From IMG/VR virus record IMGVR_UViG_2547132274_000008, positions 1 to 4,287 of that record: a DNA stretch of 4,287 nucleotides. The stretch is one strand, 5' to 3'. Every line of letters begins with the position of its first letter. The stretch's first letter is position 1. This DNA comes from a virus (taxonomy: Duplodnaviria > Heunggongvirae > Uroviricota > Caudoviricetes). The position numbers were made by a program, and so were the translations under genes. The notes beneath the pieces were generated by a model. The model saw only the letters and a program-made list of their open reading frames with translations. It ran no database searches and had not been told where the DNA came from. This document shows, piece after piece, positions 1-4,287 of this stretch.

Positions 1-5
1 GTTTC

Positions 6-581
6 ATGATGCAAATTAAAAAAATCACCAGTCCCCGCTACACCGAGTCCGGTGCGATTGACTGCGACGTGCTGTTTGAAGGAATGGAAGACCCGCTTCC
101 GTACACAGCCACGCCAGAAGACACCGCGACGACAGGTCAGCAAATCTGGCAGGAACTGCAAAGCGGCAAATGGGGAGAAATCGCCACGTTCACTGTCACG
201 CCGGAACTTATCGCCGCGGCGAAGGATGCCAAAAAACGAGAAATCGAGCTCTGGCGCACAGAACAGGAAGCGCAGCCGTTCACGTTCGAATGGAACGGTC
301 ACGCCTGGAACGGCGGTGCAGACTCAATAAGTCGTATTGCGCCTGTGGCAATGGCTGCAAAGGTGGCAGGTACGCGGTCAACGCTTGGATGGGGGGATGC
401 AGCAAATAACCTTGTCACACTGACAATGGCGCAGATTCAGGAGCTGGCAGCCGCGATGGCACAGGCGCAGATTGATCGCAATGACGAGATTTATCGCCGT
501 CAGCGACAGATGAAGAACGTGCTGGATAGCCTTAATAATCTTGCCGACATCCGCGCTTTTCAGGCTGGAGAGTCAGAATGA
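6..581 (+). CDS. Putative phage tail-fibre assembly / tail assembly chaperone-like protein (DUF4376-like C-terminal block); function tentative
   Basis: 191-aa ORF with ATG at 6 and a second in-frame ATG at 9. Codon usage is enterobacterial-like, with G/C-preferred third positions (acg, gcg, ccg, ctg). Its TGA stop overlaps the next start (ATGA at 578-581). The C-terminal segment WGDAANNLVTLTMAQIQELAAAMAQAQIDRNDEIYRRQRQMKNVLDSLNNLADIRAF resembles, from memory, the conserved C-terminal block of DUF4376 tail-fibre assembly/chaperone proteins. Only 5 nt precede the ATG and there is no in-frame stop in them, so the true start and RBS may lie upstream of the window. Confidence 0.7.
   Translation: MMQIKKITSPRYTESGAIDCDVLFEGMEDPLPYTATPEDTATTGQQIWQELQSGKWGEIATFTVTPELIAAAKDAKKREIELWRTEQEAQPFTFEWNGHAWNGGADSISRIAPVAMAAKVAGTRSTLGWGDAANNLVTLTMAQIQELAAAMAQAQIDRNDEIYRRQRQMKNVLDSLNNLADIRAFQAGESE
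567..572 (+). promoter_or_regulatory. Shine-Dalgarno site (GGAGAG) for the ORF starting at 578
   Basis: GGAG core at 567-570, 7 nt upstream of ATG 578, inside the 3' end of ORF1. Consistent with translational coupling. Confidence 0.55.
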
Positions 582-1291
582 AATGGGAAAAGGCAATTCT
601 GCGCCCGTCAGCCATGAACATTAAATGCTCTGTGGTTTGCCTTCATCCATGGTCAGAAAATACCGGAAACATCAAACCATCGGGGCGTTATCTCAGCCCC
701 GAAAATGCTGTATCTGCACTTTTACCCTATCTGAAAGAAAGCACAGAAAAAGACATTGTGGCGCTATTGTTTTGCGCTCCTTCTGCTGGCGAGTTTTTAT
801 CACTCGCCAGGCAATTTTCAGGCGCATTTCCATTGCCAGAGGTGGGGCGAATGTCCCGCATGATTTCCAGTCAACTTTCACTGGCCATCAGCAGAATGCA
901 AATCCCCGCCAGACCGGCAACATCACTTCCGGAACCGATAATGCTGTCGACACAGACCACTCGCAGCATGTCGCTGGCAGCAACCATTGCACAGGCAGCC
1001 ACTCCTGCCGCCACATCACCGGAAACATTGTCATCATCGCTGCATCAGTTCATGAATGCGAGAGATAAAGCCTTGCAGGAAATCGCTGATCAGCAGGCCG
1101 CACTCCGGCAAAAATTTTGCCCGGTGTGGCGCTTTTGCTACAAGGGAGCCCTTAGCCAGGCTGCAGTGCTGATACAAAAAAACATCCCACACCCCGAGTG
1201 GGTTTTTACAGCTGTGATGCTGTTCGTCGGCGATAATCTCTCATCACTAAGGGGAGCACTACATGACCCAGATGATTGTCCTTGCGCTTGA
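578..1291 (+). CDS. Hypothetical protein, Ser/Ala/Thr/Pro-rich with a low-complexity central region; no recognisable family
   Basis: 237-aa ORF. ATG 578 overlaps the ORF1 stop (ATGA) and has a GGAG RBS at good spacing. Its 3' end overlaps the ORF3 start by 29 nt. Codon usage is noticeably poorer than its neighbours (several AGA/AGG/ATA/CTA/CGA codons), and the central segment SQLSLAISRMQIPARPATSLPEPIMLSTQTTRSMSLAATIAQAATPAATSPETLSSS is low-complexity. Kept as a CDS because of the RBS and the operon packing, but it is the least certain of the four. Confidence 0.5.
   Translation: MKWEKAILRPSAMNIKCSVVCLHPWSENTGNIKPSGRYLSPENAVSALLPYLKESTEKDIVALLFCAPSAGEFLSLARQFSGAFPLPEVGRMSRMISSQLSLAISRMQIPARPATSLPEPIMLSTQTTRSMSLAATIAQAATPAATSPETLSSSLHQFMNARDKALQEIADQQAALRQKFCPVWRFCYKGALSQAAVLIQKNIPHPEWVFTAVMLFVGDNLSSLRGALHDPDDCPCA
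1249..1256 (+). promoter_or_regulatory. Shine-Dalgarno site (AAGGGGAG) for the ORF starting at 1263
   Basis: Strong purine-rich SD 6 nt upstream of ATG 1263, embedded in the 3' end of the preceding ORF. Confidence 0.6.
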
Positions 1292-1838
1292 CGGGGAAGC
1301 CATTCTGCTGCGCAACATCACCGTCAGCGCCACCATGCAACTACCGGACAAAGATATGTCCGGACAGTCAACCAGCACCACGAGCGCCCAGCAGGGAAAC
1401 AAGGCTAAAGAGCTGCGCGTGTCGGGGGTTATTGATTTTAACGATGAAGCTATTCTGACCCGTATTTTTCAGCTTGCGGAGGCAACAGAAAGCAACGGTG
1501 CCAAAAAAACATATCGCATTGCTAACGCTACCGCGAAGGCAATCAATATGCGACAGGGGGTGTTTTCTGGTGGCATTGATGCCACGGAACAACAGGGAAA
1601 AATGCACTGGCAGATCACCTTTACTCTCAGGGAAAAATTAAGCGTGCCAGAGAAAGCATCCGCACGCAGCGGTTCGCAGAAAACCATCGCCAGACAGCAG
1701 ACCCAGAATGGCAGCGAACAGGTACCAGACAAAGGCATGAATACGCAAAGTTCGTTCTGGAAAAAAATCAATGATGCCGTTGGCTCTGGTCTGGATGCTG
1801 TTGGCATCGGGAGCGTGAAAGAGGAAGGGAAAACATGA
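1263..1838 (+). CDS. Hypothetical protein (191 aa); no recognisable family
   Basis: ATG 1263 is preceded by a strong SD (AAGGGGAG, 6-nt spacer). Codon usage is typical of enterobacterial coding sequence. The TGA stop at 1836-1838 overlaps the next start (ATGA at 1835-1838). The protein is hydrophilic and Q/S/T/K-rich, with no motif I can assign. Confidence 0.7.
   Translation: MTQMIVLALDGEAILLRNITVSATMQLPDKDMSGQSTSTTSAQQGNKAKELRVSGVIDFNDEAILTRIFQLAEATESNGAKKTYRIANATAKAINMRQGVFSGGIDATEQQGKMHWQITFTLREKLSVPEKASARSGSQKTIARQQTQNGSEQVPDKGMNTQSSFWKKINDAVGSGLDAVGIGSVKEEGKT
1821..1830 (+). promoter_or_regulatory. Shine-Dalgarno site (GAGGAAGGGA) for the ORF starting at 1835
   Basis: Purine-rich GGAAGG/AGGGA run 4-6 nt upstream of ATG 1835. 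Confidence 0.55.
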
Positions 1839-3532
1839 AATTGATACAACGCTGCATGATTAATGGCGAACGGGTGGAAATTGCCGATATAAGCCTTGTT
1901 CTTACCCTGAATGCTGCCGGTCGTGGCTTCATTTCTGTTAACAATCTGTCACCCGAACACAGCCTTGCCGGCGCAATGGTACAAATTGATCTCGGCCGTG
2001 ACGGTGAAGCATGGCGCTATTTCTCCGGCTACATTGAGCGCGATCAACCTGCTGAAAATGGCTCACGTCGCCTTTTTATTCGTGAAGCGGCTGCTGTGCT
2101 GGATTTTGATTTCCCCTGCTCCATGCAACACCCGACGTTGCGGGGGGTACTCGATAATCTGGGGCGACAAAGCGGTATCGTTTTTATCACTCCGGATGCG
2201 GATTATGCCAGTATACCAACTCCCTACATCACCCACAGCGGCAGCGGAGCACAACTGCTCAGCCAACTGGGGCGAGCATTCAGTATCAGCGATTACGTCT
2301 GGCACCCTATGCCGGACGGTTCTGTATTTGTGGGAAGCGCAGCTGATTCACGATTTGCCAGTATTACAATGCCGGATATTCCGCAACAGTACACACTCGG
2401 GCAAAGCGGCGGAAACAGCATCGACATCATGTTTATGGAAACTGTGCGACCGGGCGTGAACCTACCGGCCGGGCGCATTACCCGTGTAGCCCTCAACAAC
2501 GAGAAAATGACCCTGACATGGGAGCGCCTTACCGCCACGGGTAACCCTGTTTCCAAATCACCATTACGCAGACAAATGGAAACACAGTTCCCGGAACTGG
2601 CCAGCGGTACGCTACATACCCGGCTGGCGCGCGTCATTGCGCCAACGGAGCCCACCACCCTGGGCGATGTGGCCGACAGTTTCCGCCCACGCTACGCCGT
2701 CGATGTGCAGTTGCTTGATGAGAACGGCAACGATAAAAGCGATACGCCCGTTTACCCGGCAGTACCGCTCCCCGTCCCCATGGCTGGCAGTGAGGCGGGA
2801 TGTTTTGCCTACCCGCCGGCTGGCACCATCGTGGAAATATCCAACATTGAAGGACGACCGGATAAACCTGTCATCAGGCAAATCTTACCCGCTGGTCATA
2901 ACCTGCCTGATGTAAAGCCCGGCGAACAATTGCAACAACAGCGCGCAGAAGTGTTTCAGCGTGTCACGACTGACGGAAGCTGGCACAGAGAAACCGACCA
3001 GCAAATCAGGGAGCATTCAGCCAGGCGAACCATTAACAGCGATCAGGAAGAACGCACAACAACAACCAGAACAACAACAGTACAGGCAAACGACATAACC
3101 AGCGTTCTGGGAACCAGCAAGCTGATGACAGGTCAGACAGAACACATTACTACTGGCCATTATGCGATCGCAGCCGGTGAGCATATCCAGATGGTAGCGC
3201 AGGATTTGCTGACTAAACTCAAAGGGGCGACATCCACCATCGAGCATAACCTCACCGAAAACGTGGGAGGCCGCAGAACATGCCGGGCGGACGGCGGCCT
3301 GGAATTTACCGCCCCGACTGTATTTATTGGGCGCGGTGGCTCACGGGAAAAATCCGGACTTAATCTGCTGACGTTGTTGATTGATATTCTGGATCTGGTT
3401 CAGTTGCTGGCCACACACACTGCAAACCACACCCACAGCAACACTGGCGCACCAACAAACAGCAGCGAACTTGCCGCAGACGCCCAACAGGCTACGAGCC
3501 TGCGCGAAAAATACGGCGACCTTATCGCCTAA
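1835..3532 (+). CDS. Hypothetical large protein (565 aa); possibly a phage structural spike/baseplate-like protein or a novel accessory protein; function unassigned
   Basis: Longest ORF in the window. ATG 1835 is coupled to the upstream stop and has an SD. Codon usage is good throughout. The TAA stop at 3530-3532 is followed about 40 nt later by a hairpin with a T-tract. C-terminal features include a Thr-rich stretch ERTTTTRTTTV, a segment with glycines every 7-8 residues (SVLGTSKLMTGQTEHITTGHYAIAAGEH) and the His-rich motif ATHTANHTHSNTG near the end. The embedded overlapping ORFs on both strands are treated as shadow ORFs. Confidence 0.75.
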   Translation: MKLIQRCMINGERVEIADISLVLTLNAAGRGFISVNNLSPEHSLAGAMVQIDLGRDGEAWRYFSGYIERDQPAENGSRRLFIREAAAVLDFDFPCSMQHPTLRGVLDNLGRQSGIVFITPDADYASIPTPYITHSGSGAQLLSQLGRAFSISDYVWHPMPDGSVFVGSAADSRFASITMPDIPQQYTLGQSGGNSIDIMFMETVRPGVNLPAGRITRVALNNEKMTLTWERLTATGNPVSKSPLRRQMETQFPELASGTLHTRLARVIAPTEPTTLGDVADSFRPRYAVDVQLLDENGNDKSDTPVYPAVPLPVPMAGSEAGCFAYPPAGTIVEISNIEGRPDKPVIRQILPAGHNLPDVKPGEQLQQQRAEVFQRVTTDGSWHRETDQQIREHSARRTINSDQEERTTTTRTTTVQANDITSVLGTSKLMTGQTEHITTGHYAIAAGEHIQMVAQDLLTKLKGATSTIEHNLTENVGGRRTCRADGGLEFTAPTVFIGRGGSREKSGLNLLTLLIDILDLVQLLATHTANHTHSNTGAPTNSSELAADAQQATSLREKYGDLIA

Positions 3533-3570
3533 TCACCGGGCATAAAATCCACATAAACGCCCCATCACGC

Positions 3571-3596
3571 AACGCACGGTTCAGGCCGTGCGTTTT
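3571..3596 (+). terminator. Candidate rho-independent terminator for the four-gene operon
   Basis: Inverted repeat AACGCACGG (3571-3579) / CCGTGCGTT (3586-3594) with loop TTCAGG, followed by TTTT (3593-3596) then CAT. The T-tract is short, so this is a moderate-strength terminator at best. Confidence 0.45.
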
Positions 3597-3655
3597 CATA
3601 TCTGCCACCTGATTAATGCGTTCTGCGTGCCATTCCGGCGCTGTATGCGCACACC

Positions 3656-3693
3656 ACGTAAACGGTGTGACGTAAAGCGTGAGGTGACGTAAA
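3656..3693. repeat. Three direct repeats of ACGTAAA (two extended to GTGACGTAAA)
   Basis: ACGTAAA at 3656-3662, 3669-3675 and 3687-3693. The second and third copies share the longer unit GTGACGTAAA (3666-3675 and 3684-3693). Read directly from the sequence. Confidence 0.6.
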
Positions 3694-3799
3694 CCGCGCT
3701 ACCCCCTCCAACCCGCGGGTTTTGTCTCGAAACACTTTTTCAGTTTTCTGCCGTGCAAAAATGACCGCCAGCCCGCGCAGCAACTGAGGGAAAAGCGAA

Positions 3800-4057
3800 G
3801 ATCTGAAATTTCACGTTTTGAAATTTTTTGCAGTTTTCAGAGGGATTTTTACGATCTCATGAATGGCAAGAGAAAGAAAACAGGCTGATATTAAAAGAGT
3901 TTTTATACTTTACGTGGGACAAGACACGATCGCGAAAGGATCGCGTTAAACAACCCTCAAACAAAGAAGCCCGACGTAGCGCGGCCTGCGCAAAATCAAG
4001 AGTCAGAATTAAACTGAAAAAAGGATCAATACCGCGCCTCGATCGCACATGACGATC
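3800..4057. other. Dense cluster of GATC (Dam methylation) sites in non-coding DNA
   Basis: By manual count, GATC occurs at 3800, 3853, 3928, 3939, 4024, 4041 and 4054, which is 7 sites in 258 bp. The preceding roughly 3.8 kb holds 8 sites (474, 1088, 1613, 1988, 2042, 3041, 3166, 3392). Confidence 0.6.
3804..3813. repeat. Perfect 10-bp palindrome TGAAATTTCA with an adjacent TGAAAT half-site copy
   Basis: TGAAATTTCA at 3804-3813 is its own reverse complement. An additional TGAAAT lies at 3819-3824 within an A+T-rich stretch. Operator-like, but no cognate regulator is identifiable. Confidence 0.5.
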
Positions 4058-4074
4058 TACGCAGCAACAGGACG

Positions 4075-4097
4075 AAAAAAACCGGCGCGAACGCCGG
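4075..4097 (-). terminator. Rho-independent terminator on the minus strand
   Basis: Read on the minus strand: stem CCGGCG, UUCG tetraloop, stem CGCCGG, followed by seven T (plus-strand A-run 4075-4081; stems at 4082-4087 and 4092-4097). A GC-rich stem, a classic stable tetraloop and a U7 tract make a textbook intrinsic terminator. Confidence 0.65.
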
Positions 4098-4138
4098 CGG
4101 AAGCATGTATCAAATGCGTGACTGAATAATGTCTGCGG
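4075..4138 (-). ncRNA. Candidate small RNA (about 60-65 nt) between a minus-strand promoter and the minus-strand terminator
   Basis: A sigma70-like promoter on the minus strand (see 4145-4174) would start transcription near plus coordinate 4137-4139, and the strong terminator ends at about 4075. The predicted transcript is 5'-CGCAGACAUUAUUCAGUCACGCAUUUGAUACAUGCUUCCGCCGGCGUUCGCGCCGGUUUUUUU-3'. This is purely a sequence prediction; I do not recognise it as a known sRNA. Confidence 0.2.
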
Positions 4139-4144
4139 TCGGGA

Positions 4145-4174
4145 ATTTTACATCAGAAGGCTGATAAGTCTCAA
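4145..4174 (-). promoter_or_regulatory. Candidate sigma70 promoter on the minus strand (-35 TTGAGA, 18-bp spacer, -10 TAAAAT)
   Basis: On the minus strand, TTGAGA (plus 4169-4174) and TAAAAT (plus 4145-4150) are separated by 18 bp. Each hexamer matches consensus at 5 of 6 positions. Confidence 0.3.
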
Positions 4175-4178
4175 CGGA

Positions 4179-4208
4179 TTGAAACAAGGGAAAAAACCAG
4201 GCTAGAAT
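4179..4208 (+). promoter_or_regulatory. Candidate sigma70 promoter on the plus strand reading out of the window (-35 TTGAAA, 18-bp spacer, -10 TAGAAT)
   Basis: TTGAAA at 4179-4184 and TAGAAT at 4203-4208 with an 18-bp A-rich spacer. The predicted start is near 4215 and the target gene would lie beyond the window end. It sits back-to-back with the minus-strand promoter candidate. Confidence 0.3.
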
Positions 4209-4287
4209 TCGCGCGGGTGCCTTTCGGCTGATGGCTGGAGGGTAAACCCGAAGGCCGGATGTGGAAAGGCCCCGAGTCAACTTTAAC

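Follow-up and report, generated by a model that had tools for sequence, protein, structure and literature searches.

In published work, central spikes with an iron-caged Apex and without a separate tip protein are recognised by a conserved H-x-H motif near the C-terminus. In spikes of the gpV type this motif is conserved like a catalytic residue, the P2 gpV Apex is dispensable for infection in the laboratory, and the gpV beta-helix folds even when the Apex is missing. In phage fibres, H-x-H cages are thought to hold the chains in register. The gp27-gp5 fusions of the VgrG type end in a blunt beta-helix capped by a separate PAAR protein, which differs from ORF4 with its own H-x-H tip. The blunt ends of Pvc8 and Afp8, for instance, are capped by the PAAR-type proteins Pvc10 and Afp10. 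The window analysed here is a stretch of 4,287 nucleotides (IMG/VR record IMGVR_UViG_2547132274_000008, positions 1 to 4,287), and the whole of it forms the right-hand end of an E. coli prophage of the HP1-like type (Peduoviridae). ORF4 of this window is likely the central hub-spike of the contractile tail, working as a homotrimer and carrying the hub, the spike and a probable metal-binding tip in one chain (Table 1).

Gene order and prophage setting

The tail module is of the HP1/P2 type and all the neighbours of ORF4 are tail genes. The ORF4-type gene is the last of the tail operon and follows the orf33-like and orf34-like genes in HP1, K139, phiO18P and the E. coli prophage alike. The ATG of ORF4 overlaps the stop codon of ORF3 (ATGA). 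ORF3 matched the Pfam family HP1_ORF34 (PF25759) with an E value of 2.5e-53, and its AF2 model has a core with pLDDT of ~90. The best Foldseek matches of this model were tube-fold chains of myophage baseplates (the Bas63, Pam3, E217, Mu and A-1(L) initiators) together with tail tubes and Hcp, all in the range of E 8e-4 to 1e-2. As modelled, ORF3 is probably the tube initiator seated on the ORF4 hub. ORF2 matched phrog_1677 in the PHROG profile search and is a conserved partner, with no assigned function, in the orf33-34-35 end module. The terminator-like hairpin downstream of ORF4 has a folding energy of -16.1 kcal/mol (z = -4.6), none of 200 shuffles was as stable in RNA folding, and K139 has an annotated terminator at the equivalent place, after orf39. 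The Rfam scan of the window gave no match. A near-full-length copy of the window was found in 48 of 5,426 complete E. coli genomes. The tail module of a related complete prophage contained no second hub, spike, gpV, gpD or PAAR gene, and no PAAR/DUF4280 tip gene was found by Pfam, NCBIfam and PHROG searches in the tail genes of that prophage or in the window.

Table 1. Features of ORF4 and its surroundings; coordinates are positions in the window, and residue numbers of the domains and tip elements are those of ORF4
Feature	Coordinates	Strand	Residues	Description
ORF3	1263..1838	+	191 aa	HP1_ORF34 family, tube-fold protein
ORF4	1835..3532	+	565 aa	HP1 orf35 family; likely the central hub-spike of the tail
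Hub domain	1835..2527	+	1-231	gp27 / Mu gp44 / P2 gpD-like fold
Spike N-terminal helix and probable OB-fold	2570..2884	+	246-350	gp5/gpV-type; includes the 'EGRPDKPVIR' strand
Predicted intertwined triple-stranded beta-helix	2957..3331	+	~375-499	Ends at the invariant 'V-x-I-G499'
Variable Gly-rich connector	3332..3361	+	500-509	Beta-helix to tip
Tip helix 1	3362..3424	+	510-530	NLLTLLIDILDLVQLLATHTA; strongly amphipathic, invariant N510 cap
H532-T-H534 (H-x-H)	3428..3436	+	532-534	Codons cac-acc-cac; putative metal (Fe) cage
Apex loop	starts 3437	+	535-542	SNTGAPTN; T537, G538, P540 and N542 conserved
Helix 2	to 3529 (with loop 3437..3529)	+	543-~560	Conserved Y560 and I564 at the end
Intrinsic-terminator-like hairpin	3571..3596	+		10-bp stem then UUUU; end of the late tail operon

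Hub and spike in one chain

ORF4 belongs to the PHROG family 2258, which is annotated "baseplate protein" (E = 1e-232, residues 1-565 aligned to profile positions 1-544 of 544). The relatives found number more than 1,100, and the family is present in HP1-, K139- and phiO18P-type phages of pathogens. In tblastn, ORF4 was covered to 100% by the SI7 and ESSI-2 phages and to 78-89% by HP1, K139 and phiO18P; the relatives HP1 orf35, K139 orf39, phiO18P gp46 and that of ESSI-2 share 32-47% identity with it in full-length alignment. All conservation counts given below refer to an alignment of 36 ORF4 homologs with 48-94% identity.

The AF2 model of ORF4 found full-length Foldseek matches in the VgrG, Pvc8, Afp8 and AlgoCIS spikes (E 2.7e-18 to 5.6e-13), whereas phage hubs matched over the N-terminal ~300 residues alone. 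The hub was modelled with pLDDT of 80-94 over residues 1-240 and matched those of Mu gp44 (1wru, 1.2e-9), MuSo2 (3cdd, 6e-10), E217 (8eon_E, 2e-8) and T4 gp27 (1k28_D, 6e-5). Among the viral models of BFVD, a hub-only protein of 243 aa matched ORF4 with a TMt of 0.76, and the matching hub models carry the names 'Phage protein D' or 'gpP'. The hub and the spike are naturally split in Pseudomonas phage phi3, where a separate hub ORF of 232 aa aligns to residues 1-231 of ORF4 (E = 3e-40) and the spike is a second ORF aligned to residues 246-546, its start lying at the position aligned to residue 246; in phi3-like phages these two ORFs are separate and overlap, in phi3 by 16 nt. The split supports the reading of ORF4 as a hub/spike fusion. 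The spike-only family PHROG 4011 (a profile of 315 positions) also matched residues 243-559 with an E value of 4.3e-73. The proposal of the original prediction, a fused hub-plus-spike protein of VgrG-like architecture, is borne out by the full-length fold matches and by the split in phi3.

Against this reading stand the scores of the curated models. The original prediction had called for a comparison with the gp5_C, Phage_base_V and VgrG profiles, and matches were indeed seen, but all of them fell below the curated thresholds: Phage_base_V at residues 310-347 (E = 0.02, 15.7 bits against a cut-off of 23.8), Gp5_trimer_C (E = 0.058) and the VgrG model TIGR01646 at residues 315-363 (E = 5e-4, 19.1 bits against 121.8). 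TIGR03361 reached 16.1 bits against a cut-off of 186.35. With these scores and phage-tail neighbours, ORF4 was rejected as a T6SS VgrG (TssI) proper. In the OB region, the ORF4 family profile matched the OB domains of VgrG structures in the PDB (E = 0.02), and the full-length VgrG fold alignments span this region, where the local pLDDT is just 47-75. The hhalign comparison of the family profile with the single P2 gpV and gpD sequences was not significant. Pam3, considered as a precedent of a fused 'hub-spike', turned out to have two proteins. Literature searches on HP1 orf35, K139 and fused hub-spikes in Peduoviridae returned no specific description, and no solved structure or functional study was found for the HP1 orf35, K139 orf39, phiO18P gp46 and ESSI-2 proteins or for the phi3 version.

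The region between the OB-fold and the tip shows a clear beta periodicity. In VgrG-type fusions the triple-stranded beta-helix repeats every ~8 residues. Within residues 400-499, a period of 7.5 residues gives the highest power for Gly and for hydrophobic residues alike; this power was reached by none of 2,000 shuffles for Gly and by 0.2% of them for hydrophobic residues (P<=0.002), and the mean spectrum of the 36 homologs has its peak there too. Among PDB sequences, residues ~409-502 matched best to the C-terminal beta-helix of T4 gp5 (gp5 479-575), which aligns to family profile positions 409-502 with E 0.002-0.005 and ends exactly at V-x-I-G. This periodicity and the gp5 match agree with the beta-helix that had been predicted from the glycines spaced every 7-8 residues in SVLGTSKLMTGQTEHITTGHYAIAAGEH (residues 423-450), of which G426 and G433 are invariant, as is G499. 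The AF2 monomer is uninformative here (pLDDT <50). The stretch examined originally began at position 3047, which is codon 405, and its ERTTTTRTTTV (residues 406-416, nt 3050-3082) had been read as a Thr-rich linker. The Thr-richness is not kept, since other homologs have ESRELVSRETTVKA at this site and just E405, R407, R412 and T414 are conserved around it. This stretch is a non-conserved portion of the beta region and not a linker. The Gly-rich connector that follows is six or seven residues shorter in 20 of the 36 aligned homologs.

The C-terminal tip module

The terminal His string ATHTANHTHSNTG (residues 526-538) contains the H-x-H motif. One H-x-H alone would be unsurprising because 0.40 are expected by chance in a protein like ORF4, and three His within 7 residues appeared in 11% of shuffles; it is the conservation of the motif, not its mere occurrence, that makes it notable. 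Only four of the 15 His of ORF4 are invariant in 36/36 homologs (H99, H134, H532 and H534). The His cluster pointed out in the original prediction thus holds for H532 and H534 and not for H528, which is His in 14 of the 36 homologs. G499, N510, A530, H532 and H534 are the only invariant residues of the tip, and A530, H532 and H534 are also kept in HP1, K139, phiO18P and phi3, across five phage genera overall.

Both sides of the motif are predicted to be helical. AF2 placed a helix at residues 511-530 (pLDDT 74-80) and another at 543-564 (pLDDT 76-81). The hydrophobic moment of helix 1 is maximal at 100 degrees, Pro and Gly are absent from it in all 36 homologs, and the segment is conserved in HP1, K139, phiO18P and phi3; judged from this model, helix 1 is probably an inner trimeric coiled coil. 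Helix 2 has a weaker a/d-type hydrophobic stripe at 546, 550, 553, 556, 560 and 563/564, its amphipathicity is weak, and Gly or Pro occur in it in many homologs. When the tip alone was searched by phmmer in 1.84 billion representatives, each of the 41 hits belonged to the HP1-orf35 family; those of odd length were fragments or chimeric assemblies. The tip-only profile search of PDB sequences gave noise alone, and hhalign found no significant similarity between the tip profile and the C-terminus of gpV. As far as these searches reach, the tip module is family-specific and without a solved relative, and this tip design is structurally undescribed to date.

These data can be put together as follows. 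The N-terminal ~230 residues of ORF4 form a gp27/gpD-like hub that would cap the tail tube, probably via the ORF3 tube initiator, and residues ~246-350 would form the gp5/gpV-type OB-fold. Residues ~375-499 of three chains would intertwine into a triple-stranded beta-helix, and the last ~56 residues would serve as a built-in apex in which an amphipathic helix runs into H532-x-H534. With three copies of H-x-H, six His most likely hold a metal ion in a cage at the three-fold axis of the presumed homotrimer; this ion is probably iron, and the second tip helix probably folds back. Sheath contraction would then push this rigid sharpened needle across the outer membrane of the host, with the tube behind it. 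A separate PAAR-type tip protein would be unneeded because the tip belongs to the ORF4 chain. We infer the trimer, the metal cage, the hairpin packing and the piercing role. Because the gpV Apex can be dispensed with in the laboratory, the functional requirement for the ORF4 tip is uncertain.

How the tip is built and what it does can be read in several ways. We tentatively consider, with clearly less than even confidence, that the HP1-orf35 family has a spike tip of a class not described before, a 'trimer of helical hairpins' with three-fold symmetry (six-helix bundle) and a distal H-x-H metal cage, fused with spike and hub. A six-helix bundle of this kind would resemble class I fusion proteins or the P22 tail needle with its inverted coiled coil. 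If this holds, no central spike complex known would be more compact than the three-in-one ORF4, and the tip might be membrane-active beyond being a rigid point. It is unlikely that these ~56 residues act chiefly in trimerisation or registration, like a foldon, or as a platform on which another protein such as the ORF2 product docks, with the H-x-H stabilising the trimer and not forming a membrane-attacking point. For this reading speak the register-keeping role proposed for fibre cages, the resemblance of helix 1 to a trimeric coiled coil and the place of ORF2 as a conserved partner in the end module. Against it, the module is always found at the extreme C-terminus, just where the beta-helix has ended and at the site taken by apexes and PAAR tips; there is no tip gene, and the P2 beta-helix folds even without its apex. 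These roles and that of an apex are not mutually exclusive.

A somewhat lower probability is given to a small beta cone of the gpV/gp138 type, with the helices as artefacts of modelling an obligate trimer as a single chain. The AF2 monomer is unreliable for intertwined regions and the 'H-T-H-x-x-x-G' of ORF4 resembles the gpV 'H-T-H-K-H-P-G', but helix 1 has a strong 100-degree moment, lacks a beta-type moment at 160-180 degrees and is free of Gly and Pro in 36 sequences, both helices reach pLDDT 74-81 while the true beta region stays below 50, and a module of ~56 residues without hhalign similarity to the gpV apex stands against the 21 residues of the latter. The H-x-H apex of gpV/gp138 type foreseen in the original prediction stands in the conserved H-x-H near the C-terminus and not in the structure around it, where alpha-helices are predicted in place of a beta apex. 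There is hardly any probability left for a catalytic metal site (e.g. in an enzyme that hydrolyses the cell wall, as tail-associated lysins do) or for a defence system with an unrelated metal-binding domain, the option that had been raised at first. T4 gp5 does carry an enzyme domain and M23 peptidases use H-x-H; however, ORF4 has no Pfam, NCBIfam or PHROG match to an enzyme or defence family, the segment of ~56 residues with two conserved His and no further conserved metal ligand is too short, and the neighbours are tail genes throughout in a prophage whose complete relative already has its own M15 endolysin. Both the catalytic and the defence readings were rejected, being effectively refuted by the gene neighbours and the lack of a family match.

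Significance and comparison with described spikes

The job of ORF4 is an ordinary one for a phage, and the reading of ORF4 as a hub-spike with its own tip gives a function to a protein that is widespread under the label "hypothetical / baseplate protein". It would account for P2 relatives of the HP1 type in which no gene for gpD or gpV can be recognised, since a single protein covers both jobs and brings its own tip. The fused form in HP1 and E. coli and the split form in phi3 are a natural fusion/fission pair in one phage family, which is useful for the origin of VgrG-like fusions. The helical H-x-H apex, if it is confirmed, would be a third solution for spike sharpening in contractile injection, beside the gpV beta-apex and PAAR, and possibly a compact module for engineering tailocin and eCIS spikes.

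The closest relatives, HP1 orf35, K139 orf39, phiO18P gp46 and that of ESSI-2, share the tip motif and the last-gene position with ORF4 and differ only in diverged sequences and in a beta-helix and connector of slightly different length. The T6SS VgrG, Pvc8, Afp8 and AlgoCIS spikes are the best full-length fold matches, with weak sequence matches at the OB strand and beta-helix; ORF4 is however ~80-100 residues shorter and lies in a phage tail operon, not in a T6SS or eCIS cluster. The spikes with a Fe-loaded Apex (P2 gpV, phi92 gp138, R-pyocin PA0616 and Mu gp45) have the same order of OB-fold, which is probable in ORF4, beta-helix and C-terminal H-x-H, and with gpV ORF4 further shares the Peduoviridae, the absence of a PAAR gene and a rigid piercing tip as the expected role. 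The hub is fused in ORF4, but P2 encodes it separately as gpD. The gpV apex is beta-structured and has its H-x-H 12 residues from the C-terminus, while that of ORF4 lies 31 residues from the end and is flanked by predicted helices, so the cage geometry of gpV is not simply transferable. The T4 gp27-gp5-gp5.4 device likewise consists of a hub, an OB-fold and beta-helix spike and a metal-containing tip, the OB-fold of ORF4 being probable and its metal putative. It is made of three separate proteins with a lysozyme domain and its tip is a monomeric PAAR protein with Fe held by three His and one Cys, whereas ORF4 is one chain with no enzyme domain and a putative three-fold symmetric H-x-H.

Hub and spike regions of ORF4

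The 565-residue product of ORF4 is very probably a hub-spike protein. The VgrG-like fusion of hub and spike proposed in the original prediction is supported by full-length Foldseek matches in PDB to VgrG-type hub-spike fusions, namely AlgoCIS (7aef_q, E 2.7e-18), Anabaena CIS (7b5h), T6SS VgrG (9jg9, 8gra, 4mtk), Pvc8 (6j0m, 9qgm) and Afp8 (6rbk). The next matches, of about 300 columns, were the phage hubs Mu gp44, MuSo2 3cdd, E217, PhiTE, P1, pyocin R2 and T4 gp27, and predicted viral structures agreed: among their matches were entries named 'Phage protein D', 'Mu gpP' and 'XkdQ', and one hub-only protein of 243 residues aligned at TM 0.76. The AlphaFold2 monomer model, built from 36 input sequences, reached pLDDT 80-94 over aa 1-240 and was poor over aa 350-500, as would be expected of an obligate intertwined trimer. 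At the sequence level the evidence for OB, VgrG and gp5 domains was weak and the positions were right: the gp5_C, Phage_base_V and VgrG profiles suggested as checks matched where such domains would be expected (aa 310-347 for Phage_base_V, aa 315-363 for the VgrG TIGRFAMs and aa 393-442 for Gp5_trimer_C), all below the curated thresholds, and the VgrG OB domains in PDB gave a weak match, also below threshold. The family profile positions 409-502 aligned with residues 479-575 of the T4 gp5 C-terminal beta-helix (E 0.002-0.005), and the gp5 helix end 'SRIDIG' coincided with the invariant 'V-x-I-G499' of the ORF4 family.

The three C-terminal strings first quoted as spike-like were all found in ORF4 in place, the start at 3047 being codon 405. 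The claimed glycine spacing is non-random, with a 7.5-residue period in aa 400-499, where the power of Gly and of hydrophobic residues was maximal at this period and was reached in 0 and 0.2% of 2,000 shuffles, respectively; the mean spectrum of 36 homologs (48-94% identity) peaked again at 7.5 residues. The supposed Thr-rich linker did not hold up, as the Thr-richness is not kept among homologs, which carry ESRELVSRETTVKA at this position. E405, R407, R412 and T414, which are conserved here, suit a structured beta segment better than a linker.

Gene neighbourhood and the junction between hub and spike

The four ORFs of the window run in the same direction and overlap. Prophages with 93-97% DNA identity to the full-length window were found in 48 of 5,426 complete E. 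coli genomes. In one of them the equivalents of ORF1-ORF4 are preceded by a full set of P2/HP1-type head and tail genes, comprising portal, terminase and gpO/N/M/L, then gpR, gpS, DUF2586 sheath, HP1 Orf24 tube, chaperones and tape measure, together with DUF2590, baseplate J, gpI and fibres. The last gene of each of five phages encodes a protein that aligned with ORF4: orf35 of Haemophilus phage HP1, orf39 of Vibrio phage K139, gp46 of Aeromonas phage phiO18P, and the counterparts in Cronobacter phage ESSI-2 and in Salmonella phage SI7. All five are Peduoviridae. The alternative that these genes form a defence cassette is excluded because of this tail-gene context and the Peduoviridae homologs. 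The ORF2-like gene is kept as the first of the orf33-orf34-orf35 end module in the E. coli prophages and in HP1, K139 and phiO18P; ORF2 had no informative match in Pfam, NCBIfam or PDB, and its product may be an additional part of the baseplate core or a plug/glue protein. The hairpin after ORF4, overlooked by a simple terminator scan owing to its short T-run, probably terminates transcription of the late tail operon. No convincing gene and no Rfam match were found in 3533-4287, and a hok/gef toxin gene begins just past the window end in the E. coli relatives.

Features of the window, of the ORF4 protein and of the split phi3 homolog
Feature	Position	Strand	Description
ORF1	6-581		DUF4376 / tail-fibre-type protein
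ORF2	578-1291	+	HP1 orf33-like; PHROGs phrog_1677/31292, function unknown, HP1 orf33 among members
ORF3	1263-1838	+	Pfam HP1_ORF34 'baseplate complex protein', E 2.5e-53
ORF4	1835-3532	+	PHROG 2258 'baseplate protein', whole-length match, E 1e-232
'LPxxKPGEQLQQQR'	2903-2944 (ORF4 aa 357-370)		most conserved stretch of the protein, nearly all residues invariant in 36 homologs; between OB-fold and beta-helix; low model confidence
Helix 1	ORF4 aa 510-530		invariant N510 cap; Pro/Gly in none of 36 homologs
Candidate metal-cage motif			'A530-x-H532-T-H534', after helix 1; cage proposed at H532/H534
Apex loop			S/P-N-T537-G538-x-P540-T-N542, conserved, after H-x-H
Helix 2			less regular; terminal Y560 and I564
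Hairpin	3571-3596	+	10-bp stem, -16.1 kcal/mol, z -4.6, then UUUU; 39 nt past ORF4 stop
Terminator-like hairpin	4098-4081	-	strong
Promoter-like site	4179-4208	+
Phage-like segment	4187-4287		88% identity to a segment common to many Stx-converting phages
phi3 hub ORF	L006 (NC_030940) 2501-3199		232 residues, unannotated in record; ORF4 aa 1-231, E 3e-40
phi3 spike ORF	L006 (NC_030940) 3184-4155		323 residues, annotated 'Gp5 domain-containing' baseplate protein; ORF4 aa 246-546, E 1e-56

In Pseudomonas phage phi3 two ORFs, in different frames and with a 16-nt overlap, together make up the ORF4 homolog, and the two-piece tblastn match was also found in three other Pseudomonas phages. PHROG 4011 is a spike-only version matching ORF4 aa 243-559, and together with the phi3 split it fixes the hub/spike domain boundary of ORF4. 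The phi3 arrangement presents the hub-spike protein in a naturally split (or pre-fusion) form and shows that ORF4 unites two parts able to exist apart. No second hub, spike or PAAR candidate was found among the genes of a related complete prophage. ORF3 is translationally coupled to ORF4 by the overlap of its stop with the ORF4 start (ATGA). Its predicted fold is tube-type, with top matches to tube-fold chains of solved myophage baseplates and also to tail tubes and Hcp, and because these matches are consistent, though modest (E 8e-4 to 1e-2), ORF3 is probably the tube initiator seated on the ORF4 hub.

The C-terminal tip module

A variable Gly-rich connector, 6-7 residues shorter in 20 of the 36 aligned homologs, directly follows G499 and leads to a tip module of about 56 residues. 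Helix 1 has a strong hydrophobic moment at 100 degrees, and its broad apolar face suggests two packing interfaces. The His cluster on its own is unremarkable (chance expectation for H-x-H in ORF4 0.40; three His within seven residues in 11% of shuffles), and it contains two conserved His, H532 and H534, not three, since H528 is not conserved. These two are among the only four invariant His of the 36-homolog alignment, and in tips aligned from five genera (E. coli clade, HP1, K139, phiO18P and phi3) only G499, N510, A530, H532 and H534 are invariant. It has been published that H-x-H is the sole universally conserved sequence feature of spike proteins, with which the five-genus result agrees. 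The same work takes a C-terminal H-x-H as the mark of an Apex domain, where an Fe ion is held by three copies of the motif, and states that spikes of this kind have no separate tip protein. From the five-genus invariance and this Apex signature we infer that the ORF4 trimer would quite likely cage a metal at H532/H534 on the three-fold axis. Helices were predicted on either side of H-x-H (pLDDT 74-81), unlike a gpV/gp138-type beta apex, and the odds that the apex forms a helical hairpin appear about even. With the linker, the number of His and the helical apex corrected, the initial observation is confirmed and its interpretation supported.

Among 1.84 billion representative proteins, a tip-only search placed the module solely at the extreme C-terminus of members of the ORF4 family, and the tip-only profile search of PDB sequences gave no related entry. 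The odd-length hits are fragments or chimeric assemblies; several hits (P0124, P0141, P0152 and P0156) in which a tail-fibre, capsid or regulator N-terminus precedes the C-terminal part of the family probably reflect assembly chimeras or decaying prophages, not real alternative architectures. P2 can do without its apex in the laboratory, and the tip of T4 is important for fitness and on hosts with truncated LPS, so how much the ORF4 tip counts for function is uncertain.

Comparison with VgrG and P2 gpV

Literature searches found no structural or functional study of the HP1 orf35 / PHROG 2258 family, and its annotation is generic only and wrong in places. The deposited labels of the ORF4 homologs in MK972713 (28147-29868) and OM095401 (25333-26982), 'head completion protein' and partly 'adenine glycosylase', are almost certainly errors. 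There is nothing unusual in the role of ORF4, to form the point with which a contractile tail pierces; what is new is the three-in-one chain of hub, spike and apex, with a probably helical H-x-H apex. In P2 the hub gpD, the tube initiator gpU and the spike gpV are separate proteins. ORF4 resembles VgrG in carrying hub and spike in one chain, joined as VgrG joins gp27 and gp5, but its scores for the VgrG TIGRFAMs are below cut-off and it has no T6SS context. It resembles gpV in that its spike ends in an H-x-H apex of its own, but it scores below the Phage_base_V threshold, its hub is fused and its apex is not gpV-like. The gpV apex has 21 beta-structured residues with H-x-H 12 residues from the end, whereas the ORF4 tip has almost three times that length, with predicted helices flanking H-x-H, and in hhalign had no detectable similarity to gpV beyond 'H-T-H'. 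ORF4 belongs to neither the VgrG nor the gpV family and is clearly a member of the HP1 orf35 / PHROG 2258 family.

What the first reader, a model, noticed from the sequence alone, without database searches (positions are those of the whole stretch)
3533..4287. Unusually long non-coding stretch (about 755 bp) packed with regulatory-looking signals
After the operon terminator there is no credible ORF to the end of the window. The two small ORFs in the track use TTG/GTG starts and lack Shine-Dalgarno sites. The stretch carries direct repeats, a perfect palindrome, an A+T-rich core, a GATC cluster, a convergent minus-strand terminator and back-to-back promoter candidates. It could be a regulatory hub, one or more non-coding RNAs, a recombination or attachment region, or a replication/partition-type site.
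Basis: seen in the sequence. Interest (0 to 1): 0.45.

Follow-up and report, generated by a model that had tools for sequence, protein, structure and literature searches.

The report
Prophage cos packaging site plus hok/sok
The long gene-free stretch is the DNA-packaging (cos) region of an HP1/P2-type prophage, followed by the start of a hok/sok toxin-antitoxin cassette; this is an ordinary kind of element, but it has a well-conserved, little-described architecture.

Summary
Window 3533-4287 has no credible gene, and its repeats, GATC cluster, terminators and back-to-back promoters are real and mostly non-random. The stretch is not a new regulatory hub.

The window is the right end of an HP1/ESSI-2-type (Peduoviridae) prophage inserted between dmsA and serS. 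In this phage family the cohesive-end site lies 150-300 nt after the last baseplate gene (orf35 homologue). Window 3699-3715 (CTACCCCCTCCAACCCG) aligns with four sets of termini: the experimentally mapped ends of PV94, the annotated ends of phiO18P, and the record ends of ESSI-2 and HP2.

Around this core, a block of about 375 bp (3652-4025) is as conserved as the neighbouring gene. It holds:
- three ACGTAAA repeats upstream of the core;
- an inverted copy of that repeat at +213;
- TTTCAG/TGAAA-type words;
- positionally conserved GATC sites.

These are probably terminase and host-factor binding sites.

Beyond 4025 lies lineage-specific cargo. It comprises a minus-strand terminator with a promoter (a weak candidate for a 65-nt sRNA) and, from 4179, the promoter and 5' leader of a hok/sok module whose hok gene starts 75 nt past the window end.

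Verdict: new member of a known kind, low to moderate interest. The possible Dam dependence of the GATC cluster is the only open point.

The parts
3571..3599 (+). Intrinsic terminator of the late (tail/baseplate) operon: 9-10 bp stem AACGCACGG/CCGTGCGTT followed by TTTTC
   Evidence: Fold -16.1 kcal/mol, z = -3.5. A stem change in relatives gives a G-U pair. SW5, ESSI-2 and HP2 also have a hairpin plus T run just after the orf35 homologue.
3656..3693 (.). Three direct ACGTAAA repeats at -41, -27 and -10 from the cos core; putative terminase (small subunit) binding sites
   Evidence: 0 of 200 shuffles reach the count. Repeats AC(G/A)NAA sit at the same offsets in Edwardsiella, SW5-like and ESSI-like loci, phiO18P, PV94 and HP2.
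3699..3715 (.). Predicted cohesive-end segment (cosN), CTACCCCCTCCAACCCG, ends uncertain by about +/-2 nt. It overlaps the perfect palindrome AACCCGCGGGTT (3710-3721), whose centre is the predicted right nick.
   Evidence: Aligns with PV94 (16-nt 5' overhang shown experimentally, PMC3986222; record ends), the annotated phiO18P cosL/cosR, the 15 nt present at both ends of the ESSI-2 record, and the HP2 and SW5 ends. The core lies 167 nt after the orf35-homologue stop, against 150-300 nt in 66 relatives.
3652..4025 (.). Whole conserved cos block. It contains TTTTTCAGTTTTC (3736-3748), CCGCCAGCCCGCGC (3765-3778), the TGAAA/TTTCAG array (3803-3840), the A+T-rich stretch, and AAACTGAAAAA (4011-4021, an inverted copy of 3736-3746).
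   Evidence: 63% nt identity to Edwardsiella against 60% for the adjacent gene; flanks score 27-38%, which means unalignable. Multiple alignment. TTTKCAG occurs 11 times in the window against 2.2 expected. Inverted repeat I3.
3909..3915 (-). Inverted copy of the ACGTAAA repeat at +213 from the core
   Evidence: An inverted copy sits at +212 to +222 in most lineages, and its word matches the upstream word (ACGTAA/TTACGT here and in Edwardsiella; ACGGAA/TTCCGT in SW5-like loci, phiO18P and HP2).
3800..4057 (.). GATC (Dam site) cluster: sites at 3800, 3853, 3928, 3939, 4024, 4041 and 4054
   Evidence: All seven are invariant in 14 close variants although adjacent bases vary. Positions +156 and +231/+242 are shared with ESSI-like phages. 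GATC is 2.8x over expectation across 44 representatives, against 0.3-1.4x for other same-composition palindromes. There is no enrichment (0.57x) in the phi3-like clade.
4072..4098 (-). Strong minus-strand intrinsic terminator (GCCGGCG-TTCG-CGCCGGT followed by T7)
   Evidence: Nearly invariant in close relatives. Absent from the Edwardsiella loci.
4072..4138 (-). Candidate small RNA of about 65 nt, running from promoter TTGAGA-18-TAAAAT (4174->4145) to the terminator
   Evidence: Promoter scan; fold z = -1.6. Found only in the 41 E. coli genomes that carry this prophage. The -10 element is lost in the L015/L016/L018 variants. No Rfam match. No above-chance pairing with hok mRNA. Weak candidate.
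4179..4208 (+). hok promoter (TTGAAA-18-TAGAAT)
   Evidence: It lies 7 nt upstream of the start of the Rfam 'sok' (hok leader) match.
4215..4287 (+). 5' leader of the hok mRNA, cut by the window end. The Sok antisense RNA would overlap the last 25 nt or so on the minus strand.
   Evidence: Rfam RF01794: 20.2 bits when truncated; 38.6 bits, E 8.6e-7, on the full locus L001 8682-8842, below the gathering score of 59. An annotated Hok/Gef CDS starts 75 nt past the window end. The same 100 nt occur in more than 1000 E. coli genomes and in Stx phages.

Best explanation
The stretch is the cos (cohesive-end, DNA-packaging) region of an HP1/ESSI-2-type temperate myovirus with P2-type terminase, head and replication genes, followed by accessory cargo.

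Reading left to right:
1. The late operon ends at a terminator (3571-3599).
2. Three ACGTAAA repeats abut the cleavage segment (3699-3715). Terminase would make staggered nicks there and leave a 5' overhang of about 17 nt.
3. Some 310 bp follow that hold TTTCAG/TGAAA words, an A+T-rich (probably bent) stretch, an inverted ACGTAAA copy at +213 and GATC pairs. Together these would form the platform on which the small terminase subunit, probably with a host bending protein, assembles.
4. After 4025 comes lineage-specific cargo in the cos-to-attP gap: a minus-strand promoter/terminator unit and a hok/sok type I toxin-antitoxin cassette. The window contains only the cassette's promoter and mRNA leader.

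Shown: the position of the site, its homology to mapped termini, the conservation of the block, and the repeat geometry.

Inferred: which protein binds which word, the exact nick positions, and any role of Dam methylation.
For: **Genomic context.**
- Strain A36 is 98% identical over the stretch. It shows int next to dmsA, then gpA-type replication endonuclease, ogr, portal, large terminase, scaffold, capsid and gpM small terminase, then the tail genes and the orf35 homologue, then this stretch, then hok and serS.
- The window genes are HP1_ORF34 and an orf35-like baseplate protein.

**Position of cos in relatives.**
- In HP2, phiO18P, PV94, SW5 and ESSI-2 the virion ends lie 175-200 nt after the orf35-homologue stop, with attP and int on the other side.

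**Sequence homology to termini.**
- Window GACGTAAACCGCG|CTACCCCCTCCAACCCG|CGGG aligns with phiO18P CACGGAATCCGCG|CTCATCCGCTCCCGCC|TGCGGG (annotated cos), with PV94 (experimental 16-nt 5' overhang, PMC3986222) and with ESSI-2 CTACACCGCACCCGC.
- 66 non-identical IMG/VR relatives carry the core at the same place.

**Conservation and repeat geometry.**
- The 375-bp block is as conserved as the adjacent gene, while both flanks are unalignable.
- The repeat geometry (-41, -27, -10 and inverted at +213) is conserved, with matching words in four clades.

**hok part.**

**Cargo next to cos.** This is a known pattern in P2 and P4 (PMC9122126).
Against: - No virion DNA of this particular phage has been examined, so cleavage at 3699/3715 is inferred by homology.
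- The core differs from the common ESSI-2-type core (CTACACCGCACCCGC) by substitutions and 2-3 extra bases.
- No protein-DNA binding data exist for any of the repeat words, in this phage or, as far as I could find, in its relatives.
- The IHF consensus is not significantly present in the block.
- The Rfam sok score is below the gathering threshold.
- The terminase genes are seen only in near-identical relatives, not in the 4.3-kb window itself.
Confidence: 0.85

Rival explanations
1. The stretch is a regulatory hub that encodes one or more trans-acting small RNAs, in particular a 65-nt RNA on the minus strand (4138->4072).
For: A 10/12 promoter sits 50 nt upstream of a strong terminator with a U7 tail. 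The segment 4075-4137 is almost invariant among close relatives.
Against: - No Rfam family matches.
- The fold z-score is only -1.6.
- The unit is absent from Edwardsiella and all other relatives, and is confined to 41 E. coli genomes.
- The -10 element is lost in the L015/L016/L018 variants, where a recombination boundary at about 4137 separates promoter from terminator.
- There is no above-chance complementarity to hok mRNA.
- At best this explains 70 nt, not the conserved 375-bp block.
Confidence: 0.25
2. The repeats, A+T-rich core and GATC cluster form a replication origin or a partition (parC-like) site for the ParM/ParR system the prophage carries.
For: Iterated words, an A+T-rich stretch and clustered GATC superficially resemble oriC or P1 oriR. 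The A36 prophage encodes ParM and ParR.
Against: - The block sits at a fixed distance from the cohesive-end core in all relatives, including HP2, phiO18P and PV94.
- P2-type gpA initiators use an origin inside gene A; this is stated for PV94 and P2 in PMC3986222.
- parC sites normally lie directly upstream of parM, which is 24 kb away here.
Confidence: 0.04
3. The stretch is the phage attachment site (attP/attR arms).
For: It lies between the last structural gene and the prophage-host junction. In HP2 the attP core (tRNA-like sequence) is only about 440 nt from cos.
Against: - The prophage-host junction lies beyond hok, more than 400 nt past the window end.
- Different cargo separates the conserved block from attP in different lineages, while the block stays tied to the cos core.
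Confidence: 0.03
4. The stretch is a decayed gene (pseudogene remnant).
For: Two ORFs of 56-74 codons exist.
Against: - The ORFs have no Pfam or PHROG similarity.
- Close relatives carry frameshifting 1-nt indels.
- Conservation falls in short words and GATC sites, not in a reading frame.
Confidence: 0.02

Closest known systems
cos sites of HP1-type Peduoviridae: Vibrio phage PV94 (16-nt 5' overhang, mapped experimentally), Aeromonas phage phiO18P (annotated cosL/cosR), Haemophilus phages HP1/HP2, Cronobacter phage ESSI-2
   Same: - Same position, after the orf35 homologue and before attP/int.
- Same pyrimidine-rich core ending in CCCGC(C) at a short dyad.
- Same AC(G/A)NAA repeats at -41, -27 and -10, with an inverted copy near +215.
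- Same TTTTTCAGTTTT word and GATC pairs downstream.
   Different: - The core here (CTACCCCCTCCAACCCG) is 1-3 nt longer and differs in sequence from the ESSI-2, PV94 and phiO18P cores. Its closest counterpart is in Edwardsiella prophages, and the Pseudomonas phi3-like core (CACTTATCCCCCTCCCGCC) also resembles it.
- It has the largest GATC count in the set (7).
- A hok/sok cassette lies between cos and attP.
cos of coliphage P2/186/P4 (19-nt 5' cohesive ends, gpP/gpM terminase)
   Same: - The relative's prophage has the same terminase family.
- The core is G+C-rich with strand-asymmetric composition; read in reverse, P2 GTGCTTTCCCCGCCTCGCC resembles GCGCTACCCCCTCCAACCCGC.
- Accessory cargo accumulates next to cos (PMC9122126).
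   Different: - P2 cos lies next to the portal gene Q, whereas here it lies after the baseplate genes next to attP.
- The flanking repeat words are not shared.
- The resemblance of the cores is by eye only and was not tested statistically.
Bacteriophage P1 pac site (seven TGATCA/G hexamers; cleavage controlled by Dam methylation; needs IHF/HU)
   Same: A packaging site with a cluster of seven GATC sites spread over a few hundred bp.
   Different: - P1 is a headful (pac) phage with unrelated PacA/PacB proteins.
- The GATC context here is RGATC(T/G/A), not TGATCA/G.
- Dependence on methylation is untested.
hok/sok type I toxin-antitoxin loci (plasmid R1 parB; chromosomal and Stx-phage hok homologues)
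   Same: - A promoter is followed by a structured 5' leader starting GGGUGCC.
- A Hok/Gef ORF lies downstream.
- The leader is 87-95% identical to those in Stx phages.
   Different: - Only the promoter and the first 73 nt of the leader fall inside the window.
- The Rfam score is below the gathering threshold.

Membership tests
cos site of HP1/P2-type (Peduoviridae) phages | Lies between the last baseplate gene (orf35 homologue) and attP/int, at the point where virion DNA ends map in relatives | tested here: met
   The core lies 167 nt after the stop codon, against 150-300 nt in 66 relatives.
cos site of HP1/P2-type (Peduoviridae) phages | Sequence homologous to experimentally determined or annotated cohesive ends | tested here: met
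   Alignment with the ends of PV94, phiO18P, ESSI-2, HP2 and SW5. PV94 overhangs were shown by run-off sequencing (PMC3986222).
cos site of HP1/P2-type (Peduoviridae) phages | A cognate P2-type terminase (large subunit plus gpM small subunit) is encoded by the same element | tested here: met
   Seen in the annotated prophage of strain A36, which is 98% identical over the stretch. This cannot be checked in the 4.3-kb window itself.
cos site of HP1/P2-type (Peduoviridae) phages | Staggered cleavage that gives complementary single-stranded ends in virion DNA | not testable with these tools
   Needs virion DNA of this phage.
hok/sok type I toxin-antitoxin | A Hok/Gef-family toxin ORF downstream of the leader | tested here: met
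   RefSeq Hok/Gef CDS at L001 8829-8972, 75 nt past the window end. It is outside the window.
hok/sok type I toxin-antitoxin | hok mRNA leader / Sok region matching Rfam RF01794 at its gathering score | tested here: inconclusive
   38.6 bits against a gathering score of 59, E = 8.6e-7, full model length; 20.2 bits for the part inside the window.
Dam-regulated packaging site (P1 pac type) | Cluster of GATC sites inside the packaging site | tested here: met
   7 GATC in 258 nt, P about 4e-6. Positions are conserved across lineages. Enrichment is 2.8x over 44 representatives.
Dam-regulated packaging site (P1 pac type) | TGATCA/G hexamer repeats and PacA/PacB-type pacase | tested here: not met
   The contexts are AAGATCTG, ACGATCTC, ACGATCGC, AGGATCGC, AGGATCAA, TCGATCGC and ACGATCTA. 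The terminase is of P2 type.
Dam-regulated packaging site (P1 pac type) | Cleavage or packaging depends on the methylation state | not testable with these tools
   There is only an indirect hint: the phi3-like clade (phi3 infects P. aeruginosa) shows no GATC enrichment, 0.57x. Hosts of the IMG/VR loci are unknown.
trans-acting bacterial sRNA | Own promoter, intrinsic terminator, and conservation or covariation of structure | tested here: inconclusive
   A promoter and a terminator are present. However, z = -1.6, there is no Rfam match, the -10 element is not conserved, and the unit is restricted to one lineage.
attP/attR | Contains the core shared with the bacterial attachment site at the prophage-host junction | tested here: not met
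   The junction with serS-side host DNA lies beyond hok, outside the window.

The most novel reading that the evidence does not exclude
The GATC sites in the cos flank are positionally conserved. They may make cos recognition or cleavage by the P2-type terminase sensitive to Dam methylation or to SeqA binding. This would be a cos-phage counterpart of the Dam control of P1 pac, tying packaging to the replication state of the DNA.

The evidence does not exclude this reading:
- The sites are kept while neighbouring bases drift.
- They occur as pairs 11 bp apart.
- They are enriched in clades that include phages of Dam-positive hosts (enterobacteria, Vibrio, Aeromonas, Haemophilus), but not in the phi3-like clade.
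- HP1 itself encodes a Dam methylase.
Probability: 0.2. Interest if true: 0.5.

Novelty: new member of a known kind. Interest (0 to 1): 0.25.

Why it matters
- **Annotation.** It explains an unannotated 0.75-kb gap found in 41 complete E. coli genomes and in many related prophages. It also gives a predicted cos core and a predicted boundary of the cos-adjacent cargo slot, which is useful for prophage annotation, for predicting virion ends and for building cos-based transducing vectors.
- **Testable model.** The family-wide architecture comprises three direct repeats, an inverted copy at +213 and GATC pairs. It offers a concrete model of how P2/HP1-type terminases recognise cos.
- **Open question.** It raises the question of whether Dam methylation gates packaging in a cos phage.

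Tried and rejected
- **Rfam.** A permissive search on both strands found only the sub-threshold sok/hok leader in the finding's stretch; the only other matches were two weak ones in the coding part.
- **Small ORFs.** Pfam and PHROGs gave nothing, apart from phrog_24458 on an ORF antisense to the hok leader. I regard that as a mis-called ORF family.
- **Phage database.** A nucleotide search matched only the last 100 nt, the hok leader shared with Stx phages.
- **IHF consensus.** WATCAANNNNTTR gave no hit inside the conserved block and no more hits than chance.
- **sRNA target.** The sRNA candidate shows no complementarity to hok mRNA or the Sok region beyond shuffled controls.
- **Literature.** A search for the ESSI-2 core sequence found no paper.
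- **Rejected readings.** Origin or partition site, attP and pseudogene are rejected for the reasons given under the rival explanations.
- **Weak repeats.** Direct repeat D1 and inverted repeat I1 (4062-4100 against 4190-4237, 70% identity) were judged to be chance or low-information.
Full report
**1. Checking the observation**

The window carries four plus-strand genes: a DUF4376 protein (6-581), a hypothetical protein (578-1291), an HP1_ORF34 baseplate protein (1263-1838) and a 565-aa orf35-like baseplate/spike protein (1835-3532). Nothing credible is encoded from 3533 to the end.
- The ORFs are short and start with TTG or GTG.
- They have no Pfam or PHROG similarity.
- Close relatives carry 1-nt indels inside them.
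- RefSeq annotates nothing there.

- Plus-strand terminator hairpin at 3571-3594, z = -3.5.
- ACGTAAA three times at 3656-3693; 0 of 200 shuffles reach the count.
- Perfect 12-bp palindrome at 3710-3721.
- A+T-rich core with GC 0.33.
- Seven GATC sites in 3800-4057, P about 4e-6.
- Minus-strand terminator at 4098-4081 followed by a T run.
- Two divergent 10/12 promoter-like sites: minus strand 4174->4145 and plus strand 4179-4208.

**2. Genomic context**

The whole 755 nt occurs in 41 of 5426 complete E. coli genomes. The last 100 nt or so alone occur in more than 1000 genomes and in Stx phages.

In strain A36 (98% identical) the stretch is the right end of a 36-kb prophage inserted between dmsA and serS. 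The gene order is: integrase next to dmsA; gpA-type replication endonuclease; ParM/ParR; ogr; portal; large terminase; scaffold; P2-family capsid; gpM small terminase; tail and baseplate genes; the orf35 homologue; this stretch; a Hok/Gef gene; serS.

The orf35 homologue places the phage among HP1-type Peduoviridae: ESSI-2, SW5/SI7, vB_YenM_324, phiO18P, HP1/HP2, K139/PV94 and phi3.

**3. The core is cos**

In the virion-ended records of HP2, phiO18P, PV94, SW5 and ESSI-2, the orf35 homologue is the last gene. The record ends 175-200 nt after its stop codon, and int follows 600-950 nt after the other end.
- phiO18P has annotated cosL and cosR of 16 nt.
- PV94 has 16-nt 5' overhangs demonstrated by heating, ligation and run-off sequencing (PMC3986222).
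- The ESSI-2 record repeats the 15 nt CTACACCGCACCCGC at both ends.

The window sequence GACGTAAACCGCG-CTACCCCCTCCAACCCG-CGGGTTTT aligns with these junctions:
- phiO18P: CACGGAATCCGCG-CTCATCCGCTCCCGCC-TGCGGG
- PV94: CACGGAATCCGCA-CTCTTCCTCACCCGCC-TGCGCG
- ESSI-2: AAAACGGCA-CTACACCGCACCCGC-CTGCAAGTTTT

Sixty-six non-identical IMG/VR and genome relatives carry such a core 150-300 nt after the gene in all but five loci, where inserted sequence pushes it to 500-650 nt.

In phiO18P and PV94 the right cut falls at the centre of a short dyad (CCCGC-CT-GCGGG). The equivalent dyad here is the perfect palindrome AACCCG|CGGGTT. I therefore predict a cohesive end of about 17 nt at 3699-3715, with an uncertainty of about 2 nt. 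This step is inference by homology.

**4. The conserved block around the core**

A multiple alignment was made of the window, Edwardsiella loci, and ESSI-like and SW5-like loci, whose orf35 proteins are 47-63% identical to the window's. It shows conservation from about 3652 to 4025 and none beyond.

Nucleotide identity to Edwardsiella is 63% in the block and 60% in the orf35 gene. It is 34-36% in the segments on either side, which is the level of unalignable sequence.

The block has a fixed geometry.
- Direct repeats AC(G/A)NAA lie at -41, -27 and -10 from the core.
- An inverted copy lies at +212 to +222 in most lineages, including Aeromonas phiO18P and Haemophilus HP2.
- The word of the inverted copy matches the upstream word: ACGTAA/TTACGT here and in Edwardsiella, and ACGGAA/TTCCGT in SW5-like loci, phiO18P and HP2. 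The ESSI-like clade is more degenerate.
- Between them lie TTTTTCAGTTTT, a G+C-rich CCGCCAGCCCGCGC...CTGG element, an array of TGAAA/TTTCAG words and an A+T-rich stretch. The array words change to TTTGCA in SW5-like phages and to GTGCAA or GTGAA in the phi3-like clade.

A repeated word that changes in step within a lineage is what iterated binding sites of a co-evolving protein would show. The obvious candidate is the small terminase subunit, by analogy with the gpNu1 R sites and the IHF site in lambda cosB (established knowledge). No binding data exist, and the IHF consensus is not detectably present. This assignment is therefore inferred.

**5. The GATC cluster**
- All seven GATC sites are invariant among 14 close variants even where adjacent bases vary.
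- The sites at +156 and +231/+242 are shared with ESSI-like phages, and pairs 11 bp apart recur.
- Over 44 representatives sharing less than 80% identity, GATC is 2.8x over the base-composition expectation. Other palindromes of the same composition are at 0.3-1.4x.
- phiO18P, PV94 and HP2 also have clusters.
- In the phi3-like clade (13 representatives; phi3 infects P. aeruginosa), GATC is at 0.57x.
- HP1 encodes its own Dam methylase (references cited in PMC7556043).
- P1 pac is a precedent: it has seven GATC hexamers and Dam-controlled cleavage (PMC10028697).

Three cautions apply. The sequences are related, so the counts are not independent. The hosts of the IMG/VR loci are unknown. In many phi3-like loci attP follows within 300 nt, so the regions compared are not fully equivalent. 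I treat a Dam link as the most novel reading that is not excluded, not as a finding.

**6. Beyond 4025: cargo**

Relatives diverge completely after the AAACTGAAAA word. In this lineage three more GATC sites follow, two of them shared with Edwardsiella. Then come a strong minus-strand terminator (4098-4072) and, 50 nt to its right, a minus-strand promoter. Together these predict an RNA of about 65 nt.

The evidence for this RNA is weak.
- Fold z = -1.6, and no Rfam match.
- It is absent from Edwardsiella.
- It is restricted to the 41 genomes that carry the prophage.
- In variants L015, L016 and L018 a recombination boundary at about 4137 replaces the promoter side together with a different hok allele, and the -10 element is lost.
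- It has no special complementarity to hok mRNA.

The terminator may simply insulate cos and the late genes from leftward transcription.

From 4179 the sequence is a hok/sok cassette.
- The promoter is TTGAAA-18-TAGAAT.
- The leader starts near 4215 and matches Rfam RF01794 over its full length in the complete locus: 38.6 bits, E 8.6e-7, below the gathering score of 59.
- An annotated Hok/Gef gene starts 75 nt beyond the window.

Edwardsiella prophages carry a hok cassette in the same slot, whereas phi3 carries HicAB and a reverse transcriptase near its cos. This fits the cos-adjacent cargo hotspots described for P2 and P4 (PMC9122126).

**7. Comparison and verdict**

The stretch works like, and is a member of, the cos sites of HP1/P2-type phages. 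The position, homology and cognate-terminase criteria are met. Physical cleavage cannot be tested here.

It is not an attachment site, an origin or partition site, or a pseudogene. It resembles P1 pac only in having a GATC cluster; the hexamer and enzyme criteria are not met.

Novelty: a new member of a known kind. Interest is low to moderate. What the analysis adds is the family-wide architecture of the site and the open Dam question.

Noticed in passing
window 3909-3915, and relatives (L026, L038, L052, L096, L005) at +212 to +222 from the cos core: An inverted copy of the upstream cos repeat sits at a nearly fixed distance from the core, from Haemophilus to E. coli. Its 6-mer matches the upstream repeat word in four clades, which suggests one protein binds on both sides of the cut site.
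   Followed up: partly
L097/L098 (Pseudomonas phage phi3) and L104-L178: The phi3-like clade has an invariant core CACTTATCCCCCTCCCGCC, closer to this window's core than the ESSI-2-type core is. It uses GTGCAA/TTGCA words and shows no GATC enrichment (0.57x). In many of these loci a tRNA-like attP follows within 300 nt.
   Followed up: partly
L011 4880-5175; L012 4790-4930; L097 607-1221; L098 1071-1500: The cargo next to cos differs by lineage: hok/sok in Edwardsiella ictaluri, a truncated hok cassette in E. anguillarum, and HicAB plus a reverse transcriptase in phi3. This looks like a cos-adjacent hotspot of the kind described for P2 and P4.
   Followed up: no
window 4110-4280, minus strand: A 56-codon ORF antisense to the hok promoter and leader matches phrog_24458 (E 5e-9). 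Some Stx-phage records annotate a 'hypothetical protein' there. It is probably a mis-called ORF family over the hok/sok leader.
   Followed up: no
L003 18170-19448 (E. coli A36 prophage): The prophage encodes ParM and a ParR-like protein directly after the gpA-type replication endonuclease. This is unusual for an integrating P2/HP1-type phage and hints at a plasmid-like phase.
   Followed up: no
window 4137/4138, and L015, L016, L018: There is a sharp recombination boundary. To its right, three relatives carry a different hok/sok allele and a different upstream 40 nt; to its left, the sequence is nearly identical. The hok cassette is therefore exchanged as a unit that starts about 40 nt upstream of its promoter.
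   Followed up: partly
window 1835-3532: The orf35-like protein gives weak matches, below Pfam's cutoffs, to Phage_base_V and Gp5_trimer_C. It may be the central spike or puncturing device rather than a generic baseplate protein. One record annotates its homologue as 'head completion protein', which is probably wrong.
   Followed up: no

Follow-up and report, generated by a model that had tools for sequence, protein, structure and literature searches.

The window covers the right end of an HP1-like prophage

The window, that is, the whole stretch of 4,287 nucleotides analyzed here, is the right end of an HP1-like, P2-related prophage of Escherichia coli and Escherichia albertii, and its closest matches lie on the chromosomes of these two species. 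It opens with the final four late genes of the phage, whose open reading frames (ORFs) match a DUF4376 tail fibre, the Pfam family HP1_ORF34, and a PHROG baseplate family. A tblastn search with the last of them, the orf35 homolog, led to HP1 orf35, K139 orf39, and ESSI-2 gp01, among others. Downstream of the stop codon of this last baseplate gene at position 3532, the window continues with a terminator, three CACGKAAA repeats, and a predicted cohesive-end (cos) core; beyond the core follow a T-rich region with the GATC sites that concern us here, a terminator on the minus strand, and a hok locus (Table 1).

A 98% identical copy of the window in E. coli A36 forms the right end of a 36.7-kb prophage located between dmsA and serS. 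This prophage carries an integrase, a cI/cox-type switch, a gpA-like replication endonuclease, and ogr, and its packaging and head genes comprise a P2-type portal, a large terminase, a gpM small terminase, and P2-family capsid genes. In the A36 annotation, the stretch from the stop at 3532 to a Hok/Gef coding sequence, about 75 bp past the end of the window, is a gap. The GATC-bearing DNA occurs in 49 of 5,426 complete E. coli genomes, in every case on the chromosome; DNA-level homologs of the noncoding module were not found in phage or plasmid collections, and the phage collection matches short parts of the window only. The different chromosomal sites occupied by these prophages, together with the com/mom genes of some relatives, prompted us to consider a Mu-like transposable phage with mom-type control. 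This was rejected because the prophage has an integrase as well as P2/HP1-type replication and head genes.

Table 1. Features of the window, in window coordinates
Feature	Position	Strand	Remarks
Final four late genes of the HP1-like, P2-related phage	6..581, 578..1291, 1263..1838, 1835..3532		ORFs
ORF upstream of the orf35 homolog	1263..1838	+	Pfam HP1_ORF34 match
Last late gene, HP1 orf35 baseplate homolog	1835..3532	+	565 aa; PHROG 2258 "baseplate protein," E = 1e-232
Intrinsic terminator of the tail/baseplate operon, left module boundary	3571..3599	+	Perfect 9-bp inverted repeat 3571-3579/3586-3594, then TTTT
Three direct CACGKAAA repeats left of cos	3655..3693 (3655, 3669, 3686)	+	Candidate terminase or accessory-protein sites
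Predicted cos core (cohesive-end region), CTACCCCCTCCAACCCGC	3699..3716		Starts 167 bp past the stop at 3532
TTTTTCAGTTT motif, copy 1	3736..3746	+	Block also found after cos in ESSI-2-type relatives, Edwardsiella, HP1, and K139
Conserved G+C-rich block, GACCGCCAGCCCGCGCAGCAACTGAGGG	3762..3790		Aligned across nine lineages; CCAGC...GCTGG dyad in relatives
GATC cluster	3800..4057		Sites 3800, 3853, 3928, 3939, 4024, 4041, 4054; +84 to +341 from the cos core
TTTTGCAGTTT motif, copy 2	3826..3836	+	17 bp ahead of GATC 3853
Inverted copy of CACGTAAA (TTTACGTG on the plus strand)	3909..3916	-	12 bp before the GATC pair
GATC-N7-GATC pair, GATCGCGAAAGGATC	3928..3942		11 bp start to start
Inverted TTTTTCAGTTT motif abutting GATC 4024 (AAACTGAAAAAAGGATC)	4011..4027	-	Compare AACTGAATAGAGATC in HP1 and AAACTGACGATC in K139
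GATC-N9-GATC pair	4041..4057		13 bp start to start
Minus-strand intrinsic terminator, right module boundary	4072..4098	-	GCCGGCG-TTCG-CGCCGGT, then TTTTTTT
Promoter-like sites, the only ones in 3400-4287	4179..4208; 4174..4145		hok promoter; divergent
Start of the hok/sok-type cargo locus	4179..4287	+	Promoter TTGAAA-18-TAGAAT; hok mRNA leader from ~4215, cut by the window end

A terminator-bounded noncoding module carries the predicted cos site

The noncoding module spans about 400 bp and has a terminator at each end. In relatives, the left terminator has a conserved stem and a variable loop, and equivalents follow orf35 in SI7 and Mixta. The right terminator is invariant in five hok-type relatives, and minus-strand terminators to the right of the module are also present in Mixta and Aeromonas P05B. 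Terminators that face the module from both sides fit a DNA-level element that is kept free of transcription. ORFs within this region (3828 to 4052 on the plus strand, 3857 to 4048 and 3613 to 3783 on the minus strand) were considered as hidden genes and rejected: they match no Pfam or PHROG family, and relatives carry 1-bp indels there.

The position of the cos core was derived from phages with known genome termini. In the linear records of HP1, HP2, K139, phiO18P, ESSI-2, and SW5, no further gene separates the orf35 homolog from the genome end. The record of Haemophilus phage HP1 extends for 192 bp beyond the end of orf35 at 32163; at its other end, cosL is annotated at 1 to 9, attP at 251 to 694, and int next. 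The ESSI-2 record has the 15-mer CTACACCGCACCCGC at both of its ends, 183 to 198 bp past the orf35 stop, and the SW5 record, which ends with ...CTACACCGC and starts with GCACCCGCC..., has its termini 175 bp past the orf35 stop. A MAFFT alignment of nine lineages pairs CTACCCCCTCCAACCCGC of the window with the ESSI-2 terminal repeat and the SW5 termini. The segment from 3699 to 3716 thus lies where an HP1-type cos is expected (about 170 to 200 bp after an orf35-type stop and before attP/int) and is homologous to the known termini of relatives. We predict that it is the cos site, probably also for the related E. coli, E. albertii, and Edwardsiella prophages as a group. A first candidate, 3762 to 3782, was dropped when the multilineage alignment placed the core at 3699 to 3716.

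The surroundings of the core are built alike in the relatives. Homologous ACG(T/G)AAA repeats precede it in ESSI-2, SI7, K139, CFP3, and HP1, and TTTTTCAGTT-type motifs and GATC sites follow on its right. The motif TTTTYCAGTTT has four matches in the window versus 0.29 expected; three of them are in the module, two on the plus strand (3736 and 3826) and one on the minus strand (4011). In ESSI-2-type relatives, a TTTTGCAGTTT-type motif stands immediately ahead of the first GATC pair (pair 1), and in all nine aligned lineages either TTTACGTG or TTTCCGTG is found ahead of the homologous GATC site or sites. Like the regions of HP1, K139, ESSI-2, SW5, SI7, and phiO18P, the module comes right after the orf35 homolog, before attP/int, and has a homologous core; judged by position and core homology, it belongs with the HP1-type cos regions.

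GATC sites cluster on the right side of the predicted cos core

An earlier note on this DNA had counted seven GATC sites in 258 bp against eight in the preceding roughly 3.8 kb, and this count holds, with seven sites in 3800 to 4057 and eight in 1 to 3799. The 15 sites of the whole window match the level of shuffled sequences (mean, 14.5), so that the anomaly is their clustering: for 15 sites placed at random, a scan statistic gives P = 0.00095 for at least seven in any 258-bp span. The enrichment is therefore nonrandom, although the 13-fold figure given for it was somewhat inflated, because the edges of the interval are the outermost GATC sites themselves. An enrichment of about 8-fold over composition, which predicts 0.9 sites in a 258-bp span, is fairer, and an alternative contrast, seven sites in the 755-bp noncoding tail versus eight in 3,532 bp of coding DNA, gives about 4-fold. 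The equivalent of 3800 to 4057 is also the densest GATC cluster of the 36.7-kb A36 prophage. The segment from 3533 to 3799 has no GATC, and all sites of the module lie to the right of the cos core.

The pairing of sites described in the earlier note is real, with one GATC-N7-GATC pair and one GATC-N9-GATC pair. The CGATCG palindromes it reported occur at two of the seven sites (3927 to 3932 and 4040 to 4045) and not at the others (the seven contexts read aGATCt, cGATCt, cGATCg, gGATCg, gGATCa, cGATCg, and cGATCt), and in relatives the GATC cores are conserved but the flanking C and G are not.

GATC positions are conserved in E. coli relatives and recur across genera

The earlier note had named GATC positions that are not conserved among homologous sequences as a refutation, which the sites withstand. 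We aligned seven E. coli relatives that occupy different integration sites and carry different cargo. Among them, positions 3533 to 3855 are nearly invariant, and 3857 to 4027 are variable, with 68% invariant columns; in relatives with yafO cargo, the shared sequence stops at about 4027. All GATC columns are invariant in the five to seven relatives that could be compared, and random 4-mers do as well with a P value of 0.007 to 0.018. The positions are thus invariant amid variable flanks, and homologous pairs are found across genera, as described below.

The wider sample consisted of 74 dereplicated loci around orf35 homologs from Enterobacterales and Pasteurellaceae. GATC density in these loci is about 0.3 per 100 bp in coding DNA, rises to 0.5 to 0.9 at +100 to +600 from the stop, with a family-wide peak at +300 to +400, and then falls back to about 0.3. 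Relative to the core, sites recur at about -82, +17, +144/+155, and +219 in Siccibacter, Mixta, Kosakonia, Enterobacter, Morganella, and Xenorhabdus; Erwinia, Serratia, Pectobacterium, and Brenneria have the same pattern to the right of the core, and such positions recur in more than 10 genera. The GATC-N7-GATC arrangement was found 31 times in 51.8 kb downstream of the orf35 homologs versus 0 times in 204 kb of upstream coding DNA, about 40-fold above the shuffle mean of 0.78; these counts overstate the number of independent events because the loci are phylogenetically related, and the pair is carried by only 27 of the 74 loci. Across genera, both tetramers of the N7 pairs are kept and the spacer and flanks vary. 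The conserved unit consists of a couple of GATC tetramers without further sequence, spaced by 10, 11, or 21 bp.

Individual sites of the window can be traced in these relatives. The pair 3928/3939 is the homolog of the second pair of other genera, which follows TTTACGTG, and site 3853 is the remnant of pair 1, which follows TTTTTCAGTTTT and is reduced here to a single site. The equivalents of 4041/4054 in two Edwardsiella loci are N7 pairs (GATCACAGGACGATC in L019 and GATCGCTGGACGATC in L020, the latter from Edwardsiella anguillarum). Compared with other HP1-type cos regions, the +17 site of ESSI-2, K139, and SI7-type relatives has been lost in the window lineage, hok cargo lies between the module and attP, and the local count of seven sites is the highest seen. 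In Aeromonas-type relatives, which have N6 pairs, GATC is found at +290, +308, +320, and +430/+440. Vibrio K139/Kappa combines an N6 pair and an N17 pair with a single site at 17 bp to the right of the core, in all five sites in 281 bp. Counts are lower in Pasteurellaceae, at only two to three sites, including Pasteurella CFP3 and HP1, and an N9 pair is found in Pasteurella.

In 23 Pseudomonas-type loci (G+C content of 60 to 67%), whose hosts are unstated in the viral contig records and were inferred from G+C content and query, we saw neither GATC enrichment (4.2 per kb downstream versus 7.0 per kb upstream) nor any N7 pair. P2 itself lacks GATC in the 200 bp next to cos, so P2-family terminases do not as a rule require it. 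Exceptions occur among Dam+ hosts, too: Yersinia phage YenM324 has no GATC on the right side of its core, in several Xenorhabdus and Photorhabdus loci the number of sites is zero to two, and the low counts in Pasteurellaceae belong here as well. Taken together, these controls and exceptions indicate that the GATC feature is lineage specific and dispensable rather than universal.

No promoter or structured RNA was found in the cluster

The earlier note had proposed that the clustered sites control an adjacent promoter or RNA, either epigenetically or by phase variation. This part of the proposal found no support, given that the cluster lies 84 to 341 bp to the right of the predicted cos, is bounded by terminators, and contains no predicted promoter. 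Promoter prediction returned nothing on the plus strand between 3600 and 4140, and nothing in the modules of SI7, Mixta, and Aeromonas P05B. An Ogr-type late promoter (TGT-N12-ACA) is likewise absent from the noncoding region. With regard to RNA, Rfam at a permissive threshold found nothing in 3533 to 4200 and only a truncated hok/sok leader at 4215 to 4287 (RF01794; 20 bits, below threshold), so a structured RNA was rejected as a candidate; folds of either strand showed no or marginal extra stability over shuffles (z = -0.2 and -1.8).

A transcriptional switch controlled by Dam, of the kind known from pap, agn43, Mu mom, and opvAB, acting on hok, on other right-end cargo, or on an unannotated RNA, nevertheless deserves to be weighed. 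Clustered, conserved GATC pairs about one helical turn apart in the noncoding DNA of a mobile element are typical of such switches (pap with Lrp, agn43, Mu mom, and opvAB and gtr with OxyR), and some relatives have a com/mom-like operon further to the right. In E. anguillarum, a third GATC pair precedes a hok-leader-like start by about 30 to 45 bp, as read from the sequence, and two weak OxyR-half-site-like matches are present at 4029 to 4056 of the window. These two matches are, however, wrongly spaced, and consensus scans for OxyR (ATAG-N7-CTAT, 9 versus 9.2 expected), for the Lrp box (pap GATC box, 3 versus 3.7), and for IHF came out at chance, although such scans have little power as a test. 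Prediction placed no sigma-70-like promoter inside the cluster, 45 loci have no promoter position in common, and the hok promoter begins beyond the terminator, at a distance of 122 bp from the last GATC. In place of GATC sites within or next to an operon promoter and a constant regulated gene downstream, as the known switches have them, we find a cluster that covaries with cos rather than with an operon and that is kept whether the cargo is hok, a yafO pair, or nothing. A phase-variable promoter switch is therefore unlikely. Operator sites for CI/Cox were rejected as well, the immunity region of the A36 prophage having no GATC pair.

A proposed Dam/SeqA-read element of the packaging module

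Setting promoter and RNA control aside, the other part of the earlier proposal, a link of the clustered sites to Dam and SeqA, is plausible, as the arrangement of the pairs suits SeqA. This protein has a preference for hemimethylated DNA in which paired GATC sites lie on one face, about 10 or 20 nucleotides from each other (PMC2912659, PMC2691817). At least two GATC sites on the same face at about this distance are found both in the window, at 11 bp and 13 bp, and in relatives, as N6, N7, and N17 pairs. The hosts of the closest matches, E. coli and E. albertii, fit as well; E. coli encodes both Dam and SeqA (PMC2912659). From the location, motif architecture, conservation, pair geometry, and host distribution of the sites, we infer Dam/SeqA as their reader and packaging as the process affected. 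The latter is suggested by the sites lying beside cos and adjoining inverted motifs of the kind that flank cos. Our best explanation, to which we give about an even chance of being right, is that the seven GATC sites are a Dam/SeqA-read part of the packaging module, similar to P1 pac in function but outside the P1 pac family.

Because the GATC stretch adjoins the predicted cos and not a gene switch, it may let the phage or the host sense the Dam-methylation state of the phage DNA before packaging. Such sites would be read through their Dam-methylation state: right after replication, the pairs would be hemimethylated and thus the preferred substrate of the host SeqA, and SeqA occupancy or methylation beside cos could time or gate terminase assembly or cos cleavage, with the outcome that mature, fully methylated genomes would be packaged. 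The window lineage would have to rely on host Dam, as the A36 prophage has no homolog of the D12-class methyltransferase encoded by ESSI-2 (gp35); HP1 and K139 also carry Dam-type enzymes of their own (PMC7556043, PMC8537503). Such enzymes in relatives speak for the explanation. The lack of a Dam homolog in the window lineage speaks against it, and so do the absence of GATC near cos in P2, the exceptions among Dam+ hosts, and the location of all sites of the window on one side of cos, the nearest 84 bp away, with the +17 site missing.

Alternatively, the GATC tetramers might be half-sites for a phage DNA-binding protein that is blind to methylation, such as the small terminase subunit or a cos-accessory factor, in which case the link to host Dam and SeqA would be coincidental. 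The module is, judging by its motifs, clearly a multisite protein-binding region, GATC-N7-GATC is also an inverted repeat that would suit a dimeric protein, and the sites adjoin the conserved TTTTYCAGTTT and inverted CACGTAAA motifs, with a frequent G before the second GATC. We nonetheless consider this somewhat unlikely. Conservation of a 4-bp core alone, with spacers and flanks free to vary, would be unusually little for a specific regulator, and the tetramer is kept in Vibrio, Aeromonas, Pasteurellaceae, and Enterobacterales despite diverged motifs and proteins (orf35 homologs are 32 to 47% identical), whereas it is absent in Pseudomonas-type relatives. This distribution points to a reader that is conserved in the hosts, that is, Dam/SeqA, rather than to a coevolving phage protein.

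Two further readings are less compatible with the data. A replication-linked element unrelated to packaging, such as a secondary origin, an unwinding or lagging-strand start site, or a SeqA sequestration or membrane-attachment site for replicating circles, could be proposed on the grounds that the region is A+T rich (41% G+C) and that the geometry fits SeqA (PMC2691817). The GATC pairs in GATCT-type contexts also recall the oriC 13-mers and P1 oriR. In P2-family phages, however, replication starts at a nick site inside the gpA gene, and in the prophage studied here the gpA-type endonuclease is encoded about 25 kb away. An array of DnaA boxes was not seen, and in all lineages the cluster goes with cos and not with the replication genes, which makes a replication element quite improbable. 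More improbable still is a functionless accident of chance or composition in a noncoding spacer. The GATC count of the window as a whole is as expected and the sites are missing in some relatives, but a scan-statistic P value of about 0.001, invariant sites amid variable flanks, N7 pairs about 40-fold over shuffles with none in coding flanks, and recurrence in distant genera all argue against it.

Comparison with P1 pac and other known systems

The closest functional parallel to a Dam/SeqA-read packaging element is P1 pac, which contains seven GATC hexamers whose methylation is proposed to control cleavage (Sternberg and Coulby, as summarized in PMC10028697). Both are packaging-initiation sites with seven GATC within about 160 to 260 bp, at which the Dam state is proposed to determine whether the DNA is cut. 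Like several relatives of this prophage, P1 has a Dam of its own. The differences are equally clear. In P1, TGATCA/G hexamers stand on both sides of the cut, inside pacA, whereas here the flanks are unconserved and all sites are to the right of cos; P1 packages by headful with the PacA/PacB pacase, whereas the prophage has a P2-type terminase and cos-type packaging; and the window lineage has no Dam of its own.

Resemblances to other systems are more limited. With the SeqA-bound clusters at oriC, the dnaA promoter, and P1 oriR, the sites share same-face pairs 10 to 11 or 21 bp apart, A+T-rich noncoding DNA, and hosts with Dam and SeqA, but the window cluster is at no known origin and lies beside a packaging site. 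Lambda cosB/cosQ offers a functional analogy only, as a multisite protein-binding region flanking the nick site for terminase assembly; there is no sequence relationship, and GATC methylation is not known to be involved in lambda cos function.

It is tempting to generalize these observations. HP1-like cos phages of Dam/SeqA-bearing Gammaproteobacteria may use helically phased GATC pairs beside cos as a methylation checkpoint on packaging, an independent cos-type counterpart of P1 pac that would give a function to the Dam methyltransferases of HP1, K139, ESSI-2, and their relatives. We offer this broader proposal tentatively and regard it as possible rather than probable. In the literature searched, we found no description of GATC pairs at HP1-type cos sites. 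If the pairs do gate packaging, the headful phage P1 would no longer be the single case of packaging controlled by methylation; a widespread family of cos phages, whose terminase is unrelated, would join it, and the phage-encoded Dam enzymes would gain a concrete, testable role. If the sites instead bind a methylation-blind protein, the region would be an ordinary cos accessory region. Under either outcome, the alignment of the core with known termini has pinned down a likely cos site for this group of prophages.

A further observation concerns the DNA just past the noncoding module, which is a hot spot for cargo such as hok, toxin-antitoxin, and mom-like genes. Depending on the relative, it contains hok alone, hok with com/mom, hok with an acetyltransferase, a yafO pair with a nuclease, or only attP/int.

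Cargo to the right of the cos module

A hot spot for cargo, to the right of position ~4028 of the window, separates the cos module from attP (related loci L001 to L007). The related prophages carry there hok alone, hok with TM2 and a com/mom-like methyltransferase, hok with com/mom, hok with serine acetyltransferase, or a YafO toxin pair together with an ATP-dependent nuclease. Chromosomal integration sites also differ within the prophage family, with dmsA/serS, raiA/bamD, and copA all represented.

The window itself ends in the start of a hok/sok-type toxin locus, and in the E. coli A36 prophage the Hok coding sequence follows just past the position equivalent to the window end. Segment 4187-4287 recurs in ~1,100 E. 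coli genomes, and many Stx phages have it too. Divergent from hok, positions 4072-4174 of the minus strand hold a candidate RNA of ~65 nt, whose body (4100-4140) is invariant across five hok-type relatives and whose promoter-like site is not conserved in two of these five.

Features at the two ends of the non-coding region (window coordinates unless a relative is named)
Feature	Position	Strand	Details
Triple-GATC element	first ~45 bp 3' of orf35 stop		related loci L026, L028, L035, L040; example TTGATCGGCGTAACCGATCAATAATGAATAATCGATCTG
Terminator of candidate RNA	4098-4072	-	
Promoter-like site of candidate RNA	4174-4145	-	TTGAGA-18-TAAAAT
hok/sok-type toxin locus, start	4179-4287	+	promoter and partial Rfam match
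hok promoter	4179-4208	+	TTGAAA-18-TAGAAT
hok mRNA leader	from ~4215	+	Rfam RF01794 match, truncated and sub-threshold

In phage ESSI-2, the region to the right of the cos module contains a LexA-box-like palindrome, TACTGTGTTTATATACAGT, and a small ORF lies 3' of it, between the cos module and attP.

Elements near the cos core and the orf35 stop

About 50 bp to the right of the cos core, a G+C-rich block (3762-3790) is conserved in nine lineages, and its homologs in relatives form a CCAGC...GCTGG dyad. Compared with SW5, the SI7 assembly is missing 7 nt of the cos core. In SI7, the gene annotated for a small "hypothetical protein" (4409-4573 of locus L013) overlaps the cos module, which is non-coding, and this annotation is probably spurious.

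Relatives from Pectobacterium, Brenneria, and Serratia carry a second, separate triple-GATC element directly after the orf35 stop, which is absent from the window.

Elsewhere in the integrated A36 prophage (18170-19448 of locus L008), genes for ParM and a partition/stability protein directly follow the gpA-like replication gene, which suggests that the prophage may have an option of plasmid-like maintenance, or that these genes are acquired cargo.

Follow-up and report, generated by a model that had tools for sequence, protein, structure and literature searches.

A promoter paired with a terminator in an intergenic region is a classic predictor of small RNA (sRNA) genes, and one that often succeeds. 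To our knowledge, which includes the literature that we searched, the sRNAs so far described from prophages come mainly from lambdoid and Gifsy-type phages. Another group of small RNAs, IstR-1, OhsC, OrzO, and AgrB, is encoded upstream of and divergent from small membrane-toxin genes, and such divergent type I antitoxin sRNA systems need about 18-23 nt complementary to the mRNA of the toxin. The antitoxin of hok/sok-type loci, Sok, is cis-antisense. The closest studied relative of the locus described here, the hokW-sokW pair of the Stx2 prophage Sp5, is an experimentally shown type I toxin-antitoxin system (PMC8621323); sokW is reported there as a discrete RNA, detected by northern blot, in which 71 nt are complementary to the hokW 5'-UTR.

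Here, we analyzed a 4,287-nucleotide stretch of phage DNA (the window; positions 1 to 4,287 of the Caudoviricetes record IMGVR_UViG_2547132274_000008), in which an earlier reading of the letters (here, the sequence-only reading) had proposed an sRNA gene on the minus strand at 4075-4174. The candidate resembles Sok and hokW-sokW in that it is a small, hairpin-terminated minus-strand RNA unit of the same cassette (about 65 versus 64-71 nt). Unlike Sok, it lies upstream of the hok start, has no hok complementarity, and has no match to Rfam family RF01794; a Sok-like RNA lies 130-250 nt to its right. Like IstR-1, OhsC, OrzO, and AgrB, it precedes a small membrane-toxin gene in divergent orientation, but it is without the 18-23-nt complementarity to the toxin mRNA that defines them. 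It also shares with DicF, IpeX, IsrK, STnc100, AgvB/AsxR, and PasA-D the form of a short promoter-to-terminator unit, free of an ORF, in the accessory region at a prophage end. Whereas those families are lambdoid or Gifsy-type and experimentally supported, the candidate belongs to a P2-like prophage, matches neither their sequences nor an Rfam family, and is a predicted RNA. The origin of the Pas sRNAs lies in Stx phages (bioRxiv 10.64898/2026.05.13.724894); these phages do not carry the segment, and the Pas sRNAs are therefore unrelated to it. Finally, the locus recalls moron cassettes: hok/sok has its own promoters, and on the minus strand a terminator-like hairpin marks its right edge and a strong terminator its left. 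In classic morons, however, the terminator lies downstream of the cargo and on the cargo strand; here it is on the opposite strand and upstream of the cargo promoter, and the hok cassettes of 933W and pVP444 have no such terminator.

Judging by its sequence, the strong, minus-strand-only Rho-independent terminator at the left border of the hok/sok cassette is certainly real. The unit as a whole, which belongs to a rare phage lineage, would at best be an unvalidated sRNA of the orphan prophage type or a terminator at a cassette boundary.

A P2-like prophage arm with a hok/sok locus

The window covers the right arm of a P2-like prophage and is closest, among complete genomes, to that of E. coli A36 (98% identical). 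From its left end, the A36 prophage encodes an integrase, a gpA-type replication endonuclease, and ParM/ParR-like partition proteins; it continues with ogr/Delta, portal and terminase genes, capsid genes O, N, M, and L, tail genes, and the stretch in the window, to the right of which lie a Hok/Gef gene and then the host gene serS. Within the window, the tail-region genes are plus-strand ORFs between 6 and 3532. No conserved ORF was found in 3533-4287, and a tRNA/tmRNA scan of the window detected nothing. The features on which the analysis rests are as follows.

3571-3600, plus strand: tail-operon terminator, hairpin AACGCACGG/CCGTGCGTT and a T run (-15.5 kcal/mol)
3790-4062, no strand: GATC-rich right part of a conserved non-coding core (core, about 3687-4052, common to Edwardsiella phages)
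4080-4074, minus strand: U7 tract, directly 3' of the terminator hairpin
4098-4081, minus strand: terminator hairpin GCCGGCG-UUCG-CGCCGGU, seven pairs (six G-C and one G.U) with a UUCG loop (consensus scan)
4099-4139, minus strand: 5' body of the predicted RNA, about 41 nt, mostly unpaired; predicted start at about A4139
4150-4145, minus strand: -10-like TAAAAT after an 18-bp spacer (consensus scan)
4174-4169, minus strand: -35-like TTGAGA (consensus scan)
4179-4208, plus strand: hok mRNA promoter TTGAAA-18-TAGAAT, divergent from the candidate promoter (consensus scan)
4215-4287, plus strand, cut by the window end: hok mRNA 5' leader; 4215 is position 1 of RF01794
About 4322-4265, minus strand (4265-4287 in the window): Sok-like antisense RNA, read from the A36 minus strand

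A complete hok/sok-type type I toxin-antitoxin locus runs from the end of the window onward (4179-4287; 5646-6010 in copy L001). Cut as it is by the window end, the leader matches RF01794 with 20.2 bits; the full A36 locus reaches 38.6 bits (E 7e-7), and both scores lie below the gathering threshold of 59. An annotated Hok/Gef coding sequence (Pfam PF01848, 29.3 bits) starts about 74 nt past the window end. The hok leader is approximately 87% identical to the leaders of Stx phages 933W and VT2-Sakai/Sp5. The Sok-like unit consists of a promoter past the window (TTGCTC-17-TAACCT) followed by a 12-13-bp hairpin with a weak tail, CCUUUCC, which scores 1.5 versus 4.5-4.9 for the minus-strand terminator; this RNA is encoded on the same strand, about 170 nt upstream of that terminator.

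We rejected the identification of the candidate itself with Sok on position, since the whole unit lies upstream of the hok start (predicted RNA at 4139-4074, hok mRNA from 4215, no overlap) and the Sok-like unit lies further to the right. An origin of the segment by duplication of the hok promoter or leader was likewise rejected, as repeats between them are not significant in either direct or inverted orientation.

The last ORF of the tail cluster (1835-3532, plus strand) encodes a 565-amino-acid protein that is hypothetical in all genomes seen and is 61% identical in Edwardsiella phages. It has a match in only 3 of about 185,000 species-representative genomes, namely, E. albertii and two Edwardsiella species (E. 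ictaluri and E. anguillarum), and the tail module is therefore rare. Upstream, a weak Rfam match to RsmY inside coding sequence (1181-1322, minus strand; 17.7 bits versus a gathering threshold of 57, E 0.35) was judged to be due to chance; a terminator-like palindrome at 1186-1202 was reported for both strands.

The candidate unit and its distribution

The minus-strand terminator described in the sequence-only reading, a GC-rich hairpin with a UUCG loop and a U7 tract, was found by consensus scan exactly as described. It combines the two parts of an intrinsic terminator, a G+C-rich hairpin and a U tract on the transcribed strand, with a hairpin energy of -12.3 kcal/mol and a U-tail score of 4.5-4.9. 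The Sok-like and tail-operon terminators have U-tail scores of 1.5-2.3, and the minus-strand terminator is the best of the region; it is far beyond chance. Bidirectional action, also raised in that reading, is unsupported: read on the plus strand, the hairpin has A7 before it and GGAAGCATG, with no T run, after it, and the terminator is predicted to work in one direction only, on the minus strand.

We compared 32 copies of the region, which are 85-99% identical and too alike for a covariation test of the hairpin. The terminator is kept in all 32, including six that have lost the -10 hexamer. The U tract ranges from 5 to 8 in length, and the stem is nearly invariant apart from the terminal pair, which is lost in L004 and in L016. 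In L039, a G.U pair has become A-U and a G-C pair has become G.U, so that pairing is preserved solely in the minus-strand RNA; because both changes are transitions, with a chance expectation of about 0.5, they do not demonstrate selection on the hairpin. The tail-operon terminator at 3571-3600 faces the minus-strand terminator from the other side of the non-coding core. Its hairpin, missed by the simple scan, is conserved, with a G-C to G.U stem change and loop changes in some copies.

The near-consensus minus-strand promoter (TTGAGA, 18 bp, TAAAAT) was also borne out, at 4174-4145. With 10 of 12 consensus matches, the same as the neighboring hok promoter, it is, by consensus match, a predicted sigma-70 promoter (hexamers at 16-18-bp spacing); its -10 hexamer lies about 46-47 nt from the terminator stem. 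Promoter-like sites are not enriched in the window (2 observed versus 2.8 +/- 1.6 in shuffles), and from site density we estimate the chance of such a site 30-300 nt upstream of a given terminator at approximately 0.03-0.09. The -10 hexamer is TAAAAT in 25 of the 32 copies, TAGAAT in 1, and TGCATA in 6; in the six TGCATA copies the hok allele is diverged and no other -10 lies in range. Carriers of TAAAAT include E. albertii NBRC 107761 = DSM 17582 (L009), E. coli A36, and STEC719; TGCATA is found in ECL27977 and STEC313. The -35 hexamer varies among relatives as TTGAGG, TTGGGG, and TTGACT. In the main group, the spacer is fixed at 18 bp, with 9 of 18 positions variable in the spacer versus 3 of 12 in the hexamers (a difference that is not significant); a constant length with a varying sequence suggests a working promoter. 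Conservation of TTGA in the -35 hexamer is uninformative, since the plasmid pVP444, which is without the terminator unit, has the same TTGA (as TTGACA) at the equivalent place upstream of hok.

The candidate and hok promoters stand back-to-back, with their -35 hexamers 4 bp apart and their transcription starts about 76 bp apart. A palindrome, TCAACGGATTGA (4171-4182), joins the hok -35 TTGAAA to the mirrored TTGA of the candidate -35 on the other strand, and pVP444 has a like arrangement (TCAACAGATTGA) upstream of hok. The palindrome may serve as a site for a regulator or as an upstream element in hok promoters.

Transcription from a purine 6-7 nt past the -10 hexamer would give an RNA of 63-66 nt. 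Its predicted fold is an open 5' part of about 40 nt followed by the terminator hairpin (-17.1 kcal/mol, z -1.9). The window thus holds the elements expected of an Hfq-dependent trans-acting sRNA (a 3' hairpin, a U tail of at least 6, and an accessible seed) in its U7 tract and open 5' 40 nt; in some copies the U tract is only 5-6 long, against the at least 6 of such sRNAs. In L034, the most diverged copy, divergence peaks in the RNA body (differences at 9 of 37 positions versus about 8% over the whole non-coding stretch), and that copy does not keep a small hairpin predicted for the body. We rejected a small protein gene: the sole minus-strand ORF (4110-4280, 56 amino acids) overlaps the hok leader and is reduced to 19 codons in six copies. 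An AUG in the RNA body opens a frame that runs through the terminator without a stop.

Two checks that had been put forward along with the sRNA proposal, an Rfam search and target prediction, lent it no support. Nothing in Rfam 15 covers 4074-4174 on either strand at E values up to 10, and pairing with 49 translation-initiation regions of the prophage is not significant (p 0.44). The candidate has no paralogue in 5,426 E. coli genomes, and neither its hairpin nor its body sequence was found in any paper of the literature searched. The proposal holds for the promoter-terminator architecture, of the kind sought by orphan-sRNA predictors, and for the prophage setting. A regulator role is weakened by 6 of 32 copies that keep the terminator without the -10 hexamer, by a -35 TTGA that is part of the palindrome with the hok -35, and by searches that gave no seed conservation, Rfam family, target, or antisense partner.

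The hok part of the region (from about 4171-4187 onward) occurs in approximately 1,100 E. coli genomes as well as in Stx phages and plasmids. Of 5,426 complete E. coli genomes, 43 contain the segment at 4050-4170 (coverage is near full in 41), STEC and ETEC strains among them; it was also found in E. albertii, in 17 IMG/VR contigs, and in five metagenome contigs (anchor outside the candidate). No homologue of 3990-4178 was present among the phage records or plasmids searched. Whatever its function, few genomes have the locus: about 41 of the 5,426 complete ones of E. coli.

Phages of E. ictaluri and E. anguillarum keep the non-coding core (about 3687-4052) at approximately 70% identity and have a Hok gene in the corresponding position (PF01848, 44.9 bits). 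What varies is the junction between the core and the hok promoter, which spans about 120 nt in Escherichia and about 95 unrelated nt in E. ictaluri and is nearly empty in E. anguillarum. The approximately 95-nt indel between the Edwardsiella sequences is flanked by a direct repeat, GCGCAGAA (L029 1725-1846 versus L031 11095-11135), and sits exactly where the Escherichia phages hold the 120-nt terminator/promoter segment. Because both flanks, hok included, are present in Edwardsiella and the segment is absent, we take 4056-4178 (terminator, RNA body, and -10 hexamer) to be an Escherichia-lineage-specific filling of an indel-prone junction. The Edwardsiella relatives, being without the segment, also indicate that the phage core and hok/sok do not need it. 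A predicted promoter, 40 nt, and a terminator within a 120-nt insert have the look of a mini-gene.

A possible boundary terminator and its alternatives

The reading that we favor, tentatively, is that a real, minus-strand-only boundary terminator stops leftward transcription from the hok/sok cassette and that the short RNA is a probable by-product. Leftward RNA could start at the promoter-like site that stands back-to-back with the hok promoter, or it could be read-through from the Sok-like antisense promoter past a terminator with a poor U tail. Between the terminator-like hairpin at the 3' end of hok and the minus-strand terminator, we found no minus-strand promoter other than these two. The suggestion in the sequence-only reading that the terminator might serve a longer transcript from beyond the window therefore stands in part: the Sok-like promoter past the window, with its weak-tailed terminator, could feed it, and is the only upstream minus-strand promoter found. 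The terminator would keep leftward transcripts out of the GATC-rich core and the tail operon, where they would be antisense. In copies with an intact -10 hexamer, the window included, an RNA of about 65 nt would still be made, as a by-product and not as a regulator with a conserved seed.

Several results point to a boundary terminator. The candidate promoter and the weak-tailed Sok-like unit are the sole candidate sources of minus-strand RNA between the terminator and the hok 3' hairpin, and the conserved non-coding core lies directly to the left. The terminator is one-directional, of top quality, and present in 32 of 32 copies, including the six without a -10 hexamer; the L039 stem substitutions pair only in the minus-strand RNA. 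The RNA body appears unconstrained in L034 (9 of 37 positions versus about 8%) and has no target or family, and the core is bracketed by a plus-strand terminator (3571-3600) and a minus-strand one. Other results argue against it. 933W, pVP444, and the Edwardsiella phages are without the terminator, so such a backstop is not a general need of hok/sok; on the same ground, its absence in 933W and pVP444, we rejected an upstream minus-strand terminator as a general requirement of hok loci. Read-through may be small, as sokW, which has the same tail, is detected by northern blot (PMC8621323). The 120-nt insert resembles a mini-gene, its -10 hexamer is intact in 26 of 32 copies, the one change among these (TAGAAT) is still consensus, and the spacer varies in sequence at constant length, as in a working promoter. 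The sequence shows the signals, their strand specificity, the hok/sok setting, and the lineage-specific presence of the segment; we infer tentatively that either promoter feeds the terminator and that insulation is its selected function. If the element is a boundary terminator only, it is a small and ordinary case of accessory-cassette insulation, useful for prophage annotation.

A true trans-acting sRNA of about 65 nt, independently transcribed in the lysogen from TTGAGA-18-TAAAAT as a non-coding moron of the Escherichia lineage, is possible, although we think it rather unlikely. Its open 5' 40 nt would pair with host or phage mRNAs, with the hairpin and U7 serving as an Hfq-type 3' module, an arrangement that we hold to be equally doubtful. 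The main support comes from the quality of the promoter, which at 10 of 12 matches equals the bona fide hok promoter, and from the gene-like modularity of the insert: a discrete, lineage-specific 120 nt whose flanking modules are adjacent or otherwise filled in Edwardsiella. The fold, an open 5' part plus a terminator with U7, fits as well, as do a -10 hexamer retained in 26 of 32 copies and an 18-bp spacing that stays constant as the spacer sequence varies. Against it stand 6 of 32 copies that keep the terminator but have no -10 hexamer, a body that is the most diverged part of L034 and does not keep its small predicted hairpin there, and a U tract down to 5 in some copies. Nor does the candidate have an Rfam family, a paralogue in 5,426 E. 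coli genomes, or significant pairing with hok mRNA (p 0.15 and 0.22) or with the 49 prophage initiation regions (p 0.44), and promoter-like sites in the window are at chance level. The fuller version, in which this non-coding moron of about 65 nt, lying between the Dam-site-rich region and hok/sok, is co-regulated with hok through the palindromic -35 pair and reprograms host or phage mRNAs in the lysogen, strikes us as more doubtful still. Should the RNA prove real and functional, P2-like prophages would gain an sRNA, and its gene would be an example of physical coupling to the promoter of a type I toxin.

It is improbable, in our judgment, that the unit is a relic, that is, a terminator left from a lost or replaced minus-strand gene or cassette on its right, with fortuitous hexamers and no current selection. 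The core/hok-promoter junction is an indel hotspot (120 nt in Escherichia, about 95 unrelated nt in E. ictaluri, almost nothing in E. anguillarum), promoter-like matches occur at chance level, and the copies are so alike that statistically supported constraint appears in no element. A relic is at odds with a hairpin and U tract intact in 32 of 32 copies versus 9 of 18 variable spacer positions. It is also at odds with the lack of any truncated-ORF trace before the terminator, where the one minus-strand ORF (4110-4280) extends over the hok leader and is interrupted in six copies, and with the lack of a homologue of the segment in another context among the E. coli genomes, phage records, and plasmids searched.

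A second, divergent antitoxin or regulator of hok mRNA, on the pattern of tisB/istR-1, shoB/ohsC, zorO/orzO, and dinQ/agrB, has little to recommend it beyond the divergent arrangement with starts about 76 bp apart, and we rejected an IstR/OhsC-type antitoxin as very improbable for lack of complementarity to hok mRNA: Watson-Crick runs with the full hok mRNA do not exceed 8 nt (p 0.22), shuffled sequences give duplexes as good as the best one (p 0.15), the segment has no significant direct or inverted similarity to the hok module, and the locus already holds a canonical cis-antisense Sok.

The non-coding core and the prophage end

The core to the left of the terminator is the more unusual feature of the two. 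Seven GATC (Dam) sites lie within 273 nt (3800-4057), against 0.93 expected, a number reached in 0 of 5,000 shuffles. Six of the seven are kept in Edwardsiella relatives of only about 70% overall identity, and two pairs (3928/3939 and 4041/4054) are spaced one helical turn apart. A search for RNA structure in the core at 3840-4062 gave a covariation term of about 0. The GATC cluster suggests a DNA-level, methylation-sensitive control or binding region.

The ORF-free core also contains repeats that look like protein-binding sites: three tandem copies of ACGTAAA(C/G)(C/G)G, and two direct copies and one inverted copy of TTTTT(G)CAGTTTTC, a set conserved in the Edwardsiella relatives. These motifs lie at 3656-3698, 3736-3748, 3826-3838, and 4011-4021. 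A P2-type cos motif is absent from the prophage at up to 3 mismatches.

At the other side of the cassette, the region downstream of hok is an accessory-gene hotspot. The cargo from hok to the prophage end varies among L001-L008 and is missing in one copy; the variants past hok are a DUF4875 gene, a Com/Mom DNA-modification module, a serine acetyltransferase gene, and genes for a zinc-ribbon protein and type VI secretion-associated proteins (TagO). A Mu-like transposable phage, considered on account of Com/Mom and the varied insertion sites, was rejected in view of the P2-like gene set with an integrase. These insertion sites are serS, flk, raiA, and copA, and in Edwardsiella the prophage lies beside tRNA-Leu.
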